Shown here in pieces: positions 1 through 64,000 of a stretch of DNA of 64,000 bases. The translations under genes were made by a program, and so were the position numbers. The stretch's first letter is position 1, and the number at the start of each line of letters is the position of its first letter. Where the stretch lies: assembly GCF_006345805.1 (NCBI RefSeq), contig NC_043000.1, forward strand, positions 38,130,001 to 38,194,000, in the 5' to 3' direction. Source of the stretch: Octopus sinensis. Its lineage: Eukaryota. The notes beneath the pieces were generated by a model. That model had not been told where the DNA came from. It did not search any database and saw nothing but the letters and a program-made list of their open reading frames with translations.

Positions 1-570
1 TGTAGAAATGAAAATAAAAAATATATAAATATCTTATAGTTGCACTTCCATTATTCAAAGAAAGTACTGTGTAGAAGCGGTGGAAATGTTTCCTGTCTGT
101 GGTATGTAAATTCTAATAGAAGTTCATATTTTGTCATCACAAATGGAAAGTGTGTAGACGCAGATTCCAGGTGCTGTTCATTCAAAAGGGGTTTGTGGTG
201 TGAATGAAAATTTGGGAATGTAGTATTAGTAGTAAGTGGATAGAGAGGGGAGAAGATATGTGTATGTTAAAATGGGGAGAGAGGTCAAAAGGAAAAGGTG
301 AGAAAAAAGAAGTAAAGAAAGAGGAAGAGAAAATAAAAACAAGAAGAGAAAATGTAGAAAAAAGAAGAGAAAATTAGGAAAAAGAAAGAGTGAAAAAAAA
401 GTGAAAAAGCGAAAAAAGGTGTGTTAGTTGGTGGTCAAGATATGAAGGATGGGAGAGGAGTAGCGGAGAGGTAGGAAGTATAAGAATTTTAAGTAATAAA
501 TACGTGTTACCTGCCACCTTGGGTCTCCTTGATACTAATACCTCTCATATATATATATATACACACACAC

Positions 571-615
<45 letters not shown>

Positions 616-647
616 CATTATATATATATATACATAGTGAGAGAGAG

Positions 648-1088
648 GGGCGCAGACGTGCCTGTGTGGTAAGAAGCTTGCTTCCCAACCACATGGTTCT
701 GAGTTCAGTCTCATTGCGTGGCACCTTGGGTAGGTGTCTTCTAATATAGCCTCGGGCCAACCAAAAGCTTTTGAGTGGATTTGATAGAGGGAAACTGAAA
801 AGAAGCCCGTTGTGTATGTGTATATATGCGTGTGTATATGTATGTATTTATGTATATATGTATGTATGTGTGCATGTATTTGTGTGTCCGTGTTTGTCTC
901 ACCCACCATCCCTTGACAACCGATGTTGTGTTTACGCCCCCGTAACTTAGCAGATCGGCAAAATAGACCTATAGAATAAGTACTGGACTTACAAGAATTT
1001 GTCCAGGTGTAGATTCATTCGACTAAAGTCGGTGCTCCAACATGGCCAGAGTCAAATGATTGAAATAAGTAAAAGAATAACAGAATAA
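648..1088 (+). mobile_element. tRNA-derived CORE-type SINE (SINE-A), full length
   Basis: A-box-like gtggtaag, B-box-like gagttcagtc, CORE-like gcaccttggg, internal microsatellite, tail ggtgctcca(g)catggcc..gtcaaatgattgaaa..aaaagaataa; >10 related copies in the window. Confidence 0.9.
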
Positions 1089-1414
1089 ACGTACATACAC
1101 ACATACATACTTATATAAAATATAGTTAGGGTGCGTATATTATATATTATACATTTATACACGAAGCACACATGCATATAATATAAAATGTATGTATATA
1201 TATATGTGTGTGTGTATACATGTTCATATGTAAGTATAAATACACACAACACACACATATATATAATATATTATATATATATATATCATCATATATTATA
1301 TATATGCGTATTTATATATGTACATACGTTCATACACATACATATACACACACGCGCAGTTATATACACCCGTATATACATATATACATACAATACATAT
1401 ATTAATATATATAT

Positions 1415-1494
<80 letters not shown>

Positions 1495-2056
1495 TTATAG
1501 ATATAGTTATGTATATATACTATTTTATAAAATGCATAAATATTGTGTTTGTTCTCTTTTCTATTTCCTTGGTTTTGCGTGAAAAGGTTTTCCGGTGTCA
1601 CTATCATCCGTTTCCTATTTTCTGACATTGAGAATTAATGAAGATGTTAGGTCAGGGGTCAGGTGAAGCTAACAGATTAATATTACTTCTTATCTTTACT
1701 AAACAACTAGAAACATCTATCGATACAGTCGTATCGTTCAGCAAACCAAATCTCCAATAGATACGTTATCTTTTTGACTTGCTTTCTGTTTTCACCCTGC
1801 TTTGCATTTAATAAAAGAAAAAAAAAAGAACAAGCTAGTATTGATAGTAAGATATAACGTCGACAGCAACAACTGCCCAAGATATTCACACGCACATGTG
1901 TATACGTACATGCATAAATATATATATATATATGCATACACGTATCTATGTATAAAAGTATTTGTCTCACAACACTTATATGTAAGTTGTTTATAAATAT
2001 AGACATGTGTGTGTGTGTGTGTGTGTAGTTATAGACATAGTTATCCAGATCTATAA

Positions 2057-3240
2057 GCACCGAACTCGGATTGTCATACATCTTGATTTCAGCATAGCGT
2101 TCGACAAAATCGGTCACAATGTCCTTCCGTCAAAATTGTCAAATATTGTATTGTGTGCGAAACTGCTACACTGGATTAAATATTTCCGGATGAACTGGAC
2201 ACATGTGGTCGGTGGAATCCAATGAAGCCCAGCAAATGTGTCCAGTGGTGTCCCTCAGGGTACTGTTTTGGAACCGCTTCTCTTTATAGTCTATATAAAA
2301 GACATCTCAAGCGACATCAAACACAGGAACGTAACAATATTCGCAGATGACTCCAAACTGCAGAAAACTATTAACGGAGAAGACTGATCTGAACTCCAGT
2401 CTGATCTGTATGCTGCAAGCCAATGGGCAGGCAAAAGCAAAACCCAGTTAAATGAGGGGTTAACTCATGCACATTGGAAGAAAGATTGCGCTGAAACAAC
2501 CATATTCTCTTCTTTCCGAGTAACTATCAGGTACTTAAGATTGACAGAGATCTCACATCAGAAATCAATTCTATATGCCTCGCTGGATAAGCTCCTGAAT
2601 CCTCAAAACTTTCAAGTCCGAAGAGCAGGATGTCATCATTGAACCGCTTCTCCTCCTTGTACAGCCACACTTAGAATACAACTTCCCCACTGTGGTCTCC
2701 CCACTCAAAGCAAAGTATTAGAAAAACTGAGTCACCCCAGAGAGCCTTCACTAAATGAATTAAAGACATGACTGCTTTTGATTATTGGGATCGCTTTAAA
2801 ACATTGAATTTTTATTCTCTTAAGCGCTGCTGTGATCACTACATAGTCTACACAATGTGGAGAATATATATCACCAACATTGTCCAAACGACCTTAATAT
2901 TAGTCCGAGAATTCCTCAAAGGTTGGGCTCAAGTGCCATTCGTGCTCCTACACAATTCAGTCTCACAACACGGAAATTCACTGCAACACAATTTCTTTTC
3001 CTCTGCAAGCCCTGCTCGGTTTAATGCTGTCTACAAAGAAAGCAACGAAGAAAAAATTTCATCACCTTCATACGAAACAAACTTCTTCAAGGGATACCAG
3101 GTAAGCCACCTCAACCAGGATACAACTCACTCAACAACCCCGCCACCCACCCTACATGAATGGGTCAAGATACCACAACAAGACTTGTCTTATCAGGTGG
3201 TGCTGTTAAGTTAGGCATGGACACAAAAGTAAATTAACTT
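2057..3240 (+). pseudogene. CR1-like LINE reverse transcriptase and 3' end, degenerate
   Basis: HLDFSIAFDKIGH, SGVPQGTVLEPLLFIVYI, FADD (2340-2351), YWDRFKTLNFYSLKR; several stops and frameshifts. Confidence 0.9.
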
Positions 3241-4084
3241 AAAAGTCGTGCAGAATGAATTGTGCAGCGAATAAAAGAAAAAATGGACTCCGAGAGAAAC
3301 ACGAAGACACACACATAAAAAAAACAAGAAAAAGAACGATACCTGGTTAAAGTATATGCTTAGCTTTTCATGACATGATGTAGAATGTGTGAGGGTGCAT
3401 TAACCCCCATCCTTAACACACACACACAGAGTCCTCATCTAGGAAGCAAGTTTCTCCTCTCCACACATATGTTGTAGACAAGGGAAAAGATAAGAGCCGG
3501 TATGGATTGGACCACTGTTACAACACACATGCATATCCAACTTCTCATATCTTATTAGAACACTAAATACTGCGGTGTTCAACGTGAGAGGGCATCGCAA
3601 GATCAAAACCCCAGAAGTCAACGCTCTAAGAAGACATATCCGTTAAGTTGGATATAAAGATTCCAATTTGGTACTAATACCGATTCCGCTGCAAATGATT
3701 GCACACACACACACACATTTGTGCGCGTGTGAGTACATGTACATGTATGTACGCCAACAAACGGAAACGAACAACACATAAGATACGGAAAAATAGACGA
3801 AAACCGGACGAAAACAAGATACACGGATCATTCGCAGCCGATTTTCCCATTAGTCGTAGTCCGGAGAAGTCCTTTTGTTTCGTACCCCTTATCTCCTAGA
3901 CTACTATAATTCGGCAGGTTCCAGGGCCTTAAGGTAAAAGCATCAAGCCTCTGGGAACGGCAAACGAATGTATACAAGAACGAAAATAGGTACAGAAACT
4001 AAAAGGAGAAAGCTAGAATTGTACACATACAACAGAACGCCCTTCGGCTATACAATAAAAGGAATTATATAGATATATATATAT

Positions 4085-4127
<43 letters not shown>

Positions 4128-4179
4128 TACAAAACCCAATCAAAATGTTTTCAATTTAATATATTAATAAAAATAATAA

Positions 4180-4765
4180 TCTCAAATTTCGGCACTTGGC
4201 TAGCGATTTTGGTGAAGCGGTAAGGCAGTCATGCCTAGAATAGGCATGAAGTCCTGAAATTTTTCACTCATTCTCTCTACTCAGAAAGGAAGAAAGGCGA
4301 AGTCGACCTCGACGGAATTTTAAACTCAGAGCGTAAAGACGGACGAAATACCCACAAGCATTTTTCACTGCAGGCTAATGATTCTGCCAGCTCGGTGCCT
4401 TCATAATAATACTTACTACTAAAGGCCCAAGGTCTGAAATTTGGGGAAGGTACTTACTTTATCAACACCGAAAAGAAGAAAGGCAAAGCCATCCTCGGCG
4501 GAATTTGATCTCACAATATAGTGACAGATGAAATACCGCTAAGCATTTCGCTCTGCGTGCTAACAATAATAATCCTTTCTACTATAGGCACGAGGCCTGA
4601 AATTTTGGGGAGTGGGCCATTCGATTATATTGACCCCAGTGTTTCACTGGTACTTAATTTATCGACCCCTAAAAGATGAAAGGCAAAGTCGACCTCGATG
4701 GAATTTGAACTCAGATCAGAACGACGGGCAAAATACCGCTAAGCATTTTGTCGGTAGTGTGATGG
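4180..4765 (-). mobile_element. Cluster of about 3 tRNA-derived SINE-B copies
   Basis: Repeated aaaggcaaagtcgacctcggcggaatttgaactcaga and ggtacttaatttatcgaccc blocks. Confidence 0.85.
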
Positions 4766-5192
4766 ATGCAGAATGAACTGTCTTTTGTTGGTGACTTGTG
4801 TTAGGATCGAAACTCGGATTGTGTGGAATCAAGACAGACGCAACAGGGCAACAAGACTGATGATCTAACGCGTTTACCAATTCGACCACACACACACACA
4901 GGCATATACACACGCGGCCTCTGCACGCACACATGCTAACACACACACACACACTCACACATAAAGGGAAAGAGATGTATAAACAGACACGTAGAGAGAT
5001 ATACAAAAGAGCTTGACATACACGCACGCACTCGAGCATGTGCTGCGCGCGCGCGCGTACGTGTGCTTGTTAAAGTTTTAGAAAGAAAATGTCAGGTGTC
5101 AGTTTGTTTACTTTCGTCATCCTCTCTCATTAAGTAGTCAAGCAGATTAATCGCAAATTGTTTTTATGCATAACTGGACATAAATCTAGCCA

Positions 5193-5430
5193 GTGCGTGA
5201 CACCTTGGGCAAGTTTCGGCTGTTACAGCCAAACGCCGACCAAAGGCTTCTGAGTAGAAGTAGGAGATTGAAATTGAAAGAAGCCATCATAAATATGTGC
5301 GTGTGTGTGTGTTTGCTTGTGCCTGTGTCGGTCCACCACAACGACTTGACAACCGTAGTTGGTTTATTTACCTCCCCGTAACATAATGGTTCGGCGAAAC
5401 AGAACGATAGAATAAATACGTGGTTTAAAA
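5193..5430 (+). mobile_element. SINE-A fragment
   Basis: gacaccttgggcaagt...gaaattgaaagaagcc...gacaaccg...gatagaataa. Confidence 0.8.
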
Positions 5431-5539
5431 ATAAGTATATATATATATATTAATAATAAAAACATATGCATATATATAAACATATATGTACGTACCTACC
5501 TCTACATCTACATATACACGCATATATGAGTACAAGACA

Positions 5540-5990
5540 CCAAAAAGACGTCGAACACAATGAGAAACGAAAACATAGACACAAACCAAAGGAACTGGAC
5601 ATTTTTTAAACAACAAGAAAATAAAGTACAGGACAATTAACACAAAGAAAAAGCCCCTTCTTCAGTTGCTATGGTTTCATCTACTCTACGTTTCGAAGGT
5701 GAAAGCGAGACGTATCTTCGACAAGAAACTTTCCTTCCTGCGAAAAGCAAATCAATTAAAATTCTGAGATCTTTTCGCAGAGGGGTAAAAAATGGTAACA
5801 AAAACAGGACAGTAACGACAGTACAAATTATAAACAGTAAAAGACAGGACAAGGAAAAACAAGATAAGAAGGGCTGTTAACGCCGAACGAAAACAAGTAT
5901 TGCGAATGCGGATTTTTTTGTGAACGACGAGCGGAGCAAAAAGAATTGTCGTCCATACCTCGAGAGGGTAAAGGCTAGAAAGACAGTAAC
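5540..5990 (-). mobile_element. Penelope-like pLTR remnant with hammerhead-like motif (5688-5724)
   Basis: Minus strand reads tgtcgaag...cttcgaaacgta, the same motif family as 6346, 6931, 30853 and 41207. Confidence 0.5.
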
Positions 5991-6299
5991 GGAAGTCTCG
6001 TCGCGGGTCAACGATGGGAGGAGGAGGAGAGGCAAGAGAAAGGGAGAGAAGAAGGGGAATGGTTGTGAGGAAACCATGAAGAATGAAGAGGGGGAGAGAG
6101 AGAGTGAAGAATGAGAGAGAGGAAGAGACAAGTTAAGTAGAGGAAAAGGAAATCAAAGAATGAAGGCTGAGAAGGGATGTGACAGAAAGGTTAAGAGTGC
6201 GCATCAAAGTTAATATCAAGAACAAAACTTAATATAAAGAACAATCTTACTTAAAAATATATATACATGCCTGTCCGGCATTCGCCTTGAGTGATCGCT

Positions 6300-6470
6300 A
6301 GCCACTATACCTTTTTAATTTTCTCTCCCTGTTTATTTCTGTGTTCCTTCTGCTGAAAAGTGTAGGCTTGAAACGTAAAAGACTTTCTCACTACCCGAGC
6401 GATAAACTAATAGATCTGTTTGTTGTTTACACACCCGTCTTCGTCTTTTTTTTTTGTAATTCCAACTATA
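6300..6470 (+). mobile_element. Penelope-like pLTR repeat with hammerhead-like motif (6346-6381)
   Basis: ctgctga-a-aagt gtag gctt-gaaac-gta-aaag; homologous to 6900-7050 and 41190-41310. Confidence 0.6.
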
Positions 6471-6899
6471 TATATAAAGAGGATAAGACCATTATTTAAA
6501 ATAACGATGATATCAAGGGGCCAGCCCGGAAAAAAAGTATTTTATTACAAAGCTAGAAACCGTCGATCTGGGAATAACTATTAATCTTTTGCTAATTTCT
6601 TTCTTCGTATATCTTTTCACCTGTCTTATATGAATACATGATGTGGTTTTAGAATCAGTTTTGACTTCGATATGTAGCATGGTGGTAACTCTCCAATACA
6701 CTTAATTATAATTATATTTATATTATTATACAATATATATGTATATAAAGAAGAAAAAGGATTTGAGTATAAAACATCTATTTAGCGCTTTTCGCTCTTC
6801 GAGGGATTCGAATTTCTCAAAGAGATGGAAGCGCTACATAAATGGTTTTTATCCGCCCCCTCTCTCTCTTCATATTTGACCGCTAGCTCCAAAAGTTTT

Positions 6900-7055
6900 T
6901 TATTCTCTCTCTGTTTATTTCCTCGTGTTCCTGTCCATTGAAGAGCGTAGGCTCGAAACGTAAAAGACTTTCTCACCTTCCCCAGCGTTAAACTAATATA
7001 GCTGTTTATTTTTTATATACCTGTCTTCATTTTTTGTTATTCTGTAAATTTCAAG
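6900..7055 (+). mobile_element. Penelope-like pLTR repeat with hammerhead-like motif (6931-6966)
   Basis: gaagagcgtaggctcgaaacgtaaaagactttctcac. Confidence 0.6.
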
Positions 7056-7309
7056 TATATATATATATATATATGTATATATCTTTGTTTTTACATTCAG
7101 CTATGATAAAAACAATTCTGTATTAATATGAATACTTTGTTGAGTGCAAATTTATTTTTCTTCTACGGGAATGTTCTAGAATAGCGACTTTGAAGTTTCA
7201 GCCCGTTAAACCATAGTCACTTCGCTGAGGGTTTAACTGGCCTAAAGTTCGAGCTCGCAGTCAATATTACCCGTGTTCAAGGACAGAATATACATACAGA
7301 CAGAAAGAC

Positions 7310-7364
<55 letters not shown>

Positions 7365-7877
7365 ATGAGTAAAAAGATAGGCGATGAAAATTGAGGTGAA
7401 CGAATGAAGAGATAAATGTGGGGTGAGGAATGGAAGGTGTTTATGTGCGGGAGAAGTAGGGTGGGGATTAGGCATGGAGGATTGGAGACATGTTTTACAA
7501 TGTAACACATTTTTAGGGAAGTTGGTCTTGGTGGTGGGGATAGTAGTAGTAGTAGTAGTAGTAATTGAAGTGGTTAATGCGCTAGAGTAAGCGAAAGTTA
7601 AACTCGAAAGGAAAGTGTTTCTTGTTTGAATATACGCGTTGGTATAAACGGTTCAAAGGCGAAGTAATAGAGGAAGAGAGAGAGAGGATGAAATAGAGAG
7701 AGGGGGAAAAGAGAGAGAGAAAGTAATTGACTGACAGACAGTTATGAATGGAAAGAGAAAGTCAGTTAATAAGAAATACAGAGGGAGAGGGTTGCAAAGA
7801 ATGAGAAGAAGAGAAAAAGTGGGCAGGAGTGACGAGAGGGAGTGGGTTTCAGATGAAGAGAGGAGAGGAGGGGAGTT

Positions 7878-8345
7878 AGATGAAGATTGAAGGGGAGTTG
7901 AACCCATGTGGAGGAAATGAGCGAAGAGAGATTAAATGTTGTTCACGGCGAAGGCGGAAGTCCGGACGGCTCCTGTGCAATCTGGACACAGACAAGTGTT
8001 GTAATGAATGACTGGAAGAGTGGAAATGGTGCAAGACCGGGATGTCATTGCAGATTCTAATGTCTCGGAGATGCTCCGCGAACCAGTCAGCCCAAGCGAC
8101 GTCCCGTTTGACCGATGTACAGAGAAGGGCAGAAAGAGCAGGAAATGCAATAAATGACGTTGCTAGAAGTGCAAGTAAAGGAATCAGTGATGTGATAGGG
8201 ACGATGAGGGGTGCCTGTGAGGATGGTGGTGTTGGAGAGGTAGAGGCAAGTGTGACAGCAAGGGCGGGAGCAGGGGAACGAGCTAGGTTTGGAAGTGAGG
8301 TTAGGGAAGAAGCTGTGGAACAAGGTGGTCATGTAGGTTGTGAGC
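7878..8345 (-). pseudogene. Penelope-like element GIY-YIG endonuclease fragment
   Basis: FPCSRPCCHTC...FTCTSSNVIYCISCSFCPSLYIGQTGRRL, then after a frameshift ADWFAEHLRDIR...REQHLI. Confidence 0.92.
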
Positions 8346-8379
8346 TCGTTTGAAGAAGAGAAGGGGTAGGTTTGGGAAG

Positions 8380-8417
<38 letters not shown>

Positions 8418-8564
8418 GTTTATGTGAGTGTGTCTGTGTCTGTCCCCACTCGATCTCTTCGATTAAAAGGTGGTGCTCCAGGCTGACGGCAATCAAATGA
8501 CTGAAACCCATAAAAGAATAAAAGAATGTGTGTGCGTATATTTCCAAGCATGTGCGCGCCCGCG

Positions 8565-8740
8565 TGGTTATCTGTGTTGCCTTCATGATCGTAAGATGAT
8601 TTTAATTCTTGGGCCGGACGATTGGTTGTGTCCTTTAGCAAGGTACTTAATGTCACGTCGTTCCAGCCCGCTCAGCTGACAGAAATGACTAATTCTGGGC
8701 CGGACTGGCATCTTGTCCAGAACTGGTGGAGTTGAGTGGG
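8565..8740 (+). mobile_element. Degenerate SINE-C copy
   Basis: ttgtgtcctttagcaaggtactt..cgtcgttccagcccgctcagctg, resembles 24219-24530. Confidence 0.55.
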
Positions 8741-8777
8741 GTTAGTATATACACCATAGAATCTAGCCTTGAAGAAC

Positions 8778-9060
8778 CTTTTCTTTCAGTCATTTGACTG
8801 CGGCCATGCTGGAACGCCGCCTTTACTCGAGCAAATCGACTCCGGGACGTATTCTTTGCAAGCCTAGTACTTATTCTATTGGTCTCTTTTGCCGAACTGC
8901 TAGGTTATGAGGACGTAAACACACCAACATCGGTTGTCAAGCGAGGTTGGGGGACTAAGACAGACACACAAACACATCCACAGACACACACATACATACA
9001 TACACACACACACACACATACACACACACATACACACACTATATATATATATATATATAC
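8778..9060 (-). mobile_element. SINE-A 3' half
   Basis: tttcagtcatttgactgcggccatgctgga...acatcggttgtcaagcg. Confidence 0.85.
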
Positions 9061-9557
9061 ACGACAGTGTGTGTGCAAATATGTTTCAGTACCGTCATGT
9101 ATATACTTTTGTAGATATGTACAAGTGTGCGTGCATCTATGAGCCTCTATTATTGCTTTATGTGTAGTTGTGGGAAAAAAAGATGGCGTAGAAAATATAG
9201 TGAAAGATATAGGAGCGATACGGTAATGGGTGGAGGGTAGAGAAGGAGAGAATAATATATAGAGAGAAAAAGAAACAGACAGGGATTAGAAGTGAAAGAG
9301 TAAGTCTAGGAAAGAAAGAAAGCACAAAAGAATGAGAGAGAGGGGGAAGAGAGAAAGTGAGGGGAAAAGGAAAAGACAAATAATGAGGAGGAGAGACAGT
9401 GGTAGGGTGTGAGTATTCATATAATTGTTTCTATGTCTGTGGTGTGTGTGTATATATATATATATATGCACGCGTGCGTGTACGTAAATGTGTGTGTGTA
9501 TGTGTGAGTGTGAGTATACATATATATATATATATATAATATATATATATATATATC

Positions 9558-9589
<32 letters not shown>

Positions 9590-9675
9590 CTGTTTCTGAG
9601 TGAGTTGTGTGTGTGATGTATGTATCCATATTTATGTGTGTATATACATGCATGACTCTGTTTGTTTGTATGCTT

Positions 9676-9965
9676 GTGGATGTGGATGTTTGTGAGTCTG
9701 CGTGTCATTGTCAGTATGCATACGTATGTTTCTGTGGATGCGAACGCGTGTGTATGTGAATATGTTTGTGTGTGTGTGTGTGTGTATTTGCGTTGTATGC
9801 GTTTGAAAATGTGTATGTGTTTATGTGTCGATGCTGATTCGGTAAACTTTTGACCAAGTTCGAGTCCAATAGAAAGCGCCAGAGGAGACAGAGCAAGTGG
9901 CTATCGGCTTTCCCCATCACGGTGGAATGCTTGATCTTAGGTGGTCGGGTCCAGTCGAACCACAT
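9676..9965 (-). repeat. About 290-bp segment duplicated in inverted orientation at 13656-13951
   Basis: ORF track gives near-identical peptides (MWFDWTRPPKIKHS...) on opposite strands. Confidence 0.9.
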
Positions 9966-10270
9966 TTATAACACAACCAGAAACATCTCAGTTGACGTTT
10001 TTTCAATTAGTTAACTGTCAGTTGTGAATATGATTCCGAGAGGCCGAGTGCTTTCTCCAACCACTTCGCACACTTAACACTTAAACGCCTCCGTCGTCGT
10101 CGACGACATCATCATCATCATCATCACATCATCACATCATCATCACCATCATCATCATCACCATTGTAACTTCTATTGAACGATGCAAATACAGCTTCAT
10201 TTTCAGTCGTATTATCACACTAGGCATGCATAATGCATACATACATATTTATATACACACACACGACTAT

Positions 10271-10323
<53 letters not shown>

Positions 10324-11183
10324 GCATACGTACATATGTATATATATATATGTATGTATATACACATAGATACATACAATATATATGTATGTAGGTGTGA
10401 TATATAATATATATGTATGTGATATATATGTATTACACATAGATACATGCATATATATATATATATATATGTATGTATATGTGTGCACGTATATGTATAT
10501 ATTTGTGCTTATGTATATATATACACACATAAATATACGTATGTATGTGTGCGTGTATTTACGTACATATATTGACACACACACACTTGTACATCAGTGA
10601 TTTAATTATACGAGGGAGAACAGAATCATTATAGATGCTGTGAGTATTAGTCTATCATATAAAATGAATACATACATACAGATGCACGCGCACACACGCG
10701 CACGCTCAACCCCCTCCCACACACACACTTGGTCATTGCAGTGTGAGAAGTCAAAAATAAGGGGACGCTCATGTATGCGAAATTTAGAGACATAAAGTGT
10801 TCTTTTACAAGATATATTAAGAACTAACTGTATGAAGATTACCGACTGTTTCAAACCATGGAAACATGGCTTTCCATAGGGATTGCTGTAGTGCAAGGTA
10901 CTGGATCACAAAATTATATATATATATATATATTATGTGAAATAGAAAGATGAATATCTTGTAGCAGATTAATCAAAAGTTTAACCGATACCTTGGTAGC
11001 AAAAATCACAGCAGAAGACAGCACGGTTGGAGGTACAACATATGGTTTGCAACCGTGCGTTGGTGCGGAAATTGAAATTGAAATATTATTGGTGAATTGA
11101 AGAAATGGAGCTGAAACGAAGATTGAACAGAAATCGTTTTATTTCATTGAATGAAATAAAAAGATTTCTTTTTTTTGTTTCTA

Positions 11184-11230
<47 letters not shown>

Positions 11231-11319
11231 GTAAAATATATAGGGTAGCGAATATTTTTAGAAATGTCACTACCAGTGGCCTAGCAAGTATAAAAAGTCA
11301 ATAGATAACATATTCTCAA

Positions 11320-11579
11320 TATAAAATTAGTGCACATTTAAACTCAAGAGAAACTACCTTTAACAGTTAATTTTACACGCTAGAAGAAGCAGTCAATCGA
11401 CCCAAAAATTTGCTAAAAATATTCGAAACCTAGGTATAACCGTAAAAAAATAACATGGTAAATGTTTTTATTTTTCATTCCCTTCGAAATCGGTTTTGGC
11501 GTTTTGACTGCTTCTTCTAGCGTGTAAAATTACCTGTTAAAGTTAGTTTCTTTTGAGCTTAAATGTACACTATTTTATA
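11320..11579. mobile_element. MITE with about 76-bp terminal inverted repeats in TA context
   Basis: 11320-11396 is the imperfect reverse complement of 11504-11579. Confidence 0.8.
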
Positions 11580-11625
11580 TATATATATTTCAACGTGTTG
11601 AACCGTTAATCCCTACTCATTTTTT

Positions 11626-11670
<45 letters not shown>

Positions 11671-12439
11671 GCGTGTTGAAAACAAAGACGTTACGTATGA
11701 CATATTAAACAGTTGTAAGGTAAAAAAAATGAACAATATTTTGTGTATATTTTAATCATTATTATGTATTAATTAACTATCAATGAATTCTATAACTAAA
11801 GTTCATCAAGATATAAGATTAAACTTTGGCCAATTATACTATAATCAAATCAGAAATTAATATAAGTTCTTCCAAATTTCATTTCATTTACCGTATATTC
11901 ATAAATAATTGCTACATTGAAACAAGTGTTGATATTGGCAGACATGCAACTCTTAATTGCTTTCAGAAAAATAAAATGACTTCAACAAATATTTTCCCTA
12001 AAGCATCCGAGACATTGAATTTGGTGCCAACAATGGAACCGATATGCAGTCAATCAACCTGATAGAAATGCTAGCCAGAATCTTCCGCATACCGTAACCC
12101 ATCCCCTTAAAAACGGAGGGTTACACTAGATAATGAGTTTGGATATATAATGTGGAAACAACTGATGGAATTTGTGAAATGCTTTTGATCACAGGTGCCC
12201 TTAATCAGGAATAACTTAAGGCCAAAGAACAACAATAATGATAGTATTAACAACAGCAACAATAGCAACGAAAGCAGCAGCATCAGCAGCAACAACAACA
12301 AGAGCAGCAGCAGAAGCAATGGTTTTGTGTAAAATCATATGATTACTGTTGTTGCTCTTTAACCCTAGGGCTACCTTTATCAAGCAATCCTATAATCAAA
12401 ATTTTTAGGTTCATATTTCAGTGTATTACATTACTGTGA

Positions 12440-12972
12440 GACCATAACCCGTGGCCTCTACACGAGATGTAGCCAGTCCACTTATGCATACCTTTCCTTC
12501 TTGGGACACAAAACTCTACTTGTGAAGACCTGTTGAGGCAAGTGAGAATCGAAATCGATCAACATCAATGGAAATTGCAGCTGTGATACTAGTGTCGGTG
12601 GCACGTAAGAGAACCATCCGAACATGGCCGTTGCCAGCGCCGCCCCGACTGGCCTCGTGCCGGTGGCACGTAAAAAGTACCATCCGTTCGTGGCCGTTGT
12701 CAGCCTCGCCTGGCCCCCGTGCCGGTGGCACGTAAAAAGCACCATCCGATCGTGGCCGTTTGCCAGACTCGTCTGGCACCTGTGCCGGTGGCACGTAAAA
12801 AGCACCCACTACACTCACGGAGTAGTTGGCGTTAGGAAGGGCATCCAGCTGTAGAAACATTGCCAGATCAGACTGGGCCTGGTGCAGCCTTCTGGCTTCC
12901 CAGACCCCAGTTGAACCGTCCAACCCATGCTAGCATGGAAAGCGGACGCTAAACGATGATGATGATGATGAT
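12440..12972 (+). mobile_element. Non-autonomous retroelement with (GAT)n RTE-like tail and internal 62-65 bp tandem repeats
   Basis: gtgccggtggcacgtaaaaagcacc units at 12592, 12657, 12719, 12782; ttggcgttaggaagggcatccagc; tail ccaacccatgctagcatggaaagcggacgctaaacgatgatgat. Confidence 0.7.
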
Positions 12973-13655
12973 ACAGTAACATATTTTTCTATAATCAATT
13001 GTATTCACAAATTTAATTGCACCGTATCCTTTAAGAATATTTTTGCCGGAATTACAAATATAACTTTATTCTCTCAGGTACTTATATTCTGCTTTGTTAG
13101 AACTAACCCTCTCATATTCACTTTTGTGATTAATTTCGCAGATTGTGATTTGTTTCTAATTGCACAATTTACGTCTGTATTTTATGCGCTGAGTCAAAAA
13201 AATTACTTTAGCTGAAAATTTTTCCCTACATCACTGTATGTGGTTTAATTAAGAATATTCATATATGGTCGTAAAAATGTTGAATTCTTCGTCTTCTAAT
13301 GCCATATACCTTTGTAAGATATGAGCAAATTATTCAAGCATTTTCTAGAAGCGAACAGCGTAGAACCATGATAGAAGCCATTGAAGTAGAGACCTTCATC
13401 GTAACGCCATTTTGGAAGATTTGAGGGTGCTTTTGAGGGAGCCAAACCTATCGCAAGTATTCCGTTCAGATATTCGATTCAAGAACATTTTCCTTCTCCC
13501 ATCATCCACCAGGTTTGAAGACCCAGAAGATAGTCATTGCCTCTATCCCGCCAACCCTGACAATAAACAAATAATAAATATGGAAATAAAAGATGCCACA
13601 GGTGAAAAAAGTAGGCTGGTTGAATGCTCTGATCGAAATTCGATCTCAAAAAGCC

Positions 13656-13951
13656 ATGTGGTTCGACTGGACCCGACCACCTAAGATCAAGCATTCCACC
13701 GTGATGGGGAAAGCCGATAGCCACTTGCTCTGTCTCCTCTGGCGCTTTCTATTGGACTCGAACATGGTCAAAAGTTTACCGAATCAGCATCGACACATAA
13801 ACACATACACATTTTCAAACGCACACAACGCAAATACACACACACACACACACACACACAAACCTATACACATACACACGCGTTCGCATCCACAGAAACA
13901 TACGTATGTATACTGACAATGACACGCAGACGCACAAACATCCACATTCAC
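13656..13951 (+). repeat. Partner of inverted duplication 9676-9965
   Basis: Direct sequence comparison. Confidence 0.9.
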
Positions 13952-14372
13952 AAAAAAAAAAACGGAATGGCTTCTAAAGTCATAGCAAAATGGTGAGCTT
14001 GGGAAATCTATTGGCTGTAAGTATTTGCTACTTGCTACGACACTCAACGAGCAGAAATACACTTCTAGCGTTCTCGACAATCACTGCTCGATGACTTTCG
14101 TCTGCTTCTAATGAATAATGAGATTTTTTATTACAGAACGTCCGTAAGTGTTAATCTCTAGACAATTGCCAGAGTAAATTTGATATTTTACGGCGTTTTT
14201 ACATTAAGCATGAAACACAGATAATCATATATGTAGGCATGTGAGTGAGTACAAGTGTGCGTATATATTATATATATATATATATATATACATACACACA
14301 CATATATACATATATAACCATGTATATAAGTGTGCGTGTGATTGTGTTTGTATGAATGTATGTATGTATACA

Positions 14373-14416
<44 letters not shown>

Positions 14417-14615
14417 TACTATATATGTATGTATATATATATATATATAGCATGATATATATATATACATATATATATGTATATGTATACCACACATACA
14501 TATATAACAATGTGTATGTTGTGTGTGTGATTGTGTATGTATGAATGTATGTATTTTTATATATACATATATAAACAATATATATAACATATAAAAATAT
14601 ATTTATATACATATA

Positions 14616-14664
<49 letters not shown>

Positions 14665-14677
14665 ATATATATATTAT

Positions 14678-14732
<55 letters not shown>

Positions 14733-14740
14733 TACATATA

Positions 14741-14861
14741 CGACAAGCTTCTTTCACTGGGCTTTGGTCGGCCCGAGGCTACAAAAGAAGACCCTTGCTC
14801 AAGGTGTCAAGCAGAGGGACTGAACCCGGGACCACGTGGTGGTTGGGAAGCAAGCTTCTTA
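14741..14861 (-). mobile_element. Headless SINE-A 5' half fused head-to-head with a SINE-B fragment (14862-14990, +)
   Basis: gggaagcaagcttctt|agcagaatcgttaacg junction. Confidence 0.75.
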
Positions 14862-15075
14862 GCAGAATCGTTAACGCGTCAGACAAAGTGCTAAGCGGCA
14901 TTTCTTTCGGGTCTCTTGCCTTGGGTTCAAATTTGGCCCAGACCGAATTTCAGCCTCTCAGGGACGATGTAGTAGAACTACTAGGGTAGGGGAAATCAAC
15001 TAATCTCTCAAAATTGCTGGTCACGTGCCAGAGTTAGAAAATATTTCATCATATATACATATATATATGTGTGTG

Positions 15076-15107
<32 letters not shown>

Positions 15108-16749
15108 ATGTGTGGTGTGGTGTGTATTATATATATTATATATGTATGTATTTGTGGAAGGGTTAAAAATCTTCTCGATATGTGTACGTGTGCGTTCATC
15201 CCAATATGTTTCGCTGTGTGTTTATATCCGGGTGCGAGATATTATATATCAGTGTCTCCTTGTATATAAGTACAACACCTCAGAATCATTTACAGACCTT
15301 CTTTGCGCCAACCACACATACACACACTCACTCACACATATAAACATACACACACAAACGCACGCACATTCATTCAAAATATACATACTTGTCTAACAAA
15401 AAAACATTTAAATGTCATGTTTAAGAAAACAACAATATTAATAGCTGTTGAATGAAAAAAATATTCATAATCACAATAAAAAGATTAATGTTTGTGTATG
15501 TGTATATTTAATGCGTATGTGTGTGTGTGTGTGTGTGTTTTATGCTTTTGTTATCCCGAATAGATAATAACAGTGATATAACTTGTTATGTTATACTGTT
15601 AAAGTGCAGCCGATAGTAAATGTTAATTTTCATTTTGGTGTGGGTGGTCGTGGGTGGAAACGATTGAGGTTCAAGCTGAGAATTGAGATAGCGTTATATA
15701 TGTATACACACATACACATACACACACGTGTATATGTATGTGTGTATATATGTATGTGTATCTATGTAAACACATGTATGTAAATATATATATATTTATG
15801 TGTATATATAAATATATATATATATACATATATACCTACATGTATATATAAATATATATATATATCCATATATATATAAAGTGCGTGTGTGAGTGTTTGT
15901 GAGTGTATATATATATATATATATTTATGCTTGTATGTATATATGCATATGTATATTTATATGTATCTTAATTTTTGTTCTTGTATTTCTTGTTGATGAA
16001 GATGACGGTGACGAATTTGAAGCAAGGTCTAAAGCAGAGATAGAAAATATCTTTGATAAAGATATCTAAGCGAGTTTAGAGATCATAAGACCATAAAGGA
16101 ATCTAAAACATTACATGCAATAAACGACAAAACTGTATTAATAACAAAATGCATTAATGCACCAACAGCACCACCGCCTCCCCATCACTCCCTCGTTTTT
16201 CTCTAACGTCTGCCACGACAGCTGTGACGATGATGAAGTCGCATTGCGACCTCTAGGGTGTTCAGTTTTAAGAACAAGGCCCTGAACTCCCTACTTTCTT
16301 AAAACTAATTGCCGTACTTACCACTCAGTGGCAGCCATGTTTTTTATTATATTTCTAATAGATTTTGCTTTATTTTATTTCGTATTATCTGAATTGCAGT
16401 AATTATTGTTGTTTGTGAATTTGTTGTTGTTGCTGTTGTTGTGTATATGGTTCTATTGCTCCCGTCCACCATTTGGTGGGAGTGTATATATATTTTTTTC
16501 TCTCTTTTTTTATTCTTACCACATCAACTTCATTGTACGAAATTCGCCATTGAATTGTGACAAGACGATACAACAAAGAAAATAAATAAATAAAATAAAA
16601 GACGGAAGACAGATGAAGGGAAGAAAAACTAAAACATTAAAAAGGTTATACGGAACGTCATAATGATGGAGATAGTAAAATGGCGGGTGCTGACGGTGGG
16701 TGGGGGGAGAGAATGGTGAGATAAATAGAAAGGAATACAGCTACAGTTA

Positions 16750-17210
16750 TAGCCATTACTATAAAATTGCTGTAAAATCATTACTATCATCATCATCACC
16801 ATCACCCTCGCCATCACCATCATCATCATCATCACCATCATCACTGTCATCTTCATCTTCATCATCATCGTCGTCGCCGTCGTCATCATCATCATCATCA
16901 TCACCGATAACAATAGCAGTACCCTCATCACCTCCACCACATCCCTACGAGAAGTATCGCTACTGCCAGCACCAACACCAACACCAATAGGACCAACACA
17001 ACAGCAACAATAACAACAACAACAACAACAACAAAAACAACAACAGAACCATAAAAAGTAACAAAAGCAACATTGTTATGCGGTGCAACAATAGCAATAA
17101 TAAAAACAAACAAACCGACATCACCATTCTCCTCATCCTCCATTGACTACTACTACTACTACTACTACTAATACTACTACTACTACTTACTACTACTACT
17201 ACTAGCTGCA
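16750..17210. repeat. Compound trinucleotide microsatellite (CAT/CAC/CAA/ACT)
   Basis: Direct inspection. Confidence 0.9.
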
Positions 17211-17577
17211 GCAATGGTGACAAAGGTGGAGATAAAGTAGATGGATTCGAATATCAGCACAACTAGACGAATATTGTAGAAAGGAATTGACCTCAGTATG
17301 ACGCTGGTACTTAATACTTCCATATGATGATGATGATGAAGGCATTAAAGAGATTTATCATAAAAGTCGGGGAACCTTATTTGAAGCGAATAAAAAGTAA
17401 GAAGGCCAACATAAAAGAAAAGAACTAAAAAGAAGAGACAATGAAATATAAACAAAAATACGTAGAAAAAACAGACATTAGAATGACACGTTATGACGGA
17501 GATATACAAACAGATATATGGATGGATAAGAGAAACGCAAGCAGATCATTTATTTATACATGTGTGGGCTTGTGCGC

Positions 17578-17634
<57 letters not shown>

Positions 17635-18016
17635 ATATATATATGTATATACATATATGTGTGTGTGTGTGGTGTTGTATGTATAAGTGAGTGCGTGTGT
17701 GTCTTTCTGTATAAGTGTGTGTGTATGTATGTGTGTGTAAATATATATATGCACACACACATACTCACACGCACACACACACACACATATATATATAGGC
17801 CAAGGAAAAGGGGGAAGGGGTGGGAGTAAGGGCGTCAGAGACAAAAAGATAGAGGATATACAAAGTGACAGTTAAAATTATTGAGATGAACAGAGACAGC
17901 GAGAGAATAAAGAAACAATATACACCCATCCGTCCACATACACATACTTACATGCATACATACATATGTATATATATATATGTCCGTGTATATATATATA
18001 TTACATCTATATATAC

Positions 18017-18083
<67 letters not shown>

Positions 18084-18089
18084 TATATA

Positions 18090-18161
<72 letters not shown>

Positions 18162-18460
18162 CATACATATATGATATATATGACGAGATGAAAGAAGAAA
18201 AGCTATGATGAATATTCGGAAATAAAAGTTGAATAAATCAGCGAAATATGCAAAGGGGAGTCAAAATGTAGGATCTCAGCAAAGGTGAAGGTTCATGAGA
18301 TAAATGCGAGGAAATATAGCAAAACTGAATTGAAATGTAAAGTGAATAAAGCGCGTGCGCACGCACACACTGACAAGTGCACCCACACGCACACGCACGT
18401 ATGCACATACTTGTACTTACATACATGCTTACATACGCGCATACATATATATGAAGTAAC

Positions 18461-18560
18461 NNNNNNNNNNNNNNNNNNNNNNNNNNNNNNNNNNNNNNNN
18501 NNNNNNNNNNNNNNNNNNNNNNNNNNNNNNNNNNNNNNNNNNNNNNNNNNNNNNNNNNNN
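18461..18560. other. Assembly gap (100 N, size probably unknown)
   Basis: Run of 100 n. Confidence 1.
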
Positions 18561-18676
18561 AGAATTTGCAAAAATACACTTTTTAAAACTATAAAACAAA
18601 TATTACAACAATAAAACAAATAAAAAACAATAACTGAAAAAATGGCGGAATGTATATTATATAAAAACTTAATAAA

Positions 18677-18707
<31 letters not shown>

Positions 18708-19729
18708 CATACATTGTATGTGTGTGTGTGTTAATAGACACACATACAATGTATGCATAGACACGCGTATGCGCGTTGGCATACACATATATACTTAAAC
18801 ATACTTGTCCGTACGTGTAGCAAAAAATACATGTGGTGACATACATACGTGCTATATGTACAGTATGCATATATACATGCGTGCATATACACATTGTATA
18901 CATTTAGTATCATAGAGACACGAATGCATGTACACACTCAAACCGATACATATGTGTACTCATACACATGTATAAGCCTACATTCATACATATCTACACA
19001 CACATACACACATTTGTACATATATACATAAACATGTATATGCATGCGTGTGTATTCACTCTATGTCTATCTATTAATCTCTCTCTCTCACTTTCTCTCT
19101 GCCTCTCTCTCTCTCTCTATTTATATATACATATACATTCACACACATAAGGACACACACATACATACATCATACACTCACATACATACACACACACACG
19201 TACACACACATATATATATATACATACATACGCAGATACACACACACAGACATACATAATACATATATAGACACATACATACACACGTTCATATATACAC
19301 ACATACATACACACACATACACGCATACATGCATACAGTCTGAAAATGCAAGTAATTGTAAACTGCAGAATATATAAGGTAGATGACTAGAATAAAGAAT
19401 GGATTACAGAAAAGCCATTTCTATCTTTACAATGATAACAACAACAACAGCAACAAAAACCAACGCAACAACAAGAATGAAAGATTAAAAAGGAGTTAAG
19501 GCAGAGAGAGATTTGATCTGTGTTTGATACTTAAACACGACGTCCATTCATTAAGTTTTGACAGATTATTAACGATTCTTAAACTGAGAACTTCTTTCAA
19601 TTCTCATCATTAATCTCCCCCCCTTCTCTCTCTCTCTCGCTCTGGCTCTCTCACGTTCTCCTTGTTACACACTACATATAATGCATATACACGCATATAC
19701 ATACCTACATTCATTAATATATATATATT

Positions 19730-19778
<49 letters not shown>

Positions 19779-19864
19779 GCATTTAGACATACATATATAT
19801 ATAGATATATAATATATAATAAATTTTTATATAATAGACATACATACATACATACATGCAAATA

Positions 19865-19897
<33 letters not shown>

Positions 19898-20886
19898 GCA
19901 CGCATATATACACATATATTTCTCAGTCATCACATTACAAGATATACGAATGTGTGTATATATACATGTATATATAGTGCATTGTTGTACAATTCAAATC
20001 TTTTTATTCTTTACATGCATATGTGTGTGTGTGTTTGTGTGCGTGCGTGTATGATTGAAATAATTATATATATATTTGTTTATATTTGAGACGAGTCTTT
20101 CGTATGAGTATATAGATGCACGCGCACACACAAACATAAACAGACAATAAATAGACATATAATACATAGACATATACACACACACATACATACACTCGGA
20201 TATAAGTGTGTTAGTTGGAGACTACATATACGTGTGTGCGTGTGCCTACATACAGATTTACATACAAATACAGTCTCCCTCCGTAGCCCCACCCGCCATT
20301 TTAAGTGTATCTTATTTACTAGAGTATCAATGATTTTCATGTAAAAATTATTAATTGAAACCTTGCTCCCACATTTATCAAACATTATTGATATTTTATT
20401 CCACTCATTACACCTCCAATACTCTCCTTTATTACTTTTCAAATGGTTTTCGTTTATTCTCATTGTTATTCTACAATAAAAAATGTTTTCTTATTAAATA
20501 GATGGTTAAGGGTGGCGATTGTTTTGGCTGTTTTGCCACTTCTAATCACATGACCAGCTAAAAACAACTGTCAGGTTTCGAATCGAGGCCCTATTATTTA
20601 GAATCCCCGCCTGCCACGGTATGTAAGCCACGGTGAGATGAAGCAGCTTTTCTAGCCCCATCTTCGAGCCATGGAGGTGCGCAGAACAATCTTAGAGTGA
20701 GCTGCTCAGACACCCAAGGGTCTACCGGACTCCACTGGTGTTTCGGTCAGTGGGGAACGACACCATGCCCTGGAACACTTGTGTGCAGGCTTGGGACAAT
20801 TCGATCATCGCCACAAGACTTGAAGCAGGCTCTGAGATTACTTGATATCTTAATTTGCGTGTGACATGAATTGAAGTGATGTAGAC

Positions 20887-22206
20887 TTGTGCAACGTTAA
20901 CTGCCTTATTCTCTCTCCCTTCCTATCTGATTCCAGTGGCAGGACGAAGTCAAGACTAGAGCTAAGTCGAGATGCAGTGGATGGTCACAGTGTCTCACTA
21001 TGCCCTGTTTGCGTTCCACAACTGGGGGATGGCGGGCCCAGGGTCTTAAATGTAAGGGTATTGCCGGCGGTCGATTGAGAAGGGTCAAAAGCGATTTTGA
21101 CCCTGTGGATTCCATCGGCCGCAACAGATCTGGTTTCTCCAGATTTCTTGAAAATGGCTGGTTGCAGGTATCCGGTGATACTTGAGGGACGTCCCCCCAA
21201 GTGTCACTCGTGCCTGCAGCCAGGCCACATTAAAAGGAACTGCCCCCAGGACCATGGTAAGGTCCTGGAACAGTCACTAGATGCCACCTCCCCTACCCGG
21301 TCAAAGGGAGAGGTGGATGTGGTCGAGGAGGCTTCAGCCTCCTCAACTCAAAAAGGATTAAAAAGGAAGAAGGCGGGCAGCAATAGTTGCCCGCCGAAGG
21401 TACCTAAGGCTTCGGGAGGCGGGGGAGAGTCTCCGGACAAAGCGGAAGAGCTCCACTCTCCCGAAGTCAGGAAGAAAAGAAACAAAAGAAAGAAGAAGAA
21501 CGGGTCATCTCAGCGGGGAGATGATGTGCCGTCTGCATGTCCCGACGTTGTGCCACCCACGGTGGAAGAAACCACCTCCACCCTTAAAGATGATCAATTA
21601 ATTATCTTTTACTATAAAGGCGGTGAGGTGGGAAAAATAGTAGAAGAACATAAAGAGAAAGTAGATATGCCCTTCACACAGGTTCCCGAATGGCCTTCGC
21701 AGATAGCTGTGGAGGTCATAAGGTTTCCCTTGTGGCAAAGGCTTAAAGGATTTGGGGAGGAGTGTCGCATATGACCGGGTGGCCCTTACACGACTTACAT
21801 GTCCTACATGAGTGAGGCATGGGAAATGGTGGGATACAGGAACTCAAGAGGCATTGAAGATAATGATGAATATATCGATGGATATATCGAAGAGTAGGAG
21901 GTGAAAGACCCCCGTTATAGGGTTTGAAACCTCATCTTATTGTATTATTTGTAGTGGTTTATAACCTCAATTGTGTGTTAAAAAAGAAACATGTTAAATA
22001 AGAGGTTTTAGTGTTTCCTTCTTGTAAGAGGTTTGAAACCTCATATTGATTTTTTTTAAATTAAATGTTTTCGAGAAAAATCCAATCGGCGGGTGTTAGG
22101 TTTCGTCTCTCATTTATTCATTCTATTTCATTTTCATTCATTAATGTTTTTGTCCAGCCCGCAAAGCTACACACTCTTTGTACTGTCTATGATTTTATGA
22201 AATAAA
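20887..22206 (+). mobile_element. ORF1-only L1/Tx1-like (half-L1-like) element, copy 1
   Basis: PDFLKMAGCRYPVILEGRPPK-CHSCLQPGHIKRNC (CX2CX4HX4C at 21202-21243), Lys-rich linker, C-terminal domain, hairpin-rich 3'UTR ending GAAATAAA; no endonuclease or RT between ORF1 and the 3' end; 5' boundary uncertain (may extend to about 20500). Confidence 0.75.
21097..21897 (+). pseudogene. LINE ORF1-like (gag-like zinc knuckle) protein, C-terminal part
   Basis: ORF 21097-21774; TGA at 21772 corresponds to TGG in copy 2; frame stays open to TAG at 21895-21897. Confidence 0.8.
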
Positions 22207-22332
22207 GTAGCTTGCTTATCAATCATATGGTTCCGGGTTCAGTCCCACAGCGTGGCACCTATACTCTTCTACTATAGCCACGGGCTGACCAATGCCTTGT
22301 CAGTAGATTTGGTTGAGGGAAACTGAAAGAAG

Positions 22333-22398
<66 letters not shown>

Positions 22399-22640
22399 TG
22401 TATGTGTGTGTGCGCGCGCGCGCCTGTATGTTTGTGAGTCTGTGTTTGTACTCCCAACATCACTTAACAACCGATGCTAGTGTGTTTACGTACCCGTAAC
22501 TAAGCAGTTCGGCAAAAGAGTCTGATAGAATAAGTACTACGTTTACAAAGCATAAGTCCTGGGGTCGATTTGTTCGACTAAACGCGATGCTCCAGCATGG
22601 CCGCAGTCAAATGACTGATACAAGTAAAAGAATAAGAAAA
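22207..22640 (+). mobile_element. Headless SINE-A starting at gtagcttgctt
   Basis: Compared with the intact head gtggtaagtagcttgctt at about 30551. Confidence 0.9.
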
Positions 22641-22703
22641 TATATAGATATATATTCTGAAGGAATACCATCGAATATACATGCACACATACATACATTC
22701 ATA

Positions 22704-22796
<93 letters not shown>

Positions 22797-22809
22797 AATA
22801 TATATATAC

Positions 22810-22925
22810 CAAATCCTCCCACGAGGCTTTGGCAGACCTGAGGCTATAGTAGAAGACTATTGCTCAAGGTGCCACGAAGTATTCTGTTGGGAAGCAAGCT
22901 TCTTACCACGCAGCCATGCCTGGGC
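22810..22925 (-). mobile_element. SINE-A 5' fragment
   Basis: gaggctatagtagaagac..caaggtgccacg..gggaagcaagcttcttaccacgcagcc. Confidence 0.8.
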
Positions 22926-23134
22926 CTGCCTCACCCATTTTCCTTCAGTTATGGTCATATATTGTCTACTTTTGCTAAATATTTCAAGCATTGAGTTCAT
23001 AAGACGTATCCGGCATCACAAGAGAATGAATATTGGAAACAGATAATAGAGTCTACTTCCCCCCAGTTATATAAATAACCGAAAATTTGAAAGGTATGGA
23101 CTCCTTCCAACAAACTACATTTAAGTCATGTTAA

Positions 23135-23257
23135 TCGCCACATCAATATGGACGTTCCGTAGGAATCGACGTTAGCACCGTTTTTGACCCAGGAGAATCT
23201 TCCTCCAGCTGGTCATCGATGTAATCTGCTCCCGAAATAGCCGTATTGATGTGGCGA
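23135..23257. mobile_element. Small MITE-like element, 17-bp inverted repeats
   Basis: tcgccacatcaatatgg / ccgtattgatgtggcga. Confidence 0.45.
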
Positions 23258-23364
23258 GTAACATTACTTCTCAGATTTTCTAGCTAGCTACTTTACATTG
23301 AAGTCAATAATCAAGTAGGAGAAATCTTTTACGAAGTATCCTGTAAACCTTTCCACAATAAGCA

Positions 23365-24115
23365 CGTGGGGTTCTAGTCGCTTACATCGACCCCAAACCT
23401 CAACTGATACATATTTTGTCGACCACGAAAGAAGACAAGGCAATGTGGACCTCGGCGGAATTGATCCGCGAGAAATCCGTTGTGCATTTTGTCGGGTGAG
23501 CTACAAACTCTGCTAGCTCGCCGCCTTAAAGTATCCTATATTATTTTCAACTGTAGACACAAGTTTTGTGGGAGTGGGTACTTAATTTATCGACCCACCG
23601 AAAGGAGGAAAGGCCTCGCCGGAATTTGAACTCAGAACGTGACGGCAGACGAAATACTTATTTCTTTACTGCCCACAAGGGGCTAAACATAAAGTGAACA
23701 AACAAGGACAGACAAAGGGATTAAGTTAATTACGTCGAGCCCAGTGCGTAACTGGTAATCATTTAATCAATCCCGAAAGGTTGAAAGGCAAAGTCGACCT
23801 CGGCGGAATTTGAACTCTGAACGTAACGGCAGACGAAATACGGCTACGCATTTCGCCCGGCGTGCCAACGTTTCTGCCAGCTAGCCGCCTTAGAAATATG
23901 CTTTTCTACTCTAGGCACAAGGCCTGAAATTTTGGGGAAGGGAGCCAGTCGATTACATCAACGCCAGTACACAACTGGTACTTAATGTATCGACCTCGAA
24001 AAGATGAAAGGCAAAGTCGACCTTGGCGGAATTTGAACTCAGAACGTAAAGACAGACGAAATAGCGCTAAGCATTTCACCCGACGTGCCAACGTTTCTGC
24101 CAGCTCGTCGCCTTT
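23365..24115 (-). mobile_element. SINE-B cluster including a dimeric copy (23550-23889)
   Basis: Four gcggaatttgaactc-type B-box blocks; heads end in gccagctcgccgcc. Confidence 0.88.
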
Positions 24116-24218
24116 TAAAGTATCTTATATTCTTTTCAAAATAATGAACTGCAAACAGTACTCGTGGGAATTCCACGGATATTTTGAAAACTGTACAATG
24201 GAATGGTACAATGGAATG

Positions 24219-24530
24219 GTGCGTGGCTTAGTGGTTAGGGCATTCGGCTCACGATCGTATGTTCGTGAGTTCAATTCCCGGCAACGTGTTGTGTTCTTGA
24301 ACAAGACACTTTATTTCACGTCGCTCCAGTTCACTCAGCTGGCAAAGAGGAGTTGTACCTGTATATCAAAGGGCAAGCCTCGTCACAATCTGTGTCACGT
24401 TGACTCTCCGCGAGAACTACGTTAAGGGTACACGTGTCTGTGGAATGCTCAACCACTTGCGCGTTAATTTCACGAGCAAGGTGTTCCATTGATCGTATCA
24501 GCTGTGACCCCTCGTCGTCGTAACCGACGT
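24219..24530 (+). mobile_element. tRNA-derived SINE-C, near full length
   Basis: A box tggcttagtggtt, B box gagttcaattccc, gtgttcttgaacaagacactt. Confidence 0.85.
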
Positions 24531-27439
24531 AGTGCTCCATTTTTCACGTTACGCCTAAAAGAAACCGTGTTAATTATTATAACGTTCTCCACCCTCACGT
24601 CCATTTTAATAAACCCACCTACACTCTCTCTCATTCTCTCTCTCGATCTCTATCTCGCTATCTCTCACTCTTAATCGCTTTCTCTCTCTCTCTATCTATC
24701 TCTCTTTCTCGCTCTCAATCTCACTGTCTCTCGTTCTTTCTCGCTCTCTCTCTCTCACACTCACACACACTCTCGACGTCTTCTTTCAACTAATTATTCG
24801 TAACATAATAGCAATCTCATTTTCCTACATCTCACTATTAACACTCTCCTCTCTCTTTCTTTCTCTCCCTCTCCCTCTCTCTCCGTTTCTCTTTCTCTTT
24901 GCTTAAAACCACGAGACAGCGTAACACATTTAGTCTTACTATGTTATTGCTAAGTCAGTGACAACGATCCCAAACACATTGCAGAGTGTTCTTCTGTTGA
25001 CCCTGCTAGTGTTATTACAATGCTAGGCAACAAGTGTCTGGAATTGATTCCTTGAAGACGATGTTGGAAATCGAAAGACATCCTACATCAACCAATTGCT
25101 TGACAAAATCCATTACTATGGAAACACGGCTATTTTAGTTGTTTGTTTTCAGATATTGTTGTATGACATATTTAATTTTCACACCCACTGGAATTTGGGC
25201 ACAAAAAATGAACACCTTTATCCAACACTACCGTGAATTTGGAAGTGTTTGAGAGATACCGAATGATTGCCTGGTGTGTGTGCAGAAAACCATAAGTTCC
25301 AAGCATAACAATCTAGTCCTACTTTCATTCATCATATATATTGATAACACATTTTCTAATAGAACCTCCTCCATTTTTCAGATGGTAGAATATAAACTAA
25401 AAGCGATTTGGCTGCTATTTCTATTTCTAGAAGGTATAGGAACCACGAAAAAGCACTTTCATTACATTTATTCGTTGTGAATATGATGATCCGTAATATA
25501 CAGTGTAAAATCTGTGATGTTTCTGTGAAATGTCTGTGAGCATCCCCGCCTTTCAGCATCATTTTAGATATGATGACGTCATTGACTGCGCTAACTATAG
25601 GGACATCTGGATTAAATCGTTCCCATAGCAACCATAATAGACTTTACTTCCTCTCTATTTTTATGCCAAGATGCCAAACCTATTATTTCATAATTTCATT
25701 CTTCGCTTTGATTTTGGTAGAGTTTGATGACAGCAATGTTAGAACGGTCTGTTAGATATATGACCTATCTATATACATACACATGGGTGGGTGTATACAT
25801 TCATACATATTTGTTTTGTTAGTTATCAAATGTGTGCATATAATATATTATATATATATATTATATATATATATATATACACACATATATTTAGTATACA
25901 TATATATATATATATACATATATTATATATAACATATAAATATATATGTACATATATATATACATATACATTTATATATATGCATCCATGTTATATATAA
26001 TACATGCATACATACATACATATATATATGCATATATATATAATATATACATACATATGTATATACATATACATATATATGCATCCATGTTATACATATA
26101 TATATATATATATATAATATATATATATTATATATATATTACATGGATGCATACACACACTCACTCAAAAACACGTAAAAATTATATACTTTAATATTTT
26201 GTGATATGAATAAGTGTATGTATATTTATATTGTATAAAGGGAGAGAGAGGGGGGAGGAGGTGATGAGAGAAGTAAATCAATGGATATATATGTATTTAT
26301 TTTTCTCCGTTCCCTCCCTTTCTTTCTCTTTCTCACTCTCTTTATATATATATTTACATATATACATGTACATGTAAAGACGTACAGATATATTTATACA
26401 TACATACGCACATACATGCATACATACATACATACATACATACATACATACATACATACATACATACCTACATACATGCATGCATACATGCATACATACA
26501 TACAGATACCTATTTGAATTCCCCTTTTTCTTCTCTCTGGGATGGTGGGGGGTCAACGTTACTTTTCATCACCGCTTTTTCTCGTTCCACCCTACCCCAG
26601 CACACCTTCAGCCCCACCCTATCCTACCCAAGGATCAATAAAAACGTACTGGTAATATACTGAGGTCGATTATGTCTAAGTCATCACTTACTGTCCTTTA
26701 AACAAATTGAGTTTGTGCCGAGTCAAAAGATATGAATGGCGTTCTTTGTTCATATATTTTTATTCTTTGCCGTTTTTTTCTGCCAATTCTTTCCTTTTTT
26801 TCTTGGCTGTTTTATTAATTTTATCTCTCCAATTTAATCTTTCATTCTTTCTGTCTTTCTTTCTTTCTTTCTTTTTTCGTTTTACACTTTCATTTATACA
26901 TGGCAGCGGCTATTAGCTTTGCTTTATTACTTTTGATGCTCCTCTACGTCTCAGATTCGCAGTAAATTTACCAATAACCAATGTTAATCAATGATATAAT
27001 TTATTTCCCCTGACATAAATCATATAGGTTCTTTAAAAATATCAACAAAAATAAGAAAATATAAATAAAATATTTACAAAAGCTAAACAAAACAAGAAAA
27101 AAATATGACATCCAGTCGCATGACTCAAACTGATTTTATATATTTATATTTATTTATATTTATATATATATTTTCGTTTCGTTTTTTTTTTTATATTTTA
27201 TCTTTTCTGTTTATTTATTAATAATTTTGTATGTGTTGTTGTTGTTGTTGTGGCTGTTGTATTGTTTGTTGTGTTCATTTTTTCGTGGCCAGTTTTCACA
27301 CAACATTGAACATTTGATTTGATTTGTGAAAAACAAAGAAAATAGTGTTTTTTCGCCATAGCATATGAATATAGAAGCATTTTATCGAATCAAGGAAGAG
27401 AAAGCAATAAGAGAAGAGAGAGAAAAAGAAAGACAACGG

Positions 27440-27655
27440 GTGTGATAGAGACAGAAGAAGAAGAAGAAGAAGAAGAAGAAGAAGAAGAAGAAGAAGAAGA
27501 AGAAGAAGAAGAAGAAGAAGAAGAAGAAGAAGACAGATGTAGGAAGGGAAAAAAATCAGTAAAATTACAAACATAATAATAATGATGATGATGATGATGG
27601 GGATGATGATGATGATGGGGATGATGATGATGATGGGGATGATGATGATGATAAT

Positions 27656-27712
<57 letters not shown>

Positions 27713-27730
27713 TAAAATAATAATAATCAT
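27440..27730. repeat. (GAA)n/(GAT)n/(AAT)n microsatellites
   Basis: Direct inspection. Confidence 0.95.
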
Positions 27731-28051
27731 AACCAGATTCTACCCAAACGTATAAACGATGGATAATTCTTTAGAATGTCTGCACATATTTAGTCATGAT
27801 TTCTTTGTACGTACACAGTATGCGCGTCCGTATGTATGCAGGGTTGTATATATGTGTGTATATGCCTGTGTATGTGCATGTGCGTATGTATACATATATA
27901 CCTGAACACACACAGATACACATACACTGTTCTTCTTAGTGTATGTATATGCATGCATATGCTTGTGTCTGTGTGTGTGCGTGTCTGTATTTATAGTTAT
28001 ATATATATAATTATACGTTTATAATCATATGTATATATGTATGCATATATA

Positions 28052-28098
<47 letters not shown>

Positions 28099-28214
28099 GA
28101 GTGTTTTTTCTGTGTTTGTAAAGTGTGAATGTATATTTGAAATGTATGTGGGTGGTTTATTGTACCGGATTGGGGCCTGAAACCAGATCCCACCCGCTCA
28201 GCATTATCCTCGCT

Positions 28215-28242
28215 ACAAATAGCTGCTGCTGCTAGTACCACC

Positions 28243-28280
<38 letters not shown>

Positions 28281-29260
28281 ACTACTACTACTACTACTAA
28301 TGCTGCTGCTACTGCTGCTGCTCACAAAGCTATGATGAGTAGTTCCACTAATAAAAAATTAGAGCACCACAGAATCCTGTATCACCATCAGCATCATCAC
28401 TGTCAACATGAGCCCGACGATCAGCATCCTCATTGTGAACATCAGTCTCACCATCAACACTAGTACCACCACCACCACAACCACCACCTTCAAAACAACA
28501 ATGTCCCCACCCGACCCCACTGGCATCGACTTCGCCACCATCATCACCACATTCAGCAGCACCACTTTCAACTTGAATACCACCGACGCCACCACCACCA
28601 TCACCAACAACAATAGCACCATTGTCAACAGAACCACCATCGACAAATCAGCGTCATCATTATACCACCATTACAACCACCACCATCACCACCACCACAA
28701 CCACCACCACCACTACAACCACCATCACCCCCATCATCAAGCGTTAACAGTTTCATCGCCCTACCCGTCACCATTACCACCTCCACCATCCTGAACAACG
28801 AAATCCTTTGACTCTGGCAACACCATCTACTACTGCCTGTACCATTATCATCCCCAGCACCACCAGCACCATCACCACTAAATCACTATCATCATGGTAC
28901 TACCGCCACCATCACCTCTACTACCACCTCCAGCCCATTGATTACAAATATCACCACTACCATCAACATCCTTACTACCACCAGCAGCACCACCTCCGCC
29001 GCCATAACCCTCCAGCCCTATTGATTCTAAATAGCATCACCACCATCAACGTCATTACTACGACCACCAATAACACCACCGCCACCACACCACTGTCATC
29101 ATGGTACTGCCACCAGCACCACCAACACCACCACAACCACTACCATCAACACCACCACTACTACTACCAACATTACTGTCACACTACCCCCCCCCCGTCA
29201 TCACCACGTCCACAAATACCACCATTAACAACATCTTTTACCACCACTAATGTTAATGTC
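28215..29260. repeat. Long degenerate (CAC/CAT/ACT)n low-complexity tract
   Basis: Direct inspection; source of the Thr/His-rich pseudo-ORFs. Confidence 0.85.
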
Positions 29261-29789
29261 TCCCTCTCTGCAACAAACGCAGTTATTGGTATTTTTATAG
29301 TCTCGAGAGACAGAAGGAAAAATAAATGTAAAATAATAATAAATAAAGTAATAAATAATAAATAAATAAACTTGAATTGGACATTAAAGTGAAATAAAAA
29401 TGAAATAAAATAAAAAAATCATTTGTTTTTAAAGGAGAAGATTCTATAAGTTTAGACCGAAGTTACTTCTGGTAGATATGGTTTCCTATTAAAACAATAT
29501 TCCTGTCAGTTAATTTAGTACACATCATAATTACCAGTTAAATACAACCAAACATCGAGAGTATTATAATTGGTTCCTTGTAAAAGCACACGTTTTTTAT
29601 GGTATATTTATTAATCTCTTTGTTATCGTTGTTTAATAGACAAGAGGATATTATCAGACGTCAGGCATACAGGCTGTCTTGGAATAAAAATTGCTTCTCT
29701 GGAGAAAGGAACAATTAGAGTCTGTCATATGACTGATAACTTTGGTAGATTAAAACACATATCAATTTGGCATTTAATCTCATTCGATG

Positions 29790-29950
29790 TACAGTAATCC
29801 CTCGCCATATCGCTGTTCACCTATCGCGCACTCGGTACATCGCGGTTCACCTATTGCGCACTCAGTCTATCGCGGATTTTCCTGGCTAATGTATGTAAAT
29901 TTATATCTCAGACCTCTCAGTATATCGCGGGTTTCTGCGGCCGATAGGTA
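29790..29950 (+). mobile_element. Tigger/pogo-like DNA transposon end
   Basis: ta|cagtaatccctcgccatatcgc followed by subterminal tatcgcg repeats. Confidence 0.6.
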
Positions 29951-30007
29951 TTAATATTTTTAAAGATTTTAGTTACTTCTGTGGGAGGTTTTGGAAGGGG
30001 AGCACCC

Positions 30008-30488
30008 ACGAGGTAGTCGTGGGATTATTGTAGTCCCTTTCCGAAGTCACACACATTAACCAGCCTCCTTTCCATTCATGGAAGCTTTTCTGGAACCCTT
30101 ATTTTTCGGAGTAGCTGCCTCATTCTATTGGACTTCTTCGATGTCTTGAAATCTGGTTCCTTTCAAGTGGGATTACTTCCAAGCCTCGATTTCGGGGTCA
30201 TAACCCACGATTTGGCACCCATTATGACCGTTTTCAAAATGTTATCGTCTTCCTGGACGACAATTAAGAAGATCCAGCGCAGCTGAAACCTGAACTTCTT
30301 TTCGAAGCGACCACACTCTACACTCTTTACTTCCAAGCACTACTAGTAACAACGGAAGTGAGCGAGAACGTTATAACTAAGTGCGCACGCGTGACAGAGT
30401 TCGAGATCAATCTGTGCGAAGTGGCTTCACTCTGCATACTTTAGCTCCGTTATCATAGCAACAGTCCCGAGATTTTTTTATCTGACTT
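30008..30488 (-). mobile_element. Internally deleted mariner
   Basis: Minus strand ILKTVIMGAKSWV-YDPE joined to LKGTRFQDIEEVQ...QKSFHEW. Confidence 0.7.
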
Positions 30489-30534
30489 CATATACTTTTT
30501 GCTAACATGGTATAACTATAATAAATCAATTTTA

Positions 30535-30982
30535 GTCAGGAGTGGCTGTGCGTGGTAAGTAGCTTGCTTGCCAACCACATGGTTCCGGGTTCAGCCCCAC
30601 TGCGTGGTACCTTAGGCAAGTGTCTTTTACTATAGTCTCGAGCCAACCAAAGCCTGGTAAGTGGATTTAGTAGACGGAACTGAAAGAAGCCCATTGTACC
30701 ATTCCCTCATTGATTCAGCTCTCCTGTTTTTAAAAAACATTTTCCTCCTTTTTTACTACTTCCGTCTTTTCAGTATGTGACCTCGTGAAGACGACCTGCA
30801 ATTTTGTTTTCCTCTGTCCTCCCGTCTCGGGATCTTTCTTTCTTTCTCTTATGTTTCCGACGAAGAGCTCCGCTCGAAACGTCATACCCTCCTTCTTCCA
30901 TTTTCCTGAGCGCCTAATAATAATAATACTGTAATTGTTCCACGTGTTGTTGTTTTTTCTGTTTTCCCGTTTGGATTAACCT

Positions 30983-31053
<71 letters not shown>

Positions 31054-31270
31054 TTGTGTGTCTGTGTTTGTCTCCCACCATCGCTTGACAACCAATGTTG
31101 GTGTGTTTACGTCCCAGTAACTTAGCTGTTCGACAAAAGAGACCACTAGGATAAGTACTATGCCCACAAAGAATAAGTTCTGGGGTCGATTTGCTCGACA
31201 ATAGGCGCTGCTCCAACATGGTCGCAGTCAAATGATTGAAACAAATAAAAGAATATAAGAATAAAAGAAT
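30535..31270 (+). mobile_element. SINE-A interrupted by a Penelope-type pLTR fragment (about 30698-30985)
   Basis: 5' half 30535-30697, 3' half about 31040-31270; insert has ccgacga-a-gagc tcc gctc-gaaac-gtc at 30853-30887. Confidence 0.8.
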
Positions 31271-31601
31271 ATATTGAAATCAAAACCAAGCCGTCATCAA
31301 TGGGGACTGGTGATGGATAATGAATGGGTGTCGTGTCTGTCTTTAAACGTATATGGGAATCATTCCTTAATTCCTTACTTCTTGTGGGGACTTAATGCCT
31401 TGCAATATTTACCAAAATATGGCAGTGGCTGTTCTGCTAAGCACCTACAACTTATGACATTCAGAATTGGACAACAGCCATCTTTGAAATTCTATTTGTC
31501 AATCGGGAAATATTTTACTGTTGTTTGTTTGGATTTTGTTTTTCTGTTCTTTGTGTAGAGAAGGACAATACACAATCTGTGTGTGTTTGTGTGTATGTGT
31601 G

Positions 31602-31673
<72 letters not shown>

Positions 31674-33264
31674 CTGCTTGATACAATATGCGTGTTTATG
31701 TGTTTGTCAATGAAACGCTTTTACAAGGTTGTGTTTCTATGCATATAGCTGTAAGTATGAGCAATGATATGCGTCGATGTGCATGTACGTATGAGTGTGT
31801 GTGTGAGTGTGTGTGTGTGTGTGTGTGCGTGTGTGTACGTCTTGATGTATGTATACGGCTCTAAGTGTTTATTTCTGTTGACGAGACAATTTGTATATAT
31901 GTGACGATGAGGTTATGTGTTACTTTATCTCTTCTGTCTTTGTCTCCGATTGAGTATCTTAAGACGAGAAAACAAAACATATTAAACAGCAGACGAGCAA
32001 AGGGAGAGGACCTGATTGTATATGGGCATAATATTTGAATAATTCCTAACAAAGCAGAAAACAAACCATACTAAAGTGAGAAGCACATATTGCGACAGAC
32101 GTATGTAGATAAATAGATACAGAAGTGATAACTAAATAGAGAAAGGAAGCGAGTCGGAGACGATGGTGTAGAATAGAATCTGAACACTTTATACAAACAT
32201 TGTCTTCTGTCATTTTCTTGTCTCATTTGAATTCTTGATGCGGTGTTTATGTACAGTCGATGTTGTATTTGTGTATAGTCGATAGCTGGGGCGTAACATC
32301 AACTTTAATTACTCATTCGTCTTCTTCAACAATAAATAAATACTGTAAGCCGTTTATTTTACTCTAACTGGTTTAAGACATATTTAGAAAAATAAAAAAA
32401 TAAACGTAAAACAAGATGAATATTGCATAAATCTTGAGGGGCCACGAACAGAAAACGCTCTGCGCTTTTGTAACAAAAGATGGCGTCACATATTTTCAAT
32501 TTTATTTTTGAGTTGAATTCTATTTATTGATGGCGGGTTGGAGTTCACGAGGAAGGCATCTGACTCGGAATGTCATCTATTTAATTTCATTTTCTTTAAA
32601 TCTACTTCTATCCTCACTATTATTCTAGACATATCCTACTGGCAGAGCTTGTATAATATCCGACGAACTTCTATTTCATCAAAATAAAGACGGGACAAGT
32701 GATACATAGTCCATATTAATGAAGATCTATTAGAAAATTATTGTTTTTCCAGGCTGGAGAGTTAGCCAGGTTTCCATGTCAAAAGATGCGGTGTGAGTTT
32801 TTCTAAGATGTTCTTTAAGTACATCAAGGACCGACTAACCCACCATTATAGAAAACAAATTTCCGAAGCGTTCAACCTATATTAGAACTTTCATCAGTCC
32901 ATACAAGCAATGCTTATTGTGAAATGTAGCCAGATTTCTTCCAGATATTTTTAATCAGAATAAATTATCTGCAAAGGCCCCTTATCAAAGTAATACTGAA
33001 TAAAAGCTCGTAGAATAAAATAGGGATCATTGTGTATTTTGGAGAAACTGTACATTAAGGCCAAATTCCTGAGGTGTCGTGAATAAAAACTTGAATGGAT
33101 GATACAGAATTGTACGATTTTGTGCTTTTTGTGTTTCAGAAATGTAATATATTGGGATTGAAAGAAATATGACGGGATTAGTGGATAGCTAAATACCTTT
33201 TAGATGCGTTTTTTATTGATATAAACTAATATCATATATATGTATGATAGGTTCAAATTTTCGC

Positions 33265-33447
33265 AAAGAACGCCGGAGAGTTAGGTGAGGGCAAAGTCGA
33301 TTAGATCGACATCAGTGTTCTGCTGGCACTTACTTTATCGACCTCGAAAGGATAAAAAGCTTGGCAGAATTTAAACTCTGAGCGCCGAGACGGACGAAAT
33401 GCCGCTGTGCATTTGCCTGGAGTGCTAACGATTCTGCCAGCTCGCAT
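33265..33447 (-). mobile_element. SINE-B
   Basis: tttatcgacctcgaaagg..gaatttaaactctgag..ttctgccagctcgc. Confidence 0.8.
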
Positions 33448-34628
33448 TACACATTTGTATTCGTCAGACATCTGTGAATTAGATAAATTTTTATTAGTGA
33501 TGGGTGAATTATAAATAGTTTTTAGAGATGAATCTACATTGAATCTGTATGTGTACGTACATGTGTGTATGTATGTGTGTCACCGGACCGATGGATCTCG
33601 CAAGGGAACGGTCTGGAGTTTATAGAAATCAGAAAGCAATCTATTAATTCATGCATGCCAAAGCCTGCTAAACAGAAAATAATTCAAGGGCTGCACGCAG
33701 TAAAAGCACCAATCCAAAGAGCTTGTGCTTTGTCATACTCATCGGTGTAGCGGGTAGCATTCACTGATGAGACGCACAACCAGGAGAAAACACCTCGGTG
33801 TCTCAACGCCCACTTGCAATGGTGAATTATGTGTGCTATGAACACATATTGTCTAAAGAGAGGAGATGACGTTATCCGATGACGAAAATAGAAGCGATCA
33901 GATATTCAGGTCCGCCTCTGCCACAGCGTTTCCAAAAATAAATAGATGATACTGTTATATAAAGAATCTTTCATGGTGACACTATATAGAGTGAAACTAT
34001 TTAAATGTGCTTCTATATCCTCTAATCATTTGCTTTCATGCTTGTCAATAATGTGAAGATAATTTTTCACACTTTTCAATCTATGACAGCAATTTGCAAC
34101 GATATCTATGAGATGAGCAGAATTTTTAAGAGCCTAAAACTTATTGCATTTCTCAATAAAAAAACGAACTTAACGTGCAACGTTGACTATCGAACACAAC
34201 ACCACTGATTCTCACAGTAGCGCAATTTGTTGAAGAATTGGTTTATATTAAGACCGAGAATAGGTTTCGTGAATTTAAATTCCAAGGTTAGTCATTAATT
34301 ATCTGTAATTTACTTTGAAAAATCCGCTCTACTGACGATGATATTTTTCCCAAGAAAATACAAAGTAGAAAAGGAGTGAGTTAAAATAAGAGGTGCAGCA
34401 TGAGTGCACTTTCTAAGCTTGATGGTGGAAGGAAGAGGATAGGAAATAAGTGACAGTAGTTCTACAAAATGAGAAATTTACTCTATTTATTTGAAGGCAA
34501 TAAAAGTCTTTCTTCCAAATATTAGCATTCATTTCATCACTTTGTATAAGAACCAATGATGAAAATATCGTTCATTATTTACATTATTTACATTTGACGG
34601 ATATTTGCCCTCTTCTTGTTTGTTGTTA

Positions 34629-34672
34629 ACACAACGTTTTGGCTGATATACCCTCCAGCCTTCATCAGGTGT
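34629..34672 (-). ncRNA. Minimal type I hammerhead ribozyme motif (G12 to A in this copy)
   Basis: ACAC-CUGAUGA-A-GGCUG(gaggguauau)CAGCC-[A]AAAC-GUU-GUGU; stems I and II pair perfectly. Confidence 0.75.
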
Positions 34673-34724
34673 CTTAAGGAAATTTCGAACCCGGGTTCTC
34701 ATTCCTAAGGTATTTTTTCAATGG

Positions 34725-34833
<109 letters not shown>

Positions 34834-35340
34834 CAGTAGTTTTATTTTTATAGCTTTCACTTCACTACCGAGCGCAGCTCTGTGTGCCTTTGGTACGTGC
34901 TGTGATTTGTTGTGATGCTCTTATGGTTACTGTATGGAAAGTGTTCTGCGTAGGATGTGTGCAGTGCCTAGTAGTGCAATTTTCTGTATGTTATATGTGT
35001 TCATAAGTCCTGGTGTTTTTGTTATGTATTTGTCTGAATATTTTTTTATCATGCCTAATGCACCTACTATGATAGGAATTGTTTCTGTTTTTAGATTCCA
35101 CATTCTGGTTACCTCTATTTCCAGGTCTTTGTATTTTGAAAGTTTCTTCATTTCTTTTAGAGACACGTTGACATCTTCTGGTATTGATACATCAATTAGA
35201 AAGCATACTTTTCTTCATGATCTCTCACAACTATATCTGGTCTGTTGGCCTTAATTACTCTATCTGTGTGTATTGGCATATCCCAGAGTATGGTTGCTTT
35301 CTCGTTTTCTGCGACCTTTTCTGGTGTGTGCCTATACCAT
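34834..35340 (-). mobile_element. 5'-truncated R4/Dong-like RLE non-LTR retrotransposon
   Basis: ILWDMPIHTDRVIKANRPDIVV...FLIDVSIPED...KLSKYKDLEIEVTRMW...IPIIVGALG...ALLGTAHILRR; flanked by (TAA)n and (GAA)n/(AAT)n. Confidence 0.88.
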
Positions 35341-35447
35341 CTTCTTCTTCTTCCTCCTCCACCTCCTCTTCTTCTTCTTCTTCCTCTTCTTCTCTTCTTC
35401 TTCTTCTTCTTCTTCTTCTTCTTCTTCTATTATTATTATTATTATTA

Positions 35448-35489
<42 letters not shown>

Positions 35490-35654
35490 CATTATTCAGG
35501 TCACTGCCTGGAATCGAACTCGGCTGGGGGGTATATCAGCCGAAAAGTTGTGTTAACAACAAGCAAGTTAAGGACAAATATCCGTCAAATGTAAATAACG
35601 TAAATAATGTGCATAATTCCTCATCTCACCTATGAAGTTGTTTTATTCTTTTAT

Positions 35655-35800
35655 TCTTTTATTTGTTTAAGTCATTTGATTGCGGCGATGCAAGAGCACC
35701 ACCTATAATAGAACAAATCGACCCCAGAGCTTATTCTTTGTCGGCCTAGTACTAAACGCTAGAGGTTACTTTTGTCGAACCGCTAAGTTGCTGGGACGTA
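35655..35800 (-). mobile_element. SINE-A 3' fragment
   Basis: gtcatttgattgcggc..aaatcgaccccagagcttattc. Confidence 0.75.
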
Positions 35801-36225
35801 ACATTATGCAACATTCGAAGTTGCCTACAAAACCCGACTCCCCAATATTCATCTCTCTTATTCGGCACTCTTTTCTTTTCTCTCTCTTTCTCGCTATTTC
35901 CTTCTACGCATGCCTCCCCCCACATATACACACACTTATCCATTCCTTTTCATTTCTCATGTTGTCTTTTTATGAATGTAAGGGATTCATTTTAGTCGAT
36001 TAATTCCTCTCTCACCAACTTTATCTACTTATCTATTTATTTCTCGGTCTGTCTATCTGTCTGTCTCTCTGTATATCAGTTTCTTTGGGTGTTTCTTTGT
36101 CAGTTAGTGAGTCTGTCTGTTTAACAATCCAATTAAGCATGCATGTACGTATGTATTTATGTATGTATGTATGTATGTATGTATGTATGTATGTATGTAT
36201 GTATGTATGTATGTATGTATGTATG

Positions 36226-36259
<34 letters not shown>

Positions 36260-36517
36260 AATCTATCTATCTATCTATCTATCTATTTATCTCTTTGTCT
36301 GTTTGTTTGTCTGCCTGCCTGTCTGTCAATCTATCTATCTATCGATCGATCTATCTATTAATCTGTCTCTTTGCGTCTTTTTCTGTCAGTTAGTGAATCT
36401 GTCTCTCTACCCATCCAGTTATGCATGTATATCTGTCTGTCTGTCTGTCTGTCTGTCTGTATGTATGTATGCATGTATGTATGTATGTATGTAGGTATGT
36501 ATGTATGTATGTATGTA

Positions 36518-36571
<54 letters not shown>

Positions 36572-36849
36572 CATCTATCTATTTGTCTGTCTATCTATTC
36601 ACTATCCACCTATCTATTTGTCTGTCTGTGTGCCTGCCTGTCTGTCTGTGTGTCTGTGTGTCTATGTGATTGGCAAGGTGATCGCAGTGACCGAGACGTC
36701 CATCAAAAATCGTGTCCATGTCTCAGATTTCAACATGGCGTAAAAGAGCTCATTATTATTTTAATGCATAGAATAAACGGAAATGAAGAAAGAAAGAAAG
36801 ACTCAAAGAAAGAACGCTGCTAACCGAAAGAATAGCACAACACTTACAC

Positions 36850-37059
36850 CAAAATGCCACTCCATACCACCACCACCACCATCACCAATCTCCAGAAAAA
36901 CAAAGAAATTGAAAAATGGGAAGACAATAAATATGCAGAAGATACTAATTGCCAGGAAATGTAAAAGACGGAGGCAAGAGGCAAAAGTCAGAAATGTTCT
37001 TTTTTGCAGATGATGATGATGATGATGATGATGACGACGATGACGACGACGACGACGAC

Positions 37060-37091
<32 letters not shown>

Positions 37092-37631
37092 GATGATGAT
37101 GATGATGATGATGGTGGTGGTGGGTGGTGGTGGTGGTAGTGATGCTGGAAAAGCAAAGGGAGAAGGAGTAGGAAAGAAGAAGAAGAAGAAGAAGAAGAAG
37201 AAGAAAAAGGAGAAGAAGAAAAAGGAGAGGAGGAAGAGGAGAAGGAGGAGGAGAAAAAGAAGAAGAAGAAGAAGAAGAAGGAGGAGGAGCAGGAGGAGGA
37301 GCAGAGAAGAGAAGAGATAAGGAGGAAAGGAGTAGGATGTAGGAAAAAATAGAAGAAGAAGAAGAAGAGAAAAGACAGCAGGAGGAGCAGCAGGAGGAGA
37401 AGAAGGAGGAAGAGGAGGGGAGGATGAAGTAGAGGAACGTTTGAAAATATTTTCAGAAGCTGACATTCAGCCATTCTGCTTCGATCTTTTACCATATTTC
37501 TGACCAATATACCCTACTTGACATATCTTGGCGTGACAGCCTAGAAAGAATTTCTCGAAAATATGATGCAAAATAAATAAATAAAGAAATGAACAAATAA
37601 ATAAATACTACTACTAACACTAACAATAATA

Positions 37632-37666
<35 letters not shown>

Positions 37667-37674
37667 ATATAATA

Positions 37675-37713
<39 letters not shown>

Positions 37714-37823
37714 TAATAATAATAAAATAATAATAATAATATAATAATAATAATAATAATATAATAATAATAATAATAATGATTATGATATATGATGATG
37801 ATGATTATGATGATAATATAATA

Positions 37824-37867
<44 letters not shown>

Positions 37868-37875
37868 TAAATAAT
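36850..37875. repeat. Compound trinucleotide and purine-rich microsatellite block
   Basis: (GAT)n,(GAC)n,(GGT)n,(AAG)n,(AGG)n,(AAT)n. Confidence 0.95.
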
Positions 37876-38454
37876 AATAGTAGTTTCCCTGTCGTTCTTT
37901 ATGTAATTTCTTTAATAAATAAGAAAATAGTAAAAGTCCTTTTTTTTTCTTTCTATTTTCCTTTTGTTTTAGAAAAATATGAATGTCAATAAAGTATTCG
38001 TATATATTTCAATTTCGTGCGAGATTATAATATACTTTTATATAGTCTTTTAATATATTTTTGAAAGAAGGATAAATAAAATTTGGTATTAAAATCAAAG
38101 AGCGTGTGACAATGACGCATCGTATATGCATACATACATACACACATACATACATACATACATACATACATACATACATACATACATACATACATGCATA
38201 CATACATACATACATACATGCATACATGCATACATGCATACATATATATATTTCATATTTATGATATGTATGTGTGTCTGTATGTGCGTGTGCGTGTGTG
38301 TCTGTGTGTCGGTTTTATACTGTTTTAATATATTTTTGCAATACGGATAAATAAACTTGGCACTGGAATCAAAAGAGCGTGTGACAATTGCACATTATAC
38401 ATATAAATATATGGGGGGGGGGAAGTAACCGAAAGTTAAATGTATCCACGTATA

Positions 38455-38499
<45 letters not shown>

Positions 38500-38920
38500 T
38501 TTATATATTGTATGTATATGTATGTATATATATATGTATATATATATACATATATATACTTACTTATATCTATATCTGTGTATTTGTATGTATAAATTTC
38601 TATGCGTGCTCAAGTGTGTGGGTATATATACACATACATACGTATGTATTTATATATCTGTTATATGTAATGTTTACATATATATGTGTGCGTGTGTGTA
38701 TATATGTGTGTGTATATGTATGAATGTCTTAAAATATGCTATATATACAACTTATGTAGTTATATATATGATACATGTAATACACACTTGTATGTTACAC
38801 ACAAAAGCTCTGATACATGTATACACACATATATGTATGCTTGCTTCTGTGTAGATCTATATCTATCTATCTATCTATCTATCTATCTCTATCTATCTAT
38901 CTATCTCTCTATCTATCTAT

Positions 38921-38962
<42 letters not shown>

Positions 38963-39669
38963 ATATATATATATATATATATATATAGAATATATATTAC
39001 ATACTATATATTATATATATATATGTATGTGTGTGTGTATGTATGTATTTGCATGTATGTGTATTTTTGCCTTTAAATTGTGGTGTGAGGGGAAGCAAGT
39101 TTAGGAAACCGGTAATAAAGGAATAAATGTAAATAGAAAAAGAGTTAGGGGGGGCTAGAAGGAGAGAGAGAAAGAGAAATTTGATTTGGGGATATATTTA
39201 CATTGAAAGTTAAATAACGAAAGATTAAGTAAAAAAAGATAAAAAGGTAAAAATTTAAACGTGCGTGTGGTGGGTAAACTGCGAATTGATCTACAGAGCA
39301 GGAAGGAGGAGGCCAGATCGCAATCTAGCAAACCTGTCTGTCGTTATTGTAGACAAGTTCATCTGTCAAGTTTAAAGAAGCGAAGCTGAAATAATAAACT
39401 TTTAAAATTCAACTTTGTTCATTCGAACCTGCCTTAACATCGGATGTATTTCATATCAAGTCGCTGGGATAAGTATAACGTGGGAGGTCTAGTTTGAAAG
39501 ATTTTATGCAGTTACGGATAATTTCTTTTGCTTATTTCATTCACTGGACTACATCCATGCTGGGACACCGCTTTAAAGGGCTTCGCTGAGTGGTTCTGAA
39601 CCAAGGGTCGTATGACCCTTGCGGATCCACATATCATTTCGTTGTGAGAATTTGTCTCCAATAAATTGG

Positions 39670-39876
39670 TTCTATTTTTTATTCTTTTGTTTGTTTCAGT
39701 CATTTGACTGTGGCCTTGCTTGATCACCGCGTTTAGTCGAACGATTCTCCCCCAGGATTTATTCTTTGTAAACCTAATACTTATTCTGTCGGCCTCTTTT
39801 GCAGAACAGCTAAGTTACAGGGACGTTAACACACCACCATCGGTTGGTCGGTTGTCAAGCGATATTGAGGGGACTA

Positions 39877-39908
<32 letters not shown>

Positions 39909-40280
39909 TTCGTCCACCGAATTCACTCACAAGGCATGGGTCATCTCACAGCTATGATACAGTGTGTTCAAAAAGTCTCTTCGCATTATTTCATTGCAAA
40001 ATATATATTTATAGGTTGGTATAAGACTACAAAAGAATATATTAGACTTTACAAGACTTTATAAGAGGTGTTGAAACTGACGTCCTTCATTTTCAATGCA
40101 TAAAATTTAATTGCTTTTTTACTTCCGTGTGAGCACTTTCTAGGCTGAGACTCAATGCAGAGAGACTTTTTGAGCACCCTGTAAAAGACACAGAAAGAAG
40201 GCGCTACACAACAGGACTGAACTCGTAACTGCACTCTTGCCAAGCAAGCTTCTAAACCATACAGCCATGCCTGTGCCTAC
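39670..40280 (-). mobile_element. SINE-A interrupted by a MITE
   Basis: Tail at 39670, head gcaagcttctaaaccatacagccatgcc at about 40235-40270. Confidence 0.8.
39960..40181. mobile_element. Tc1/mariner-type MITE with TA duplication
   Basis: ta|cagtgtgttcaaaaagtctc...gagactttttgagcaccctg|ta. Confidence 0.85.
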
Positions 40281-41122
40281 CACATATCCACACTTGAGGT
40301 TGTTTGAAAAACATTTTTTACTTGAAGAATTCCACTCGAATGGTATTATTCCATACAGAATAACAATTCATCTGGTCTACGCAGAATAATGAGAATCAAT
40401 GGAAGAACGTTTCTATTTTAAATACGTGATGAAAAGTTGAAACGTGAACATCCGATCGCTATTATTTTTCGAAGAGTGACCCCAAAACATTGAAAAGCGG
40501 TACTCCAGAATGACACCAGACTCTGGACCAAACTAGTAAAAGAATATATATATATATTATATATATATACATACATACATACATGTAACATATGGTATAA
40601 TTATAAACATGGCAAATTTCAGTCATTTCTCGGCAGACTGGAAAAAAAAGCGATGAACAACCTTAATCGATTTTCGAACCTTATTGGGTTCTCATGAGAG
40701 GCGTCCATATCATTTGACAGTCTCCAGGAAAAGCAAGCAGCCAATCAGTTTATATACGCAACGAATGCAGCAGTCGCTCTATGAAGGAGTCCCTAATTTG
40801 CATACCGAAGTTGTTTAACACTCGATAAATACCAGCGGCCTGACAACGAGGATCTTAGGCACACAGTATCAAGTTATATGATATAATATATATGTATGCA
40901 TGTACGTATGTATGTACATATGTTCATATATGCATGTGTGTGTTTATAAATGTAAATGTTTGTACGTAAAATGTCGAACAAGGAGAATCAGTGCTCAACA
41001 ACGCTCATTGGTGGATAGAATTTTTCTTTAACTGTATATTAAGGCTACCATTGGTTTTTAGTTTCAGGTTGAGAAACATATCTTAATAGCTTAACAAATT
41101 GATACATACATACTTACACACA

Positions 41123-41179
<57 letters not shown>

Positions 41180-41189
41180 GCGCGCGCGC

Positions 41190-41310
41190 GTTTCTTTTCT
41201 GTGTATCTTTCTGTCGAAGAGCGTAGGCTCGAAACGTAAAAGCGCCTTACTAATACATTTGTTTGTTTGTACTCCACCTGCCTTCGTCTTTTGTTTATTT
41301 TCGTATATAT
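41190..41310 (+). mobile_element. Penelope-like pLTR repeat with hammerhead-like motif (41207-41242)
   Basis: CUUU-CUGUCGA-A-GAGC GUAG GCUC-GAAAC-GUA-AAAG. Confidence 0.6.
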
Positions 41311-41660
41311 ATATATTATATATATATATATATATATAATTTAAATCCACATCTTTGTCTATATATGTACCTTCTCTATAATGTCATTAATTGATATGAA
41401 AGTTATGTATTAATGGAAAACCTCTATTAATAGCTGATGAGTGCTCAGCATTTTAAAACTGTTGTAATACTTACAACATTTAATAAAATGATGTAGCGTG
41501 AAACGATCGTACTAAATTACCGAAGTTATTCTTGTTGCTTATTTTGATTATAACCACCCCAGGGATTTATATGGATAACACCATATAAAATTCTGGTGCA
41601 TCTAACTTAAGTACCATATTCATTTGAATCTAAATTTTGCTGAACTTATATATATATATA

Positions 41661-41904
41661 TCTGTAAATGTAATATGTGACAATTAATCGGTAGCCAAGA
41701 TAAAACTCTGAGTTTTGGATCCGAGGTGGAAATCCACACCACCATTATGTGGGCTCGCCCTAGGCAAAAAGTTATCCGGCCATCGGAAATAAAAAACCGA
41801 TGGCCGGATAACTGAAGAGATGGTGGTGTGGATTTCCAACTCGGATCCAAAACTCAGAGTTTTATCTTGGCTACCGAATAATTGTCACATATTACATTTA
41901 CAGA
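41661..41904. repeat. Fold-back palindrome (85-bp outer arms with 2 mismatches, plus 17-bp inner hairpin)
   Basis: 41661-41745 vs 41820-41904; 41770-41786 vs 41797-41813. Confidence 0.9.
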
Positions 41905-41973
41905 TAAATTCTTCTATTTACATAATATTGAGGTCTCTTTCTTTCTTTTGTTATCTTACCGTTTTTACCAATA

Positions 41974-42017
<44 letters not shown>

Positions 42018-42028
42018 TACACAGACAC

Positions 42029-42116
<88 letters not shown>

Positions 42117-42277
42117 TGGAAGTTGATATTTCACCCTAGATAGGCTGTTTAGAGCAGCCTTGAGCTGTCCGACTGAGCGTGAAACTCAGATTAGACAGTC
42201 GACTTTGAAAGAATAGATATATATTTATCCCCTCCATCCGCGTATTGAGTTCTATACAAAGTAGTGATAGCACTACA

Positions 42278-43964
42278 TCTCTCTATATATATAAAACTGA
42301 GAATGTGTGTCTGTCTGTCTGTCTGTGTTTCCCTAAAACTTGAGAACTACACAACCAATCTCATTCAAATTTTACACATGCCTTACTTAGTGTCCGTGGA
42401 GTGTCATCGGCAAAAGATCTTTTAACTTTTTGCCTAGGGCGAGCCACAGCAATATCATATCTCTCCACTACGATTCCCTAAAACTTGAGAACTACACAAC
42501 CAATTTCATTCAAATTTTACACATGCCTTACTTAGGGTCCATGTAGTTTCATGGGCAAAAAAATATTCATCTTCTTGCCTAGGGCGAGCCCATAGCAATA
42601 TCATATCTTCTCCACTATTTCAGTATTACGTGTTAAAAGTGAAACAACAACATTTCTCTATTTTATGTCAGATACTTTCACTTTAACAATAAAAATTAGA
42701 GATAATAATAACAATTGAATATAGTAGTAGTAATATTAAAATCAAACTAAAGTATAATATAATCGTAACATAACAAAAGTAAAAATAGCAATTGTATAAA
42801 ATTGCATCAATGACTTGAACTTGAATAAGTGCTTTCACATGAATAGGAATAAATTAAAATAAAATTAGCGTGCAGAAATGGAATAGTCCAGATGGAGGTG
42901 TGCAATACCCTTTACCACGGTTTTCATTAATTATATGCTATGCTATTAGCTAGCAAAGTATCTATAGGAAGTTGGCTGTATGTAATGTCTGTTTTCTCGA
43001 ACAGCGCTTCTACTGAGTACTGTTATTATTATTACTGTTTAACTATTGTTATCATGTTTGTTGGTTCCTCGTAAGGGAAACGTTGTTGTGTTGCATTTGT
43101 TAAATAATTGTAAACTGTAACCCTCCCCCTTTGGGAGAAAGGGCTTTGGTCATTGTTTAAAAATTGAATTGTGTCCCTGTTTGGGGAAATTGACAATATT
43201 TTCACCGTTTACACGGAAGCATTTTTGTTAGAATGCCTTCGATAGAAGAAAGTCCAAAAGTGAATTTCGCTGCAGCCGTCGGCGGGCGCGAACTCTTTAA
43301 AATTAAAATGGAAGGAATAAAAACCTATTTCGGACTGATCACCGACAAAGACAGTGAATCTAGGATAACACCACCAAACGAAATAAAAAATTAAATTAAA
43401 GAAAAGACTATTGTCTATAAAATATAAAATGTAGAGAAAAAAAAATTTGAACACCTGAAGGAAAGCACCATCGAAAAGTGTCTTGGTGTGACTATGAAAG
43501 ATATCTAACCAGAGGCGGTAAATTCGCCACAATAGAAGCAAGGTTCGAGTCAACGGAGCGTGCAAGGGAGTACTCGACTCGAACCTTGCAAATTGGAAAT
43601 ATTTTATTTTTACCTTTATATCTGCAAATTGGAAATATTTTATTTTTACCTTTATATCTGGGACGTCCCGGTAAAAAATTAAATCTCTCCCCAGAAGTAG
43701 AGGTAGGCTGGATTGTAGCCACACTTCTAAACAAGAGGGAGGACAAGATACAATTGATCGAAATTGCAAGAGACGGGCCTACAATTCCACTCTGTTATAT
43801 ATTTTGAGTATTGTTATCACTAGCGATATCAAGATATAACTTTGTATTTTGTATTTTATGTGTAGATGTATATATATAGATGTACATGTAATATGTACAC
43901 ATATATATACACATATATACATGCACTAGCACTATGACCCGGCAACGACGGGTCATACTGCTAG
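42278..43964 (+). mobile_element. Non-autonomous Helitron
   Basis: 5' A|TC..tatatatataaaa with (gtct)n; internal tandem duplication; 3' hairpin tatgacccg/cgggtcata (43933-43957) then CTAG|T. Confidence 0.82.
43233..43795 (+). pseudogene. LINE ORF1-like N-terminal fragment inside the Helitron
   Basis: MPSIEESPKVNFAAAVGG...ARFESTERAREYSTRTLQIGNILFLPLYLGR...VEVGWIVATLL; RRM-like pattern by eye; in-frame 36-bp tandem duplication at 43587-43658. Confidence 0.5.
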
Positions 43965-44123
43965 TTATTGATATACCTTACTCATGTTACAGTAACTCTA
44001 TGTATGCGCGTGTGTGGAATATAGGAATGATGTAGGGGTGTGGGGACATCCTGTGTGTGCGTGCATATATGTATTTCATGAATATATGATTATATCGATG
44101 TGCATATATATATATATAATATA

Positions 44124-44156
<33 letters not shown>

Positions 44157-44554
44157 ATTATATAAATATATATATATACACGATAGATATATTTATAAGA
44201 ACACACACACTCATACATATGCATACACACATATATTCATACACACACGCACACACACATATTTATGTACGAATATGTATAAACGATTATTTGAAAGAAA
44301 TTGAATCGTTAATCGAACTGGACAATTCTGTTCAAAAGGAAACATGTTTAACCTCACATCACAAAGACCGCCATGTTTTTCTTTCAAATTATTTAAATGA
44401 CATCTGCTGTACAAATCAATTATTTCAACATAGACACATGTTTCGTGTGAAAGTGGTTCGCTAAAATGGGTTTGGCAGAGTTGCTAAGTTCAACTTCAGA
44501 TCTATAAACGCATGTCTGTTTAATGTTTTACGAAGTGAATATATCGCAATTCTT

Positions 44555-45054
44555 TTATCTTTTGCTTGTTTCAATCATTGGATTGCGACCATGCTGGGGA
44601 CGCCGCCTTGAGGAATTTTAATACAACGAATCGACACGGGTGCTTATTTTCGAAATCTGGTATTTCTTTTATCAACCTCTTTTAGCGAACCGCTAAGTTA
44701 CAGGGGCATAAACACACCAACAGTCGTGAAGCAGTGGTGGGAGACAAACACAGGCACAAAAACATACTCTCTCTCTCATACACATACACACATATATATT
44801 ATATACATATTGTTGCTATTATGTTAAACTGTTGTATGTCCGAATTAGGCCAAATGCGTTTTCTTCAATATTTATTTTTGCTTCCAATAGCCAGTTCTTT
44901 TGGTCAAACTATCGTATCTCCACCTGCTTTAGATGCCAAGATATCAAAAATCGTCAAGGTGTATTACAACGTTTTGGCTATAGAAAGGGGAAATCATTTT
45001 TTCGTTTTCTGTAAAGCAACGTTTTGCACTTACGACACTTTTCCATAATACCAA

Positions 45055-45100
<46 letters not shown>

Positions 45101-45215
45101 TATATATCGAACGTGCATCTTTCAGTTTCTATGTACTAAATCCAATCACAAGACTTTGGGACTGAACCCGGAACCATGTGGCTGGGAAGCAAACTTCTTA
45201 CCACACAGCCACGCC
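44555..45215 (-). mobile_element. SINE-A split in two (tail 44555-44760, head 45155-45215)
   Basis: gaccatgctgg..gaaccgctaagtta; gggactgaacccggaaccatgtggctgggaagc. Confidence 0.7.
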
Positions 45216-45600
45216 TTATTCTAATCATGTGAGATTCTATGGGAATATATTTTTTTAAATCAGTTTAATGGTGTGTCTCGAGGTAAAGACACTATAAATG
45301 ATAGTTTCTGATTTGGAGACCGGAGCAGTAATTTCAAGTAGATTAAGTCGAACCCAGTATTCAACTGGTACTTATTTTTATCGATCTCTATATGATGAAA
45401 TGCAAAGTCAACCTCGGTTATGACTATATCATTGTCGCTATACATGTCTCTGAGCTTGATACTTGATATATCTCCCGCAGATTGTTGAAACAATTGTAAA
45501 TCATGGAAGAAACGTAACGCCAACAATTCCCTTCTTTAAGTGTTATATGTATGTTGCATGTACGTATATATACACACACACATACACACATATATATGTT

Positions 45601-45645
<45 letters not shown>

Positions 45646-45713
45646 TATATATATCTGTATACATACGTATATTTATATATACACACTCATATATATATAT
45701 AAATGTGTACATG

Positions 45714-45772
<59 letters not shown>

Positions 45773-45844
45773 CCTAAAGAAGACATCAAATAGAAAATAT
45801 GGCATACCTATATATATATATATATATATATATAATTAGAAAAA

Positions 45845-46351
45845 ATGTGTAGCAAATAAACAAATGAATACATACTAAATACACAGACGAACAGAAAAGA
45901 TAGAAAGTCATCAACCTCTCATCAGTTATCGGTCAGAGGGTCAAACGCAGTTTCAGCCATTATCGATAATATTGCTTCCACTCTGCAGGTACCGGCAAGA
46001 AACTTGCCGGGAATGGGACCAAAACATAACAAAACGAGGCGGGCTTGAAACGAGACTGTTAGTGGACGGACGAGGGACAAAGCAATAAACAGAATAAAGG
46101 CTTAGGGTTTTCGTTTTGTCCCTCATCCGTCTACAAACGGTCTCATCCCGATCCCCGTCTCCAGCCCGTCTCATTTTGTTGTTTTGGTCTGATTCCCGGC
46201 AAGTTTCTTGCCGATATCTCCAGAGTGGAAGCAATATTATCGATAATGGCCGAAATTGCGTTTGACCTTCTGGCCGATAACTTATGTGGAGTTGGTGTTT
46301 GCTGTCCTTCTGCGTATTTAGTATATGTTCATTTGTTTATTTACTACACGT
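45845..46351. repeat. About 500-bp imperfect palindrome (MITE or inverted pLTR pair)
   Basis: ggtcaaacgcagtttcagccattatcgataatattgcttccactctg / cagagtggaagcaatattatcgataatggccgaaattgcgtttgacc; outer arms also match. Confidence 0.85.
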
Positions 46352-46362
46352 TATTTGTAAAT

Positions 46363-46408
<46 letters not shown>

Positions 46409-46482
46409 TTGTTTTCCTTTTTATTTAATCATGAAAATATATTGTAATGCACTCACTCCTTAATTTTATATATATATAATTT

Positions 46483-46575
<93 letters not shown>

Positions 46576-46830
46576 GTAAAATAGAAATATGTTTCAAAAA
46601 GAAAATAAAACTACACGTGGAGAAGATATGAAAAGAAACTACACGTGGACATAATGCATATTGACTATCAAAAAAATGGAGGCTTTTTTAATGAAAAGTA
46701 GCGATAAATAAATACAATTAGATGAACCGAGGTAGAATTAAATTCATTATTTTGAATTGTTAAAGAGATTCAGTCAAACCGGTGTCGTCATTGCTTTTCA
46801 TTGGCTTTGAATGCGCCTCTCTCTCTCTCT

Positions 46831-46875
<45 letters not shown>

Positions 46876-46941
46876 ATATACATATATATATATACATATA
46901 TTTACATATATATATATACATATATATACATATATATAATA

Positions 46942-47029
<88 letters not shown>

Positions 47030-48569
47030 GATCCATATTATGCTCTATGATCATAACTGGCCAAGAATGATGAAACATTAAGCATTAGCTATATGATGAC
47101 ATAACGATCACCTGTCTAGTTTCACTAGCGCCACACCGATGCTTGCGCAAGATATGCAAGATCTTGTTGCAGCACTCTACACACACATACACACATATAT
47201 GTATGGGTGTATATGTGTACAGGGAGGGAGAAAAAGAAGAAGCGTGAGTCTGACACGACCAAAATGAATATATATAAATATCCTCGCGTGTGTGTGTTTG
47301 TGTGTGTGTGTGTACATATATAGCATGCATATGTCTATGCATGCACATGTATGTGTGCGTGCATCTGTGTTCGGAGGTGGATGGATAGGGGTGGATGGGT
47401 TTGAGTGTATTTGAATCTATTAAAATATTTTGAGATATATCGACAGACAAATAGAATTAAAATGATAATTGTATTCATGTTTGCCTACATGCTCCCGTTT
47501 ATTTGTGGTACTTGTAGATGCATAAAGTTGTTTTGTTTTGCATACTGATATTCATAAAGTAACGACAACAACAACAGCAACAAAAACAGGTTACATTTAC
47601 ATTTAAAAGACGAAAACCACATCAATATTACGCATACATCAAACACAAATACAATACAAATATAACATAAATATTCAAATATTCAAAGAACTACCTAAAA
47701 GAAAGGAAAAGGGAAAGAACAATAATCCACATTATCAGCAACAAGGATAACAATAAGCGACAACTAGAAAGAAAATAATATGGACGAAATATAAACAAAC
47801 AATGAGACAAAGTTATAAAGCAGATTTGCTGGAACACGCCTTCTTGCAAGCGTTCCATCATAATAACTCTAACTGAATTAAGAAAGACAAGACCATAGAA
47901 TGGAAATCTCATTTCTTCTTATTCAATTTTCTACAAGTGACAAGCGAACTTTTACCCTTTCCAAGACGGAGTGACATATTCTGAATTTAATTTCCTGTGC
48001 AAATTAGCTGTTGAAATGTCATAATTAAATGTAACAATGTTTTTTTTTTTTTTCACATATTTCTGTTGAGCAGATGCAGCGTCCTTTTGACGGCACTTGG
48101 CCCAAGATGGCTTCTATTCCTCCATAAATTCGCAAATCTTACGATGAAACAGTATTCATTTTCATATTTGCATGTATATATATGTATGTATCTATGCATG
48201 AATGCATGTATGTTTGTATATATAAATATATATATACGCGCTCATGCGCACACACACACATACATATGTATGCATAAATCTTTTTCTGTACACAAACATT
48301 CTCTCACCCATCAACTCATCCATATATCTATTTGTAAATGTGTATGTATATGTATGTCTGTAACTGTAGATATATATGTATGTGTCTAAATGTATGTCCG
48401 TATGCTTTAACTATTTTCCCTCTCGCTGAACTCTATATGCGAGTAAAGCAATATCATCTCTGGCCTTTTATGCACAATTTTATCCGTTTGATCGCATTCT
48501 TTTTCTACGGGATTACATGGTAAGAATACAATCACACTGATGGAAACAGATATATATATATATATATAT

Positions 48570-48775
48570 ATAATTTTTTTGGTTATTTGTTTCAGTCCTT
48601 TGAATGCGGCCATGCTGGAGCACCGCCTGTAGTCGAACAAATCGACGCCAATACTTATTCTCTGTAAGCTGAGCATTTATTTCATCGGTTTCTTTTTGCC
48701 GAACCGCTAAGTTACGGGAGCGTAAACTCATCAGCATCAGTTGTCAAGCGATGGTGGGGGACAAACACACACACA

Positions 48776-48822
<47 letters not shown>

Positions 48823-49000
48823 ATATATATATATATACGATGGGCTTCTTTTAGTTTCCGTCTATCAAATTTACTCACGGGGATTTGGTCGGCCCGAAGC
48901 TATAGTAGAAGACACTTGCTCAAGGTGCCATACAGTGGGACTGAACCCGGAATCATGTGGTTGGTAAGCAAGCTACTTACCACACAGCCACTTCTGCGCC
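48570..49000 (-). mobile_element. SINE-A, full length
   Basis: Head gctacttaccacacagccacttctgcgcc through tail. Confidence 0.92.
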
Positions 49001-49489
49001 TATATATATATATATTATATATGTATTATATATATATATATCTTTACACACACACTTACACACACTCACACACACAATCACACACATATATGTATGGGCA
49101 TATGATCATGTGTCTGCATATATCCGTGCGGGTGTTTGTTGTGTGTGTAGTTGTTATGTATAATCATGCATACGACATTTAAGCTATAACCGGAAGCGTA
49201 CTCAATCTATATTTACAAAGTAAATGTTGGCAGTAACTTCGAAGTTTCCCATTATGATCGGTTTCGTATGAGTAGAGCCTATTGATACGTAACTATATAT
49301 CTGTTTCTTTGTAGAACATATCTATAATGCATTTCTTCATAAAGTCAATGATTCAAATTTCGATGCACACACACACACACACACACACATACACACACTA
49401 GCGTGCGCACATGCACATTCGCACACACGCATACATATGTACATACTTTTGTATATATATTTGTGTGAGTGTGTGTGTGTGGGTGTCTG

Positions 49490-50320
49490 TAGACGAGGAG
49501 GTACACAAAACAAACCGAAATTTTGCAATATTATTTCATTCATTTAGTTTTACGTTTACGATTTTATCGCCTTCAGTTTATTCCCCGTCTGCAGCTATGC
49601 ATCGGCCCAGACGCGCTTTCTACGGTTCGAAGCAGCCCTGGAACTCTTACCTCTGTCGTTGCTTTTTTTTTCTTCGCCTCTTCCATATCTGCAAATTCTG
49701 TAGCACCAGCTTTTATCATCGGTGATGACCTTTGAAAAAGGTCCGGATCTACTTCCAACTGTTCATTAAATTCACCACACGCACTCGCTCGTCACTGCTT
49801 TTCATCTTCCATGAGCAAGCGTGGCGCAAATTCCGCCGTAACTCTTTTCATTCACACTTCCTCACTCAAAATTCGTTGGTAGGAGATCCAGGACACACTA
49901 GTCATATCAATACGTTCGTCAATTTTTCAGTGATGTCCAAGATCACTTCATGAATTTTTATGATGTTTTCATTCGTTCGTGAGTTCGACGGTCGTCCTGA
50001 ACGAGGTTGATCTTCAAGTGACAAGTGACCATTCCTGAAGCGTGAAAACCATTCGTAAACTTGTGTTTTGCTCACTGTCCTTGTAAGCAGTTTGACAACT
50101 GTATCAGCCGCCATTTTTCCCAGCAGAAAGCAGAATTTCATGGAAGCATGTTGTTCCTTTGTTTCAGCCATCGTATAAACTAACTTGATGAAGAGGGAAG
50201 AAGCATTGTAAAACAAAGACCCTCCCACCACGTGTCAGTACAACTCCAGGCGAAGACGCCGGTCGGAGGATTGATGCCTAAGTGTCGCATCGAGTGACTT
50301 CTAGCGGCGTAAGCCTGACG
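49490..50320 (-). mobile_element. Internally deleted mariner
   Basis: KEQHASMKFCFLLGK..QVYEWFSRFRNG..EDQPRSGRP; VITGDD region joined directly to C-terminal EFADMEEAK..FQGCFE. Confidence 0.85.
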
Positions 50321-50339
50321 TACAACGGGTTTTCCCCAC

Positions 50340-50575
50340 AGATAGGATGCAAGCAGATTTTGAGGGGATGCACCAAGTCGATAACATGTACTCCATGACA
50401 TGACAGGTACTTTATTTCATCGATCCCAGAAGGACGAAAGGCAAAGTTGACCTTTGTGGGAGTTGAAATCAGAACGTAAATCTTCCGAACAATTAACGAT
50501 AAACATTTTGTTTGACGTAAGATGTAGAACATAATAATTTCAAATCTTGGCTCAAGGCCTGCAATTTCGAACTAG
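50340..50575 (-). mobile_element. SINE-B, degenerate
   Basis: ggtactttatttcatcgatcccagaaggacgaaaggcaaagttgacc. Confidence 0.65.
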
Positions 50576-50589
50576 GCAGGTCGCTCACA

Positions 50590-51140
50590 TGCTTGCGTTT
50601 CCTATGTATCGGGGTTGATCTCAAAGCTCTTCAGAGAGGCTTTGAGTGTACTCTTGAAGTCCTTTTTCCGCCCACCTTGCCTTCACTTGTCTTCCGACAG
50701 TTCCCTGGAAAGCGGTCTCTTGGGGAGTCGCATGTTAGGTATTCAGACAAGATGCCCTACTCACCTTACTTGGGTTCCCCTCAGCAGTGAGTAAATGCTT
50801 GGTAGTTCAGCTCGAGAAAGGACTGCCATGTCTGGGACCTTGTCAAACAGCTTTCAAACAGCTTTCAATTTCAAACAGCTTTCTCAAACAGTTCATTTGG
50901 TAGCAGTTTAGCTTTTTTCCGTGACGTTTGTAAATTGTCCATGTCTCGTAGGCATACAGTAGCGTAGACAGTACAACTGCTTGTTACACCTTCAGCTTGG
51001 TCGCCAGCTTAACATCTCTTCCTCCCTCACTGATTCACGTAGCCGCCTGAATGTTGAACTTCCCTTCGCGATGCGTGCCCTGATCTCATTGTCAATGTTC
51101 ACAGATCTGGAGAGGGTGCTGCCGAGGTATGTTAATTGAT
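50590..51140 (-). pseudogene. RTE-BovB-like LINE ORF C-terminal fragment
   Basis: YLGSTLSRSVNIDNEIRARI..KLATKLKV..VVLSTLLYAYETWTIY; VGHLV..RLPKR..QGGRKKDFKSTLKASLKSFEI. Confidence 0.88.
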
Positions 51141-51321
51141 GGAATATAGTCAATAACATTGCTCTCATAATTAATATTACAGCTTTAGTATTAATTTAAA
51201 TGCTATCTATTTATATAGCAGATATGTTACTAAGATGAATAGCGAATAATGATTATGGAAAGGTGATAGCGTTTTTCAGTATTTACGGAAGGATGTTTAA
51301 AGTTTTATGAATGCTCTACAG

Positions 51322-51480
51322 TAGGGGTTCTCAACCGGGGTCCACATGGCTCCTGAGTGTCCGTATAAGACTTTTGGGGGACCACGCAACAAAATAACTA
51401 ACTGAAGGTCCACAATATAATAAATGGCTTTAGATGTATGTAATGGTATCTATTACAAGAAGCAGCGAGTTCTTTTTTCT
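51322..51480 (+). mobile_element. hAT-like MITE end
   Basis: taggggttctcaaccggggtcc terminus. Confidence 0.5.
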
Positions 51481-51529
51481 TTAACATTGTACGTACTTCA
51501 ACATACACAAGTTGATGTGTGAAAAGCAA

Positions 51530-51553
51530 AATAAGATTATTATTATTATTATT

Positions 51554-51598
<45 letters not shown>

Positions 51599-51704
51599 GT
51601 CATCGTCATCGTCAACATCATCATCATCGTCAACATCATCATCATCATCATCATCATCATCTTCATCATCATCATCATCATCGTCATCGTCATCATCATC
51701 GTCA

Positions 51705-51736
<32 letters not shown>

Positions 51737-51790
51737 AGCGTCGTCATCGTCGTTGTTGTTGTTGTCGTCGTCGTTGTTGTTGTTGTTGCT

Positions 51791-51822
<32 letters not shown>

Positions 51823-51893
51823 GGTGGTGGTGGTAGTGGTGGTGGTAGTTGTGGTGGTGGTGGTGGTGGTGGTGGTGGTGGTGGTGGTGATGG

Positions 51894-51936
<43 letters not shown>

Positions 51937-51945
51937 AATTATGGG
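51530..51945. repeat. Compound trinucleotide array
   Basis: ATT>CAT>CGT>GTT>GTA>GGT>GAT. Confidence 0.95.
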
Positions 51946-51954
51946 AATAAATGA

Positions 51955-52245
51955 AGGCTCTGGTGTTTATTAATTGACATGAGTATCCCTTGCGATCACA
52001 ATATAGCGGCGAAAGAATTTGACAAGATTAGTAAATATAAAGACCTGCAAATAGAAATTGAAAAAAAATGTGGCATCTCAAGGCGACTACAGTACCAGTG
52101 ATTGTAGGATCTCTAGGAATGATAAAAAAAGGTACTGAAACCTATTTGAAAATGATTCCAGGCTTACCATCCCTACAGGAAGTGGAAAAAGTCGTATTAA
52201 CTGGAACGGCTCATGTACTGAGAAGAGCATTATCGCTGTGAAAAC
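51955..52245 (+). pseudogene. Second R4/Dong-like RLE domain fragment
   Basis: LLIDMSIPCDHNIAAKEFDKISKYKDLQIEIE..MWHLKATTVPVIVGSLG..VLTGTAHVLRRALS. Confidence 0.85.
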
Positions 52246-52410
52246 AACATCCATCCATGAATTTATTTATTTATTAATTTTTAAATACATATTTTATCTG
52301 TGAATTTGCGTGTGTAATCTGGGAATGCATACAATGAGCTTCTCTGCCCTAGGTGTATGGAAAACACTCGGCGAGAAATGGAAGAAAATTTGAAGAAAGA
52401 AGGAAAAGAC

Positions 52411-52477
<67 letters not shown>

Positions 52478-52519
52478 CAATAATGATAATAATAATGATT
52501 AAATATTATATGCGTACAT

Positions 52520-52700
52520 AAGGTGACGAGGTGGCAGAATCGTCGCACGCCGGGAAAAATGCTTAGACATTTCGTCCGACGTCTACTTAGCCTTTCATTC
52601 CTTCGTGGTCGATAAAGTAAGTACCAGATGAACACTATGGCCAATGTAATCCACTTATCTCTCTCTCCGACATATCAGGCCTTGTGCCAAAATTTGGGTA
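52520..52700 (+). mobile_element. SINE-B
   Basis: gaggtggcagaatcgtcgcacgccggg..gcctttcattccttcgtggtcgataaagtaagtaccag. Confidence 0.75.
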
Positions 52701-53302
52701 TATGTTATACCTACACATACGGCATGTCTACATGTTTATCTCATAGTGGGAAAGCCAGATACGACTAGTCAGAAGCCTAGATATGATTCGAAGGCAACAG
52801 ATGAGTAAAATGGCTGGATATGAGTCACAGGCGAGGAGTCTAAATATAACTGGATGGCTAAGATGACAAAATTATTATTCGCTGGTGTAATGTCTAGACA
52901 TGATTGGTTGGCTATAGCGCTCGATATAATTCGCTGGCGAGTTGTGTAAATATGACTAAGTGGTTAGATGAACAGATGGGTAAAGATGACCTAGGTGAGT
53001 GATTACGATCAATTGTTTCAATGGCTATATATGACTAAATTGTAAAGTATGACCAAGTGGTTCGATATCCTGGTTTGTCAGGATTAATAGATAGCTAGAT
53101 TTAATTAGATGACTAAACGTCTCGTTACTGCTGGATTGCTAGATAGATGGAAAGATGGGGGGAAATTGTGAACGACCAGATATCACTAAATACATAGATG
53201 GCTGAATCGACTAATATGTCTAAACGACTGTATATGATATGATAGGGAGATATTTAGATGACTATATATGACATGGTAGTTGGGTGCTTAAATGATTATA
53301 TA

Positions 53303-54585
53303 TCAGGATGAGCAAAAAGTAAGCAGCATTTTGAAATATGAAATTCATCACAATATATTTCAGCAACGCGGAAATTTTATTCATCACAATATGTGCCATT
53401 ATAATCAACACGTTTTTGCCAACGTATTACAAGTTTGTTTATTCCGGTAACATAAAAGTCCGGAGTTCTGGAGCTGATGAACTCTTTGAATGCACTTTCA
53501 GCATTGGTTTGATTTTAAACTCTTTCTCTCGCAAGAAACCATCAAGGTGCTTGAGAAAGCTGTAGTCAGTAGGAGAAAGATCTGGGGAATAAGCTGGGCG
53601 AGGAAGAACTTCGGAGACAAGTTCCTTCAACTTCTAGAACATCATTAGTGAAACGTATGGTCGAGCACTATTATGAAACCTGATTGGTTATCTTCTGTTG
53701 ACCAGTCTGGTTCGGAGGAGTAGCAGATTTTCGTTCATTTTGGCAATTTCATGGCAATATGTTTCCGTAGTAATCGTTTTCTGGGTTTTGAGAATGTATA
53801 GTGGATGGGTCCGGCAGTACACCACTAAACAATCACCATTACCTTCTTTTTGAAGAGCTCAGGTTTAAGGATGGTTTTTTTTGGTACTTCATTTGGGTCC
53901 AACCAGTGCGAAGAACGTTTTTTATTATTGTACAGCGTCCACTTTTCATCGCAAGTTACAATACCGTTGGGAAAGGGATCGGTCTGGTTACGGAGAAGAA
54001 GCGACGAGAAAACTTCATATTCGCGCATTTTCTGATTTTCATTCAAATCGTGCGATATCTTTTCGAGCTTTCTTGATTTTTCGATCGCATTCAAATGGTT
54101 GTAGAGAGTTTTCTGATCAACTTGAAATTTTTTACCAGTTCTCGAGTGGTTTTACATTGATCTTTCTCAATGACGGTCTTTAATTGACCGTCATCGATGA
54201 CATATGGGCGTCCGCTACGCTCACCACCTACAAGGCCCAGGTCTCCACTGCGAAATCGTTTAAACCATTTTCGAGCTGGTCACTCACTGGTCATTTCCCC
54301 ACCAAACCTTTCGTTGTTATCGCGAGCAGTGTCAGCTGCTTTACGTCTTTTTTTGAAGTTCAATAGGAAAATTGCTCGAATATCGCGCTTTGAAAGTTCT
54401 ATTTCAGATGATTGTAACAATGGTGAAAAAAAAATATCGATGTCAATTTATTGATCCATTTGGGCAAGTCTATCTCTGTATTATCAGACAATTGCAAAAA
54501 AAAAGGTTTAAAAAAACTGAAAACTGCAAAATCCGTTACAAATTCTTCATGGCTCCAAACGTTGCTTACTTTTTATTCAACTTGA
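53303..54585 (-). mobile_element. Full-length mariner (Hsmar1/cecropia-like), disrupted transposase
   Basis: About 1.28 kb, TA duplication, TIRs tcaggatgagcaaaaagtaagc / gcttactttttattcaacttga; IRAIFLLNFK..KWFKRFRSGD..RSGRP, IVTCDEKW, PAYSPDLSPTDY. Confidence 0.93.
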
Positions 54586-55432
54586 TATATGACACGATAA
54601 TTCTATGTCTAGATGACAATATATAATAACTACATATCTAGATTATTATATGTGATTTGATAACAATATGCCCCGATGACTGTAATTGATTGCTATATGT
54701 CTGGATGAGTTTATTTGATAACTAGATATCAAAACTTTACTGTATGACCAGGAGGTTAAAAGTACCAGAATGGTGACACAACTAGATATATATATCTGGA
54801 TAGAATAGGATTCCAAATGTAATATTGCAAACCTGATCGATAAGCAACCCCGGTGCTGACCAGAAATTTTGCATTATTTTAATCTTTTTGTTTTTTGCAA
54901 CATTCTGAATCGTATTAAAATTTAAATAACTTTTTTTTTGAAAAACTCTAAAAGAAAAATCAATAATGTGAATCGACAAAATATTACACAATCAATCGAT
55001 AGGTCGATATAATATCGTTCAAGCAATTCAGTGATCGATCGTTTGTATTCTGCTGTTTTCTACAACCAATACGACTTATTTTCAGACCTAGTTTCGAGTC
55101 CATCTACTCTGCTTTAACCAACTACTACGGGAGACATCTCAAATACTAACAGACATTTTAAATTACATTTTATATGGAATTATTTGAATATTGGCACCTT
55201 TGGTTACAGATTTCCAATAGGCTAAATATCTTCACTTGCATTCACGATGGTGAAAGGAACATGCGAGAATCTGTGCAATTCAGGCAGAGCAAATACCACA
55301 AGGCATTCTGCTCGAAAGCACCTGCTCTCTTTTTATTCCGATTCACTGCTTATAATCTTTCACGGAAGTACATTGCCGAAGGATACTCACATTAATCAGG
55401 TCTGTCTGTCTGTCAGTTTGTCTGTCTGTCTG

Positions 55433-55439
<7 letters not shown>

Positions 55440-55475
<36 letters not shown>

Positions 55476-56089
55476 GTAGACAGACTGAGCGGCAAGTAAT
55501 CAGAAAGGCAAAGAAGATAGATAGATAGATAGATAGATAGATACATACATACATACATACATACATACATACATACATACATACATACATACATACATAC
55601 ATACACACATACATACATATATACATACATACATGCATGCATGCATACATACATACATACATACATACATACATACATACATGCATAATACATACATACA
55701 TACATACATGCATACATACATACGTACATACATACATACATGCATACATACACACATACGTACATATATATACATACATGCAAACCCAGTACCCCAGATA
55801 AAGTTTTAGCTTCATACCTATTCTGTTGCTCCAGTAACAATAGGTATGAAGCTAAAACTTTATCTGGGGTACTGGGTTTGCATGTATGTATATATATGTA
55901 CGTATGTGTGTATGTATGCATGTATGTATGTATGTATGTACGTATGTATGTATGCATGTATGTATGTATGTATGTATGTATTATGTATGTATGTATGTAT
56001 GTATGTATGTATGCATGCATGCATGTATGTATGTATATATGTATGTATGTGTGTATGTATGTATGTATGTATGTATGTATGTATGTATG

Positions 56090-56139
<50 letters not shown>

Positions 56140-56220
56140 CTTTGCCTTTCTGATTACTTGCCGCTCAGTCTGTCTACTTCTCTCTCTCTCTCTCTCCCTA
56201 TCTATCTCGCTCTCTATCTA
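55440..56220. repeat. Large near-perfect fold-back inversion centred at about 55830
   Basis: Unique arms identical on either side of spacer 55823-55838; cagactgagcggcaagtaatcagaaaggcaaagaag mirrored. Confidence 0.92.
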
Positions 56221-56280
56221 TCTATCTATCTATCTATCTACCTATCTATCTATCTCTCTATCTATCTATCTCTCTCTCTA

Positions 56281-56387
<107 letters not shown>

Positions 56388-56419
56388 CTGTCTGTCTTTC
56401 TATTTGTCTGTATATATAC

Positions 56420-57010
56420 TTACATAGTTGGCATTTGCCCTCAATTTCAAGAGTACGGTCACCCCTCAGTGTCAAATTAATAGCGGAAGTTGAGACGATT
56501 CAACAGTGCTACACGAAGAGAATTGCATCAATGGAACAGTTGAGCAACTTGGAGAGACTGGAAGAATTGCGACTCTACTCCCTGGAGCGAATGAAGGGAA
56601 GACAAGCAGTGATATATAAATATATAGAGTAGGTCCCAGAGGGGCCAGCATCAAACTTTGGCTTCGAGAGTTATACCAGTCTCCGAACAGCAGGCTTTTG
56701 CGCAGTTCCAATGTTCCCACATATACCGGTTAGAATAAGGACCAGGTACTGGAATAAGTTGGGATTCAAAGGCCCACAGCAACCTTGCCACAACACCTGA
56801 GTTGGGGTAGATGTTTTCAAGAAGCAAACTGATTTTCTTTAGTTCCAGATTTCCACGAACTTACATTACGGCAAGAAATTCAAGTCAGATCATTTATGTC
56901 AAATTCCATCCCTCACCAAAAATCAACAGAGGAATGGCCGATGACAGGGTGATGATAGTGGCGGTGCCCCAGCAAGACCAGAGCATTTAGGCTGAAACAC
57001 AAACAATGTA
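56420..57010 (+). pseudogene. CR1-like LINE 3' fragment with 3' tail
   Basis: KLIAEVETIQQCYTKRIASMEQLSNLERLEELRLYSLER; tail ggcggtgccccagc..gctgaaacacaaac. Confidence 0.85.
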
Positions 57011-57239
57011 TATATATGTATAAATGAGTAAAAGCCCCCCCCCCCGTCCAATGGACGGTGCTGAGTTGTCAAACATTTAAACCAAATTTTCTCAAAGCAA
57101 CTTGTCCGAACGTCTTATAGGCCTCCCCTTTGAGAAACACTAATTTAGCCTAAATTTGAGACATCAGCAAAAGAAGAAATAAAGATAGACTTTTTTCTAT
57201 TCCAAAGAAAAACGATCTTATTCACACAAATATATAACC

Positions 57240-57567
57240 GAAGAGTTTAAAGTACCAGTAATAATAAGGCTATTGACTGGGAGAACACAAACGTGGTTTA
57301 AACAGTAAGCTTGGCAGGAAAGAAACGTGCCTTTAAACAGTACAAAAACAACAAAAAATGGATGGCGCAGTTATGTACAGGTTCACGGAAGAAAAGCAGG
57401 ACAAAAACGGCTTCATCGATCGCATTCTCACCTGGAATCGATTTTTGTAATTTTTTCAAGACTTATACACGCCCTGATAATGTCGGTATCTGCATATCAA
57501 ATTTGAACGCAATCGGATGGAAGATGCTCGAGATCCGAGAAGACAGACAGACAGACAGAACGGATTT

Positions 57568-57605
<38 letters not shown>
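57240..57605 (-). mobile_element. Helitron-like 5' fragment
   Basis: Minus strand tatataaaatccgtt(ctgt)n...ttcaaatttg, resembling the start of 42278. Confidence 0.4.
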
Positions 57606-57613
<8 letters not shown>

Positions 57614-57894
57614 TTTTGAATGAACAGCACCTGGAATCTACGTCTACACACTTTTCATTTGTGATGATAAAATATGAACTTCTATTAAAATTTACATACC
57701 ACAGACAGGAAACATTTCCACCGTTTCTACACAGTACGTTCCTTGAATAATGGAAGTGCAACTATAAGATATTTATATATTTTTATTTTCATTTCTACAT
57801 TCATTCTCCTATTTTCCCTCTATACTCCTTATTCGCTTTTCCAAAATAATTCCTTATATTGAACTCTAATATTTCCCTCTATTTAACAAATCTC

Positions 57895-57950
57895 ACTTCG
57901 TCTCTGATGAATGGAAATCCCTAATATGCCAGAAACAGCTGTAGGTCTAA
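57895..57950 (+). ncRNA. Hammerhead ribozyme motif in a Penelope-like pLTR remnant
   Basis: CUGAUGA(57904-57910)-A-UGG..CCA-GAAAC-AGCU-GUA; palindromic stem III; stem I weak. Confidence 0.55.
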
Positions 57951-58021
57951 TTCCCTATTTATAAATGTCCTGGAAATTCCACAGCCTTTGCTATGTTCTC
58001 TCATTTTATTTAACACACACA

Positions 58022-58061
<40 letters not shown>

Positions 58062-58469
58062 TAATGTTCTGAATTTCTCGAAATTCTTCTAAATGATATT
58101 TGAATCTAACTGTCATGCATAAGGAATTACCTTCGATGTTCATCTTACTTGTAATTAATTGGTTTCTGATTGTTCTATATTCTTAAACAAATTCGTTCAA
58201 ATCTGAGGGCTTTATTGACATCTGCCTGGATTTTTCAATATATATATATATATATCAAGGGGAATTATTAATAAAGGATTAGTAATCCACGTGAAATGTG
58301 AAATACTTTTTAAATTCTCTGCAGATAAAAGTGCACCATGGCAATAAATAAATAACTAAAAGTCTTGTGATTGATATTCTAGTCCAGGTAATATGAAATC
58401 AAATTTGTAAATCCATGGTTCTAATACCCAGCTGAGATGGGGCTTTCATTTATTCATATATTTATTTTT

Positions 58470-58690
58470 ATCTTTTATTCTTTTATTCTTTTAACTGTTT
58501 CAGTCATTTGACTGCTGCCATGCTGGAGAATCGCATTTAGTCGAGGAAATCGCCCCCAGGACCCTTAGTAAGCCAAGTACTTATTTTATAGGGCTTTTTT
58601 TGCCGAACCGTTAAGTTATGGTGACGTAAACACACTGACATCGGTTGTCAAGCGATGGCGGGGCTGGGGGACAAACAGACAAACAGACAG

Positions 58691-58723
<33 letters not shown>

Positions 58724-58860
58724 CACATACACACACATATATATGTATATATACGACGAAATCCACTCACTTGGTCGGCCCGAGGCTATAACAGTAGACG
58801 TGCCCAATAAACCACACAGTGTGACTAAATCCGGAACCATGTGATTCGTAAACAAGCTAC
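58470..58860 (-). mobile_element. Headless SINE-A starting at gtagcttgttt
   Basis: Joined at 58860/58861 to the 3' end of copy 2. Confidence 0.88.
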
Positions 58861-59914
58861 TTTATTTCAAAAATTTTGCCATAAAGGCATGATACAGAGT
58901 AGCTTGCGGACTGGACAGAAACACTGATGAGGTGAATGATGAAATAAACTGATATTAATGGGAGAAGGCAAAAAACGCCCGCCGATTTTTTGCTTCTCTA
59001 AAACATTATTTTTTTTTTACACAAAAAACAAACCGAGGTATTGAACCTCTTACTTCCTCTTTTACAAGTTTTGGACTTTATAGTCCATTTACAAATTGAG
59101 GCGCTGAGCCTCTTATACACTTAAACATTATAACACTGAGGCTTTTCAACCTTTTGTCAATTTTCCTCCCCAACATCGCTTGTGCCCGTATACTCCGCCA
59201 ACATCCGCGCCTCGTTTAAAACCAAAGCGGGTTCCGAGTCGGTGTCGCCCGGCCACAAGCGATATTCCTCTTTGAGTCTCTCCAGTCTTCGTATCACAGG
59301 CAACGTTATGGCCTCCACAGCTATCTGAGGAGGCCATTCGTGTTCCCGTTTGAAAGTTAAAGGTATTCCCTTATAGTGTTTTTCCGCCACCTTTTCTACC
59401 TCTCGACCTCTGTAGAAGAAGATCAATATGGTTTTTCCAGATTTTTTTGAGGATGGCCGGGTGCAGGTACCCTGTGATTCTTGTTGGTCGCCCCCCCCCA
59501 GGTGTCATCGGTGCCTGGAGCCTGGTCATATAAAAAAGAAACTTTCCTCAGGAACAAAGCAAAGTCCTGGAGCAGTTGACTGAGACTTCTTTGGAAGGAA
59601 CGAAGGCGGCCGAGGAGGCGGTGGACTCCTCAAAGAAGGGCCGCAAGAGGTAGAAGGTGAGCAGTAATGGGTGCTCACCAAAGGATCCTAGGGATGAGGG
59701 AGGGAAGGCGAATCTCCCGTTCACAGAGGAGACGCACCCTCCCCCAGTTGAGAAGAAAAAAATGAGGAAGAGGAAGAAAAACGGAACATTACAGGCAGTC
59801 GGTGATATAGCACCGGAATGTCCCGGAATCTAGTCGGTAGGGTTGTGCCACCGGCAGAAGTGATACCGTTGGCAAGAATTGTGCCGCCAGCGGTAGAATT
59901 GACTACCTCGACCA
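58861..59914 (-). mobile_element. ORF1-only element copy 2 with 5' inversion
   Basis: 58861-59426 minus: C-terminal domain and 3'UTR; 59427-59914 plus: FPDFF..MAGCRYPVILVGRPP..CHRCLEPGHIK and the Lys-rich linker. Confidence 0.8.
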
Positions 59915-59959
59915 CGGACACTAGGATATTGAAAGGTCTGGCAGCTTAACATGTTCACG

Positions 59960-60004
59960 GATTCCCAGTACTACTTTTACGGACCACCGGTTGGGAACCG
60001 CTGT
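59960..60004 (-). mobile_element. hAT-like terminus fragment
   Basis: Minus strand cagcggttcccaaccggtggtccg. Confidence 0.45.
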
Positions 60005-60292
60005 TGTAGGGTATCATATTTCCTTACTGGATAAGAACGAACAGTGGCTTAAAGCTGAAGGCTAAAAATAGTTGAGCAAGTCCTATATGGAAAAAGAAAA
60101 ATGTTACATTGATCATACTCCTTCCTTTTCCATTTTTTAATTTTCTTTGGCATTTGATTTGTTTTTGGATCTGAAGAATTTAGCTTTGGGCTAGTGGTTC
60201 CTTATATTTTCAATCGATCAATCGATCGATTGATAAGACAGAGACCTGAACGCACATAAACGCATATCTGAAGCAGTTGTAAGCCTATAATT

Positions 60293-60694
60293 AATCTTTT
60301 ATACTCTAGGCACCAGGCCTGAAATTTGGCGGGGAGGGGGAGGGCAGTCGATTAGATCAATCCCAGTACTCAACTGGTACTTAATGTATCGACCTCGAAA
60401 AGAGGAAAGGCAAAGTCGACCTCGGCGGAATTTGAACTTAGGACGTAAAAGCAGACGAAAAACCTATTTCTTTACTACCCACAAAGGGCTGAACACAGAG
60501 AGGACAAACAAGGACAGACACACGAATTAAATCGATTATATCGACCCCAGTGCGTACTGGTACTTAATTTATCGACCCCGAAAGGATGAAAGTCAAAGTC
60601 AACCTCGGCGGAATTTGAACTCAGAACGTAATGGCAGACGAAATACGGCTACGTATTTCGCTCGGCGTGCTAACGGTTCTGCCAGTTCACCGCC
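60293..60694 (-). mobile_element. Dimeric SINE-B
   Basis: Full monomer plus headless monomer, junction at about 60463. Confidence 0.88.
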
Positions 60695-60899
60695 TTTTGT
60701 AAGCATATGATAAATAAATAAATCGATAAATAAATAAATAAATAGATAAATGTGTTCAGTCCATTACATTTTAGGAGCGAACCAAAAATCACGTTGTTAA
60801 GTGAACATCTTGACCATCATGTCCACAGAACCATGCCTATACTCATAATACAACATTCGTTCCGTGTCACGCACTAATTCAATTTCCGAAATAATAATG

Positions 60900-60976
<77 letters not shown>

Positions 60977-61187
60977 GATAAATAAGCAAAAATATATCAT
61001 GAGAATAAGATGAAGACATTTTCTTTTTTTTTTTTTCGTAAATTCTAGAAGGATGTTTTCTCGTCTAAAAATTAGAAATAAATTGATATTTCTGAGAACT
61101 GACATTCAATGAGAATATTATTCATTATCATCGTGTACGCTGTTGCTTGTGATAATTACTGAAATGATACAAGCAGTTTAGAGAGGA

Positions 61188-61233
<46 letters not shown>

Positions 61234-61753
61234 TGTGTGTGGTTTTTTTTTCTTCGCTATTTCCTAAGGAAATTTCTGAAGAATCGGTCTAATTTCCAAT
61301 ATAATTGTTCCATCTCCTGCACGCACCTGTTCACTGTAGTGTCACTTATCCAATTTGTTGCTTAACGATAAACCAAAGAAACAAATTGGCAATAAGCAGG
61401 AGTGCTTTAGCGAGATAAAATTAATACGTTAATAGCAACAAATAAAGATAAATGGACAATTAAAATGCTGTTTTCATCTTGAAAGATTTATTCAGTTATT
61501 TCATGGTTTTCTCTCCCCCGTCCCTGCTCTCTCTCTCTCTCCCTCCCCTCCCCCTCTTTCTCTCTCTGTGTTTTTTTTTTTTCTCAAGTTTTCTCCGTTA
61601 TGGTTTCCTGAAGTGTTTTAAGTCTATTAGGAAATATTGGCGTTAAAAGAATCCTGTATATGTGAAGCAGGGAATCTATCTCCAACGAAACTATACAATA
61701 AACGGATTAGTTTTGTTTCAGGCGAGAAGGGATTTCGGAAGAAAATAATAATG

Positions 61754-61808
<55 letters not shown>

Positions 61809-61827
61809 TGATGATGATGATGATGAT

Positions 61828-61867
<40 letters not shown>

Positions 61868-62267
61868 CAATAATGATGATAAAATAAGGCGGTGGGGAAA
61901 TGTTGAAATATCGAATTGAAAGTCAGATTTTATGTCATGCGATCTGAGAAAGGATAAAAATAGAAAATGAAAATGTATTGTAAATATGGAATTAGGGGAC
62001 AAGATAGGGAGAGAAAGAGAGAGAGAGAGAGCGGGAAAGAGAGATAGTGAGAGGGAGAGGGAGAGAGAGAAAGAGAGAGAGAGGGAGAGGGAGAGGGAGA
62101 GAGAGAAAGAGCGCGAGTAACAGGATGATGTGTAGGGTTAAGGGAATGAAGTGAGAGAAAAGAAAGAGATGGCGAGTGTAAGGATGAGAGAGATAAGTGC
62201 GATGAGGAGCGTGGGTGGGTGGGTGGCGTGAGTGAGCGTGAGATGACTACAGTAATGTATATGTACA

Positions 62268-62310
<43 letters not shown>

Positions 62311-63151
62311 TTATATACAGAGAGAGAGAGAGAGAAATAAATACACGAAGAAAAAATAGAGCGAAGAGAAAAAAGTCACTAAAGATTAAGGAGAATATGA
62401 AATTGATTTGTATACACACCACACACACACACACGCGCGCACACACACACACATACAGACACACACACACATCCAAACATACAAACACATCCTCGCACAC
62501 GCACATACTAAATTAAGCAAAAACCATTCTCCCTTTATTTTAACAAACATGTCCACACGTACGGATGTGCAGACGAATGCATATAAAGACAATTCCACTC
62601 TCACATAGGCTCACACACCGACACACACACATATACCTATACATTCTTACAAGAACATACACACACATACACACCCAATACATATGGATGTGGAAGAGAT
62701 AATTTGGGAATTGTCGACGATTCTTATGTCCAAAAATGGTGGAAAGAAAAAAACGACAAAAAGAGAAACAGATACAAAGAGAAGACGAGAGGAGAAACGA
62801 GTCGCAGCACATTGTAAAGATGGGCAGAGCTGACAGGTTGAGGAGGAATATTAGAAGAAGAATATATGCGTGTGTGTGCGCGCGCGTGTGTGTGTGTGTG
62901 TATGTGTATGCGTGTGTTACGTGTGTGTGTGTGTGTGTGTGTAAACATAGATACTTACATACAAATACACTCATATATATATGTATATAGATGCAAACAT
63001 TCATATGTATGTGTATATGTATCTATCTATCTTCTAGGTATGTATGTATGCATGTATGTATGTATATATAGATACATACATATATATATAATATATACAT
63101 ATATATGTCATATATATTTATTTATATCGTATAATATATTTATACATATAT

Positions 63152-63182
<31 letters not shown>

Positions 63183-63556
63183 ACTTATATAGAGAGACAC
63201 ACACACACACATATATATATAGTTAGAGAGAGGGAGAGAGAGAAAGAGAGAGAGAGAGAAAGAGAGAGAGAGAAAGAGAAAGAGAGTAATCGGAGAAGGA
63301 TATTTATGAAAATAACATGTAAAAAGGAATATATAGAAATATGGCAAAAAAAAACGAGGCTGGATATCTGGGCATAAACTTACGCTGCCCACCTCCCTTC
63401 CTGAAACCTACACACACACACTCACACACTCACACATACACACACACGCACACACACATACACACACATACATATGCACGCATATGTTAGAGATATACAT
63501 ACATAAATATGCATATAATCATGAACATACATGTGTGGGTGTGGGTGTGTAAGTGA

Positions 63557-63592
<36 letters not shown>

Positions 63593-63866
63593 ATTAGTGT
63601 GTGCGCGTACAGATAAATATACGCACAGAAATCATATACTTAGATGTCTACATTATCCATCCCTCCGTGCATAGACACATACACACACGCATACATACAC
63701 ACGCATACAACAACGACACAGACATATATACATACAATACATCTTTTAAAGCTAGCCATTCACACATACATACCATATTATGATATTTATTTATATATAT
63801 ATATATATAATATATATTTATATTATATATACATACATATATATATATACATACATATATATATAA

Positions 63867-63921
<55 letters not shown>

Positions 63922-64000
63922 CTCGATATATATATATATATATATATATTTATGGATAAATGCATTCGTACGTGTGTATAAGCATATAAATATTTACAAA

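What the first reader, a model, noticed from the sequence alone, without database searches (positions are those of the whole stretch)
20887..22260. ORF1-only retroelement joined at one exact base of a SINE tRNA head, twice
Seen: copy 1 ends ...ttatGAAATAAA|GTAGCTTGCTT (22206/22207). Copy 2 on the minus strand ends ...ttttGAAATAAA|GTAGCTTGTTT (58861/58860). Both continue into SINE-A from the base just after its A-box-like gtggtaa (intact example about 30551). The two elements are strongly diverged (27/60 identical aa in the C-terminal domain by manual ungapped alignment), whereas the attached SINE parts are close to the SINE consensus. Neither shows ORF2. Established: Tx1-clade LINEs are often sequence-specific, and ORF1-only 'half-L1' elements exist. 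Inference: a non-autonomous family that targets tRNA-derived SINE heads (a parasite of a parasite, separating the Pol III A and B boxes). The alternative is a chimeric unit carrying a headless SINE as its 3' end. The missing SINE head is not evident at either 5' flank, which leaves the chimera model open.
Basis: partly seen in the sequence, partly recalled or inferred. Interest (0 to 1): 0.85.

Follow-up and report, generated by a model that had tools for sequence, protein, structure and literature searches.

The report
ORF1-only retroelement fused to headless SINE
Two decayed copies of an octopus mobile element that encodes only a zinc-knuckle, ORF1-like protein join at the same base to a SINE missing its first 24 bases; they are most likely retro-copies of one composite unit, so they do not show that the element repeatedly seeks out SINEs.

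Summary
Copy 1 (+, junction 22206/22207) and copy 2 (-, junction 58861/58860) both end ...TGAAATAAA and continue into the SINE from nt 25. That point lies between its A-box-like (nt 11-21) and B-box-like (nt 54-63) motifs. The other SINE copies in the window keep their heads.

New facts:
- Copy 2's 5' part is inverted, in the layout that twin priming produces.
- Copy 1 is 5'-truncated.
- Neither copy has a SINE head on its 5' side.
- The only database relative is an Octopus sinensis locus. There, an orphan SINE head (nt 1-37) abuts the element's 5' end. This gives a 13-nt overlap (nt 25-37) that looks like a target-site duplication.
- The ORF lineages diverged under purifying selection (dN/dS about 0.33). 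However, the conserved 3' block starts about 180 nt upstream of the junction, with no step at the junction.

Best reading: the element integrated into SINE DNA at least once. The window copies are retro-copies of an RNA made of the element plus the SINE remainder, mobilised through the SINE tail.

Whether the SINE site was hit once or repeatedly is unresolved. Repeated hits would mean true targeting. Interest is moderate: this is a new variant of known kinds (HAL1-like, SVA/3'-transduction-like).

The parts
21022..21897 (+). Copy 1, 5'-truncated ORF1-like reading frame. It is one frame with two in-frame TGA stops at 21076-21078 and 21772-21774. It corresponds to aa 130 to the end of the family protein.
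   Evidence: tblastn of P0001 gives 57% identity over 147 aa, E=4e-46. DNA homology to L001 starts at 21022. Translation. dN/dS versus L001 is 0.33.
21202..21243 (+). CCHC zinc knuckle (CHSCLQPGHIKRNC) of copy 1.
   Evidence: Pfam zf-CCHC, E=3e-4, 21.2 bits against a cut-off of 20.8.
21598..21897 (+). C-terminal domain of copy 1 (IIFYYKGGEV...EWPSQIAVE...). It is family-specific and has no database relatives.
   Evidence: 33% aa identity to copy 2. dN/dS 0.35 versus copy 2. No hits.
21898..22206 (+). 3'UTR of copy 1, ending ...TGAAATAAA. The distal block 22024-22206 is conserved with copy 2. GCAAAGCTAC at 22161-22170 is complementary to the first 9 nt of the SINE part.
   Evidence: Alignment. 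Identity profile: 50-60% proximal, 71-75% distal. The stem appears in the MFE fold.
22207..22645 (+). Headless SINE remainder of copy 1: SINE nt 25 to the end, including the internal (AT)n(TG)n microsatellite at 22340-22412 and the tail ...AAAAGAATAAGAAAATATAT.
   Evidence: Alignments with other SINE copies. TRF.
59426..59925 (+). Copy 2, inverted 5' segment (zinc knuckle plus basic region; equivalent to copy 1 21128 to about 21597). Its coding sense is on the + strand, and it carries frameshifts and stops.
   Evidence: blastn plus/plus, 21128-21274 to 59426-59576. tblastn of P0001 aa 167-273 to 59435-59749. Translation. The outer end near 59925 rests on translated similarity only.
59157..59423 (-). 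Copy 2, direct segment. It holds the C-terminal domain ORF (LIFFYRGREV...GEEN*), with the stop codon at 59159-59157.
   Evidence: blastn plus/minus, 21604-21728 to 59423-59299. Translation.
58861..59156 (-). 3'UTR of copy 2, ending ...TGAAATAAA. GCAAGCTAC at 58907-58899 is complementary to the first 9 nt of the SINE part (58860-58852).
   Evidence: The fold has z=-4.9 and contains the cross-junction stem.
58469..58860 (-). Headless SINE remainder of copy 2 (SINE nt 25 to the end, with the microsatellite and the (AAAGAATA)n tail).
48554..48996 (-). Reference intact SINE copy with its full head, used for numbering. A-box-like TGGCTGTGTGG is at nt 11-21, and B-box-like GGTTCAGTCC at nt 54-63.
30538..31275 (+).

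Best explanation
What it is. This is a non-autonomous non-LTR retroelement. It has roughly 0.5 kb of 5'UTR. Its single ORF, of roughly 420 aa by a splice of L001 and copy 1, has an N-terminal region, one CCHC knuckle, a basic stretch and a family-specific C-terminal domain. A 3'UTR of about 0.3 kb ends ...TGAAATAAA. There is no ORF2.

How the junction arose. The element integrated by target-primed reverse transcription into a SINE copy between SINE nt 24 and 25, duplicating nt 25-37.

How the window copies arose. Transcripts from such a SINE-embedded master read through the element's own terminal AATAAA into the SINE remainder. The LINE that normally mobilises the SINE then reverse-transcribed them from the SINE's 3' tail, (AAAGAATA)n. 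The two window copies are such retro-copies, inserted at unrelated sites. Copy 1 is simply 5'-truncated. Copy 2 is 5'-truncated and inverted by twin priming. Their identical junction is inherited from the master or masters, not re-created at each locus.

Shown:
- the identical junction;
- 5' truncation and inversion;
- absence of SINE heads at both 5' flanks;
- an orphan SINE head plus a 13-nt overlap in the O. sinensis copy;
- purifying selection on the ORF;
- no conservation step at the junction.

Inferred:
- read-through transcription;
- use of the SINE tail by a partner LINE;
- twin priming as the cause of the inversion;
- that the 510 nt between head and ATG in L001 are the element's 5'UTR.

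Open: whether one SINE hit or several founded the lineages.
For: 1. Neither 5' flank has a SINE head. The pattern scan finds only the four strongest of the ordinary heads. Best local alignments of the 37-nt head to both flanks score at or below the shuffle mean. A 5'-truncated in-situ insertion into a SINE should keep nt 1-37 upstream.
2. Copy 2 has the twin-priming layout: flank | rc(B'..A) | B..3' end. B and B' sit next to each other and 2 nt separate the two segments (59423/59426).
3. In L001, SINE nt 1-37 lie directly before the element region, 510 nt upstream of the ATG and in the same orientation. Identity is 25/25 across nt 11-35, and the SINE stops there. The overlap with the window copies' SINE start is GTAGCTTGCTTCC, a normal length for a target-site duplication.
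4. The c1-c2 identity profile is 63% in the C-domain and 50-60% in the proximal 3'UTR. It is 71-75% in the distal 3'UTR and 70-72% in the SINE head part. The SINE tail is 80% identical. The conserved 3' module therefore spans the junction.
5. A 9-nt stem between the 3'UTR and the first SINE bases appears in the MFE fold of both copies.
6. All three junction-side SINE sequences carry T at nt 26. Only 2 of 6 ordinary copies do.
7. Both copies carry the complete SINE remainder up to its natural tail.
Against: - No target-site duplications could be found around either composite. The copies are old and copy 1's 5' end is uncertain.
- The SINE parts of copies 1 and 2 are no closer to each other than to ordinary SINE copies, and they share no excess of derived sites. 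Descent neither requires nor gains support from this.
- ORF lineages are deeply diverged at synonymous sites (dS 0.74 to about 1.3), while the SINE part differs by only about 0.23. Under a single founding event the whole 3' module must have been strongly constrained.
- The L001 copy has few disabling mutations yet still carries the SINE's natural 5' end. A fresh insertion into a SINE explains that more simply than a full-length retro-copy does.
- Nt 36 differs between L001's 5' copy (C) and the window copies (A).
- Only three copies in total could be examined.
Confidence: 0.6

Rival explanations
1. Recurrent in-situ site-specific insertion. Each copy, including the two in the window, is a separate integration into a resident SINE at nt 24/25. 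A sequence-specific endonuclease from an unseen autonomous partner would direct it. Pairing of the 3'UTR 9-mer with the target might help.
For: The junction is identical in three diverged lineages. L001 shows the SINE's natural 5' end plus a 13-nt overlap. ORF dS (0.74-1.3) is much larger than SINE-part divergence. SINE parts are star-like with ordinary copies. Nt 36 differs between L001 and the window copies. The site GGTAA|GTAGC is unlike the AT-rich sites where ordinary SINE copies sit. Tx1-clade LINEs with strict targets are documented (PMC4494074).
Against: Both window copies lack the head that a 5'-truncated or twin-primed in-situ insertion should retain. There is no conservation step at the junction. 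No ORF2 or partner was found in the window. The element's terminal GAAATAAA resembles the SINE's own tail unit, which suggests the same non-specific partner.
Confidence: 0.15
2. Recurrent template switching during reverse transcription. The partner reverse transcriptase starts on SINE RNA and stalls reproducibly in the D-loop-equivalent region near nt 25, because of structure or a modified base. It then jumps to the exact 3' end of the ORF-element RNA, as in U6-L1 chimeras.
For: This explains the absent heads. It explains why the 5' partner is joined at its precise 3' end in both copies. It explains SINE parts that look like ordinary SINE sequence. RT template switching that makes chimeric retro-copies (U6-L1 chimeras) is an established mechanism; I recall this and only retrieved the titles and abstracts of PMC4476161 and PMC13174262.
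Against: It needs an unproven hard stop at one base. It does not explain L001's orphan head, whose end overlaps the junction by exactly a TSD-like 13 nt. There is no variable A-tract at the junction. The conserved cross-junction stem and the conserved module spanning the junction fit inheritance better.
Confidence: 0.1
3. No family-level phenomenon. The two loci are either a segmental duplication of one accidental arrangement or a chance coincidence.
For: Only two copies are present in the window.
Against: The flanks on both sides are unrelated. One copy is inverted and truncated differently. The copies differ by 20-40% under purifying selection. A third lineage exists in O. sinensis.
Confidence: 0.02

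Closest known systems
HAL1 ('half-L1') elements of mammals
   Same: A non-autonomous LINE derivative that keeps only ORF1 and depends on an autonomous partner (PMC5753468). Here there is a single ORF1-like ORF under purifying selection, no ORF2, and 5'-truncated copies.
   Different: HAL1 keeps an L1 3' end and poly(A). Here the 3' end is a captured SINE remainder. The ORF has one CCHC knuckle and an unrelated C-terminal domain. The parental LINE is unknown.
SVA and L1/SVA 3' transduction (composite or read-through retro-copies)
   Same: A unit assembled from unrelated modules, or a downstream flank carried along by read-through past a weak AATAAA, then mobilised in trans. The hallmarks match: 5' truncation and twin-priming inversions.
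   Different: SVA is non-coding. Transduced flanks are normally arbitrary and lineage-specific. Here the carried piece is the rest of the SINE that the element split, and it probably supplies the recognition tail.
Target-specific Tx1-clade LINEs (Tx1 in Tx1D, Keno in U2 snRNA genes, Tx1-Mar in Mariner-N4_AMi)
   Same: Integration at one fixed position of another repeat or small-RNA-type sequence (PMC4494074). L001 shows target sequence on the 5' side with a fixed overlap.
   Different: Those elements are autonomous and have target sequence on both sides of essentially every copy. Here there is no ORF2, and 2 of 3 copies lack the target's 5' part.
U6-L1 and other template-switch chimeric retro-copies
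   Same: Two RNAs are joined head to tail, the 5' partner at its exact 3' end.
   Different: In those chimeras the 3' partner's break point varies from copy to copy. Here it is the same base, and a TSD-like overlap is seen at a 5' junction.

Membership tests
LINE ORF1 protein (RRM plus CCHC type) | CCHC zinc knuckle after the nucleic-acid-binding domain | tested here: met
   Pfam zf-CCHC, E=3e-4, 21.2 bits against a cut-off of 20.8, for copy 1. The knuckle is degenerate in P0001.
LINE ORF1 protein (RRM plus CCHC type) | RRM-like fold upstream of the knuckle | tested here: inconclusive
   The AlphaFold2 single-sequence model of P0001 has mean pLDDT 38.6. There are no Pfam or PDB sequence hits.
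LINE ORF1 protein (RRM plus CCHC type) | Homologues sit directly upstream of an APE/RT ORF2 in autonomous elements | tested here: met
   The weak homologue P0008 (E=1.1e-5) lies upstream of Exo_endo_phos, RVT_1 and zf-RVT ORFs in L003. The similarity covers only about 60 aa around the knuckle.
HAL1-like ORF1-only non-autonomous LINE derivative | ORF1 present and ORF2 absent in the unit | tested here: met
   About 310 nt separate the stop codon from the junction. No ORF of 130 aa or more in the window looks like an endonuclease or reverse transcriptase, though none was domain-scanned.
HAL1-like ORF1-only non-autonomous LINE derivative | An autonomous parent LINE shares ORF1 and the UTRs | not testable with these tools
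   No cephalopod genome or Repbase/Dfam search was available. The protein databases hold only P0001.
Site-specific non-LTR retrotransposon (Tx1/R1/R2-like) | Target sequence present on both sides of the copies | tested here: not met
   3' side: 2 of 2 window copies. 5' side: 0 of 2 window copies. One of one in L001.
Site-specific non-LTR retrotransposon (Tx1/R1/R2-like) | Own sequence-specific endonuclease/RT, or a demonstrable specific partner | tested here: not met
   The element has no ORF2, and no candidate was found in the window. A partner elsewhere in the genome could not be searched.
Site-specific non-LTR retrotransposon (Tx1/R1/R2-like) | Membership in the Tx1 clade by RT phylogeny | not testable with these tools
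   No RT sequence belongs to this element.
Composite or 3'-transduction-type retro-copy | Unrelated modules joined at a fixed point and carried to unrelated loci | tested here: met
   The junction is identical and the flanks are unrelated.
Composite or 3'-transduction-type retro-copy | Target-site duplication flanking the whole composite | tested here: inconclusive
   No exact direct repeat (8 nt for copy 1, 7 nt for copy 2) or near-match was found. The copies are about 10-20% decayed.
Composite or 3'-transduction-type retro-copy | TPRT hallmarks (5' truncation, twin-priming inversion) | tested here: met
tRNA-derived SINE (SINE2) | Internal Pol III A and B boxes at the 5' end | tested here: met
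   TGGCTGTGTGG at nt 11-21 and GGTTCAGTCC at nt 54-63, read from the alignment. This is motif level only.
tRNA-derived SINE (SINE2) | Head recognisable as a tRNA | tested here: not met
   ARAGORN calls none of the heads. The Rfam tRNA model gives no match even at E up to 10.

The most novel reading that the evidence does not exclude
The element really is a repeat-targeting 'parasite of a parasite'. Different, long-diverged ORF1-only lineages have each integrated at SINE nt 24/25, between the A and B boxes. A sequence-specific partner would guide them. The conserved 9-nt 3'UTR segment complementary to the first SINE bases after the cut might also contribute. The headless window copies would be secondary read-through retro-copies of such SINE-embedded masters.
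Probability: 0.3. Interest if true: 0.7.

Novelty: new variant of a known kind. Interest (0 to 1): 0.42.

Why it matters
If the composite reading holds, this is a clear invertebrate example of a protein-coding, ORF1-only retroelement that borrows a SINE's 3' module to be mobilised. That would combine the HAL1 strategy with the SVA/3'-transduction strategy. It would also show that a SINE body can serve as a portable retrotransposition signal for a 2-kb coding RNA.

The ORF is under purifying selection although no ORF2 is present. This raises the question of what an ORF1-only element gains from its protein.

If repeated targeting is confirmed instead, it would be a non-autonomous element with site specificity for a SINE promoter region. 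Each hit would inactivate the SINE copy.

A practical point: the annotated O. sinensis gene LOC115225585 is a decayed copy of this element.

Tried and rejected
- Protein homology. The word-index search with the copy 1 conceptual protein found nothing. The search with P0001 found only itself. The search with a C-domain alignment found nothing. The exhaustive phmmer search found one true relative, P0001, plus generic zinc-knuckle hits. More genomic copies could therefore not be collected.
- An exact look-up of the copy 1 ORF found no record.
- The metagenome scan with the 21-nt junction gave five hits. All are 21-26-nt chance matches with no extended homology.
- L002, a distant relative from a Logan contig, has no C-domain or SINE.
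- The structure prediction of P0001 was too poor to use (pLDDT 38.6), so no fold search was run.
- TSD searches around both copies found nothing.
- SINE head searches at both 5' flanks, and searches for element 5' sequence in those flanks, found nothing above chance.
- Shared derived sites and pairwise distances in the SINE parts of copies 1 and 2 do not differ from other SINE pairs. This supports neither model.
- Branch-length comparison of the ORF and SINE parts was abandoned as a clock once dN/dS showed the ORF was constrained.
- Extension of copy 1 upstream of 21022 ('LFSLPSY', 'VEMQW') is not significant.
- A possible continuation of the SINE beyond nt 37 in L001 adds no alignment score.
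- The SINE tail fragment at L001 20700-20775 is an unrelated 5'-truncated SINE.
Full report
**1. What is in the sequence**

The window is octopus DNA. The only database relative of the ORF is an Octopus sinensis protein, P0001 (LOC115225585). It is encoded on CM016886.1, fetched as locus L001.

Copy 1 (+ strand) ends ...TTATGAAATAAA at 22206 and continues GTAGCTTGCTT... from 22207. Copy 2 (- strand) ends ...TTTTGAAATAAA at 58861 and continues GTAGCTTGTTT... from 58860.

The sequences on both sides of the junction are homologous between the copies. Window 22024-22650 matches 59053-58469 with E=1.5e-76, and the ORF pieces match at E=1e-21 and 9e-10. The outer flanks are unrelated.

The downstream sequence is a SINE with three parts:
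- a head part of about 130 nt;
- an internal (TA)n(TG)n microsatellite;
- a tail of about 220 nt ending in (AAAGAATA)n.

Numbering from the first G of GGCGCAGG..., an A-box-like TGGCTGTGTGG occupies nt 11-21 and a B-box-like GGTTCAGTCC occupies nt 54-63. Both ORF-linked copies start at nt 25, with 2 nt ('AA') of ambiguity.

Five other copies in the window keep the head. A sixth, at 14864 (-), aligns only from about nt 29 and its head is unclear. Neither ARAGORN nor Rfam recognises the head as a tRNA. 'tRNA head' therefore rests on the box motifs alone.

**2. Anatomy of the element**

With P0001 as a guide, the family ORF is roughly 420 aa by a splice of L001 and copy 1. It has an N-terminal region, one CCHC knuckle (Pfam E=3e-4), a basic low-complexity stretch and a C-terminal domain with no relatives anywhere.

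A weak homologue of the knuckle region, P0008, lies directly upstream of APE, RT and zf-RVT ORFs in a LINE (L003). This supports the label 'ORF1-like'. An RRM fold could not be shown.

There is no room for an ORF2. About 310 nt of 3'UTR separate the stop codon (21895-21897 in copy 1; 59159-57 in copy 2) from the junction. No ORF of 130 aa or more in the window looks like an endonuclease or reverse transcriptase, though none was domain-scanned.

Copy 1 is demonstrably homologous only from 21022, which corresponds to aa 130 of P0001. An extension towards about 20908 is not above shuffles. Its frame carries two TGG-to-TGA stops (21076, 21772).

Copy 2 is rearranged. The stretch equivalent to copy 1 21128 to about 21597 lies inverted, on the + strand, at 59426 to about 59925. 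The stretch equivalent to 21604 onward runs on the - strand from 59423.

Read along the element strand, the order in copy 2 is flank | rc(B'..A) | B..3' end. B' and B are adjacent, and 2 nt lie between the segments. This is the layout that twin priming produces during target-primed reverse transcription. A later inversion cannot be excluded, but it would need a breakpoint that coincides with the copy's 5' end.

**3. The missing head**

Neither 5' flank contains a SINE head. A 17-nt head pattern with up to 3 mismatches finds only the four strongest of the ordinary heads. The best local alignments of the 37-nt head to either flank score at or below the shuffle mean. Neither flank contains more element sequence either.

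L001 does show the head. Positions 9453-9490 read AGGCTGAGGCATGGCTGTGTGGTAAGTAGCTTGCTTCC, which is SINE nt 1-37, with 25/25 identity across nt 11-35. The SINE then stops, and 510 nt later the ATG of the ORF follows on the same strand.

SINE heads occur about six times per 64 kb on both strands, and at least five of the six ordinary copies continue from the head into a SINE body. An orphan head in this position and orientation is therefore very unlikely to be accidental. By my estimate, the chance of any head within 600 nt in the same orientation is well under 0.03.

The head ends at nt 37, and the window copies resume at nt 25. The 13-nt overlap, GTAGCTTGCTTCC, has the size of a target-site duplication. 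I take this as evidence that the element integrated into SINE DNA by TPRT at least once.

There are caveats. The L001 copy has a frameshift and breaks off at about 10975, so its own 3' junction is lost. No second full-length copy confirms that 9491-10000 is the element's 5'UTR.

**4. One hit inherited, or many hits?**

I tested this in several ways.

(a) The ORFs did diverge as functional genes.
- dN/dS is 0.33 (95% CI 0.20-0.49; dS 0.74) for copy 1 versus L001.
- dN/dS is 0.35 (0.16-0.65; dS about 1-1.3) for the C-domain of copy 1 versus copy 2.
- Neutral simulations give a median of 0.72-0.94. Only one simulation setting (kappa 4) gave a replicate as low as 0.34, and none fell below 0.33.

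(b) The SINE parts are ordinary.
- They lie 12-25% from a window consensus, like other copies.
- They are 20-27% from each other, no closer than to other copies.
- They share no excess of derived sites.

(c) An internal control removes the contrast. The element's own distal 3'UTR (22024-22206) must be inherited with the ORF. It is 71-75% identical between the copies, the same as the adjoining SINE head part (70-72%). The C-domain is 63% identical and the proximal 3'UTR 50-60%. The step in conservation lies about 180 nt upstream of the junction, not at it.

So the 3' module, distal UTR plus SINE remainder, behaves as one conserved unit. The SINE part's conservation therefore cannot count as evidence for independent acquisition.

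(d) A 9-nt stem links the 3'UTR to the first SINE bases: GCAA(A)GCUAC pairs with GUAGCUUG(C/U). It appears in the MFE fold of both copies. The fold z-score is -4.9 for copy 2 and 0 for copy 1.

(e) All three junction-side SINE sequences carry T at nt 26, which only 2 of 6 ordinary copies have.

Some points favour repeated hits:
- L001 has few disabling mutations, yet it carries the SINE's natural 5' end.
- Nt 36 is C in L001 and A in the window copies.
- The site GGTAA|GTAGC is unlike the AT-rich sites where ordinary SINE copies sit.

**5. Conclusion on mechanism**

The two window copies are best explained as retro-copies of a composite RNA, the element plus the SINE remainder. This RNA was reverse-transcribed from the SINE's tail by the SINE's partner LINE and inserted at unrelated sites. 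One copy was 5'-truncated and the other twin-primed. This explains the identical junction, the absent heads and the conserved module spanning the junction (confidence about 0.6).

The junction itself stems from a real TPRT insertion into a SINE, as the L001 overlap indicates. These data do not decide whether the founding insertion happened once, with the 3' module then kept by selection, or repeatedly. Repeated hits would make the masters truly site-specific. I put repeated targeting at about 0.3.

Pure in-situ targeting for the window copies (0.15) conflicts with the missing heads. Recurrent template switching at a hard stop (0.1) does not explain L001's overlap. Chance or segmental duplication is excluded.

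**6. Comparison with known systems**

- It works like HAL1: ORF1-only and non-autonomous (PMC5753468).
- It works like SVA or L1 3'-transduction events: composite or read-through units mobilised in trans.
- It resembles target-specific Tx1-clade LINEs (PMC4494074) only at the L001 5' junction. It fails that family's defining features here. It has no ORF2, and target sequence is missing on the 5' side in 2 of 3 copies.
- Its RT clade cannot be assessed.
- Repbase and Dfam could not be consulted.

I rate it a new variant of known kinds, of moderate interest. It is a coding, selectively maintained ORF1-only element that uses a split SINE as its 3' module.

**7. Limits**

Only three copies were available: two in the window and one in L001. 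No cephalopod genome could be searched by DNA. TSDs were not recoverable. The metagenome scan returned only chance matches. The decisive tests are listed under next steps: genome-wide junction tabulation, empty-site comparison, and joint phylogeny of the ORF and the SINE remainder.

Noticed in passing
window 43230-43800 (+): A third ORF1-like fragment from a more distant paralogous family. It matches P0001 aa 60-126 at 32% identity (E=1e-5). It contains an internal tandem duplication of the 'LQIGNILFLPLY' stretch. It breaks off into microsatellite sequence, with no ORF2 or SINE junction.
   Followed up: partly
window 22161-22170 with 22207-22215; 58907-58899 with 58860-58852 (-): A 9-nt segment of the 3'UTR, GCAA(A)GCTAC, sits about 40-45 nt upstream of the junction. 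It is complementary to the first 9 nt of the SINE remainder in both copies and forms a stem in both MFE folds. Its function is unknown. It might be a structural substitute for the lost head, or a target-pairing segment.
   Followed up: partly
window 21925-22045 (+) and 59135-59020 (-): The 3'UTRs carry repeated short hairpins of the form GAGGnnnnnnnCCTC. Examples are GAGGTTTGAAACCTC in copy 1, and GAGGCTCAGCGCCTC and GAGGTTCAATACCTC in copy 2. The fifth stem pair changes on both sides between versions (T-A versus C-G). This may be a retrotransposition signal.
   Followed up: no
window 24216-24288 (+): ARAGORN calls a tRNA-Val (CAC) here, but no Rfam family reaches its gathering score anywhere in the window. 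It may be a tRNA pseudogene or the head of another SINE family.
   Followed up: no
window 60300-60600 (-): Two adjacent copies of a different short repeat (...CTTTCGGGGTCGATAAATTAAGTACCAGT...) lie just upstream of copy 2. This is probably another SINE family.
   Followed up: no
window SINE copies at 658, 14864(-), 22922(-), 45216(-) versus 30538, 48996(-), copies 1 and 2; L001 9453-9490: The SINE falls into two variants at nt 26 (AAGAAGC versus AAGTAGC). All sequences linked to the ORF element are of the T type.
   Followed up: partly
L001 10001-10975 (Octopus sinensis CM016886.1): The annotated gene LOC115225585 ('uncharacterized protein') is a decayed copy of this retroelement. It has a frameshift in an A-run at about 10840, the reading frame continues in another phase, and the copy breaks off at about 10975 inside the C-terminal domain. 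It lies within the range of another called gene.
   Followed up: yes
L003 2417-7037: In an ENA assembly contig of unknown organism, a LINE carries an ORF1 with several CCHC knuckles (P0008), followed by APE, RT and zf-RVT ORFs. It is the nearest autonomous-type relative found for the knuckle region.
   Followed up: partly
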